Shown here: positions 1 through 64,000 of the stretch, piece by piece
Layout of the letters: each line of letters begins with the position of its first letter
Position numbering within the stretch: the stretch's first letter is position 1
Assembly (NCBI GenBank): GCA_046563655.1
Contig: CM102284.1
Coordinates: 6,200,001 to 6,264,000, forward strand
Direction of reading: 5' to 3'
Length of the DNA stretch: 64,000 nt
Source of the DNA: Yuukianura sp. NJ FZ-2021
Lineage: Eukaryota
The notes under the pieces: model-generated
The model's input: the letters and a program-made list of their open reading frames with translations, nothing else
What the model was told of the DNA's origin: nothing
Database searches by the model: none
Made by a program: the position numbers and the translations under genes

Positions 1-280
1 CGTTATAATTTTTCTACAGATTTTTAAAATTTTACTAATTTTTGCTACAACTTTTTAATTTCTTTTAAATGTATTTTTCTAGACAATTAAATTTTGATTT
101 TTGTTTATCAAAATCTTGCGTGCATTTTGATAATACAAAATGGACAGAAAGTAAACTGAAACTACGCAGTGATTAAGCTAGCATAAACGAAATGTAGAAA
201 ATATTTTAACGGAGCGGAATTTGAACTACTGACCTTTGACATTTTGATGCTGACACAGAAGGAACGCCGTCCGCAACACT

Positions 281-373
281 AGTATTTGTACTTGAGCAGT
301 ACTTGTACTTGAGCAGTACTTGTACTTGAGCAGTACTTGTACTTGAGCAGTACTTGTACTTGAGCAGTACTTG
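281..373. repeat. 17-bp tandem minisatellite (TTGAGCAGTACTTGTAC) x ~5
   Basis: Exact units start at 292, 309, 326 and 343, with a partial unit at 360 and a degenerate partial unit at 281-291. Read directly from the sequence. Confidence 0.95.
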
Positions 374-379
374 ACGCAC

Positions 380-1310
380 TGTTGTGCTTTCGATTGTTAA
401 TTGTTGGATCTCAGGCAGGATGTTCTTCCTCTGGATTCCAACTGACAATGGTCTCTGAGGAAGTACTGCTAATTACATTTTAACACACAAAGTCTCTATT
501 TTCTCTTCATCTTTCCACAAGTGAAGGGGCTCATGGTGCCCCCTTGTCCCTTGAACGATAAATTGCAGAATTGTAAGGATTGGTTTTTGATATGCACAGA
601 CATAAGGAGAGGATGAGATCCAAGGCACAGATTTAGTTCATTTTGGTTCTTAAGGGAGGAGACTAAAGGCATAGGAAAGTGAAAATGCGAAGGGATTTGT
701 CGTTTATTAAAAGGAAAAGTTCACATGACCCACTTAACTTCCGGTTTAGTCTCCTCAGTTACAGTTCAATGTCAAGGTAAGACGGCACGTAACAACAACA
801 TCTTCTAATCATTCAAACCACAGTACAAGTACTCCGAGTACTGCTGCAGCACATTCCTAATCTTAAGAAGAATCAATAGAAGGAGAAAGTAGCAACAACT
901 TTAATCACCATCTTCTCACTCACTTGCTGCTGCCGGTGATTGTTTAGATGAGCAAAATGTAAATTATGAAAGTGATTCTATTTTGATTGTTTACTTAAAT
1001 GAAGGTGTCCATTTGTCTGTCTTTGACGCAAGGTGACAACTGACAACAAACAATCAAAAGTATAACTTTTACCGCAAATTGACAATCCAAACCAGATTTT
1101 TATCAAAACAGTTAACCACAAACAGGCAAAGTCGGAACGATGAAGAAGTGAGATCTTCACTTACAGTAATAACAATTAAGATCAACTTTCGATTTCAAAA
1201 CCACATTGACAATAATCCACACGCGGCGATTTCGTTCACTTTCTATGAACAAGTTGAAGGAAAGTGAGATAATTGATTGAATTTAGAAAATTATTGTAAG
1301 GGTTCACTTT
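380..1310 (-). other. Possible 5' exons of a minus-strand gene running off the left edge
   Basis: Minus-strand splice pairs: AG|...|GTGAGT exon ~924-977 (NHFHNLHFAHLNNHRQQQ), CAG|...|GTGCGT exon ~380-454 (RPLSVGIQRKNILPEIQQLTIESTT), and a GTAAGT donor near 1160-1165. No start codon or homology recognised. Confidence 0.25.
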
Positions 1311-2177
1311 TCTTTAGAACTCGCGACAATCTTTAGTCGATTCTGCAATCAGTGATTACAATTTACAAATAATCGACTATTGAAAGACTTCGGCTGATAT
1401 TATAAAATATATATATATTATTATATTTTTAAATTATTGATTATATGAAGGCAAGAGTCATAAATTGATCACTGAATACATATTTGACCTTTGACACAAT
1501 GTAAGGTCATGTCGATAAGAAGGACATGACGCTAACGTTAGATATTTGGAGCGGGAGAAAGTTAGAAACTTTGATTTGAGTTTATTTTTAGAAATGACGT
1601 CATTTCTGTTGTGATGGCGAAACTTTAGATTCGCACATGGCAAAACGTGAGTTTTGCATTACAAATCACCCAATAAAGTGGCAAAACACAAGTTTTGCAT
1701 ACTGCAAAATCTAAACTTTTGTTGAAATTGCGATTTGGGTTTGGTATTTCGCCATTTTGCAATGACAAATGAAACAGATGTTTTTTATTTTGAAAGTCCG
1801 ATGTTTTGAGGATTTTTTAGTTGTTATGTGGATCATTAGTTTTGCATTTAAACTTTAGTTGTTTACTCATATTAGTGTTTTGTAGTTGTGAAAATTATTG
1901 ATTGAAGGCCAATGAATTGTGAATTAGCACTTCCACACTGCGCGTTGTTGACATTCGAGCTGCAGAAGGTGACGATGGTTGAATAGAGATTGTGTTAGGT
2001 AAACAAGCAAAAGATGTTCATGTGTAGAATATGTTTAAAAAATCAGCATAATTGATGCTTTTGATTGAAGTAAGCAGCGGTTTAATCCTTTGGTTTCTTA
2101 GCTCTGGGTGACGACGAAGGTGCTTTCTGGATCGTTCCTTCCGGATTTCTGGACTAGCGAGATTGGCATAATTCTAA

Positions 2178-5100
2178 ATGGAAGTATGCTGTGGACCGTT
2201 AAAGTTTAGTGGAAACTTTGATTCTGGGAATCTTGGAACAGTTGAGCTTGTAAAATCATGTGAAGATGGTGTACCAGGTAAATTAAATGGAGGATTAATG
2301 TTTGATCTTGTTCACACTTAAACTTACCAATTCATCTTGTCCATGTTTTAGAAGCATCACCTCTACATTTATATGGCACTGTAACACATTACGAAGTTAA
2401 TATTCGGTCAAGGCAAGATTGTGCTGGGACAAATTATGCAAACGGAAACAGGACATGGTTTTACTTTGGTATCAAAGGTAAGCAAATGCAATTCATCATG
2501 GAACATGGACTGTGTTATGGGTTGAAAGAAACGGACTGAAGTAACTTTGCTTTTAGGTGGGCAGTCGAATGCCGTGATCAAACTGAACATCCTCAACCTC
2601 AACAAACAAACTAAACTATTTGAGCAAGGAATGCAGCCAGTCATGTGTTGTATACCAGAAAAACCAAAATGGACTCGTATCAGAGACCGCGTAGTTATAC
2701 TCTGCGGCGACGGTATCAATGTCAAAGATCATAGCTGCGGAATAAGGTAACCTTGGAATCTCCTTGTTTAGGAAATACCTCAATAATCTTTGCAATTTTA
2801 GTTTTCGGGTTAAACTTCCGGTGGATACAAGGACATCAACTCTGTTTGTTGCCTTCACATATCCATTCTCCTATCACAATTTGACATCCTGGTTAAATGA
2901 AGTGGACAATGTTTACTCCGAATCATCTCCAACTCCACGTTCCGACTCACCACTCCTGGCAATTTCGGACGTATATTACAAACGAGAAACTGTTTGCCTT
3001 TCTCTGGAAGGGAGACCCGTCGATTTGCTAACGATTACGTCTACGGAGGGCTTGGTAGAACCTAAAATGTTTATAAAAAGTTTAGAACCACTTTACAATT
3101 TTTTTTTGTTCTGCAGGTTACGAAATCTCGGGAGCCGTATCTTGAAAACTTGTTTCCATACCGGGATCAACCACGGTGCTACAAATTTCTGAACAAAAAG
3201 ATTGTGTTCCTTTCTTCTCGTGTTCATCCTGGAGAAACTCCAGCTCAAGTAAACCTTTTTGTTTTGGACAAGATAAATAGCAGTTGTGGTAAAAATCAGC
3301 TTTGAATGTACTTTTTTTTCCCAGTTTGTCATGAATGGTGCAATAAAGTTTTTGTTAGAAGAGAAGGATCCTAGGGCTCGAATGCTTCGACGTCTCTTCG
3401 TATTCAAGCTAATACCAATGCTAAATCCGGATGGAGTGTTTCGGTAAGTACTGAATACTTTCTTAATTAGTTATTTCTATTTTAGTTCCAGCATTCCAGT
3501 TTCACATATTCGGATTTTTTCATATGTTTTTTTTTCAAGCGGGCACTACCGGACAGACCCCCGCGGTGTTAACCTAAACCGTGTCTACCTCCAGCCAAAT
3601 CCGACACTTCATCCCACAATTTACGCCGCAAGAAAGTTGATTCTCTATGCACATCTTGGTCACGACCAACCAGACGACTACGAATTCGAAAACGAAAATC
3701 AATCTGTTCCGGAAGAGCAAAAACCAGATCTGACAGATGAATCTATGAATTTCAATGAGTCTGCCACAGATGCTGAGAACAATAGACTTTGTGCTGGATG
3801 CATCGAGCTTTCCGAAAACAGCATTTTAGAATCCGAAATACGCGATATTCTTGCTCAGGAAGATGATGTACAACTGCTGAACAGCAAAGACACAGAAAAT
3901 ATCCCTGTGATTCCACATCATCATGAACCAATGAAGCACTCTTTGTTAGGAACAGGACTTCTGGATGAACATCTCTGCACTTTTGAATCATGTGATGAAG
4001 ACTCCGTTGTTGACCACAATGAGCTACGCAGGAATTCCAGTTCTGGAACGGAGTTTCGATCTCCCCAGAGCTTTCCTTCTTCTTCGTCAGCCTCGTCAGC
4101 TTCACTGGTCACTGCTCCTGTCCAACTAAAAGTTGGATCACCAGGGCTACATCCCTCTTCTCAAAGACTTGGAACCGACAGTACTTTTCTAAATCCACCA
4201 CCGGAAATTAAAGTCAAGGCTTCTGCTTCAACAAAACGGAAGAAAAGATCTCAACCCCTCCCGCCCCCTCCAGAAAAACCGCAGCCAGAAGTCGAGTCGG
4301 GACTTTACGCTTATGTAAGCAAGGTTAAATTCGGAACTTCTCAATTTATCGATTATCCATTTATTGTAATTGATTAACCTAGCTGAATTTTTAGATTGAT
4401 TTTCATGGTCACGCAACGAAAAGAGGTAAACCTTCTTTCAAAATCTGAGAATTGAAGATGAATTGGACGATTGAGATTGTCTTTTTTCCGTCATTTTAGG
4501 TATTTTCATTTATGGGAATCATTTCAATGATATTGCTGTCCAAACGGAATGCATGATACTTCCAAGACTCATGGCTCTCAACTGCCAACATTTCGATTTT
4601 TCGGCATGTAATTTTACTGAGAAGCTGATGACGATGCGGTAACGTTTTATATGAATTTTCTATGTGTTTAAAACATTTTACTATGTTTTTTTTTACTTCA
4701 GAGATCGTCGTGATGGTGCTAGTCGAGAAGGCTCTGGACGAGTCGCTGTGCTGAAATTGACAGGACTCGTGAAGAGCTACACGCTTGAATGCAATTACAA
4801 TACTGGACGGATGCTTAATCACCTAATTACAAGATCAGATTCTCATGGCTTCGTTGACCCTTTGCCAGTATCCATTCATCCGCCCAAGTATACTCCGGAG
4901 ATATTTGAAGCTGTAAGCATCTTTCTCAAAAGAATTTTAGCAGTAGCAACTGAAACATTGTAGAGCTTTGATTATTCTGTTCATTTTTATTTAGGTTGGA
5001 AAGAGCCTACTGGAAAGTGTTCTGGATTCGACGGATTTGAATCCATGGTACGAGATTATTATTATTTTTTTTTAATTTGTGCTCTTGGCAGTTTTGATTC

Positions 5101-5862
5101 TGTAACTTTTTTTGAATCTAGGTCACGGCTGAAATCTACCGAATTCCGGAACTTGGACGGGCTTCGATCGTTTTTGCGACGTCGACTCGAGCATTCAATT
5201 GAGTACCAATATCAGTCAACACCTTTTCGGACTGCCAATCCAGTTCCGAGCGGAACCAAGTCCACCCTGAATAGACCGCAGTCTCCTGGGAAATCGGCTT
5301 CACTCCGTGGAAAACCTTACAGTATTCCCAATTCACCTTCTCTTAAAAACCGAGCCGGTTCCAGTAAGGTACGACATCATGATTGTCACTGATTCTTGGG
5401 TTTACCTCCCTCCTTGTTTTTCAGATTTTCAAAATGAATCCATCCTCTCCACCATCCAGCAGCAGCGGACCACTGATACCAAAGAAGGACAATCAGACGC
5501 AAACATCCAGACCATTGACGTCGTCAGCAGGATCTCTCAAGTCGGGAATATCGAAGATGTCGAAAACGTTGGTGCACGAGAAGCCAACGTCGTCCTCATC
5601 GTTGGGGGCCCCTCTTGCCAAAGGGCCAAAAACCAGACTGCCCAAATCTAAATCTCTACCAGTGGTAGGTCCAGAGGAATCTACAACTTCTGGCCTAGTA
5701 CCCTCATCATCATCATCGACTGACAATCGAACCTCGGCAACTACTAAATTGCACAAACCGTCTACATCGACCAGCAGTACAACAACAAAGAAGAAAAAGA
5801 AAACAATCAAACGTAAAAGTAAGAAAGGAACGAAGACGCTTAAACGCCCTGAATCAAATTAA
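2178..5862 (+). CDS. AGBL5: Cytosolic carboxypeptidase 5 (ATP/GTP-binding protein-like 5; tubulin deglutamylase), 13 coding exons
   Basis: Exons 2178-2277, 2352-2477, 2557-2746, 2802-3054, 3117-3248, 3325-3443, 3540-4314, 4395-4425, 4500-4638, 4702-4912, 4995-5047, 5122-5368, 5425-5862, all GT-AG and phase-consistent. Motifs [93 protein letters not shown] and [11 protein letters not shown] match the CCP5 M14 subfamily. Confidence 0.95.
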
Positions 5863-6380
5863 ATTAAATCCCCAGTAAACGGTAATCTCACGTTTTAAAA
5901 GTAAGATTTTATTGAAGCTTTCTGTTCTATTTAATTAACAATACTTACGATTAGTTTGTCGCAATTTTGAATTCTAATAAGATTAAATTTACTCGTGTTT
6001 CACATCTTCTGAAAAAGTAAAAACAATAACCGTCTGTTATCTGTTATGTGGGCAAAAGCTAGTGTGTTTCTGAAGAAACGCATCCGTAACTTCTGGCAGA
6101 AATTTCAAACGCCAGCATCAGAAGGAATTTTTTTGAACGGGAAAAAAGATAAACATCGAAAAATTTTAACCACAAAGGAAACAGCGAGTTTAGTAAAAAG
6201 TTTTTCATCTTCGCATTTTTATTTCGTCTTCTAAATGGTATGCGTCTTGTCTAAGAAGTTAATTAATCCAGTTAACTGATTAGTTAAGAAGGTGTGTAAC
6301 GGGTCAACTCAGGTTACACTGAGGTCGAGCTTCACACCAGGGAAGTATCTTCAGTTTGATATTCACGCTAAACTAAACGA

Positions 6381-7828
6381 ATGGATTGGCCGTAAGTTAC
6401 AGAAATAATCGCTTGACTTGAACAGCTGTAGTACGGCAGTAATTACTTAGTAGTTAATTGGAGAATTTGTTCTTGGAACGTAATTTTTTGTTTCTTTATC
6501 TTTAGAGGAGAAGAAAGGCGTAAGCCGAATACACTGCAAATATGGGGAAGTGCTTCCACGATGAATCTGAACAATTTGATACTGACGAACATCCTGAATT
6601 CACCGTACACCAAAGGACATTTGGCAGAGCTCACAACGTTTCATCAAGTGGTGGATGAGATTTACTATAAGGTAAGTAAGAAAGTTACAAGAATGTTAAA
6701 TTAGAAGAATAATTTACTTTTTCATACTAATTAGGTGACACATTTGGAGCCATGGGAAAAAGGAAGTCGACGGACAGCTCTTGGCGGCATGTGCGGTATG
6801 GCGACACTGCTAACACTACAGTTTTGTGTTTTAAGAGGAAGTTGAACATTGACTCTTGGTCATTTTAGGAGGTGTCCGAGGAGTAGGTTCCGGAGGAATC
6901 ATTTCCACAGCATTCTGTCTACTTTACAAAATGTATTCGTTGAAGCTGACTCGGAAGCAAGTGAATGGACTTTTGAACCATACCGATAGCCCTTACATCC
7001 GAGGCATTGGGTTTATGTATGTAAGGTTAGTAGCCATTATGCTTTTCATTGTCTGGAATGCGCTGTCTTATTGTGTTGGATTACCAATTTGCAGATTCAC
7101 CCAAAATCCAAGCGAACTCTGGGACTGGTTTGAGCCCTACTTGAGTGATCCTGAGGTAAGCGGCGTTTGGTAAGATGTCAACTTCTGGTTTTTGCATTAA
7201 TTTAAATTCGTTGCAAATTCTTTACTATCTCATAAACCTTATCATGTCATTTTCGTCGATTCAGGAAGTAGATGTGAGAGCAGGGGGTGGTCAAGTTATC
7301 ACAATTGGAGAAATGGTCAGACTGTTTCTGACGAAACTGGACTGGTTCTCTTCACTCTTCCCCCGAATTCCAGTTCCGATTCAAGTAAGTTAAAAAACGT
7401 TTTCTAAACGCTTTTTCGTCATTGAGGTTCTACTGAATTCATCTATTTCTTAGATCGGAATCGACAAGAAGCTTGCAGCCCTCAAGCATGCAACGTCCAT
7501 CGAAGTGGCGTCCAAGAAAGCACCGGATGTCCCAGCTCCAGCTCCGAAATCTCGTTCCGATTACTCATCGTCCCGAGGAGAGTCTAGCAGCTCCTCCACT
7601 AGAGTAAGAAGGTCAAGATCCAGATCCAGCTCTCCGCCTACACGGGAACGAGACTCCAGACGAAATTCAACTTCTCCAGTACGATCAGGACAACGAAGAC
7701 GGCATGACGACTCGAGGGAACCCAGGGACCGTGATCGGTATCAACGGAACCGGTCAAGAAGCAGAAGCCGCAGTCCAAGGAACCGCCGCGATGACGACTA
7801 CCAGCGTCGTGAACGTAACTATCGCTAA
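6381..7828 (+). CDS. PRPF38B: Pre-mRNA splicing factor 38B
   Basis: Exons 6381-6391, 6506-6671, 6735-6795, 6869-7025, 7095-7155, 7265-7384, 7454-7828. PRP38 domain motifs (NTLQIWG..TMNLNNLILTNILNSPY, HLEPWEKGSR, GGVRGVGSGGIISTAFCLLYK, DSPYIRGIGFMYVR, LDWFSSLFPRIPVPIQ) followed by an RS/RD-rich tail. A probable 5'UTR exon donor lies at 6238. Confidence 0.93.
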
Positions 7829-8920
7829 AAATTAAGACACAGTTCAACTTCTCTTCTGCAGTCCATAGTGTGTATAAACTCAACAGAATTTTTCTTCAAA
7901 TATACATTCAATTTTGTGTAAGAAATTCGAGAAAAAGTTCTATTTTAATGAATTCTCTTCCTATTGCTGTTCGTTTTTAAAACGTTCGGTATCAATACAG
8001 TTTACACATCAGTACAAACACAGTACACTTTGGTCACTTAATTCATAATTTTGGCAACAATTTCTGGACTAAGCGGGAGGTCATAGGTCAACACAAGATG
8101 TGCTGCTATTACAAAACTCAAAGATGCTTTCTCTCCAGATTCTGCAGTTCTGATTAGGGTCAACACTCAACATTCTTATTGCATGTGCGTGCATGGATGG
8201 ATGCTGCGAATTACTTTTTAAGTTGATATTATTATTTTATGTTTTAAATTCATTATTTATTTTATGTTTTACATAGGGAGGTGAACAGAAGAGGGGCTTT
8301 CGATGGCAATTTTGTGAAGAAGGTGCAGGGGAAAGGGACTTGCGATGGAACAGAAATGTTTTTGTTCCAGATTTTGGCATGGAGAGTAGTAGGAAGGACC
8401 TTGTTCATTTCAGAAGAGTCCACTCAACGTACATTCACCACGTCTTCCCGTCTTCATCATTCAATTACTTTTTCCAATTTCTGTTTTTTGTCCACGAGAG
8501 GAAGATCTGTTTTAGATTCGAACAAGTCATAACAAATAGGAATTGTTATGGAGTGGGCGGAGGTCAGCGGATGAGTTCAAGGTCATCTCTAAACTGGACC
8601 ATGCTGGAGGAACATAAACAAGGAGTCCTCCAACTACGGCTATTCATTTGGTAATTATTATTCACATTTCAAATACTATAAATTTCCTACTCGTTGAAAA
8701 AACTTAACCTTATTACTCCTGTTGTGTCTCTCGCCGCCTTAAAAATGGTCTTTTGACCGAGTTTGAATTTATAAATCACAGATTCAGACTCTGCTGCTGT
8801 TGACCCTGGGACGTGGCATTTGTGACCTTGCCCTGCGTACTCAACGACTTCTCAGTAGCTCACGCTCTTCTGCAGCTCAAAATAATACAGTTAGTTCCGC
8901 AAAACTGAAACATCACAATA

Positions 8921-11908
8921 ATGGTAAGTAGTAAGTACTAAACTTATTTTTAGTACTAATTTTTAAGATTTGTCAAATCTATTTTTGGTGGCAAGGGCAA
9001 AGTGTAATGGTTGTTCCGTTGTTCGCGTTTTTCACTTAATTTGTAGTGAAAAGTTAATAATTTATTCGGACGAGTTGAAAATTACATGCATGCAAGGTTG
9101 AAATACAGAAGTTGTAGAAAAATAATTTCATCCTTCGACACCGCAGAAATAATTTAGTATTTGAACACGAGGCTTCCTTGAAGGAAGCCTCATGTTCAAA
9201 TACTAAATTCTTTCTGCGGTGTCGAAGGATGAATTTTTTTTCTATTTCAACCTTGGATGCGTGTAATTTTCAACTCGGCCGAATAAATTATCAAAATTTC
9301 TGTTATGCTGTTTTTAGAACGGTCATCGAAAAGAAGCCGGAGGGAACAATTCCATTGTACTAAAGCTTAGTCAAGAAGACGTCCGTGGGACAGACGAAGT
9401 GACCGACGCCATCACAAAACTCCAGCAGAACGGGGTCAACTGCATCTTCTTTACTACGAAAAAGGAGCTGCTCAATTTTAACAACAATCATAATCATACT
9501 GCAGATCTTCTGAAGAACAAGAGGATGCGTCGCGGAAGGGCGGAGCAAGCGAACTTAAATGATCTCCTAGACTATGAGCCAGATATCAAGTCAATTAATG
9601 CCTCATCATTGACCATCCAGCACAACAATCACAATTGCCTTGTTAGTCCACTACAGCTACAAACAACTGAAAAACGGAAACGGGGACGAAGAAAAGGAGT
9701 CAAAAATAAGAAACGGAATCCCAATACAGTGCGAAATCGGAAACGCAAGAAAGTAAATGGACTCAAGAAGTTTTTCGAAGAAACTGACCCGGACATTCCT
9801 TCTCTTCAAAAAGCTGAACCTCCATCGTCAGACTTGGGAGATGACCAAATCCACCATGACTATTTGACAAACGGTTTCTTCACGCCTCCGCCGCGTCTTT
9901 CGCCACAGTGCTCTGATGATGAACTTTGTCGAACCAGACTGTCATTACCATGTCAACGACTAGAGTTCGGAAAGATGGAAGATGAGGATGGGACGAAACT
10001 GGGATCTCTATTATCTGGATCACAAATTCCTGAATTAACGTCCCCCATTGGAACCGGGCGTCCGGAAGTTGACGACGAAGCGACAATGCAGATAGTGGGC
10101 CAAACACTGGACGACATGATAACGAAGATTCAGTTGACTGAATCCACTTGCCTTGGAGAAAGTGACCAATTAGTAGCTGATACTTCTCACCTATCCAATG
10201 CTGATCAATGTTTAGTAATAGGTACCAATCAATTACTTTCACTTTAGCCGTTAATTCTTTGTCTAAAATTGTTAATTGATTTTCGGTTTAATTTTTTTTT
10301 AGCAGAAACTAGTAAGCCGAATCGAAACACTACCGAAGCTGGAACTGGAAAAGAAAAGAAACCAACTGCTGAGCATTGCAATTGTAAGTTATTATTAATT
10401 TTGTGTTATCCTTTTAGGATTTCAGTTGTTTTCATTAAATTATCTTAATTTTGCGTTTCATTTTAGTGTCAGATGATACGGGACTGTCTGGAACTCCAGC
10501 GTATAATCTACGTCACTCGACCCCTGATAGTTCCTTCTACTCTTTAGTCACGAACAATGTTCGCTACAATTTAGAAAACTACTTGGACGGAAAAATTGAC
10601 CTTTCCGCAAAGAAGCTCAAAAGCGTCAAAGGGAAGAAACGTCTGAAGAAGAAGCACTCCAAAAATGGCTATTTACTCAACCATGGTGATAATTATCCGC
10701 ATGATCCCGAATTATCATACAAGCTCAATCTTACTACTCAAATTCTCCTCAAGTTGAATCAGCGACGATTTGCCAGACCTAAACCGAAAACGGACAAGCG
10801 CAAGTCCATGTTGGCCGCCTTGGATTTAGTTTCAAAGCGGCCCGTTAGGACTGGAAAGGCTGCAAAGGTAAGTAAATACTAATTGTGTCCCGTTTTTTGA
10901 ACAATCTAATCAGTACTTTATTAGTAACTAATCGTGACTCCTGTTTCCTTTTTAGACGGAAGAAGTGAAGCAAGAGCCATCGGAGCCTGAAGAAGAACGA
11001 TCGTTGTTCAGTGGCGAATGGACGTTAGAAAACAAATACGTTTGTGGAATCTGTAGACACCAAGAGACCGATTTCTGGGACATGGTGACTCACAAAGGAG
11101 AAGAACATTCTGGAGTGCTCGTAACGCATGTTGAATTGCCAGTGAATCAAGATGTGCCACGAACACTTATCAGGGAGACGGCGCAAACGTCGTCAGTCGT
11201 CGCTGTTGGACGAAACAATGTGGATTCGAAAGCAGCAATTCCGGGCTGTACCAAGTGCTCTGCTAAGTTCAGGTGACTGATTAACGCATAATTTTAAATT
11301 CCACTTTGAAACTTCAACTGAACTTTTGTCTTTTTGTTTTCAGCACAATTCCTGAACTTCATCGTCACATTTTTGAGTGTTCGGGAAACACTGATTGGCT
11401 CAAGGAACAATCGGCTACGAAGAAAGCCACCAAAACTAAACGCAGACGCCGCCAGGGCTTCAAACGACGTCTCTCTAATAACACGCCCAAGAAGAACGCT
11501 AATGGAAATGCTACGACTACTACAGCCTCAAGTTCAACAAAACCAGACGTAAGATGTCAATTATTCTCGATTGATTTATGAACAATTTGTTTGGTTTTGT
11601 TGTTTTTAATTCAAAATTTCGATTTTCAGACTCCAGCTAAACGGAAAGGTGTTGTAGGTTCTGGAAGTACAACTAATTTATACAAATGCAAATTCTGCAT
11701 AAGACATTTCAAGACTGAAGGGTGGTTGAAGAACCATCAGGCGACACATACGCTCCTCGTATCAATTCCATTCACTAAATTACCAAAACGAACTCCTGCC
11801 CTATTTGCACTGCCGGAAATATCCTCTGTCGCTACACGAAGAGGCACTTCGTCTAGTACTTGGTCTCTTCGACGGTACCCTACGAGAGCAGTTGTCGCTG
11901 CTCAGTAA
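8921..11908 (+). CDS. C2H2 zinc-finger protein, family not recognised (basic NLS-like tracts, 3 dispersed fingers)
   Basis: ATG|GTAAGT at 8921-8929 splices in phase to a large exon from 9318 (ORF 9399-10247). Further exons lie within ORFs 10451-10882, 10965-11276, 11306-11581 and 11591-11908. Fingers: CGIC..H....H, CTKC..H...C and CKFC..H...H. Confidence 0.75.
9057..9291. mobile_element. Palindromic (fold-back) MITE-like element in intron 1 of the zinc-finger gene
   Basis: The left arm ATAATTTATTCGGACGAGTTGAAAATTAC...GAGGCTTCCTT is the reverse complement of the right arm AAGGAAGCCTC...GTAATTTTCAACTCGGCCGAATAAATTAT. The centre is a single G at 9180, with scattered mismatches and one indel. 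Confidence 0.8.
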
Positions 11909-12962
11909 AAGTCCAGGACACTGTTAAATGGACGACAGCGGTAGTTATCACGTATCCTCAACGTCAACTGCTTCTCGTTCTCAACGGATGTTTACTTAAA
12001 ATCGTAGTAATTTAGCATGTTTCCACTAAATTGAGTTCCCTTTTTGTTATCATTGATTGAGTTACATAAGCGTAGTTAGTGTTTGAGAAAGCTCAGGATT
12101 TAATGGTTAAGTTTTAGTTTCTTTTGAAAGCACAATGGTTGTCTAAGTCAAGGTCCCTCTCTATTCATTTCATTGCTTATTTTGGCGAAGCGAAAATGAA
12201 AGTGGGAAAACATTTGTGTTCATTAATTTACGATGATACGATTTAAATTTAACTGTTAGATCAAATTAGGTTTCTAGTTTTTCTAATTTTAGTATACACA
12301 CGGTATAGTATTCACCGTTATTTAACAAAATGTCTAGTTAATTCAACGAAGGGTATCTCCTGTAAATTCAAAGCTCGAAATATGTAACCATAAGCGAGCT
12401 GTACGTTTCTTCGTGCCTGATTTTCACACACAGTTTCGCTGTTGTAATTAATCGGTTTCAATTAATTGACTGTACACATGTCCAGAGAAATAATAACGCA
12501 CTATGAACTGTCTCGCGTCTCGGTACGCATCTTCTAAAAATCCATAAAATATTTTTAGTGTTTGTATCGTCTGCGTTCCATTTCATGTTAGGTAAACAAC
12601 ATCCTACTTTAGATTAATCGTAATTTGGAAGTAATTGATGAAGTCACAAGATTTGTGAGGTCAGAAGGTCATGTGAAACTAGAGGTATTTCATAGTAATG
12701 TCGTGTTGGTTGGTATTATTGTTATGTTGGCATTTGGCCCTGACCAAATTGTGAGTGAGAGAGGGAGTGTGACGTCATTCCTGTAGACGTGTCTCTCCCC
12801 CTCTTCAATTCATTTCAATGAAAGTGAAAATTGCTCTTTCCCTGTCTTCTTTTTGTATTGTCACTCGTAGTTTGACGTTAGAACACGTCTAATTGTGAAC
12901 TCTACTGTTAAATCTAGTTAATTCGCACTTCGTCCGACACTAATCACAACACTTTTGGTACA

Positions 12963-14332
12963 ATGTTTCTCTGGGACTGGTTTACTGGCGTTTTAGGATA
13001 TTTAGGTAAGTAATTGGGTTACACATCCTGTTTGTTACTGATGAGTATATCTTTACTAGAATTAGGTTAAGTTAAGCTATAGTTAATTGGTACTTGACCT
13101 TCGGAATCCTTTAGTTACGACGGACACGTAAGCATGAGATTGCATTATGCAGATCATAAGGTCAATTCTGGCGTAACGTATGAGAATGCCTCTACACGTA
13201 AATTGCGTTTAGATTTAGAATATAAGAAAGCACGTGATAGTGGATGATGAAGATGACCTTTATTACGTGGCAGTCGTAACGATAGATGATGATAAAGTTA
13301 CTTGATCATTGTAATGCCAGATTCCAAGTTTTCCAAGTTCCACATCCACATTGAAGAGATAGGATATGTATCAAATCGAACTTCAAGCATAGAAATACCA
13401 CGATCTCTTAAAAGTGTTATAAATTGTACTGGATGAGTGACTAAATCGGTTATCTTTGTTGATTTTAGGTCTCTGGAAGAAATCAGGGAAACTCCTGTTC
13501 TTAGGATTAGATAATGCTGGAAAAACCACATTGTTACATATGCTAAAAGATGATCGCATGGCTCAACACGTACCAACGCTACATCCAAGTAATTATGAAC
13601 CAATTTCTATGATACTGCCAACATTCAGCATCGCAAAAACTCAAAATGTTTCTTTGAATCTTTCTAGCATCCGAGGAGCTCTCCATAGGCAATATGAGAT
13701 TCACAACTTTCGATTTAGGAGGTCATCACCAAGGTAAGACGAAACTAAATCCACGTATACTAAGAATAAGTAGTGATTAAGTTAACCGCGGTCAATTAAG
13801 TTTAGTAGGGTTATTTAGAAATGCAAGTTCTAGTCATGTGGTTAGATTTGAGTTTAGGGTGTTGATAAAGGTGAACGTAAATGATAGTGTTCTTTTGTAT
13901 TGTTAGCACGTCGTGTCTGGAAAGATTACTTCCCAGCAGTTGACTCTGTAGTGTTTCTAATTGATTCATGTGATCGTGCTCGATTTGGAGAGGCGCAAGT
14001 CGAACTCAACTCCCTCCTCACCGATGAGCAGTTACTCAACTGTCCTGTCCTCATACTCGGAAATAAGATTGATCGGGCGGGAGCCGCTTCTGAAGAGGAA
14101 CTGCGTAATGTCTTTGGACTTTACGGCCAGACTACTGGCAAGGTACACTTTCGTCCATGTTCAACATTCGCTTCAGTTCCCGTTCTGGATACAAATAGTC
14201 ATTTCTAATTCGCAGGGTAAAGTTCCACGAGGTGAACTTCCGGGCCGACCGCTTGAACTCTTCATGTGTTCGGTGTTGAAGCGACAGGGATATGGTGAGG
14301 GCTTCCGTTGGCTGGCCCAGTACATCGATTGA
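12963..14332 (+). CDS. SAR1: SAR1 small GTPase (COPII)
   Basis: 5 exons (12963-13005, 13469-13588, 13668-13732, 13907-14142, 14217-14332). [71 protein letters not shown]. Confidence 0.98.
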
Positions 14333-15911
14333 GCCTGAAACATTTTTGCAGAAGAGAAACAAGCATCATCGGTCACACAAATAAGAGACAGACACCTTTA
14401 AAAGCAGCAAACAGTCACCCCTCGCCATCTACATTACAAAAATAGCTGCATTTCGTTTTGTAGATTTCTTCTGGCAAATTCTTAGCTAATTTTTCGCGAC
14501 GGCGCTTTACATCATTTCATTTTTGCTCATTTCACTTTCAATTCTTTAAATCAGAGTTCGGCGCCATCACATTCTAAAAAGTGAAAGGAAAACTAAATTC
14601 AAATGTAAACAATTTTCGAGTAGTTCAGCAGCCTCAATAATAATTGGATTAAATTTATCAAAATTAAACAGAACCTTGAAAATATTTTAGCAAACGCGTC
14701 GATTATTTTCTATAACGTCAATAAACACTGATTTTGATTTTCATGTTTTTTTTTACCTATTTTTATCCTTATTTTATACTATAATGTTGAAACTGTAATC
14801 ACATCTACACATCAGCTTACCTATTCGAATACCACTAGTCGCTTCTAACTAAACTTAATTATACTTAAACCCTAACCGTTGCATTCTCATTCCCTGAAGC
14901 TTGCGTGTTTGGATTAATACTTGAATTTAGCACGGCAAATCAGCCGCTTTTCGCTTGCACCATGGCTCAAACCACAGTTCCATTTTTTACTCATAATTAA
15001 TTATTTCGTACCAAGTTGAATAAAATTTGAAGACAGTACGATAAACTAGCGTTCAAAGATGCTAACTCGTAATGAATGAGTAACCACTTTCCATTCTTAC
15101 TCTTATTTTCGTATATTTCGTTCATATTTTTGGAAAAACCTAACTTTTATGCAGGAACACATTCGATTAAGCGCTTAATTTCCTAATACCTATGCCGGAA
15201 AATACGGTACTTTGATTCTATATGGGTGGGAAACATTACGCATGTAAAACACGGCTAACACAGCTTGTGTTCGGTAAGTTGGTAATTTTTAACCCGGGAA
15301 TGTGCTAATTGTATAACGCAACCGTGCTAATTAAATCCGCAAATTGGGATTAAGTTTAATTCACTGGAAACCATATGTACGTACTTTTCACGTTTTCTTT
15401 ATACTAGCGGCGCAGAACTCTATCACCCTACTGCCAGGGTTGACGCCCCTTGTTTTTTTATGAGGCGGAATTTGGCTACGCTGTCCAGTACCAGTTTATG
15501 TGAAAAAAATAACGGAGTTTGGAAGGAGGGGTTTCTCCGTGCAAATACAATACAAATGCCAAGGGGATCGTGGGAACTGGGAGGAAGACGTGACGACGGG
15601 ATGTCGAGAGTGGCGTTGTTGCTGCGAAGCGGAATCATCTTCAGAAAGGTTCAGTGAGAAAAAGAAACGACTCACGACAGGACATCAGAAGGAGTGAAGA
15701 AAAAAAAAGACGTGGAAGACCATCATCCTTCCATCTTTAAAGAATAACATCATCTTGAGTTTTCGGAACTAAAACATCCTACTTTTTTTTCCAAAATTGA
15801 TTCCTAGAAGATCAAACAACCCATCCTCCTCTACTACCATCTCGTCGACGATAATCAATTTGTTTTTTTTTCCCGAATTGGTGGTCTTGAAGATCAGGAA
15901 AACTCAAGAAA

Positions 15912-17156
15912 ATGGCAGATGCTGCTGTTGAGAAACACCGCGGCGGAGAATCTGGATCCGGTGATGAAGACAAGACATCATCGGCAGCAGTAGCCGGTAC
16001 TGCTGGGACGCAGCAACAGAAGGAAGTTATTGGTAAGGTCATTGTTCTTGTTTTTTAAGTTAGGAAACATGAAAGATGGCCGTGAATTGATTGTTGTCGT
16101 TTTTGGATTGATTTTAGCGACCAAAGTTACCGGTTTCGTGAAATGGTTCAATGTCAAGAGCGGCTATGGGTTCATTAACCGGTAAGGAGGGGTCCATTGT
16201 TGCTGTAACGTTAAGGGAGAAGGAAGTTGAGGTCATTCACCTCTCCAGGTCTGAGTCTGATATGTTTTTTCTTCTATTCCATGCAGATCTGACACGAAGG
16301 AAGATGTCTTTGTACATCAATCTGCAATTACCAAGAATAATCCCAAGAAAGTCGTTCGCTCTGTTGGAGACGGAGAAGAAGTAGAGTTCGACGTTGTCCT
16401 TGGTGAAAAGGGAAATGAAGCAGCCAATGTCACCGGTTTGAATGGAGAACCAGTCAAGGGATCCCCGTATGCTGCGGAGAGACGACGAGGACGATATTAT
16501 GGTCGTGGAGGGAGTAGGAGATCAGGTACGATTGCTATCTCTGATTGCTTAATCTGCATTTGCTCTTGATTTGGTTAAGCTTTTCGCAACACGAATTGTT
16601 AGCACAGTCATAAACTTTGCATATCATTTTAGGTGGAGACTCCATTAGCAAGGATGAAGGAGAGGAAGACGGAGCTGGAGTGAGCGGAGAGGGAGGTCGA
16701 GGTGGTCGTCGATTCCGCGGAGGACGTGGACGATTTGCTCCTCGCTACTATCGAGGACGTGGACGAGGTGGACGTACCAACTCGACTTCACGGCCGTCAG
16801 AGTCTGAAGATAAGGTAACAAATCAACTAACATTTTGCATCATTCCACTATTTTCAATTTTTTGCATATTGAACTTATAATTACTTTTTTTTTTCATTCT
16901 ACAGGCTGCAGCTTCAGGTCATGAGGAAGAGGGAGAAGTACGAGAGGGCGGTGGAGATGGAGAAGGTGGCCGTGGGGGTGGACGCGGTCGAGGACGTGGT
17001 GGACGCCGTGGACGTGGCGGGTTCACTCGTCGATTTTACCGTGGAGGTCGTGGGCGTGGAGGAGCCCGTAGCAGCGGAGGTTCCGGTGATCAAGAAGTCC
17101 ACTCAGGAGAAGAAGACAAGAAAGACGCTTCTGAGCCCAACACCGAGAACGCTTGA
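15912..17156 (+). CDS. YBX1: Y-box cold-shock domain RNA-binding protein (YBX1 / ypsilon schachtel-like)
   Basis: 5 exons. Cold-shock domain [68 protein letters not shown], then alternating RGG-rich and acidic blocks. Stop TGA at 17154-17156. Confidence 0.95.
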
Positions 17157-17496
17157 AGGAGCTCGCTCTAAAACAACTATCCTTACAACACCAAGAACCC
17201 AGAAGAAGACGAGCGATTGATTGAAGAAGTAAAAAGTATAGCAACAGGAATTTAAGGAGCATGATTTGCTATAACTCGTAAGGATTTAAGAAATAACATC
17301 TTTAAAAATACTATTTGTTAAAGAAAATCAAAAACAAATCTGTCAAAATAGAAACACCTTATTTTGTTTGTGTGGCATTACTAAAATGTCTTAAAAGTCC
17401 CAATTAACAACTCAATTTGTTACAGAAGTGCAAAACTCTCTACCTAAGATTTAGATTGTAGTGAATCACTTAATTAGTTCAAGAATTGGTTTAAAT

Positions 17497-19760
17497 TTTC
17501 GTTTTCCCTATTTCTCAAGCAGAATGGTGTGTTCATTGCTATAAAAACTCGTGGTAATTATTTATACAAATCATGAACTCCAATTTGTTACAATTACTAC
17601 AAAAGAAATAATTGAAATAGAGAAAGTTTTCGATTAATAAAAACAGAAGGTAAAAACAGCAAGGCCAATTCAGTGTGTTTAAAAATTTTGAAAGATGCTG
17701 AGAATTTCGACTTTTTAAAATTGAAAACAAGAAACTGAAATTTTTAATGCTACAAGCAAACGCCACTTAAAAAATTATTTTTTTCGCTCCTGGAACTAAA
17801 AGCCAAATTTACCAGCAGAAAGTTTAAATAATTTTAATGCGGCGTGAAGAAGCAGCAGAAAAACTAAAATTAAAACAAAAGTTTCTTTACCAATGCACTC
17901 CTGTAATAAAATTTTTCATTGTTTTCCATAAAAAAAAGTTTCTTTTTGCATTTTTTTTTTCAAAATCCTTGTTTCAAAATTCCTCGTTTGCGCTACATAA
18001 ATCTGGCACGATGTTTTGCATCTTCACAAATGGCAAAGATGGCAAAGAAATGAAGGAAATCACTGAAAAAAAAAGTTGCAAATTTAACAAAATTCTAGTG
18101 TTTTGTTGCGAAAATTTTGCACTAAATTATGTGCAAAGATGTTTGCAGCATGAGTCGAGCGATGGAGTCACAGAAATCGCTGCAAGTTTGAAATTTTTAG
18201 AATTTTCTAAAATGGGAATTGTGCTTGTGTTTTTGAAAGTTTTTGAAGAGTCTTTTACATGGGAGGCCTTTGGGAAAGCAGAAAAGTAGATCGGAGATTA
18301 TACGAAGCGAAGAGGCGAGATAGGTCTTTTGCTCTTGTGTGCTTTTTGTATGGGAATGCATGTGCCGTGGAGAAGGATAGGGAAGGGAGTGTAGCCTTCT
18401 TGCTTCGCATAATCTCCTGTCAACTTTTTCGTCCTTCTGCCTATCCCCCAATGTTAAACTTCACTTCAAAATCCAAGTGGGTGACAAGGGGTGGTGTGCA
18501 GTAGCTGCTACACAAACCACACAAATTCAGAGGGTGACAAGGGTAGTGCAAGTAACTGCTACATCAACCACCAAAATTATTCAAACGCTAATTTCATCCA
18601 TTTTTGCGCACTTTTGCGAGAGGATCGTCTCACGTCGTTCTTCCTATGCTGGAACAATAAGCGTCTTGTTTTTTAAGTGTTGAAGTATTAATTATTATTA
18701 ACTACGCTAATTAATAATAATTACTAGTGTCAGGTTGATGGGGCCACAAAATTGCAAAGATTTGCAGTTGCAACTTTCAACAAAGCTGCTGGGTTTTTGA
18801 AAACACACATTTTTATTATATTTTTTTTTTGCAAAATTTTTGCATCAAATTGTGTGAAATACTGTTCTGCAACTTGAACCGGTCCATGGAGTTGCAGAAA
18901 TTGCAATAAAGTGCAAATTTTTAGAATTTTCTAAAATGGGAATTGTGCTTGTATTTTTGGAAGTTTTTGAAGAGTCTTTTACATGGGAGGCCTTTGGGAA
19001 AGCAGAAAAGTAGATCGGAGATTATACGAAGCGAAGAGGCGAGATAGGTCTTTTGCTCTTCTGTGCTTTTTGTATGGGGAGGCCGCCAGCGCAGCGGGAA
19101 AAAAAGTTTAGAAAAGAGAGGAGTCTTTTTGGTTCGCCTAATCTCCGCATAGCTCCGGACAATTTTTCAGAGGAGCGAGGAGCTTCCAACTTCACAATGG
19201 AAAATCAGTTCCCAAAATTTCAGAAAATTCAAAAACTTTAAAAATTTATATCTCAGAAACGAAAGGCAATAAATTGCTAATTTTTTCGCGATTGAATTCA
19301 GAATGATTCAAAGAATGTTTCAAGCCGAAAAAACCAAAATAAAAAAATTTGACTGATTTTGAATAAAAACCAGTGAACCATACTTAAAAATTAAGCAAAA
19401 TATTGAAGATTCATTTTTTGATAAAATTTTTGCATCTCAACATTTTATACGTTTCAAAAAAATTCTTTTTGTAAAAATTTCGAAAATCTAAATACATAAC
19501 CACTATTTATTGCTACAACTTCGACGCCAAGTAAGTTTTAATTAATTTCTTCCATGGTATTCAAGCAGAAATTACGTGCACCAAAATAATAAATTTTTTA
19601 AACGGCGTGAGGAAATAGCAACAGAAAAATTGAATTACCAAAAATTTCATTGTTTAAAAACAATATAGTTCATCTTCACCTTTTAAATTTCAAATTTTCA
19701 TAACTTTCTGCGAAACTGCAAAATCTTAAAATTTATTCCAACAAGCCATAGCTACTAAAT
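17497..19760. repeat. Composite dispersed repeat, copy A (internally duplicated modules)
   Basis: 17510-17700 is nearly identical to 37310-37500. 18190-18355 is repeated at 18915-19075 and 39017-39180. 19075-19190 matches 39180-39275, and 19190-19640 is similar to 40082-40680. Outer boundaries are approximate. Confidence 0.8.
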
Positions 19761-20099
19761 AATTCCAAAACTTTACTTTTTTTTAAAAAAATTAAACACA
19801 AATTTAACTTAGAATATCAATAATTTTTCTTCATTTCCCAATAACCCAAGGGCGAACTTTTGGACTAACTTCCGTAAGTTAATTACTAAAACTAAAAATT
19901 TTAAATTTAAAGGAAACATTCACACTTTTCTAAACAAAAAATCGATACTGTTCACTCGGGTTGAAGAGTTACAAAAAACGTTTAAAAGAACCTTAAGTCC
20001 TCCAGTCATTTTTGAGGGTTCACCATTAGTCCAAACGTATCCAAACTTCAATTATCTTGAAGCTAATTAAATTAACAATGTACAAGTGTACTACTATTG

Positions 20100-23000
20100 T
20101 TAATTGTTTTTGTGATGTGTGTAGTCAATTGCATTTTGAACAAATTTGTTCTGTACAGTGGTTAGGGAATGGTCCTTAACGTTGTAAATTAAAGTTTTTT
20201 GGTCTTCTATGAATAGTAACAGTTTATTTGACGCTTCCTTCCGTTTCGGACGAAGAGAGCGTTTGTTGGCTTCATTTACGACCAAAATACTTCGGACAGA
20301 TCGTGATGCTGTAGCAGAGGACAAGAGCTTGGCAATATCATCGTTCTGCTGGAAAGACTCGATTGCCTCTGGTGGCAAGTTGGTCAAGTCTTTGAACATG
20401 TTCTGATCGTAGTTGATTACCTAAAAAGATCAGAAAAATCAACCAGTTTAGAAAAAGATTCCCAAAATTTCAATTTTGATTTCATTTTTTAAAAATTCTT
20501 CTTGATTGTTGTACCTGCACATCAGCGTTTCCAAGAATTCCAGACTCCAGTAGCTGCTTCTTCAATTCTTCTGGAACATCGTCGGGCAACTTACTCATTT
20601 TTTCTTGATCCGAGTACTGTTGTTGTTGAGCATTTTGTTGTTGATGAAGTTGTTGAGTAGCTTTGAGTAACTGCTGCTGAACTTGCTCTTGGTCTGGATC
20701 GTGATAGGTTGCAGAAATTTCAGTTTCTGGTTGTTGCTGATGTTGTTGAGATTGTTGCTGTGCATTCTGGATTTGCTGCTGTTGTTGGACAGATTCTTCA
20801 CCCAGAAGCGTCGCCAGGTCATCTAAACCGATTCTCTTCTGGAAACTGCCTAGTTTTGGATAGACTGGTCCTGGAGGTGGACGCATGCCACCAATTGGGT
20901 TGTCAAATCTCATGCTGTTTTCGGATCCAATTGCATGAAATCCACTCAGGCCTAAGGGCTCTCCGCCGCCATAATTAATCAAAGGATTGTAGCCTCCTGA
21001 AGATGTTTGTGGTTGTGGTGGACTCATGATAGTGTGAGTATTGCTGGAAGCAGTATTTTGATCATTTTGATTTTGAACATTTTGTTGCTGTTGTTGCTGA
21101 ACATGCTGATTTTGATTCTGTTGCTGTTGTTGTTGGGAATTCGGCTGAGGTTGATTCCAGTTAGTCCAGACAGGATCCATATTGAAATCTAATTCAGTAG
21201 GAGTGGGACCTTGCTCAGCATTCGAAAATTGTGCAGCATCGTTTTGACTTTGTCCAACGACTTGGAATTGGTTGACCTGCTGTGACGAAGCTGTGTTCTC
21301 ATGAGCCTGCTCTTGACCTTGGGAGGTAGGCAGTTGAAATTGGGTATTCTGTTGAGGCGGCTGGGCATGGTGGACATCTTGTGGTTGCTGATGGTGCTGG
21401 AATTGGGCATTAGGAGAAAGTTGTTGCGGTTGTTGGAATTGTGCACCCTGGTTGGACGCTTGTGGTATTTGGGCAGCAGAAAATTGTTGATGTTGGAATT
21501 GGGACGACGGAGATTGAAATTGCTGAGTTAATTGAGATGAGAATTGTGGTGATTGATGTGGTTGGCTTGCGGCTTGAAATTGTTGGTGATGTGGTTGATG
21601 GCCAAATTGATGAGAAGACGGGAATTGGTTAGTATTTTGTTGTGGCGGCTGCTGGGGTTGAGAATTTTGCTGAAGTTGTTGAAATTGTTGCTGAAGTTGT
21701 TGCAGCATTTGTTGATTTTGAAGCTGTTGTTGACCTTGAGCAGCGTCTGGCTGCGCTGATTGGCTTACATGGCTTTGACTGTACTGCTGTGACGGTTCAA
21801 CCTGTTGTTGTTGCTGCTGCTGTTGTAAAAGATGCGAGAAGGGATTGATGTTGGGGTCAAAGGCTACTTTGAGTTGTGATGAATCAAATTCATTTTTGTC
21901 CAGTCGGATAATCGCTCTCATGGTAGTTGTACTTTGACCTTCTAGCGATGGACCTTGGATCTGTGCAAATTGATTCACACCTCCCGGATGCTGCTGCTGC
22001 GGATTATTAGGATTTCCAAATGGTGGCTGCTGACCGTTAAAGGTCGATGGATTTGAAAAGTGGGATGCTTGCGCTTGCGCCTGTTGGTTTCGATGCTGCT
22101 GGGCATTATAATGACTTCCAACATTCGGCGATAAATAAGTTGGTTGGACGATTGATGCTTGAGCTTCCGGCTGATACTGATTTCCAAATTGTTGGTAGTT
22201 GGGTGGTGGCCTAAAATGTCCATCCGGTCCCCTAAGACAAAAAAAGAATTACAATCTCCGCATTTTAAAATAATTTATGCTTGTTTTAATTACTTGACAG
22301 CAACTGCTGGAACTGGTGGCTCAAGTCTCAAATTCTGATTCTCACTGGCGGATCCTATGATAGTTTTGTTATTGTTGTTGGAGTATCGAACGTAAAAGAC
22401 GTGAACTGGTTCAGGAGTGACTGGAGCTGGAGTTGTTGGTTTTGGCCTTGGAGGTGGCGGCAGCGTGACATTCGAATCTTGCACGATGATTTCAATTATT
22501 GGATCTGGTTCTGTGACATAAATTGGGTGAGCATAAGGCTGTCCAGTAGGTCCTGGACCGTGGTAGTGTGGAGGAGCTCCGCTTGGTCCTGGATGATATC
22601 CTGATGGTGGGGCAACCGTTGGATGTCCATAATCTTTAGTTAATTATAACAATTAATACAAAGATTTCACCATAATTGCTCGTTTTAAATTGAAGTATAG
22701 TTTTTATATCAACTACTTACCACCGTGCTGTCCATAAGGATAGTGCGACGGTGCAGGTCCAGGGTATCGCGGTGCTTGAGGAAAGTGCGGATCTGCTGGA
22801 CTAGGATAGCGTCCATAATGAGACGGAGTATCTTCACGGTGCTCTACTTTGGGCGGATGTCGCCAAAATTCGTTGCTTGAATCTGCTGTAATAATGTCGT
22901 CACGATGATCTGGGACATGAGATCCCAACGACGGTGGACTTAGGCCTACAACAAAAATTAATTCAAATCAGAAATGACTCAAAATCTGTCACAGGTCTTT

Positions 23001-26000
23001 GACCTCAATATCTGAGTTAGTTGGAAACAATACCTTTGATTGGTGGGTGAGTCATTTCCGGTGGTGCTGGTTTTTTGACAGGGTGAATCCGTAAATTTGC
23101 GCTGCTTCCTCCTTTTTCCGGCATGCTATAGCCAGTTCCAGGATATCCTACTTCCCGTGAGTCATCGTCTTCTTCATCGTCTTCTTCAATCTGTCTATCC
23201 GGAATGGAGTACAAAGGTTCCTTTTTGTATTTCTCATTGGCCGTTTTGACAATGTCGACATGGTCCAGTGGATTTGTGGACAGGCCAAGAGCTGACAGGA
23301 TTTCTTCTGGTTGTGGTTGAGGCTTAGGGGGTCCTTGAGGACGCTTTTTGACTTGCTTATAGCGAGGATCTTCTGGAGGTGGATCATCTAGAAAGACAAA
23401 AGAAACCCAAAAGTTTAAAAACTTCGCTTGAAAAAGTACAAACAAAATCAAAGCAATCAAAATTTTTTGCAAAAATTACCGTGTTTGTAGTTTGCGCTAA
23501 ACGAATTGTCGTATCGTTCCGGCAGACTCAGTTCGGGATCTGCATCTTCTTCAGTCGAAGATTTTCCAGCAGAGTCAGGGTGATAAAGTGGATCCAGTTG
23601 AGAGTACTTGCTAGTATAATCCTTAAAATTCTTGTAATATTCGTAGTCGTGTTTAGCCAATGTGGATGGTCCATAACCATTCTTCGAAGGCGGAATCATT
23701 CCAAAATCATGTTTTGATGGCGGTGTCAGCGCATGCTCATAATCCGGTTTCGCTGGGACATAGTCTTGACGACGCGAACTCTGCGCATTCTCACGATCTT
23801 CTTCGTATTGATTGTTACCTTCAGCTTTTTTATGTTGATGTTTAGCATAAGTATTGGATGGTGAAACCACTGGAGATTCTGTTGTAAACTCAATCGGTTG
23901 ACCTTGACCTCCTGGTTTGGTATAATGTGACTTGTAGCTCGGCCGTTGTTCATCTCTGTCTTCTTTTGAATTTTTGTAAATCACTGGTCTCTCGTAAATG
24001 GCAGCTTTTTCGGAATTCATTTCCTTGAAATTGAGAGGTGGCGTAGGAGTAGATTTCGGCTTTTCGTAGGGCAAGTACTCCGTGTTGGGATAAGTTTGAG
24101 GTTGATCATACTTTGGAGGTCGAAATGTTGATCCAGAAAAGTAGTCTTTTCCATGTCCAGCATTTTTAGGAGCTTCAGTGGTAGAAGACAAGTGAATTTG
24201 AATTATTGAATTGGGTTGTTGATTACTCGATGGTGGAAGATGGAATTGATAAATTTGTGGCTGGGAGGATTGAGGATTGGCAGCATCCGGTTTGACAACG
24301 GTCATGTACTGGTTGGACTGCGCCGTTTGTTGGGAAGGAACAATTGTACCAATGACCTGAGGTGTCGTATTGTACTGGTTGGATTGTGTCGACGCTGCTG
24401 TTTGTTGAGATGGAGTAATCGTTCCAGCAACTTGTAGTGACGCGTTGGTCGAAAACGACGTGTGACCTTGTGACCATTGATTTTGTGATGACGGAGCTTG
24501 GGAGTGCAACTGATTCTGCGTTGGTTGTTGCTGCATTTGTGAATGCTGCTGCTGCGCTTGTAGCTGCTGCTGCTGGGCTTGTTGCTGCGCTTGTTGCTGC
24601 TGGAATTGAGCTTGTGCTGCCATTTGGTTCTGGTACTGACTCTGCTGTTGCTGTTGCTGAAGCTGGAATTGGTTGGACACTTGTTGCTGAGGCTGTTGCG
24701 AATGGGACGCTGGTGACTGGTGTTGATGATGTTGGTGTTGCTGCATTTGTTGTTGATGATACTGATGAGTAGGGAGTGGGGATGGTAAAGTCTGGTGTGT
24801 TGATGGCATCGTCGGAGGCGGAGATGGCATCGAGTGGTCGCCATGTCCATGTTGCGAATATGCTGGCGGCATGTGAGACTAGGAAAACAGAAACGAAACG
24901 TTTGATTACAAACATAACGAACATTTACTAGTTTGCAAATTCATTCCAAAGCAATCCTCAGAGGTTGCACGAAACTAATTGCTACGCTGATTCACAACCT
25001 AGGATAATTCCATAAAAATTTTCAAACAGTTTCGAGATTTAACATTTTTCGTACATACCTTCATTGTGTTGTAACTTTGCAACGGTGGTCCATTGTTCAC
25101 TGGCGGTGGAGGTCTCATGAATTGATTAAATCCACCTCCGCTCCCACCTCCATACGGTGGGGGAGGAGGTGGCGGTCTTCTTTGTTTATTGAAGTATCCC
25201 GGTGGTGGTGGTGGCAGTTTATTGCGCATCGGTGGTGGGAACTTGTTTGGTCCAGGTCCTCCTGGGGGTGGTGGGCCATTGTAAATCCGTCGTTGAGCAA
25301 AGTTTTCACCGTGAATTGGAATTGGCATCCCACCTCTTCCATGATGTTGATTCAGCGGTGGTGGTTGGTTGCGCCAAGGTGGAGGTCTCAGTGGTGGCCT
25401 TCGATTCGTTTCGATCAGTTCCACAACAAATAAGAGATGTAGGACAAGAACCTGCAATTTCAAAAACAAAAACACAATTAAAATCAATTCAAACTTGATT
25501 TATTACTCAAATTCTACTCTAATAACTCCACACCTAAAATTTCATTACGAATTTCATTCATTTTTTTCAGATCGTTCAAACAGGTTACTTAATTTATATT
25601 AATTTTTGTAGAGCTTTCTGTTCAGAAATCGGATCGACTTTGCTCATAAATCAACAACTTTACAGAAAGCATGAAAAAGTTGAACTCGATTTTTCCTTGT
25701 ATTTCAAGTTGCTTGGAAGTTTGCACTTGTTTGAAAAACCAAGATAATAAATTTAAGCGAGCACGCCAAGCAAAACCAAATTGCTAAAAATTTGCATAGG
25801 AGAGTAGAGTGTGCCAGAAAATGAAATTATTTAGTCAAACGCTGATTTTTACGAATTATGACAAATGTACCACAAAAGTTATTAAAATCGACACTTTAAA
25901 TTACATTTCCGACAACAGAAAGGAAACTTGTCAAAAGAACAAAAAATGTGAAAGCATCCATCAAAAAGTTTTTGTTCAAAATTTTTTTGTTCTTCCCAAA

Positions 26001-27669
26001 TTGAGATCACGCATTTCCACAGCACAAAAGAAAGAAACAAGATTCTCTAATGATCTTTTATGTTAAGTTGGCTTAGCTTTAAGGCTTTTAAGTTTTAAGT
26101 TTAAGCAACTCAAGTCAGAACAAAAGCACTGGTCATACTAATTTCTAAATTATAAAGTAGTGAAACAAAGTTTTTTAGTCAATGCAGCAAATTAGCTAAA
26201 CTTTCACGATTCATCAGCAGTGATGCTGGCAGAAGTCGTGAATTGGTTCAATCCAACAAGCTTTTTGTTGTTAATGCATTAAAACTTTCACTTCATCTTA
26301 ATCTATCTCAACTCTTAACTTATTAACAATTGACATCTCTCCAAAGAATGAAGATTTTCTAGTTTACATTTTCAGTCACCGTCTCATCAACCCAGTTTAA
26401 TGAAATGGAAATGATCTGTAGAAATCTTTTTATAGACTCGATTAATTGTTAAATTGTGCTTAAGGCGTTGTTTGCAAAGTTGTTTACGAAAGTGTTGGAT
26501 AAAAAGTCATGTATTTACAAAGTACAACGCCCTTAGGCAGGGAAATGTCATTTGATCTTGAGGTCATCATCATCCTCACCGTGTCATTTTAAGAGAGCGT
26601 GTCACTTTTTGTATACCACTCCCATTGTGAAAGTGAAAAGACGTTGTTAAAGTTTGAGTTACTACGTGATGGGCGCACTTTTGAGGTTTATGACACTTTA
26701 AACTGTCAAAAAATGAAGTCAAGTGTCACTGTCAAGTGTCTAGTCCAGTCGGTGACAAATGCTAAACTTTAATTAAAAAAATCTTAACGTTTAATCCTAT
26801 GCTTATATGCTCAAAATAGCATGAATTTGAATTTAATGGTTTTTAAACTTTTAATTAATACTTAAACTCCAGTTTAACTAAACTTTCAAAAAAGTTCATC
26901 AAACCTAATTTAAACTTTACTTTAGTTTCGCAAAATGCCTACATTGCGAGCGAGTGATCTTATAGAAATGCCGAAATTTCCTACTCACCTACCCCAAAAA
27001 ACAACAAACAAGGCTAAACCTTGTCAATATTGCATGTTTCATTGAACTTTTTCCAAATTTTGATAAAAATTCCAACCAATTGGAACAACTCAACTTGAAA
27101 ATTTCTAAATACTAGTAACAATTGGGATTACATAAAATGAATCCGAATTTGTCCACTGACCCAGAACAGTACTTTGGATGGACTAGACAAGGGAGATGCT
27201 CTTTCGCTATACTTTGAAATTTCTTAATAAGCAAGAGAATGTAGTGAATAATAATTGTAAATTGAAATGATTGAAGAAGAAGAGGACTGATGGAGTTGAA
27301 AACCAGGATATAAAAGCTACCGTTATTTTAACCTACATTTTTCCCCAAAGTTCAAATACCAGTCGAAGTAAAGTAGTGGACACGTAATGGACTTGGACAC
27401 TTTTTACCAGTGCTCAAAACAGGTTAGTAAGGAATCAAGGAACGTCGAGAAAATAATGTATCTTGCCCCCTGCTCTCTTCTTCTTCATCATTTCCATTCA
27501 AACTTTTGGCCCAATTCCACAATTGGCACAAACAACAATCCAAATCCAATGTCAATGGACTGAATTCAGTCACATGACCTTCATAACTAACATCTCGGTA
27601 TAATATAAATTAAACTATGAAATTGAAATATGAATCATCACTTACCAAAAAACTTCTCCAAGGATCCAT
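20100..27669 (-). CDS. Large (~1,600 aa) secreted Pro/Gln-rich low-complexity protein, function unknown
   Basis: 8 phase-consistent GT-AG exons: 27646-27669 (MDPWRSFL), ~25059-25451, ~23479-24878, ~23034-23387, ~22720-22945, ~22293-22633, ~20514-22231, 20100-20420. The spliced N-terminus MDPWRSFLVLVLHLLFVVELIETN is signal-peptide-like, followed by poly-Pro and poly-Gln tracts with a few complex islands. Confidence 0.8.
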
Positions 27670-29479
27670 GGTGTTTAGGTATGCTCAAACTGGAACACTG
27701 GAAACAGAACACATCCGATTCCAAATCCAAACCGGGGTTGCGCTTGCGCCGAATGTCACTCAAATCCTAAAAGGTGACTGCAATCCAAAAATTCTGGAAC
27801 ACTTCAAAACGATTAATTCACAACAATTAACAATTAAACTAAAAATTCCAGCAAGTTCCAGTCGACAGGAGGAACGACGAACTCAAAACGTCGGCGGAAG
27901 TGTTTCGCTAGTTCTTGTGTGGTGACACTGTCAAGAACGTGACCCGTTCTGGGACAAGTTGTCACACAGGGTCCACGGTCCACTGGTCACTGATCCAAGT
28001 ATGTCCACTTGCAGTAGTCAAGTGATCAGTGACGAGAAGTCAGTTGTAGTCTCAAGGATGTGCCTTGGCTGACTGTGAGAGGAGTCAAGGGAAGATAAGA
28101 TTCAGAAGATGGGGATTCCGCATCTTCTTTTTCATCTTCGTAAGTAAGAGCTACTTGGAATTAGGTTTGAAACATGTTTAAGTTGACCCATAACGACCGA
28201 CTAAAAGGAAAACGAGTCCTTTTGGTCAGTCGATGATACCTAAGACCAAGTCACTAAGAACCCTCAGCATCTTTGATGCTGCTGATGCTGCTAAGCAAGT
28301 CAGTCATGAACATGATCAGCATTTGAAAACTTCCTCATTCAAGAACTCAATGCGTACTGATTAGGTTCAATCCCATGTAAACCCGCTTGTTTCGCTTATT
28401 AAAAATTTATAACTTAGGAATCTCCAACATCTCTAGTCACGCAATAACCTAACCTAAACTGAAAACATTGCTGAATTGTGCAACTTACTTACTAAAATTA
28501 TAGACCCTGTATGAATGGAAAGATGATTCCAAAAGATTTGGAATTGAGAACAACGAATTCTGCGAAAAATCCCTGAAAAATTCCTGCTTTTGCTAAAAAT
28601 CAAGAAAGGTGCAGCAAAAGTAAAATTTTTTTTAGAAATTCGGGTCAACATGACACGAATAGTGAGCAATTTTGAGACAAAATTTTAGCAGCATTTTTAG
28701 CTCTATGATGCGAAAATGCGAAAAAACATTTAAAAAATTTGGAAATTTTTGACTAAAACGGGATTTCGAAAAATTGAACTTTTTAAACTCATTTTTTATT
28801 TGTTGGCATAATGGATATAACTTAATAACTTGAATATTTTGGTTGCTTGTTTTCCTGTCACTGATTTCTGCGGTCTCTCGTCCCATGATTTCTTTTGAAA
28901 ACAAAAATCCTAAATAATCTAAGTTCAAAGTTAAATATACTTAAACTCATGTTTGATTTAGAATCAACTTAACAATAATGTTAACTTAAATTTAAAGGCA
29001 ATTTAAACAATTCTCGTTTTTTCTAATTCAAGAAATTCAAGTATAACTTGACCTTATACTTCTGTTTGTTTACGTGAAATCATACTGATTACTCATCATC
29101 ATCACATCATTCACCTAATCATTTTTGCTTTTTTACAAAAGTTTTTCGTTTTGATGAAAAAAGTGATACTAACTCATATGTGTCATTTAGCCAGTCATTT
29201 TTTCAGCGCAGACTTCAATTTTTTCGGGATTTAGAAAGTAATTTAGTAATTGAAGTCATCTGGGAGGAAGTTTTCCCAGACAGAAAGAAATCAGATCAAG
29301 TACTAAATGATTATTATCATGGATGCTTACCCAGCCGCAGTAGTCAGTATGTGTAGTAATTAGTATGATTCAAACAATCATCCATATTCTCATTCAATTA
29401 TCATCAACATCTTCTTAAAGTATTTATCGAGGATGAATTTTCTGTTTTCGGAGAGTTGGTGGTGGCAACTGGCAATTTT

Positions 29480-30478
<999 letters not shown>

Positions 30479-31034
30479 CCTTGATTTCAGTCTCTCAGCA
30501 CAGAAGCACTTACAGGGCTATAAGGGTATGTCCGAAACGGGTAACTGATGAGTAATTAACTAACTTTTAAGTTCAATTAACTTGTACTGTGGGAACGGGA
30601 AGAAGATGATGACGAGGTTTACGGAGACAGGATGACAAATACACTCACATGAAATGAACAAATGGGAGACGAACAAGGGGAGTATAGGGAGTTTTTCTTC
30701 GTGATTTATTTTATCAAAGCACCGTATATTCCTTATCTCACTTCACAGCGTAGTATTGGCACCTATTGGCAGGGGGAGAGAACTAAAAAGCACTAGACAA
30801 CTGCACCCACGTCATCGTAAATTGCTAAATTTTCGTATGTGCATTTATTGTTAATTGTAAACTGTAGTTAACTTCAATTTAAACAATGTAATTCATGAAA
30901 GTTGTTAAAGTTATGAACATTTATTCCTTATAGTGAAGAATCCACTGTAATTTTAACAATGTAATTAAACTCCTTCCACTTGTAATCCTCGGTCCCTGTT
31001 TGACCTGGAGGAACTATTAGCTTGTAATCATCTC

Positions 31035-32202
31035 TTAGGCTGGTAACTGCAATTTCTTTCCTTTCAAAACTGAAAACAAAGAAACATGATTTAATTTAGT
31101 AATCGATTTTAGAAAGTAAATTATTCATGAAAGTTCAAGCAAGGCTAATTGACGTACCTCGTGTTACATATAAATAAAAGAAATCACAATAGAGGACTGT
31201 CTGTACAATGCCACTGATGATGGCAATCAGATCGTAGTAGGATTCCATGTAGTATCGATAGATCCAGTTCAGGATGTAAAGAACTAAAATTCAAATTCAA
31301 TCACAACAATGAAAGATCTCCTTCTCCGTAAATATTTCGTTAAATAAATCAGTGTAATTCTTACATCTGTAGGATCCGAGGGCAAATAAATAGTGGCTCG
31401 TAATCGTTTCCGCTTCTCCTGTCTTATTAATCATGAATAACTGAGGCAAAATTGCAACCGATTCCAAGTAGATGCTCCAAGTCCACAAAACCTAAACGTC
31501 AAACGATGAACGTTCATGTAGAATTCGAACTAATCAGATTCCTCATCAAATTGTCAATTAGCTTACTTCCAAAATCGTAAACTCATGATTGAGAATCAGT
31601 GCCAACAGAGTAACCGGGACCAGAAGGAATTCAACCCTGCAGTAACAAACATTATTAGAAAGTTGTTCAGTCTCAAGGTCACCATCTTTAGAAACTGTTA
31701 TCGTCATCCACTTACCGCAGAGTGTCGTGATTTGAGTCGTAGGTGGCCTTGAACTTGAAATAAATAAAATAGAGGGTAAGGTAGCTGGCAGCGATGAAGG
31801 TCACTTTCATCACTGTGTTGTAAAGTGAGATGTAGCTCGTGACTAAATCCAGATACCGGGCGGTGTACGTAAGAGCAAAAAGTAACTGACTCTTCCCCGA
31901 AATTCCTGCAATAAGAAAGTAAACAAACCGAAAACGTCATTTTAATCAAATACATACCACATAGGCAATGTTTCCCAACCGCTATCGTGTCAATTACCGT
32001 TCTATCATATTTCCCAATTGCAAAAATACCAATTACTCCACAATTATGATAACGTTAACCGGCTAATCTTAGAAACTGCTGTCATCATCACCTGTCTTCA
32101 AGTTTACTTACCCGCACAACTTCGTGTCTTCCATATTTTGAGGAGCAGGATGAAGATAGCACCCAAATGGGCCAAATCTCCCACCAATCGAAAGATATTC
32201 AT
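31035..32202 (-). CDS. KDELR: ER lumen protein-retaining (KDEL) receptor
   Basis: 6 exons. [100 protein letters not shown]. Confidence 0.97.
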
Positions 32203-33174
32203 GGTGACCTCTTACTGACCCGTATCTCGTCCTGGAAACAAAAGTACTTGTCAATTTAGTCCGGTCGTCACCTTACCGAAAAGACCACAAAAAAGTAAAG
32301 TGTGCAAATTCCCCTTTGTTTTGTCGTGGAGGTGCTCTTTTGCTGGATATAAATGTTGAGTTTTTTCAGTCTGGCTACGTGGCCACGCAGGCGCATCTTT
32401 CTTCGTCGAATGTCAAATTCAAATGCAAATAAATTCCATCACGTTAAAATCTCACAGACAAGTGCACCACCCTTTCAAAAATAAAATGTCTTTTAGAAAC
32501 AATTTTTAACAATTTCAACAAAACTGCATTTGTACATAGTTTTGTTAAACATTTTTAAGTGACAAAACATGTAATTGACAGTAAACGATTTTTATTAATG
32601 TAGAAAAGTTTTCAATATTGATGAGTTTGATCACTAAATTTTTTGTTTTTTTGGTGAAAACGTTTTGACAGGAAGTGGAAGCACTAAACTGCTGAAGCAG
32701 TTTCTACTTAAACTATTGTTCTCTTTCTAGCAATTAGATTGCAAAAATGGAATTGAATACAAAAGATTTCCTGCAAATCTACAAAAAGTTTATCGTTATT
32801 GCTTACGTTGCATTTTTCATCGACTTGTTTTCTATCGTTTTACAATTAATTTACACCTAAAATTGTTAATTACCAAAAAGGGAAAGGCAAAGGAGTCTCA
32901 CGTCATTTTCCGTATTAATACAAAAACGAAAGTGGTGGTATTCTAAATCTAAGCTTATACTTTTCTTAAGGTTTTTAGTTATTTTGAGATTAAGTTTGGT
33001 AACTTGTGCAATACTTTTGCAGTTGTTAAATACTTTATAAGTTGTGGAGTTACAATTAGTTAAAACTAAATCGGTGGAGAACAAGTAAATTGCTGCATAG
33101 CCTCTGCTGTGCTTCTTGGATATCAATCCGACTTTAGACGAAATACATGGAGGTCACGGAGTCTTTCTTGAAGA

Positions 33175-34621
33175 TCATATTGATTGATAACTTGTGAAAG
33201 GCTGATGCCTTGAAGAAATCCTAAATTAACACACAAATTAACATATTAGCACAGTGTTATGAATCATAATGCATTTGGGTCAAGTTGGAATGCGTCTAGC
33301 ATAAGAATCGGGAGTTATGTCACGCTTAATACTTTAAACCTTGCAATTAAAATTTTGACAAGATTTGCGAAGTTGGCAACAACGATGCCAAAGTTCAAAC
33401 AGAAACGATTTTGCTTTTGAATAAACAAAGAACTAATCAAAATGGTTCCGATTTTTGCAAATTTCCTCAGGAATGTGAAATTATTTGTTCTTATCAGTGC
33501 AGTAGTGCAAAATCGAGCGGCGCGTTTGCAAAATTTCACATGTGATTACTTTGCTAGGCGTTTGCGCAGTTCATTTTTGAACAAAGGATGGGCATCGAAT
33601 TATTTGCGCACTATTCAAAACGGAAGCTTGTGCGGAACTTTTTGTCTAACCAATTTGTTTACATTTGGAATCGTGAAATTTTTGGAATTTGCTGATTCGA
33701 ATTCGATTTTTCTGCTAGCATATTGCAGATAGTCGTTCTTGGTGGGGTTTAGTTAGTACGCACAGAACTAAGGGAAAGCGAGGTCAGAGGTCAGAAGATC
33801 ATCGAAGACTTACTGCTGATGTAGCTGCTGATATGTCGGTGTTGTGAACTTGGAAGTACTGAAGTAAAAAATTAGGAAAATAATAAATAAGATTAGTATA
33901 ACGACAGTTGACGTAATCCCGGCTTGCTCTAATAACTCCCGACGTCTCGACGCTGAAACAGGAACAAATCACAACGTGAGTAATCTCTAGTAAGCGATTT
34001 CTCACTTTCAAGTTAAGAATGTACTGATTTTGTTTTTCTTACGTATATAGGATCCATCCAAATCCTTGAACTCACATCGCTGACCCATGTACCCGTCGGA
34101 ACATCTGAAAAGTCACAGAAGGAATGTCAGACTTATCTTATTCTCAAGGTACTTCCTCAAGTAAGGTCAGTTTCACTTTCAATCTCTGACGTTTCTATTG
34201 TTTGTATGTTTATGGTAATTTTGTTTGTTTTACTTACTCGCAATTATAGAGAATGTTGGGACCAATCTTTATAGTAAAACAATTAGCACCGTTTAGACAA
34301 TACAACTCATTATATTCTGGTGGACATGTGTACGTCTGTATTGTTATATTAGGACGGACTGTGGAAGATTGGCTCGGTGGAAGGCGGGGCTTCGGCGTCG
34401 AGCGACTGGAACAGGCTTCTGGAAGTATCCAAAACAACATTCCGATTACATATCCATCAATCGACTTGAATTACCGAGTTAGGATGTCAACACTTGAATA
34501 ATTGAGTGATTTTCTGCCAAATAAGGTTATAGTACTCACCAGTCGTCGACATGAACTGAGGTAGGAGCAGTAGGAAGAAAAATAGATATTTTCTTTTTAT
34601 TTTCCAATTTATATAATTCAT
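33175..34621 (-). CDS. Spitz/Keren-type transmembrane EGF-receptor ligand (TGF-alpha-like)
   Basis: Exons ~34540-34621, ~34238-34418, ~34043-34104, ~33813-33952, 33175-33220. Signal peptide, then ACSSRSTPKPR (N-terminal Cys as in Spitz), RPNIT, an EGF domain CPPEYNELYCLNGANCF...YNCECSDGYMGQRCEFKDLDGSY, a juxtamembrane LLEQAGIT segment and a TM helix. The last exon is less certain. Confidence 0.9.
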
Positions 34622-36588
34622 TATTGCTTCCTTGAACTGTCTCACAGGAAAATTGCAGTCAGCTCTCCTGCGAAATCCAAAAATCAAACTGAAATTAATC
34701 ACTTCATCAATCTAAAGCTGATGATAATGAAGTAGTGGGCACATGAACACTGAAAATCTTCAACAATTCAACTTCTCAACAAGGATCGAGCTTTAAATGG
34801 ACAAAGACTAGACATGCTGTCGTTTTTCGCTCATTTCGAAATCAAATTGGTCATGTGTAGGAGGAAGGTTACAACTTAAACGTATTTACGGTAAGAAAAG
34901 AATACTTACTCAACGACACATGAACGACGACGTTTCCTTTACTTTACGATCCACTACGATTATTAGTCAAAACTTTCACAACTTCCACATCAACAAACCA
35001 ACAACTATTACGGTAACTTCAATCATACTCATCACAATATTTTTCTTTTAGGACAAGGAGATTTGCTGTGTGCTAGTACGGCTGCCTGCTAGTACTTAAA
35101 ATCTCCAACTGTACCTCGTCAGTCTCATGGAATCAAAGTCCTGTAGTACGTCAAAAGTCTTTTTCTCATGGCCCATTTCGGAACCTGTCAAATAACTTTC
35201 TTCAACTCCAAATTCTTCCAAGAATGTGCTTGCTGGGGAGTGAGAAAAAAGGATCAAAAGATGTTGGTCAATTCCCACTTTCCTTTGAAAGTACTTTGAA
35301 GAGGGTCCAGTACGAAGAAGCCGCCTTTGGGAACACCACTAAAAACTTGAAATTCCTCAACGACCTCTCCAAAAACACTACTGATCTCGTAAGGAATTTT
35401 TCCGTATTTCCACCACTTTATTCCCAGGATCCTACGGGAAGGAGCACAATAGGCGAAGTGAAAAGACTTTTAATATTTTTTCTTCTGGGTGTGTTTAGGT
35501 GTATAGTGGAGCTACTAAAAACCTGGGAGGCTTTCGAGAAGTGGAGAGTCCTTATTCCTTTCGGTGTTTTGTTGTGACTATTGAGAGAAGGTATGGATTA
35601 GTTTCTGGGAAAGAAGACGACGAGGACGACCAGGATTTTTGGGGATGATGAACAGAAAAGGCACAGAAGAATAGAAGCTAGTAGTAGGGGAAATGAAGTT
35701 TAACAGAGCAGTAGAAGCAGAGGGATAATCATTGGAGTACAGCGAGAGAGCGAGTGGCGGCGGAAGCCTTTCTACGACTAGTAACGCTACTCCACGAACA
35801 CCACAAAATCAAGCATCAAGAGTTACTAAAGAGTAGTGTACTACCTTCTGCTGTCTCCTTCCTGAATCCTGCTGAAACTTTGAAAGTTATACAACTCGAG
35901 AGACCATATGCATAGCAGACTGGGCCAACTTAGACTTACTACTACCGTCAGCAGCATCAGCACACAGCACTTCACTTACACTTTGGACTAATCCCCCTCA
36001 AATCCAGGTGTTTTGGCCTGTTTTTTCATCACACATTGGCCACTACTGCTCAAAGTCTGTCCAACAACGCTCGAGCCGACAAGGAACTTTTCAGGGTCTA
36101 CAAAAAACAATGATTCCATTCCAGAACTTAATACCAAAATCCCATGCATCACCAGAGACAGACTCCCCATAATGCTTTTTTTTATTATTTCAGATCCTGA
36201 ACCAACCTGAGAGTCGGTCCTACCTGAACGACGAAGTACTACATAAATGGCCCCTAAAACTTGCCGAAGAACACGCAATTCTCCGATTTACTATTGCAGT
36301 CTTCAGTCCAATATCGATCTACACTTCTTTCACCTTTTCGACGAGGCGAGACATACTACTATCAAAAGTGCAAAAAAAAGTTATTGGGAAAATTTTAGAG
36401 GCCAAGTCAGGTCGTTTACCGGCTCGCTCAAGCTTCCTATCGTCGTCGTCATCGTCACTCTTTACTCCAAAATGACTCCACAACTTTACTACGCCTCTAC
36501 GCTGAGAACAGTTTTACTGCTTCCGCTATGAACTCAACTTAATCGAAGTCTGGACAGCATTATGCTCTTTAACCCCAACTCTGCTTTT

Positions 36589-36649
36589 TGACCAGCAGCA
36601 GCATTTGAATTCCAACACTTTCTGACCAGCAGCATTTCGAATTCCAACA
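36589..36649. repeat. Short tandem duplication (TGACCAGCAGC...ATTT(C)GAATTCCAACA x2)
   Basis: Two adjacent near-identical ~30-bp copies read directly. Confidence 0.7.
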
Positions 36650-38325
36650 TTTTCTTCGGAAAACTTTTACTTTTGAAGCAGAAAAGCTTTGAAACGGATT
36701 TTCTCTGGGGAATAATCGGATCCCTTCCGGGATCGGGGGAGTCCTTAGTTCCTACTTCCCGTTTTTTTGGCCGTCGTCGCCTTACCTATGGTCACCAGAT
36801 GCTGTAGCAGCTTTTAAAAGGAACAAAAAAGCGTCATTATGCTCCGGCACGCGGCCCCTGGCACACGACAACACCAGCAGAAGACCAACACATCTTCAAG
36901 AAATGTAAACTGAGATTCCATCTGTCTAGAATTCTGAAGGCGGATTCGAAGGGCTCCTCAGCCTTATGTGATCCCTTAAAAGTTTAAGGCCCCACTTTAT
37001 TCTAGGAAGATGCAGCAGCTTGAACAATTGAAACAAAAAACAAAGTACAACCAGCACGTCCCTTCCTCAATCCTTTAACGTTTGACTCAAAAACACAAAA
37101 GATTTTGGCAGCTTGTTACTGGCTAGAATAATGACCAAAAACGTTAGAAAAGTTTGTATTTTTCAAATTTCATACAAATTCTAACATTTTGTAACTAGTT
37201 TTTGTAAAGTTTCAGCGTTTGCTCAATTCCTTCTAAAGTTAGTTACTAAACTTCTTGTCAGTTTTGAAACTTTGTACAAATTCTTGTAAAGCTTCTCGCT
37301 TTTCTCTTATTTCTCAAGCAGAATACTGTGTTCATCGCTATAAAAACTCGTGGTAATTATTTATACAAATCGTAAACTCCAATTTGTTAAAATCAATACA
37401 AAAGAAATAATTGAAATAGAGAAAGTTTTCGATTAATAAAAACAGAAGGTAAAAACAGCAAGGTCAATTCAGTTTGCTTAAAAATTTTGAAAAGAGTTTT
37501 AGAATTTGGGAATTTTTCACAATTGGAATCTCGACAAAAGTGAAATTTTTATTGCTACAACCAGACGCCACTTAAAAAATTATTCATTTCATTCCAGAAC
37601 TAAAAGCCAAACTTAGCAACAAAGAAATTAAATAATTTTAATACGGCGAGAAAATGCAGCAGAAAAACTAAAATAAAATCAAAAGTTTCTTCTTTCTGTT
37701 TCAAAATTTTTCGTCTGCGCTGCGGTTCTGGGGCATGATGTTATGCATCTTCACTGGAGATACGAAATAGTAGAAACCTAGAAGAAATTTCAAAATTTGA
37801 AACAATTTTGGAGGTGCGTTTTTTGCTATAGTTATTGAACCAAGTTATGTGAAATACTGTCCTGTAATTTGAACATGAATATGTATTTGCAGAAATCCCA
37901 ACAGACTACAAATTTTTAAAATTTTCTAAAATTGAAATTGAAATTCTAATAGAAATTCAGGCGTTTTCCCAAAAACTTCGTACAATTTCAATTCAAATTA
38001 GAACAAACTGTCCTGCAAACTGTATTACATTGTGAAGATTCTTTGGAACTTCGAAATTTTGTTTTCTAAAAAATTTTACCCGAACCAACTCCCAGCTCCA
38101 GTATGCGAATGAGTCCTCTGTTTCTGAGGTCAACCACTCCGGATTGAATGTCATCCAGGTCATGGAAAAGTGCTGCTTTGATAGCTTCTGTCTGCTTGTC
38201 ATACTCTTTACTCGATTTCATTTTCAGGTGATTCAAGAAAAAAGAGAAATACTTGAAAAATCAATCTTTTAAAATAAGTGAAACAACAAACAACCCCTAT
38301 GCATAGAGCAGGGATTTTTTCAAAA

Positions 38326-38906
38326 GGCTTTGGGCCAAAACCCTATCAAAACGGTACCCGGTGCGATTCGAGTGAAATTTTTACCAGTTGTTAGGGTCTA
38401 CGTTGGGGTCATTTGTGCAAATTTTCAGCCCCCTAGAAACGATAGGTCACGGGCCACAGGGGGTCAAAGGTCACCATGTCATCCTATGACGACCCTATGC
38501 AAGTAGTATATCGTTCGAAAGGGCTTGACCTCACGATTCTGAAAATGTATATATGTTGCTGTCTATGACGCAAGACAGCTAAATTATGTCGCAGTCACTT
38601 ATTGGAACTCGATAGAGAATACGAGGTTAATGATTAAAGTCGCAGTAACTTCGTCGTCTTGCGTCATAGATAGCAACATATATACATTTTCAGAATCAGG
38701 AGGTCAAGCCCTTTCCAACGATATACTACTTGCATGGGGTCGTCATAGGATGACATGGTGACCTTTGACCCCCTGTGGCCCGTGACCTATCGTTTCTAGG
38801 GGGCTGAAAATTTGCACAAATGACCCCACCGTAGATCCTAGCAACTGGTAAAAATTTCACTCGAATCGCACCGGGTACCGTTTTGATAGGGTTTTGGCCC
38901 AAAGCC
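38326..38906. mobile_element. Non-autonomous DNA transposon (MITE), 581 bp, ~251-bp terminal inverted repeats
   Basis: Left TIR 38326-38576 (GGCTTTGGGCCAAAACCCTATC...GACGCAAGAC) and right TIR 38656-38906 (GTCTTGCGTC...GATAGGGTTTTGGCCCAAAGCC) with few mismatches and a 79-bp spacer. TSD not resolved (AA on both sides). Confidence 0.9.
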
Positions 38907-39279
38907 AATTACAAAATTTCGAAAGTACGCTTTTTGCAAAATTTTGGCGCCAAATTATATGAAATACTGTTCTGCAACTTGAACCGGTCGATGGAGTTGC
39001 AGAAATTGCAACAAAGTGCAAATTTTTAGAATTTCCTAAAATGGGAATGGTGCATGTGTTTTTGGAAGTTTTTGAAGAGTCTTTTACATGGGAGGCCTTC
39101 GACAGAGGCAAAAAGTAGATCGGAGATTATACGAAGCGAAGAGGCGAGATAGGTCTTTTGCTCTTGTGTACTTTTTGTATTGGGAGGCCGCCAGCGGGAG
39201 AAAAGTTGAGAAAGGAGAGGAGCCTTTTTGGTTCGCCTAATCTCCGCGTAGCTCCGGACACTTTTTCAGAGGACTTTCC

Positions 39280-40074
39280 GGTTGAAGTAAACTTGGGCCC
39301 CCCGCCTGTCCCCACCCGTTCAAATTTTCGCGCTGCTTCCATTGTCCCCACCCAGTGTCCCCACCAAGTGGGTACATTTGTCCCCACTCGGTGGGGACAA
39401 AAGTGTACCCACCAGCCTTACACCGACTCCCCCTAGCGGCCGAAGTGGAACTAGCGAATTCGAGCTGGCAACGTCGTACCGTTGCTCCATTGCCCCCACC
39501 CAGTGCACCGGAGAATAAATATAGTGAGACTAAGTCAGAAAAACCTACAGAGAAAATCACTGTTGTAGGACAATCAGCGAAACCTACAGACATAGTCACT
39601 ATTGAATGCTTAACCAAACCTAACGCCGCGCCTTCGGCGCGGAAACTGCATTGTCACAAGAAGTTTCGTGCTGAAACTACACAAAGAAGTTTCTTTGCAG
39701 TTTCCGCGCCGAAGGCGCGGCGTTAGGTTTGGTAAAGCACGCAATAGTGATTACGTCTGTAGGTTTGGTTGACTAAAAGTCTCGCAATAGTGATTAAGTG
39801 TGTAAGTTTGTCTGAATGAGCCTCGCTATATTGATTACATGTGCCCTAGTCCCTAGTGGCCTTTTCTACAGCGGGTTTTTTACATTGAAGCAACACTACA
39901 ACGTTGCCAGCTCGAATTCGTTAGTTCGACACCAACCGCTAGGGGGAGTCGTTGTTTAAGGCTGGTGGGGACACATTTGTCCCCACCAAGTGGGGACACT
40001 GGGTGGGGACAATGGAAGCAGCGCGAAAATTTGAACGGGTGGGGACAGGCGGGGGGCCCAAGTTTACTTCAACC
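39280..40074. mobile_element. Non-autonomous DNA transposon (MITE), 795 bp, almost fully palindromic, 8-bp TSD GACTTTCC
   Basis: Termini GGTTGAAGTAAACTTGGGCCCCC...GGGGGCCCAAGTTTACTTCAACC, flanked by GACTTTCC at 39272-39279 and 40075-40082. The arms remain complementary to the centre (~39650-39695). Confidence 0.92.
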
Positions 40075-41443
40075 GACTTTCCAATATCACAATGGAAAAA
40101 ATCTCTTTCCAAAATTTCACAAAATTGAAAAAAATTAAAAATTCATATTTCAGGAACGGAATGCAAGAAATTGCTAATTCCTTCACGACCGAATTTAAAA
40201 TGATTCCAGCCAAAACAACGGAAATCGAAAATTTGACTGATTTTTACGAAAATCCTTGAACTATAGTCAAGGGATATTTTGAAAATTTTAAATTTGGCAA
40301 AGTATTAATGATTTATTTTTTGATAAAAGTTTTTTGCAATGTTTGGGGCCACAGATATCACTGCAGGGTTGAAATTTTTTTTCATGAAGCCTTCTTTTGG
40401 TTTTAAATTTCATCAAACTATTTTTTGCAAAATTTTTGCACTACATTACGTAAAAAGATGTGGGACATGAGCATACTGCTTAAGCATTTAAATAGTCGAT
40501 TTGAAATTCATTTTTTTAAAGTTTCGAAATTCAACATAGAAATTCAATTATTTTTTTACTGCGACAGTTTCGACGTCGCCTAAAAATTAATTGTTTTCTT
40601 CTAAGGTTTCAGGCAGAAATTTTGCACACAAGAATTGGAAAATTTTTAAACGGCGTTAGAAGATAGCAATGGAAAAAATATTAATTTCTCAAGCAAGAAT
40701 GTTGCAAAAAATTTTGTTTGCAAAATTTTGCACTGCTTATGCTTATGTTTGGCTAAGATGTTTTGCAACCTGAGTCGAGCAAATTCAAAGATTTAAAGGA
40801 AAACCCACAAAATCACCTTCACATCTCTCTTAGCGAAGGTCTCAAATTCTTGTAAATTTTAAAATTTAGTACACAAGATGAAGTAAAGTTTCAAATTTGG
40901 TTGCTAATATTTTATTGTACTATTTGTATTAATAGTAATAATTATTGGTTCATTAACAATTTAAATTTAACACTCGCGTCTAACCTCCTCCATTTTTTTC
41001 AAAACAGCAGCAGCAACAATTTAAATGAAAAGAAAGACATCAACTTTTTGTTTCAATTTGTAAATTCAACATAGTTTTTATAGTTATGAAAAAAACGATT
41101 ATTTCAGTTAGCCACTACAACAAAGTTGTAACTGGAGATAACTTATTGTGAGTTATTTAGACTCGTCTAGGATTATTACTTGTTACATTTTTGTTTTGAC
41201 TCTCACAGAAACGTTAATTTGAGAAAACCTGGAAATTCTTAATCTAAAATTAATTGAAATTAATACTAGTATTTTAGTCCATTTGAATTAAGTCAGAAAG
41301 TTCGGAACATATCGCCAACAACTACTACTCCCTTGGACACAATGTCCCACGTCCCGCTCTCTCATGAATTATTAGTTAACATTATTTCTTTTCAAAAACC
41401 GAAACAAAATTGTAAATCTTAATTTAACTGAACGTGACTACGT

Positions 41444-44400
41444 TTAAATCCCATAAACGATGTTAAGTCTCTCTGCCAATTGAGTTGGAAAGGAGTTTGC
41501 AATGTTGTTCCAACATCCGGATTCCGTCAATTGCTGCTTGTAGCCCAAAAGAATCTAAAAAATCACAATCAAAATTAGCAACAATCCTCGCTGAACTTTT
41601 CAAAACGACTTGATTGATGAATTTGACTGACCTTGATGAACAGATTCTTGAGGTCTTCCGGTGGATTGCTCCAAGATGCAACAGCATCACAAAAGTAAAT
41701 AAAGTCCGGCAGAAGTGCACTGGGATTCATTTGAATCATTGAACAAATCCCACGGAATGCTGAATCCTTCTCGTCGTTATCACGAATGTTGCGCAAACTG
41801 GTACACCTAAGACAAAGAAAAACACAAGTATCAGGTCAAAGGTCAAAGTTCAACTCGAATCAAAAATAAAGTAAGTTAGTTTTACCAACGTCTGGAGAAC
41901 TGGCCCAGGAACTGACTCACTTCCTCTGGACAGACTAGTCCCAACCGTCCAATCGTAATGGCCGTGTTCTCCAACAAAGTCTTAGGTACATTCGAGTTGA
42001 TAATGTTGATTAGACTATTGATAATTAAATTAATATACACCTTCATACTATTCCCTAACTTAATACTAATCTCTCCTACGGCCCACGTCGCATTGTTACA
42101 GACGCTGATGTACTCTGGGTTGAGGTTCAGAGCCAAGATGCTCACAAATTCATTGATGTACGGCTTGATGTGGTTGAAGCAGGCCTTCGTAAGGTCTCCC
42201 AGCAGAGCAAACGAACTTTGACGTACTTCTGCCATTGGATCTTGCATCGTCTGATACAAAAGTGGTAGAATATTGCTGTTGACGACCAGCGTTTCAATGT
42301 CACTCGAAAGTCCTTCGGCCAGTCCAGACAAAAGATCCAGAGCCACAATCATGAAATCTTTGTCAGGTTGCTCAACAGTGGGCGATTGTGCTGAGGCAAT
42401 TTGTAGATTGAGTGTTTGTTCAATCAGATGGAGGCAACGACGGTAGACTGGCTCAGCGTATTTCTTGAACCCCGACTGAAGAGACGTTGCAATCGAAGAG
42501 AGGCACTACAGAGTTGTTTCCATTTGAAGGAAAAGTTGGGGAAAAAGAGAACACAAAGTTACGAATTAAAATAAGTTACTAAAATTTAGGGGAAATAAGC
42601 AGTATATAAGGCGGTAAAATAGTAATTAACTCTTAAAACTGCTAGATTAAGCAATTTTAGAAATTAATTAAAATTATAATAAGCCTAGTTGACACCAGCG
42701 TACTAGGAGTAAACGTAACTTATTACAGTTAGTTTAACTGGTTTCAACTAAATCTTAGAATTGCAAATCATATAGTTTCGAAACGTAATGTAAATGGATT
42801 AGCTTACCTCTAGTAAAGGAAACAAATCTTTATCTTCATCTTTTAAACAATTCCACTTATCAATTAGAGGAGGCATTAAGAGCGAGATATACTCTTCGTT
42901 ATTGAGATGGTAGCCCACTGAGTCTGCTAAAGTGCCGATCGCATCGTACAGAATCAGTAGATTCTTGTGCTGATATTTACTGAAGGCGAAGACCAGCGTT
43001 TCCAGGATGTACTTGAGGTACGGAACGAGCTCAGTACATGCTTCTTCTTCCAGGGTTGCAAAGGCAGAGCAAGCGGCTTCTTGCACGCGTTTGTTTGAGT
43101 CCAAAATACGAGACAGGAGAGAGTTCATGAGTGGTTTTAGGTAGACATGATTCGGTTGAGCTACGATCCAATGTGAGTATCGTGAAAGTGTCCAGCAAGT
43201 GATGGAGCGTACAAGTGCCTTTGGATTTCCAAGGGTCGAAATTAAGTACGGAATCAGTTCGGGCAGATGAGGAGTCATGCCCATACTACAACCTGTAATG
43301 AAAAATGCTTGATAATTGTCCAAAGTTAGGAAATTAGAAGACAACTAACCTTCAGCGATAGCACCCAATGCTAGAATTCCGCTTTCCTTGATCTCCCATT
43401 CAGTATGAAACAATGTCTCTTTGAGAATTGGAAGAAGTGTTGGCAGTAAATCATCACGAAACACGTTAGCAAGGATGTCAAGAGCTGCCGCGGAACATTT
43501 TCCTGGAAATCGAGACAAGATTCAAAAATAATTTCAAAGCACATACCAGCAATCATTTTTGGTTTGTCAGATGTACTTACGAAGATTCCAATCGCTGCAA
43601 CCGTGATCGTCGTCCTCCTCTTCGTCTTCCTCATCCTCCAATCCTTTATTTCTTCCTTTGTGGAATCTTGGCTTTATGTCCTCTTCTCTATCCGGGATAG
43701 CTTCGTCATCCTCAACGTCGCCTTTCAGCAGAATAATGTCAATTTCGCTGTACCGCATTCCTTTGACGAGCACTGGAATCAACCGTTCAAGGTATGGCGT
43801 CAGAACCTCCACACAGATTGGAGTTTCAGCCAAAGTCAACCAGAATTCACAAGCTTCAAGAGAAACAGTTTCTTCTGGATCTTGTGTCCGCATGAGGATG
43901 TACTCGATTATTGAATTCAAGTAAGGAAGTAGTCTGTGGATGTGTATGTCTAGGAGCATGACTAAACCACGGCAAATCTGTTTCTTTACTTGAGTATCTT
44001 CATCCGCTGACAAGAGGAATAGATTCTAAAAAACACGGAAAAGTCCATTACCTGCAACTTTTAGGGAATGCCGATTTTAAAGTTTCAACTCACGTTCAAG
44101 TAAGTGTCCAGATGATTTGCCAGAACGTTTGACTTTGACAAAATGAACTGGTTGATACAAGCAATCGCATGAGACCGAATCCTAGGATTGCGATGATTGA
44201 AGTATTGTAAGAACTTCATGACCAAAACATTTAGCTGCGCTTCGTCGGCTTCCAGCAGTTCATAGCTGTCTTCACAAATTTTTTGGAGTGCTGAGTATGC
44301 GCCCTGTTCAAAGCGAGGGGTAAAAATCAATACATCAATTCAGAAAAACCTTACTACTGTAAATGTGAACGAACCCGGTGTGATTATATTGATTGTGCTT

Positions 44401-45467
44401 ACCTCTACTCCAAACTCATATTGCGGATCATTGGAAGACGTAGACGTGTCCAAAAGATTGATCAAACTGGGGATCAACTCCGGCCAGTACTTGGAATTGG
44501 TATAAATTGTGGTAATGATGATACCCACAGTCGCTCGAATCAAACATGACTGGTCGCTCAAACTGTTCAAACACTCATACTTGATTAGATTTATCGTCTC
44601 AGCCGGAAACGCATCATAGTATTGCTTCAGATTGTTCTTAAGGATGAGTCCTGCTAGGGAACGAGTAGCATCATCTAAGGACAAAGCAATATTTAGTTAA
44701 TCTATTTACTAAAAAACATTCCAAGAGAAATTAATATGAAATCATAGGAAAGTGTCAAGTCTGACAGCAATCAAGTTAATAATAATATAGACAAATTAAA
44801 ACTGGATCACACGTACTGACGTCCTGAATATAAGCAATCGAATCAGACGAGGCCATTGATGACAAAAAGTTAATCTTCCCTTCCGCGGTTAACTTGGTTA
44901 AAACAAAGATTAAGTAATTATTGAAATCAGGATATTTACTGAGGTCATCCAATTTCTAGAAACAAACAAAAAGAGAAACAAAAATAAATTAACGACATAT
45001 ATATACAAACAACAACAATAATAATTAAGAAATCAAAATCGTGTCAAAGTCAAAGTATTTTTGGTGATGGATAGCTGAATTTGAACGTGATGGTGTCGTC
45101 GTCGTGCTAAAAAACGGCAAGGCTCTACTTATCACGCATAATCATCTAATGTCAAATGGCAACTCAATTAACCATATCGTCATGCATGTCACAGGTCACA
45201 GCAGCAGCAGAATTTTAGTTTAGCCAGCCAGTCATCATCACGTTGATCACATGACACATCGTTTTATACCTTGTAGTTAATCTAATGACAATGGTTAGAC
45301 TATGATAGTTCGATTAATCCTGATTGTTCTTAAGTTACCTGATTCACGACTCTTTGTACACTGTTATCAGATGACTGGGATTCCTTCAGTAACTGTAATA
45401 TTTGCCTCAGCCCTTCTTCCTGAGGGATCCAAGGTCCTTGAACTCCAGTTGTATCTGGTGTCTCCAT
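41444..45467 (-). CDS. TNPO1: Transportin-1 (karyopherin beta-2)
   Basis: 10 exons. [55 protein letters not shown]8 loop [13 protein letters not shown]...[76 protein letters not shown]. Confidence 0.97.
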
Positions 45468-46228
45468 TGTGTTCTGCTTGTGACCTTTGCCTAAACAGTT
45501 TCTAAACTTTATTTGAACAACACAAACTGCAAAACGTTTCTTCAAAAAATTGTCAAAAACGATCTTCAAAATCTCCGAAAAAAATTGTGTGTTCTCCGTT
45601 GAACTCGAACCTTCGAAAAAGTGATTTTTTTTTGCTCTGTTTTTTCACACACCCCTCAGATGTTGCTCCTTGATCGGCATCCCACACTTTAAATGTTCAC
45701 ATAAAGTTAAGCAATTGACAATTAAACTAATCATGTTTAACATTATCATCATGCATAAAACTACCAGTTACTAAGTAGTTATAACTTGGTTAATTGCTAA
45801 TACTTGTAAACTTGTTTACATTAATAACGCAATTAAGAACGTCCAAAATGAATCACTTGCAGTGTTGCCAGATTTCTTCCGCCAGGCATTTAGCTCAACG
45901 AAGAAAATATTGCGCTTTTGGATGCCCCGAAGAAAGCACTTTCCTTGCGGAGAAAGTGGAGAAAGCTTTTCCCGTTGCGTAGGGTGTGGTTCTTCTTTAT
46001 ATCTTCGTTTTTTATAGGATTTTGTCCGAAAATCATGTCCAAAATAGTACAATAGGATAAAAGGCGTTAGTCATTCCTCAGAAGATCTCCGAAGGCGACA
46101 TTTCGGTGACCACCGCCCAAATACACCGTGCTTTCCCTTCCTAATTCAACAAAAGAAAGTCAAATCTTAACTCTTAACGTACTCTTTTCTTCTCTACGAC
46201 CGTCGACCTCTCAAGGAAAACCGTCACC

Positions 46229-48277
46229 CTGAATTTTAATACTTTCAAACAGTCCTTTTCGACGAATGTCAATGCCATCAAAAGACGGTTTTCGTCAAGT
46301 GACCTCGCAAATGACGGGGCTGCTCAAGACGAAACGGAAGCGACGACGACGTCGTCGGAAACCGGACGCGTAGGAAGTACTAATCCAGCAAGGCCTATGA
46401 CTAGCCAGCAGTCAGCATCATCCAGCAGTACTTCTTCTCCAGCTACGCAGCATCAACACTCAACATCAGCCAGTAGTCAACCGTCGTCGACCATCTCTGC
46501 TCCAACGAGTCCTATTAAATCTGGAACATCCATTTTGCAAAGAGTTCAGTCTCTAACTGGAGCGGTCACTAAAGAGGTCACGACGACTGTGTCAAATGTC
46601 ATTGACAAATACAGCTCAAATACGAATATCAAAATTGAGCGGAATACCAGGGACATTATTATCCTGGTAGTGGATGACTATAAGACGGAATGGTAAGTGA
46701 AAGTCACTTTCACCAAAATTTTGAACTTTAAATTTGAAAACACCTTTGAGTGTCTGAATTTATTCCCAGGTCAAAATACTTCCCAGCCACACTTCAAAAT
46801 TACAACTTAAAATTAATTCAACTGCAGATTAATCAGTTTTACACGCTGGCCACTGAGACAACAACGTTGGTATTTCCTCTCCAGTCAGCCGGAGGATCTG
46901 GAGCTCCGTTTATACCGGACTTTGTATTCTTTCGCCAACCACTCAACAATCACAAGTCAATTTTGATCAGTTTCAATTACACCAATGTGGAATCAATTAA
47001 TAATTTACAGTCTCTGTACTTGTCACTTGACAAGCCTTGGATTTGGGGACAACTCAATGCCTTGAAGTGAGACCTTACTTCCAAAATTTTGATTTACGAG
47101 ACTCCTTTTTCGAAAAATGAAATTTTCGAATGCTTTCTCCTCGGAAATTGTAACAAGGAAGAAAGTTGATGTTGATTGATGTTCTCTTGTATAACACCTT
47201 GTGTGTGTTATGTAGGTTGCCATTGATTGAGCAGGTCTTTTACTCTGACTATCGAGCCATGGGCTATTATTACTTTAGAAGTAGCAATATACTCAAACTA
47301 GGATCCTATCACGGTAAGAGGTCAAGAGGTCAACCTATAAATTATTGATATTACGGGGAAGTTTACTTAACTGAAAATTTTATCAATTACTTTCGGTTAG
47401 GTGGACTTGGAAAGTTGAAAGTGAAAGACGTCAATGAATGGCAGGTGAGATAGAAAACGGAAGGAAGTGAAGAGAAAGCACGATTTTTCACTTCGTTCAA
47501 CTCATTTCCATGTTAAATAATCAATGATCTCTTGTGACCTTTGACCTTTTGTTCCTTTTAGGACTCCATTGGAATCGTTCAACTTTCTAAAGACTACTGT
47601 ACGGCTGAGCCCTACGTAGAAACACGGACAGAAGTTCATCTTCAAAAAATCGGGCCTCAGTATAAAGGCTTCATGTAAAATGCTTTCGAGTTTATAGAAA
47701 GTTTTGCAACTTTTGAAAGAATTTTGAACTTTGCTTTTGATTTAGGAAAAAATCGCTTGGTCCCTCTTGGAAATCCTCCACTTCGAATACGATTCTAGAA
47801 GAAATTCAAATAACTGAACGCTACAAGGGCTATTTGGACTCTGTAGCGACTCATCTGAACCTAGAGATCCTTCAGTTGGAGTTTTTAATTCACCAAGGCA
47901 AGGAGTACTTGATTGAACTCAATGATTCTAGCTCTCTCAACTTCCTTGGTGAAGGTCAAGAGGAGGACAAGAAGGTCATCGTGGACATGATTCTGTCCAG
48001 ACTCAATAAACTGGCCAACAGTGAAGACTGGGTCAAACGAAGATCCGCAGTGGCTGGAACGAGTGCTGGCGGAGGTAGGCGTGGTTCGGTTAGTTCCGAT
48101 GACAAGCCGGCAGCGCGGAGAGAGTCCCAGGGGTCAGTGAAGTACTTTAAGCAAAATTCGGTTACTGACGTCGTAGGTTCCGCTGGAAGTACTGCTGCTC
48201 CAGGAGAGTCTGACGATACAATGGACACTATGAAAAATTTAAGGAAAACGTTCCAAGGGATTTTTGGTGATATGTGA
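46229..48277 (+). CDS. Syn: Synapsin (predicted CUG start at 46229; first in-frame ATG at 46397)
   Basis: Exons 46229-46692, 46770-47066, 47216-47313, 47401-47444, 47562-47674, 47746-48277. Domain A LNFNTFKQSFSTNVNAIKRRFSSSDL; C domain DDYKTEWSKYF, PDFVFFRQ, DKPWIWGQL, GSYHGGLGKLKV, YCTAEPYV, QKIG..YKGFM; E domain DTMKNLRKTFQGIFGDM. Confidence 0.9.
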
Positions 48278-49335
48278 ACAGGTCAAACCGAAAAACAGCC
48301 TAAAACTTCTGTTTCGCAAATTTTTTTCAGTTTTCACATTATGATTTTAGTTTTCGTTTGGCCTTTGACCTAACTTTAGGTTTTCCCATTTGCGACAACG
48401 AAAACGTGTAAGATCAATTTCAAAAAGTGAAATTTTGAGAAAAAAGGAGCAAAAGTTAGCCAAAATCAAAAAGTGTCGAAAGTAGTCAAATCATGGAGAA
48501 AGTTCATGTAGTTGAACTGTAAAAAAAATGATAAAAAACGTTACTAAAAAAATAATTAGAATGTAAAAGTCCAATTGTGTGCTATGCAACAATTTTCCGT
48601 TAAATTTCGGAAAATCGTAAAAATTGTTACATTACCTATGTAATTAAGAATGAAAACCCATGAAATTAGGTTAAATTGTTAAGTATTAAGGTTATGTTAA
48701 CCTAACATTTTCAGATTCTGTTATACCTGCAACCCTACCCTTAACATTTACCACGCTAAAAACTTGTGTCTTTTTGTATAGTTTGCAGAAAAATTTCTAG
48801 CCTACTAATCTAATTACTTCATAACGAAGCCTCCTAATTTTTTGATTCTCTCATTTTCTAGATCACCCAATAATTAAGTTACCGTTGAATCTAATTACTT
48901 TGATTACCATTTGAAGGAAAGAGGACCTAAGTTATACTGTAAAGCTTCGATATAAGAAAATCCTCGTAGTAAACACTCTTAGCCCTCGCTCGCTCTTTCT
49001 CTCTCCAAAAATGGGAAAGACAAACATTACTTTCTACTTTGTTGTCTCTCCACTTTCAGATAATGCGAAAAGGACAAAGGATATTTACCCGCCCTTTCAA
49101 CACGAAGTTGGAGTTTACGTGAGGTGAATTGACAACAAAACTGTCAAACCGTGTCTAGCTTTTTAAAAATTCATGGACTTTTTCAAAATGGGGTGAAATT
49201 TTGAAGGTGATTGACAAGAAGAGAAAGAAGTGCTAAGTAATTAAAAAATTATAGAAAGTAAAGTGTTGGTTGTACGCCATGCAAAGAATAATTTAATGCA
49301 AAGCAGGAACACAGTAAGTGTCGGTTTCTTACAAA

Positions 49336-49660
49336 GTGTGATGTGTGTTGATTTTTGCGTGTCGTCCAGACTGCTATCGGAAAAAGTGGACCCTCGATTT
49401 TGGCCGGATGCTATGCGGATATTATACGGAACAAAAAGGTTACCGCCTTTTTTCAACTTTTTTGTGACGTCACTCACTCTGACTTTGTGACGTCAGTTAT
49501 CTCGCATTCCCTCAATCAAAGATTCACCGAAGAAAATAATTTATTTTCATGTGGCGTCTGATCGTAACAATCGTAATTTCCAACCTTTCCGTAATTTCAA
49601 CTTTCTTTTTCTGTTTCTAAACTTTTTCGAAAACCAATAAATTTTCAAAATTTACAAACA
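49336..49660 (+). repeat. Dispersed repeat (~325 bp), copy 1, with two TGACGTCA motifs
   Basis: Reverse-complement match to 54322-54654 (shared GGCCGGATGCTATGCGGATATTAT and CACCGAAGAAAATAATTTATTTTCATGTGG). TGACGTCA at 49465 and 49488. Confidence 0.85.
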
Positions 49661-50710
49661 TCGTCTGTCCCTCTCCTCCCTACGCTTTAGTTTGCCTTGA
49701 AGAACATCAATTATTTCATTTCAAATTTCATAAATTGCCATAAATTTCTAAATTCAATTTCATGTTAATTTGTGCAAAAATGATGCAAAAGGGACGGAGC
49801 TTTCTTCATCTTTTTTTCAAAAATCAAAGAAGTTTTATCGTAGATCAAAAGAGAAAATTTTGGTGGTGAAAGGGATAGAGGAAATGAAAGTGGAAATTGG
49901 TTCACACTTGGCTGCTCTTTTCATTTTTTCTAAATTCAGACTTAAATTTTCTCCTCTCTTTTTTCTACAAAATCCACAGAAAACTCTCTAAAAAACTCCG
50001 CTCTGACCTAAATTCTTGTCTTTTCCTTCATCTGAGTAATCCTATGAGATTCCACTGGATTCCCCACTTGAAATTCTAGAATCTTTGAATTTGAATAATT
50101 TAAAAAGTAATTCTGCTAGAAAAGTTGAAAATTTTGTAAAGAAAATGCCTGGAAGGACTTGTTTAAAAAGCAGTAAAAAAAAAGTAAGGATGTCCTAAAA
50201 AGTTTTTCATAGAGATGAGCTCATGAAAGCTTAAGTTATTTTTCGTGTGTCTCTGGCGAGAAATGAAAACTTTCTCCCAAAAACAACTTTCTCCCACACA
50301 ATTTCAAATTTGTTTTGAAAAGTGAATTGAATTTTTCAAAATTTCGTGATTTAAGTCTGCACTTGTTTGTAGCGTTTTATTTTTATACGTTCCAAAGACA
50401 TGTCTTCTTCATGTTCAGATCAATTAGAATCAGACTTTTTTTAAATCTTATTTTTTAAATTCTTAAATCTCTTTCTAAAAAATGAGGGAGCACTTGGGTT
50501 GATTTTTTAAACTTTTTAAGAGCTTAGGAGCTTGTTGCTTCTGGTGTTGAGGTTTAAACAGGGTTGAATGCTCATGGCTTCTGAAGATGATTGTAGCAAT
50601 GACGGTCGATACTGCTTCTTAGGAGTCAGGATTCATGAGTCATGAGTCATGATTCTTATGATTCCTCATCCTGACTCTTATGATTCTTGATTCTTTTAAG
50701 ATTCATGATT

Positions 50711-53700
50711 CTACGGACTGTCCTTAGTTGGGGGCGGTGAGGTAGGTTCATCTTCTTCTTCATCTAGGGTAAGCTTGAACTGAATAGTGTTGCTGGGTGG
50801 GGAGGGAGTGATGAGGTTGTTGTAATATTCTCGATTGATTTCCAAAATGTCAAGGATTTCACAGGTCAAAGGATGCTGAACCAGTTCGTTCCAAGTTTCC
50901 CAAAGTGGATGACAAATGTAGTCAATGAAACCAACCTGGAACAATTAAAAACCAAAAATTAAGTCAGGAATGAGCCACTATCACCTTGAACTTTGCAATT
51001 TTTGAAAGGTGAAACTCATTTGCTGAAGGTCGTTTTTATGTCAGAGATAAAAGTTTCACCTGAGTCTTTTCTATTGAAGAGTTATTGCGGTCACACATCG
51101 GTGAAACATCAAGTCCGAGGTCACGCTCTCGGTCTCCTTGTAAGTAAAACTCCTTCATCACGAGCTCCACCCATTGTTTGTACAATTCTAACTCCTTCGT
51201 TGGATTACTCAGATCAGCACAGTGAACTAGCGTTTGTAGAACCTGAAAACCACATCAAAATTTTGAAATTCAAAATTCCAGAATTTCAAAAATGAAACTT
51301 TAGGTTAATGATTTTGATAAGTTTTTATGATCGGAAGACGTTTTGGAGGTGAATTTGCTTTCACTTTGTTTCGAAATTTTTAATATTAGAATGTTTTTAC
51401 GTTAAATCTTACTTGAATCCGTTCTTGGTAGTCATCAAAACATAGGATTCCATTAGTAATCGTTTTGGTTTCCACCATTGTCTTTAAGTTAGAGAGTAGA
51501 ATCATGTGTTTAGACATGTCCGTAGCCAGTACAATGTCAATGACCAGTTTCCGCATCGTTTGTCGCTGTAATCTCGTTAGAGAGGCCAAAATGTCACAGC
51601 CTGGTGTCTGAAGTAATTTGAAACCAATTGAAAGGTGATGATTTTCTAATACTGACTCGTCGTTGTACAGAAGTGCTAAACTGGAATCTAAAAAACAACA
51701 AAATCGATTAGAATCTAATAAAAAAAATCTCGTTAACAATGCTATTGTCTTTCTCAGCTTTCTCTTCTTTCTCTTTTTCAAATAAAACTCATTTCTAAAG
51801 AATCTTCGCTTTTTTCAAGAACTTTCTCTTCTTGTCTTTCTTTTCAATTTTTTACCCGAGTTGATGAGAAACTGATTCGTGACTCCAGGGTGATCCACAT
51901 CATGAATCATGGCTCCAAAGAGAGTTGCCAAAATTTCTAGTTGACTAAACACTTCACTAAAACTTTCTAGATTGAGTAGAATATTTGTAGAATTGAGGAC
52001 GTCTGTAGCATGGAGATTGTTGTGATATGGTACTGAAGAGTGATAATTGGATTCTAAATTTAGTAAATAATTTACAAGTGTAGTGTGCGGGATATTAAAC
52101 GTCTTGAAGAAATTGCGACTCTGCCAAAAAGAGAAACAAAAGATATGAATTACGAAATTTTTACAATTTGCACATCATAATTTTAAGAAGTCAGCAACAA
52201 ACTATTTACACGCCCGTTTCTCGTGAAAAGTGAATTCGCACCTTCCTGTTTGTGCGAAAACAGACGGTGTGAACCACTTAGGAGGAACGTGCCAATAAGT
52301 TGAGAAACGTGCTAATCGATTTACCTTAAAAATATGATAGCCTAAGCATGTAAGAGGCTTGAAGTTGCAGATAGAGTTCAAATGGAATACGTTTAAATTC
52401 CAATTATTTGTTTCTAGTAGTGAGGTCACTTCTTCCAAGTTGTTTTCTTCCAAAGGGATACCAAAGGGCTGTTCCAGAGCATTAGTTGATGTAGGGGTAC
52501 CCTCAACCAGGGCTACTTTCAAATCCATGTTATTTGCTAGGAAGTTCAGCTCAGGCAACTGCTTATCTGATTTTCAAACCAATTCACCAAATTCAGTTCA
52601 TGTTTTGAGAGTAGTTCACTAAATTCATCTCAGATTTTGAGATTATCCACCCGTAAACGAGATTTCATCAACGCCAAGGCCAGTTTTGGTGCTTTTAGAT
52701 TTTTTTTTTAACTTTCAGCACCATATATGGTAACGGTATTTAGAAAAATTCATTTCCAGAAAACGCTAATCCAGTTTTTAGTGAAAAGAGTTTTGGACAC
52801 GAATGTGCTTAAAAGTTATGAATTTTGGAAAATTTATGAAATTTTTGATGAAATTTTTCCGTGTGACTTACCAATATAAGTACTAAGGAGGTAATTGCTG
52901 ATTAAGTTTCCAGATTTGGACGATTCTGAAAATTGACTCAATTCCTTGTTCAGCATTTTCTTAAACTGAAATTTCGAAATGAAAAAAGTTACACTTTGAA
53001 CCAAAATTTTGAACTTTTTTGCACTCCTTACCTTGCTCGTAGTCATATCACTTATACTTTTCGTTATATGGAGATTCTCGAGTTGATCTGTCACCCAATC
53101 AAGCTATAAAAAGTTCCAAAAAACACAAAACAAAATTTCAGAATTCCTTTTAGTCCAAATCACGACTTTTAACATTATGCTAAGCACAGAGGTCAAAGGT
53201 CACCCCAAAAAATTGGCAAACGGACAACAGTCTATTGGAATTTTAGTAGAGGAGACCGGTTTTAATTTCGGGACTCTTCACGCTTGGAAAGGCTGAGAAG
53301 AGACTGTGCTCTGGCCAAATGATCTCACAAAAGAGCAACTTTTTTGCACTTTGGAGCAATTTTTTTGTTTTGCAAAAATCAATTTACCTCGTCCAAGGTC
53401 TCTTGCACGATTCCATGATTTTCTGGAGTTGGTTTGGTGGGTGGATTGGCCGGTTCTGGAGCAGACTGCAAAGGTGTAGCGATTCCCTGCGTTCCAGCTG
53501 CATTGGAGCAAGACGTTGAAGTGGATGGGGTACTACTTGAACAACGCCGAGATCTGTCAAATCAATCATCCTCTTCAATTAAATTGGGAATTACAATTAC
53601 TAATCATACTGTATAGTCACAATTAACTTAAAGAGACAATTAGTATGGCCATATTGCGTGACGTAGTGAGGCAAAACTTGTTTCCACATGAAATAGCATT

Positions 53701-56700
53701 ACATTTTCCAACCTTCCCGGACAAGCCTCCAGCAGAAATTTGCAAACCATGATGATGATGACACTCACTCGAGAGACAGAGCAGATGAGGAGGGTGTGGA
53801 ATTTCATCAATCAATTAATTCAGATGTGTCATCCTTATTAAAATTTAAATTGATAACTTGCTCGACACTGTCTAGCTTTTGAATGTGTCAGAGAAAGCAT
53901 ATTTCATGTTAACGAAAATTTTGAAACCACTTTTAGAACAGAATTTTCAATTTCTGAAAAAAAAGGAACTGTTTTCCTCTTGCGCCATTCAAACTTCACT
54001 CTGTTCGGATGCAATGCACTTTTGATTTTGTATAAGTAGGTATGTGGCGGAGAAATTGTAAGCGAACAGAGTTAAATTTATAAAATTGCCGTAGAAAGTT
54101 AATTGTAGTGTCAAATTTTACTAATTTTAGAACAATTTAATCCTTAGAAACCTAATTTCAAAAATTGTCGTTCAGCAATTTCGACAAGATGAGTTATGCT
54201 CTTAATTTTGGATTTGTTCAAAAACTTAGACAGATTTTATAACTTCCGTTTTTGTAAGACTTTTTGACATCAAATTGATGTTTTGCAATATAAAACAATG
54301 AAAGGGGCAAGCAGAACAAATTGTTCTGAATTTTGAAAAATTAATAAGTTTCGAAAAAGTTTAGAAACTGAAAAAGAAAACTGAAATTATTGAAATTACG
54401 ATTGCTATAATGAGATGCCACATGAAAATAAATTATTTTCTTCGGTGTAATTTTGGTTTAGGGAATGCCGGGTACGGGAATACGAGATAAGATAAGTGAC
54501 GTCACAAACTAAAAGTAAGTGACGTCACAAAAAGTTGAAAAAACACGGGAACCTTTTCGTTCCGCATAATATCCGCATAGCATCCGGCCAAAATCTATGG
54601 TCCACTTTTTGGATAGCAGTCTGCACGACACGCAAAAATCAACACACATCACACATTAATTATTTTTTATAGTTATAGTAATTAATCACACTCACTCTTT
54701 GTTGAATTTCAGGAATTTAATTGAAACTAATTGACTCCTACCTATTGCACTACTTCTCTTCAAATCTTAACTTAAGTTCAACTTTAGTACATAGTTAATT
54801 AGTTATATCGTGAATTAATTACTTTATAATATATTTTTTATTACCTTTTGCCTTCACTGCCAGCATCGAGATTCGTGATTATGCAGTAGTTGTGTCGTAT
54901 ATTTTTGAGGCTATTCAGAATCTGAGCAAATGGGGTGACGACCAATTGCTGTTGTTGCTGTTGGTCTGGATCTTGGCTTGACGGTGGTGGACCAGCCGTT
55001 CCTGACCTGCAAAGGTCAAGCCCACAATTTCAAAATTTTGAAAAAAAAAGAATCAAAATTCAGGTAAAGTAGAAATTCAGAAGAAAAAAAATAGACGCTT
55101 TCTCTTCCGAAAGTGAAAGTTTGTAGCAATTTCCGTTTGAAATCTCAATTAGATTTGACTTTCGCCGCATTTTCCCTCGTGTTTACTTAAACCCTCCATT
55201 TCCCCGTCTCCATTGTCTCTCTAAGCATCTTCCTCAAAAACCCATAAGCCTCTGTAGAATCTACTTTCATTCACTCTGGGAATTGACATAAGGACACACC
55301 GGTTCTCATCTTTGTGACAAGAGCCAAAGTTACGTTAGGTTAAGGTTAGGCTAACGTTAGGTTAAGCTTTTAAGGGATTTCCAGAGAGGACAGTTATCTA
55401 ATTCCCTTTTCCAGTAGGATTCAGATCCGCTTTGATACTGTGCTTTCTGTCTCCCAGTCGATGCTTTTCCTTTTCCAACCTCAAAGCAGAGCCCTTCAAA
55501 GAGATTTTGAATTGGCCCTTGACAAAGGGCTCCAGTTTCACTCTTTGACTTTCACTCTATTTCTATACTAACTGGTTCAGATTTATAAGTTAAGGTTTCA
55601 AAAGATTAGGTTACGTTTTCATATGCTTACAGATCGTCTATAAGGAGTCGATTCCAGAAAGTATTGTTACGTGAGCTTTTGATCCTCAGCACTGAAGTGC
55701 TCAACGTCCGTGGGAACTTTAGGGCAAAAGGACTTCCGTTTCCGCTGCTCTGCATTTCTTCTTTTCAATTTCCAAATTCCTAAGCTTTCACCGTTCCAGA
55801 ACTTAATTGCGTCCAAATTTTTTTTTTCTGGAAGCACCGCACTTTCTCTTTCCTCCTACGCCTTTTCCAAAACTTATTCCAATTTTGAATTTCAAAACCC
55901 CACTGCTAAATTAAGTCTTTTCGTTTGCACGTAGATCCGAGGATTTAAGGAAGAAATTTCCCAACTTCCACTTGGATGCTCTGATGAACACTGTAATGGG
56001 GGACTCTTCTGGGTGCTTACTAAACTTTAAGTCGCATTGGTTAGGCAGTATTAAGCAAAAGTGGGACTACTACTGCCTAGTCAGTAGTCGTCTCCCAAAG
56101 CCCCACTCTCTCACACTACTAAAATGCTGAATAGAGATCCACTTTTACCCTTTTCCTTGTCTATTGACGTCTTTTTCATCTCTACTTCCTAGCTTACCAC
56201 TTTACTACGACTAAAAAAATAGACTATAATCTACCATCGACCTCCCCAGGAAGAAGCCGACGACGCTTTTTAGGCTTTCCTAGACCAGGAACAGAAAATG
56301 GTCGGAGAATATACAGCAAAAAGCATAGCCAAAGACTTTGGTGGATACAACGCAATCCCGCAATCTAAAAAAATTGTGAAACTGAGAGGCGCTTTTCCTG
56401 GAGAGAGCAAAAGCAAAACCAGGAGCAGCGTCTCTCTCGAATTCTCCGATTCCTCCCGAGGAATCCCTAGGAGAAAATTTCCTAAATATAAGGAGAAAGT
56501 TGACTAGCCGTGATAGTCATAGACCAAACCAAACCTACTGTTAAAACGGCTCTTCCACCAAGATTTTGCAACATTTTCATGCGCTGGAACATCTCTAGTA
56601 AAAAATCTTTAGTTTTTTGGTAGAAAACTAAAAAGAGACTACCGCACTTACCCAGAAGTCCATTCCACATCGTTGTAATCCTCATCATGACGATACAGAA

Positions 56701-58429
56701 ATGATTCACGGCGAGCATATTGCTGCGGGTGTGATGAAACTTGTAATCCCTCAGCTCTAAACAGACACAAAGAACAGACAGAGAAGGTATTAAATCTTAT
56801 AGAAATTAGGAAAGCAAACATTAGGTTTAAGTGAAAGGGAAGATGACACTTTAGGGATGAACTGAGATCCTAACCACCTAGCAGCGTCATCATCATCTTC
56901 ACAGAAACTTTTTTTGCAAACCTTATTTCGTTCCTTGCCCTTTGCCTTCTTGTAATGGTTCTACTAGTGTAAATCCCTGTGGACTCAAAATAGATTTCGT
57001 GGGACAGAAACATGAAGAGGCAGGAGGAAAAAGTTAGTGAGAAGCACTTCACCGAAAGCAATCATCCAAAGAGGACAACTAACACAAATCCACTTGGCAT
57101 TTGGAGGGAAGTAGCACTACTAAGAAAAAATCCACTTGAGGCAACTGTTTTTTGGATGATTAGAAAAGACAACTTGGAAGAATATCAAAATCGCCTTGTT
57201 TTTTAAAAAGAACGCTCAAGGTGCTCCAAAAAGTCTAACTTATAGGAGCAACCGAAAAGTTAACTTATAGGGCCAAGTAAAAGCTAGGAACAAACGAAAA
57301 TCTAATGTAAAGAGAAGAGAATCAAGAAATTCCTAAGCTAAATGATGCGGGCGGGGTAGTTTTTAGCGTGAAACGATTTTTTGGAAATGAAATTTTTCTG
57401 GGAGAGAAATTTCTCAGAATTTTCTCTTCCTTTTGCAAAACATGGGATGCTGAAAATCTTGAATTTTTTTTTTCGTGAAATAGAAATAACAGTTTCTCTT
57501 GGCAGATTGCTCTTTTCTCATCGTTTTCAACTCAAATTAGCTCAATTTGAAAGAAAAAGATGTCATATTCTTTCGGGACGGTGCGGGAAATGACCCAATT
57601 TCTAAGAAATGTCCATGACGTGACAAGTTTTGGCAAAAAATTCCACGGTGTGTCACGGTGGTGGTTGGTGGATGACATGTCACTTGAGCCAACATTTTGG
57701 AAACATGACAGTTCTGTGTTCACGGCTCACGGGATCACAGGCCATGTTAAATTCAAACACAAATGAGGGGGCGGGAGCAACCTAACATTAGAAACATTAA
57801 GTAAGTGTTAGCAGGGGCAGGGTGAAAGTGGATGACATATTTGGAAAAATTATTGACATATTTTGTCATATTCATAAGAAATACGGGAATTGACATATTT
57901 TGACATATCGGGGTTACATCAAATATGTTATGTTAGGGTTACATCAAATATGTTAGGTTAGGGTGACATCAAATTTAACATAAAAATTGACATACCCCTT
58001 CGGTTGCTGAAGCGACGACGTCGTACTGCTCGTGACCAGCGTCGGATGACCCAGCATTCCGCTCGTGACTGGCAAACTGCGTCTGGGTTTCATAGGCACA
58101 TAGCCAAAGGAGTTGTGGCGATTGAAGATCGGAGCTGAAGTGCGTTTGATTGACCTCGGGGGTGGGGGTAAGTCGCCTCTGGCCCCACCGAACCCACCAG
58201 AGCCACCACTAGAACTCGTGCCACTGGAACTGGACTTGCATGACTGTTCCACCGAGTACGTCCTCTTGTTCAGAATCTTGTCTGATAGGAGTATATTTTT
58301 AATAAATTCTCTTGGGATGGTATCGGTAGGCTGGAGGTCATCTTCTGGATCATCAGCATCAGCTGGCTCTGGATCTCCACTTCCCCCAACAGTCTGCTCT
58401 TCGTCCAAATTACCCTCGTCACTCGACAT
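50711..58429 (-). CDS. PDE4: cAMP-specific phosphodiesterase, PDE4/dunce family (long form with UCR1/UCR2)
   Basis: Exons include 57996-58429, ~54845-55006 ([16 protein letters not shown]1), ~53388-53553, ~53032-53104 and ~52872-52966 (ETLDELDW...[14 protein letters not shown]2), then catalytic exons with [70 protein letters not shown]. The identity of the first exon is less certain, and alternative promoters are likely. Confidence 0.88.
54322..54654 (-). repeat. Dispersed repeat, copy 2 (inverted relative to 49336-49660), inside a PDE4 intron
   Basis: See copy 1. TGACGTCA at 54497 and 54520. Confidence 0.85.
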
Positions 58430-61400
58430 GCTCAAGTTAACTTTAAGTGGTTCGTTTAATATGTTAGGGTATGGTGAAAGATGAGTTCAGTGCAGACCAG
58501 ACACTGCTAAAAAGTCACAAACTTGCTAAAAAGTCCAAGTGCGTCCAAGCGAAGCTTGTCTCCAAGGCCAAAGTTTTGAGGACTGCTGCCACAAGTGAAT
58601 AATTTTTCAAAGTCGTGTGGATTCTGTTTACACTGGAAAAGTACTACAAGTTAGTTGAAATGTGTAGTACTAATTGAGTCCTATTTAAAACAATTTAGCA
58701 CTTTTAAAAACTGAAGTTGCTAACTGCTCCCACCTCGACTCGAACCCACCTCCGTGACCTTTGACAGCGGTCGCAGAACCACCACGCTCCAACCCATTCC
58801 TCCTTCTTCCCTCATTTGCTCCACTTTTCCCTTCCTTTTATACTTTCTTTTTCCTGCAAATAGACTTTCTCGGAGCGTTTTAGTAGGAATTCAACTTTCT
58901 CCAAGTGGAAAGTGGGCTATGGCTTAGCCTTTTCCCGGAGACAGCCAGATAACTTTCCACCCAACACCAACAACAGGCCAAAAGCTTCGGTGGTGCTCCT
59001 AGCCTAACCTAAACCTAAGCTTTTTAGGTTAGGTTTTCCTTTCGATGGTGATGGTTCTACTGAGTACTATGGGGAAATGTGAAAGCAAAAAAAGCTCTAG
59101 GGACTGGGCGTAGGTACATAACCTTAGTGACTACTACGTACACTATTGCACCTTCCAGCTCCTGTACCTCAACACACACAAATTTTAATTTCAACGACGG
59201 GGTTTCCTCCAGTGATGGAGAAAATGTTCGGGAGGAGAAAGTGAGCCAGAAAATGGGATTCGAGCGAATGACTTTGAGAAAACCTAACCTAACTTTCCAA
59301 AATCTAACATTGGAAAATCCAATGTTAGAAAATCTGACGTTGGAGAAAGTAGAGAAAGTCACTCAAATCCAAACACGAACCTAGTAACAACACTATCACA
59401 GTAAAACCACCTACCACACTATGGTTTTCTCGCTTGAAAACCTCATCTAGCTACCTAGCGGAAACAACAAAAGACTTTTTCTAGAATCTTAGGCTTAGAA
59501 ACTACCAGTTTTAAGTTTCATCTTAAGCTACTGCGACACTACTGTGCTTTCTTCCAGCACAGCGGTCCTTTCTAACATAAACTTTCTTCCTTTTTGGGAA
59601 CTTCTGAAATCTCGCTTGGAAACTTTCACTTCTAAGACTTTCTCTTTTGTCCTTCCAGATCTCATATCAAACTTTCCTTTGAATCTAAGATACTCCTAAC
59701 TTTCTAGTTTCTAGCATAGTATAGGCATCAAATTCTGGCAACTATCAGATATCTCTAAGCCATTTTCTGTTAAGGGATAAACTAAAAACAGACAAAAAGT
59801 TTTAGATCAGTATCCTCTCTTTTGCTAAGAACCACTTGTATGAACTTTCACTGTGTTGCAGGTCCAAAATGACTCAGAAAACTACAGTGTACCTCAAGGG
59901 ACTCACACACGATAGACATAACCTTAACTATGTCTTCCTGGACACTTTCACCGTTAAGTGTCTTGTTGGACACACACTTAACACATTGACTGTCTTAATG
60001 TCTTGTTCCTGTCTAAACTGCGAGAAAGAACCGAAAAAGAAAACTCCCGGCGGGAGTAACTATGTTATACTAAAACTTACTCCCGAAATTGACATGATTA
60101 TGACCCAATTTTTTTTCGAATACCGCCACACCTAAAAACTAATCCACCAGAAACTCATTTTGCACAAAACTTTTTGCCTACGTCAATTTCTCCACATCGC
60201 TGTGATGAAAAAAATAATAGCACTTGTTCAAATAAATTATGACGTACGTACATGCGATTTCAGCGTAAGAAGAATGCTAGCAGCTCTTCATGCCAAATTT
60301 TTTTCAGACCCCAGAAACCAGATTTTCGTGTTTTTGAAGAACACGAAGAATGTTACGTCAACGTGACTTGCCGTGCTCTGCTGCGTTAAAAGTTGGTCAA
60401 TCCCATGTGATCCTGAGATTCCTGATATGCACAAACTGTGATATATGACGATGATGACGTGGTATTAAATGACTCCAATTATTTATTGCACTCAAGAGAA
60501 ACGGAGATGATGAAGAGGGATGATGCTGATTCCATTGTGTTTTTAACACTAAAACTTTTACACACTTTTGTCAAAGTCACAACGATTGTCTGCGTCTCTC
60601 CCAAAAGTTTATAACTAAACAGAAGCGGTAAAAACGTAACTTAAGTACACTTAAATATTTCCAAATTTTTAACACATAAATAATTGATGAATCTAAACTT
60701 ATTCACACTTTTACATTTCTCGAGAGACGCCTATACTACCTTCTGCTGTATGTAAAAATCATGCTGCTTAAATTTCAACTATTCTGTGTAAAGTTACAAC
60801 AGCTGAACCTTGTAACTTACAAAGTACATAACATATTCACTTTTTTTCCAGAGAGATTCGAATGATGAGATTCGTTTTCAATTGAAATTCAGAACAGATT
60901 TTTTACACAAAAGAGTTTTTGAAGGTCTTTCCTGCTTAAATTCGCTTTTTAACATAAAGAGAAATAACAAAAAAAAACTAACCTTAAATTTCACATCCGC
61001 AATTTTGTCTAACAAAAAAAAAGTCAAAATTAAAATAAAATTATATTTTAAGTTTAATTATTTTTATGCACTTATAAATTATCCTCCTGTAAGATTCCTT
61101 CTCTCTCTCGAGATTTACAGTTAACTTTAATTAATTTGACTAATTCAGTTTAAGGCACATACATTTCTAGAATATTGTTGTTGATTCTGGCGAGATTACT
61201 TTGGGTTAAATACAATTCTCAAGAAGATTCGAAAAAACAAAGTCAGTTTTTAGCTCGCTGGTAGTTTTTAACTAACATTTTAACTCAATTATTGCTTCAA
61301 GTAATTAGTTAAAGGCACTAAATTCAGTTTTTACAAACTCCTACAAACTGTACACTTTTCTAAACAAGGCAAATTTAAGTAAAGCACATTTGAGATGATT

Positions 61401-62063
61401 GACAATAGTTTTAAGTAGTATTAAGAAAAAATTAAGTACATTTCAGTTTTTAGATTTAGAATCCTATGGTAATTTTCTAACATGCCAAAAGTTAACTGCT
61501 GGTGGGAAGATATCCAAGATATCCTGACACTATCCATGATATCCTCAGTATCTTGCGATATCCAGGATACCGCATTACATCAAGATGGAAGCGACACATT
61601 TAAGCTTACTTTGACACTGGATTGCCCGGTTAACATTTTCCAATTAATCTCACAACTAATTAACTCGGGGTTGAAATTTTCCCCAAAGTTAAACAAACTA
61701 CATACACTTAAGGCTTAGTTACACAAACAAGTAAGGCAAATTATTGTTTTTGGTCGAATCTCTGTCTACATAGAAAGTTTTCAATTACTAATTGAAAAAC
61801 TTACAAAGCAAACAACGACAACAAGAGAAAGGCTTTAGAGAGAGAAAGGAACAAAGTTTTTGAATATAAACACTTTCACTTGCTCTACTTCCTTTTAAAA
61901 TTAGTTGTTTAGACTATGAATTAATAATTTGCATTGTTGTTAAGTATTTCACCAATATTTTTCGGAAGATACTGATTCTCCTCTTGGCATTTTGTAAATT
62001 ATTGCTCTAGAAGTAGAGAAGGCAGCAGCAGCTCTGCAGCAGTTAGTAGTTGGTTTTAGTTGA

Positions 62064-64000
62064 TTAAGGAGGTGTAGTAGTGGTAGTACTGGGTGTTAGA
62101 TAGGGATGATCTCTTAATGAAGTCAATCTTCTCAAATTCATCATTTTACCCACTGGAAATGAAGAATAAGAAACAAAAAACAAAGTGTGATTAATCAACA
62201 ATCATGATTAGTTATATTATAAGTAATTGATCTTAGTCAAATTAAGGGTTTCAGTAATAATACTGGTACGAAAAAGCAGTCTAAACAACAACATTCATCG
62301 TCATAATGTATGTCCAGTAAACAAAGTTCAGTAAATTTGTTTTGATCAATCTGATTGGTTGAAAAACTTAGATTTTCAAGCAATCTCATTGGCTGAAGCC
62401 AGATTTTAAAATCTGATTGGCTAAAAACTTCCAATTTTTAAACATCATGATTGGCTGTAACCAGATTTTCAAATATGATTGGTTGAAACCAGATTTCGAG
62501 GAATCTGATTGGTTTAGGCCGGAATTTGTATTAGGTTGGACATACAGTATGATTTTACGAGAAAAGTGAAAGTGAAGCTGCGGAGGCACAACTACTTTTT
62601 AACCTGAGAGAAAGCCATCACCAGTGAAAATTTTCTTAAATTCTAAATTTGCGATGTACATTTAACAAATAATACTCAGTACGGTATACAAGATGCTTTT
62701 TTCTTTAAAAATTTACACGTAAAATCAAAATTCCTCGCTTGTCATTTTTCAGACTTTTGTGTGTAAAAATTTGAAAATTGAACAAATATAAAACAAAAGT
62801 ACGAAAGATGAAGTTATTTTTTTGTTCTAAAAAAGACTTAAAAAATTTTGACTCTTGGACTTTTCCTTTTCACATTTGGAATGTTTTACACATTAAAGCT
62901 CCAGAATTTCCCGAAAGGAATAAAAAATACTGTTCAAAAAGAAGTGGACTTGAATTGTTTTGGCTTGTGCGCTGAAAAACCCCGAAAAATCTTAGTTTAT
63001 CTAATAAATAACGCACCGTTTGATGTCTCCAAGTGATGCCCATGTTGTGACGTATTGGAGTTGGTAGGACTGAGGTCCGCTAGAGATAAATAGTAGTCAT
63101 ATGGATTCGGTGTCGTATAAATTAGGTTGTCAAAGGCTGGAACGGGCTGTTGAATTCGGCTTGCAGCGGCATGGGCAGCGGCAGCGATGTGAGCTGCTGC
63201 CAAGTGATGAGCATGATGTGTCGGTGAAATAATCAATGGAGCACCTTCAAGTAACACAAAAGAAACATGAAAAACAAATTGGTTAGTGACGCAAGTCCTA
63301 TTTCGGTTGGGCGTCACAAGGACTTTTGTTCCGATTTCAGACAAAAGCGTTTACGAAAAACGTTTTTGTTGACATTTGACAAAAGAGTTATCAAGTATCA
63401 ACAAATTTGATCGCTCTTAAGAATTTTTACAGTGTTTATACCTAGGGATCCTGGAGATGATTGTCCCAGTTGCGACACTTGCTGTTGGTTGGCTGCATTG
63501 CGAATTCCAGCAATCAGATTACTCAAATTATTTGGCACAATTTTGTTCTCTTTGGAATCTCGGTATGTTCCATTAATGATTGCTAATTCCATCAGTTGTC
63601 GCTTCTTCAGCTCATCTTCTCCTTCAGCCTATTTAAAACATTCCAAAAAGTTAACATTTACACCAACAATGCTCAAAGAAGCATAAAAGGCTTCGGAAGT
63701 TTAAAGAAAAGAAAAGTTAAAACAAGCATAACTTTCACCAAAAACTGTTTCTGTAACTTTCTTACAAGAAACAAAGATTTTTTTGGTAAAAGTTGAGACA
63801 AAACTTTCTCTCTTGGGAAGATCAAAGTTAGATCAAAAAACTTTGTTTTACAAAAACTTATTTGTGCAAAAAAGAAAGTGATCACGAGATGAAAACTTGC
63901 CATTGGGATGAGGAGTTTGTTGATCTCATCTTTGGCTCTCTGCAGTTTCACTTTGCAGCGATTCTCCGTATCTTCCACAGTGATCAACACGTGGAGCTCA
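62064..64000 (-). CDS. how: STAR-family KH RNA-binding protein Held out wings / Quaking, 3' part (5' end outside window)
   Basis: Exons >64000-63901 ([32 protein letters not shown]), 63442-63628 (QUA2: [24 protein letters not shown]), 63017-63244 (GAPLIISP...[11 protein letters not shown]) and 62064-62152 (RDHPY tail). An alternative short form ends at 62997. Confidence 0.93.
62348..62520. repeat. Degenerate ~30-bp tandem array, six AATCTGATTGGY(T) cores
   Basis: Cores near 62348, 62382, 62410, 62444, 62472 and 62502, each mostly followed by (A)AACCAGATTTT-like sequence. Confidence 0.75.

Follow-up and report, generated by a model that had tools for sequence, protein, structure and literature searches.

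Synapsin controls neurotransmitter release, and the PKA/CaMKI site in its domain A controls its hold on synaptic vesicles. Translation of this protein from a non-AUG codon is already known in a fly and in cephalopods. FlyBase counts Syn as one of 11 genes with a CUG start, citing Klagges 1996 (PMC4528330), and in Drosophila Syn domain A precedes the first ATG, Edman analysis having given the CTG-encoded leucine as residue 1 (PMC1660579, Diegelmann 2006); the PKA/CaMKI site of domain A is the sequence RRFS (PMC1660579). For Octopus vulgaris, O. bimaculoides, and Loligo pealei, a non-AUG start was deduced from an upstream in-frame stop, and the pertinent passage of that report ascribes an unusual start to molluscan synapsins only, with isoleucine in the two octopuses, and gives no comparative analysis of start context (PMC6817820). 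Functional proteins that depend on a near-cognate start in good context are likewise encoded by the mammalian genes EIF4G2, TRPV6, TEAD1, and STIM2 (10.1101/2022.05.02.490320; PMC5666671). Production of the shorter form is inhibited, and in these genes expected to be blocked, when the extension contains an out-of-frame AUG (10.1101/2022.05.02.490320), and start context matters more for non-AUG codons (PMC5666671). These genes are unrelated to synapsin, in which the start column switches among CUG, AUU, and AUG and for which we infer exclusive use of the start.

The window, by which we mean the whole stretch of 64,000 nucleotides of Yuukianura sp. NJ FZ-2021 DNA that was analysed, contains a probable further case, a synapsin gene that shares with Drosophila Syn the CUG, its alignment column, a first ATG downstream of domain A, and the RRFS site. 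Six exons separated by GT-AG introns encode an intact protein of 515 residues if read from CTG 46229 or 459 residues if read from ATG 46397 (Table 1). Domain C, with its pre-ATP-grasp and ATP-grasp parts, is identified by Pfam Synapsin_C matches in exons 5 and 6 and by PDB matches to synapsins I, II, and III, and domain E by the alignment of DTMKNLRKTFQGIFGDM with the insect C-terminus. Domain A, with its RRxS motif, is present by alignment to 11 homologues; Pfam scans reported no domain A model for either the window protein or a Drosophila synapsin (P0004). This is the single synapsin found in the source genome, where family and protein searches found no second paralogue that would make the window copy dispensable. 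In a quick tree of 98 of 240 rows, which left out most Lepidoptera, most drosophilids, and rows covering <85% of domain C, the window synapsin has a very long branch within an insect-plus-copepod clade (98), and on this basis its source is probably a pancrustacean. The protein evolves very fast (stem branch of 1.86 changes per column), and its identity to insect synapsins is about 35%. Conservation is kept in domains A and E, and the function of domain C may be relaxed. An 87-nt intron (47314-47400) is absent from a close relative, in which exons 3 and 4 are fused, indicating gain or loss between the two.

Table 1. Features of the synapsin locus and its upstream neighbour, in window coordinates
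Feature	Position	Strand	Basis or remark
Transportin-1, first coding exon	45339-45467	-	its ATG lies 762 nt upstream of CUG 46229
Blocks shared with L013: GGGTGTGGTTC (45982-45992), AAGGCGTT (46061-46068), GGCGACAT (46094-46101)	45982-46101	+	DNA alignment
In-frame stop TAA	46175-46177	+	in L013 the stop is instead 9 codons upstream
Pyrimidine run and AAG (46213-46215), candidate 3′ splice site in leader	46183-46215	+	AGs of L013 lie elsewhere
Start context AAAACCGTCACC, −12 to −1	46217-46228	+	C at −8, G at −6, C at −4, A at −3
CUG, putative synapsin translation start	46229-46231	+	Drosophila residue 1 aligns here; CTG also in L013 and L015
Synapsin domain A, 26 codons, upstream of first in-frame ATG	46229-46306	+	alignment; identical in L013
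Coding exon 1: domains A, B, and start of C	46229-46692	+	tblastn and intact frame
Out-of-frame ORF, 35 codons, with ATGs 46266 (+37), 46272, and 46311	46266-46373	+	TAG 46371-46373, 23 nt before ATG 46397
RRFS, PKA/CaMKI site (AGA CGG TTT TCG)	46283-46294	+	sequence; role of motif from PMC1660579
First in-frame ATG (Met57), weak context	46397-46399	+	not conserved: absent from L013
Coding exon 2	46770-47066	+	Pfam Synapsin PF02078 weak, E 0.067
Coding exon 3	47216-47313	+	tblastn, intact frame
Coding exon 4	47401-47444	+	fused with exon 3 in L013
Coding exon 5	47562-47674	+	Pfam Synapsin_C above cut-off
Coding exon 6: remaining domain C, domain E (…KTFQGIFGDM), TGA 48275-48277	47746-48277	+	Pfam Synapsin_C E 4e-12

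Several features distinguish this gene from that of the fly. The encoded protein is very divergent and lacks the upstream Cys-bearing extension described below. There is no intron at the window RRFS, whereas insect loci do have one there, so that the intron-based duplex for ADAR editing in the fly cannot form; the second arginine codon is CGG, which A-to-I editing cannot convert to a glycine codon; and 31 codons lie behind the stop, TGA-A, where nothing points to the UAG readthrough of the fly. Fly-type editing and readthrough are therefore not indicated.

The frame opened by CTG 46229, in the context GTCACC-CTG-A, continues for 56 codons and encodes LNFNTFKQSFSTNVNAIKRRFSSSDL before the first in-frame ATG is reached. 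The in-frame TAA lies 18 codons 5′ of the CUG, and the nearest ATG on that side, in any frame, is at 46035. As in Drosophila, a near-cognate codon thus occupies the column of residue 1 with no in-frame ATG in the open frame upstream. In tblastn, residues 1-162 of Drosophila synapsin align with this stretch and residue 1 falls on CTG 46229, in agreement with the first-pass annotation, which had placed the CUG at the position homologous to the fly start. Its further statement that domain A lies 5′ of the first ATG is borne out by alignment to homologues and by the same arrangement in the close relative, and the positions it gave for the CTG, the TAA, the TCATTC motif, the ATGs, and the 35-codon ORF were all correct when the sequence was read again. 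On these letters, domain A can be translated only from 46229 or from a codon just before it, barring an unseen exon with its own ATG. The base at −3 of the CTG is A; at the ATGs 46266, 46272, 46311, and 46397 it is always a pyrimidine, and none of them is followed by G at +4. Together, the reading frame, the homology, the conservation of codon and context, and the close relative's lack of ATG 46397 lead us to conclude, at a probability of roughly 0.9, that synapsin is translated from CUG 46229 as the main or only start yielding a protein with domain A.

Conservation of the start was examined by scanning metagenome contigs with a pattern that covered synapsin codons 3-19, left positions −12 to +6 free, and selected NVN-type domain A only. 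Among 32 matches, 14 were dropped as chance from their translations and 18 were kept as synapsin domain A, and tblastn confirmation against named synapsins was run on these 18 only. With the window they make 19 loci in 11 distinct haplotypes, which are related and not independent draws. The start column holds ATT in 16 and CTG in two (L013 and L015) of the 18 scanned loci, ATG in none of them, and across the 11 haplotypes, window included, neither ATG nor any isoleucine or leucine codon other than ATT and CTG occurs there. The surrounding positions are similarly constrained, with A at −3 and a purine at −6 in 11/11 haplotypes, C at −8 in 10/11, and C at −4 in 8/11; the joint chance of A at −3 in all 11 is ~1e-7 from local base shares, a value in which the kinship of the haplotypes overstates their independence. 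In all 19 loci an in-frame stop lies 4-41 codons upstream of the column with no in-frame ATG between, and the nearest upstream ATG is at least 128 nt away in 10/11 haplotypes. AUGs are scarce in the leaders (Fisher p about 5e-5 over nine lineages against a rough local null, a value that likewise overstates independence), and comparison of the haplotypes indicates that codon and context are conserved beyond synonymous expectation.

The proposal that a non-AUG start is deeply conserved in arthropods thus holds as far as its non-AUG nature is concerned, but CUG is the less common codon and AUU the prevailing one: at the L/M-N-F column of the 5′ regions, where the first-pass annotation had suggested looking for CTG, this codon occurs in 3/11 haplotypes and ATT in 8/11. 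As judged from these alignments, what has been conserved is the column, the strong context, and the near-cognate nature of the start, the codon itself being variable. The octopus isoleucine matches this AUU class, a likeness drawn by start residue and not by column.

Two of the loci are decisive. The first, L013, comes from a close relative with 94% identity to the window in domain C, and its start is a CTG in the context GTCAAC-CTG-A. The first 28 residues are identical between the two (28/28) despite 14 synonymous codon changes, and the stretch from the CTG, being under purifying selection as well as aligned with the fly protein, is no product of chance; in exon 2, 40 of 87 codons are synonymously changed. 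CTG accounts for 7 of 43 leucine codons in the window gene, and ATT for 4 of 22 isoleucine codons in the second decisive locus, L005. No counterpart of ATG 46397 exists in L013, where the first in-frame methionine is residue 265, inside domain C, and it is strongly implied that no AUG-initiated functional proteoform would arise from its mRNA. In L013 an out-of-frame ORF of 75 codons (176-403), opened by ATG 176, ends on a TGA overlapping the CUG; the window has no equivalent.

L005, an aphid contig, carries an intron-free ORF of 544 codons, with a TAA four codons before an ATT. Its 5′ part, 260 nt long, is free of ATG, and the contig is apparently a spliced mRNA. It is 100% identical to an annotated aphid protein (P0012) over all 508 residues of the latter, and extends that model by domain A, beginning at the ATT. 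Because L005 is apparently spliced, with an AUG-free leader and domain A encoded from ATT, it demonstrates directly both a non-AUG start in an aphid and an error of annotation. The expectation that ATG-based annotation truncates the regulatory domain is accordingly borne out by an example, P0012 lacking the domain A that L005 encodes. These two loci also bear on initiation at ATG 46397, which would yield a protein beginning MTSQQ and devoid of domain A. That codon is the first in-frame ATG, and aphid gene models are annotated likewise (P0007, P0008, P0010-P0013); it is, however, missing from L013, in which the 28 residues upstream of it are fully conserved, it has a weak context, three out-of-frame ATGs precede it, and the aphid model that would serve as its parallel is the one that L005 corrects. 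We consider it the least probable of the readings weighed here, although a minor short Met57 isoform may occur in the window species alone.

If the non-AUG start holds across insects and their kin, many database proteins would be wrong at the N-terminus. Aphid models start at a downstream methionine without domain A, while those of a psyllid, a beetle, a hoverfly, and a mosquito carry unrelated upstream sequence, and phosphosite, antibody, and evolutionary work on species with a misannotated synapsin would inherit the error.

At the protein level, the N-terminal motif is found in 49 of 237 stored proteins, with leucine (29), isoleucine (13), or methionine (7) at the column of CTG 46229. Every such methionine is residue 1, including those of Trichuris, Soboliphyme, and Megaselia; two nematode synapsins, from Trichuris and Soboliphyme, thus have their start methionine at this column. 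The residue before the column is T, N, or K in 42/42 of the proteins without methionine there, residues that are chemically unlike and share codons beginning with A. The annotated models either carry sequence upstream of the column that bears no relation from one order to the next, or are incomplete, or begin downstream of the column without domain A. Megaselia-type proteins (P0019, P0118, and P0152) begin with methionine at the column, perhaps reflecting a return to AUG in phorid flies. Tick-type synapsins (P0032, P0100, and P0180) have YPATNPFS…AAK in common 5′ of the column, are without the Asn-Val pair from which an out-of-frame AUG at +37 is formed elsewhere, and may start further upstream.

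A conserved Cys-bearing stretch precedes the column in 31 of the 49 proteins, mostly from Lepidoptera and also from beetles, wasps, and one Drosophila; since the leucine or isoleucine there may be an internal residue, these rows are not independent proof of the start. The stretch reads K/N-I…C-x-x-[YI]-C and begins, in frame, 16-23 residues before the main column (P0003, P0005, P0015, P0020, P0040, and 26 others). Among the DNA loci, L016 and L022 have it 57 nt 5′ of the main ATT, and in L016 its isoleucine is an ATT in the start-like context ATCAAG-ATT-A. This arrangement suggests a second, upstream AUU start in Holometabola that would give a longer isoform with a cysteine pair, and palmitoylation of that pair may be guessed at. 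Initiation in the window at another non-AUG codon, or spread over several near-cognate codons, could be envisaged by analogy with this apparent second AUU, and an ACG (46196) and an AGG (46214) do lie in frame between the TAA and the CTG. Yet the base at −3 of the ACG is T, L013 does not conserve the stretch and has its frame closed nine codons upstream, and protein conservation begins exactly at CTG 46229. This alternative therefore appears extremely unlikely.

A different reading would make the CTG an internal leucine codon, by joining an ATG-bearing upstream exon (ATG 45922 with donor 45984, or ATG 45848 with donor 45979) to the AG at 46214-46215. The room for such exons is bounded by the transportin-1 gene, which lies head-to-head with synapsin on the minus strand (41400-45467), with its ATG close upstream (Table 1). 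Between that ATG and the CUG, seven formal ATG-donor-acceptor joins give an in-frame fusion, and the AG follows a pyrimidine run, a CTTAAC, and a 54-nt AG-free stretch. The best join, GG|GTGTGG (45984), is conserved in L013, with similar intron lengths in the two species and a joined L013 frame that stays open for 52 codons to the contig end; moreover, insect synapsin genes have exons 5′ of domain A, RRFS lying at the exon 4/5 junction (PMC1660579). Against these points, all nine defined introns (five in the window, four in L013) have A at donor +4 and end in YAG, whereas the candidates would pair GTGTGG or GTAGGG with AAG. The acceptor would be in phase 2 in the window and in phase 1 in L013, whose AGs end at −8 and −5, not −13; the frame over the shared donor block differs between the two, the peptides are unrelated, and ATG 45922 has no L013 counterpart. 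Such an exon would also leave unexplained the invariant CTG or ATT with A at −3 and the spliced aphid contig L005. The first-pass annotation had named this splicing event as the one that would overturn the CUG start; it finds no support in L013, with its AGs elsewhere and in another phase, and on the sequences compared an upstream AUG exon seems quite unlikely. A non-coding intron in the leader is possible and would leave translation from CUG 46229 unchanged.

The blocks GGGTGTGGTTC, AAGGCGTT, and GGCGACAT, shared with L013, are likely to be promoter or leader elements, and GGGTGTGG, in the shared donor region, also reads as what we take to be a KLF/Sp-type site. The Inr-like TCATTC reported earlier is indeed present, at 46071-46076, but is not kept in L013. 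A promoter composed of Inr and DPE at 46067-46101 is not supported, given the absence of TCATTC from L013 and a spacing of two shared blocks of 33 versus 19 nt. ATG 45848 (context CAAA-ATG) opens a 44-codon ORF (45848-45982) containing KYC, loosely like the insect Cys motif; the likeness is probably due to chance, and the synapsin frame is reached only via a weak donor. The sequence GCAGTGTTGCCA stands between transportin-1 and synapsin at 45860-45871, and its reverse complement resembles what is presumably the insect housekeeping-promoter motif TGGYAACR. The transportin-1 frame is open for a few codons 5′ of its ATG, so that a longer N-terminus via an upstream exon is possible for that protein.

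Translation from CUG 46229 can be pictured as follows. A cap-loaded ribosome would scan the AUG-free leader, and a fraction of ribosomes would initiate at the CUG, as expected from its near-optimal context (A at −3, GTCA at −6 to −3). The base at +4 is A, not G, and with this base and no conserved downstream hairpin the efficiency of initiation may be modest. Ribosomes that skip the CUG would encounter the out-of-frame AUGs that begin at +37, translate a short junk peptide, and mostly be lost, so that little synapsin without the RRFS site would be made. Because AUG, AUU, and CUG all occur at the column across animals, initiation by Met-tRNAi is likelier than by a leucine tRNA, although Edman analysis of the fly protein gave leucine. 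Synapsin output would thereby be capped and tied to start-codon stringency (eIF1, eIF5, and 5MP).

The +37 ATG is present in all 19 synapsin loci (11/11 haplotypes). It arises from AAT-GTn, encoding Asn13-Val14, and AAT is used in all 19 although the scanning pattern allowed AAC; codon 13 is the sole invariant codon among seven conserved-residue columns, Asn15, for instance, being AAT in six haplotypes and AAC in five. In 9/11 haplotypes the ORF from this ATG spans four codons and ends at a stop that arises from Leu17-Lys18, and in the window and L013, where residue 17 is isoleucine, it is longer, at 35 and 28 codons. The context of the AUG is weak, with C at −3 in 10/11 and T at +4 in 11/11, so it would be a partial trap. 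The earlier claim that the out-of-frame ORF intercepts scanning ribosomes before ATG 46397 is therefore upheld as to the three ATGs and the 35 codons, but interception would be incomplete.

Avoidance of CpG was considered as a cause of the +37 ATG and rejected as a general explanation. It can account for the window lineage, where AAT outnumbers AAC before G by 48 to 24 in long ORFs and by 6 to 0 in synapsin, but not for L005, which favours C before G (5 versus 22), or for the CpG-rich L016. This control weakens the +37 signal and does not remove it. The rough joint chance of an invariant codon 13 is 1e-3, or 7e-3 after allowing for seven columns, several of the underlying shares being proxies or set by hand. 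That the +37 AUG serves as a trap for ribosomes that skip the start is suggestive only, and we give it about even odds; an RNA-level constraint of another kind is the alternative for its invariance.

MNYL-type synapsins, from a sea spider (P0193) and others, have an in-frame start methionine at codon 14, which in the window encodes valine, and the RRFS site would for this reason depend on the non-AUG start. Combining these observations, we tentatively propose, at slightly under even odds, an old, selected pancrustacean cassette in which an AUG-free leader, an AUU or CUG whose extended context is optimal, and a +37 AUG at a fixed place that discards skipping ribosomes act together, the change of Met to Val at codon 14 having made the non-AUG start obligatory and a second holometabolan AUU adding an isoform with C-x-x-x-C that is possibly lipid-anchored. 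Were this cassette real, synapsin dose would track start-codon stringency in neurons. A start kept off AUG for hundreds of millions of years, with switching between CUG and AUU, would also bear on why exclusive non-AUG starts persist. The literature searched, outside which most subscription journals fall, yielded no report of the +37 AUG, a cross-arthropod analysis, the prevalence of AUU, the conserved context, or the second upstream AUU.

A hairpin downstream of the start was considered as an aid to initiation and rejected, since folding gave z-values of −1.2 to +0.8 in 5/5 intron-free loci and none was conserved. One window segment folded at z −2.5 (one of four folds), owing to a 10-bp helix: the leader immediately 5′ of the CUG (46216-46225) and the RRFS codons (46284-46293) form a perfect inverted repeat of that length, which is absent from L013. 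Downstream of synapsin, a gene ending on the minus strand reads, at 50745-51240, like what we take to be the catalytic domain of a cyclic-nucleotide phosphodiesterase.
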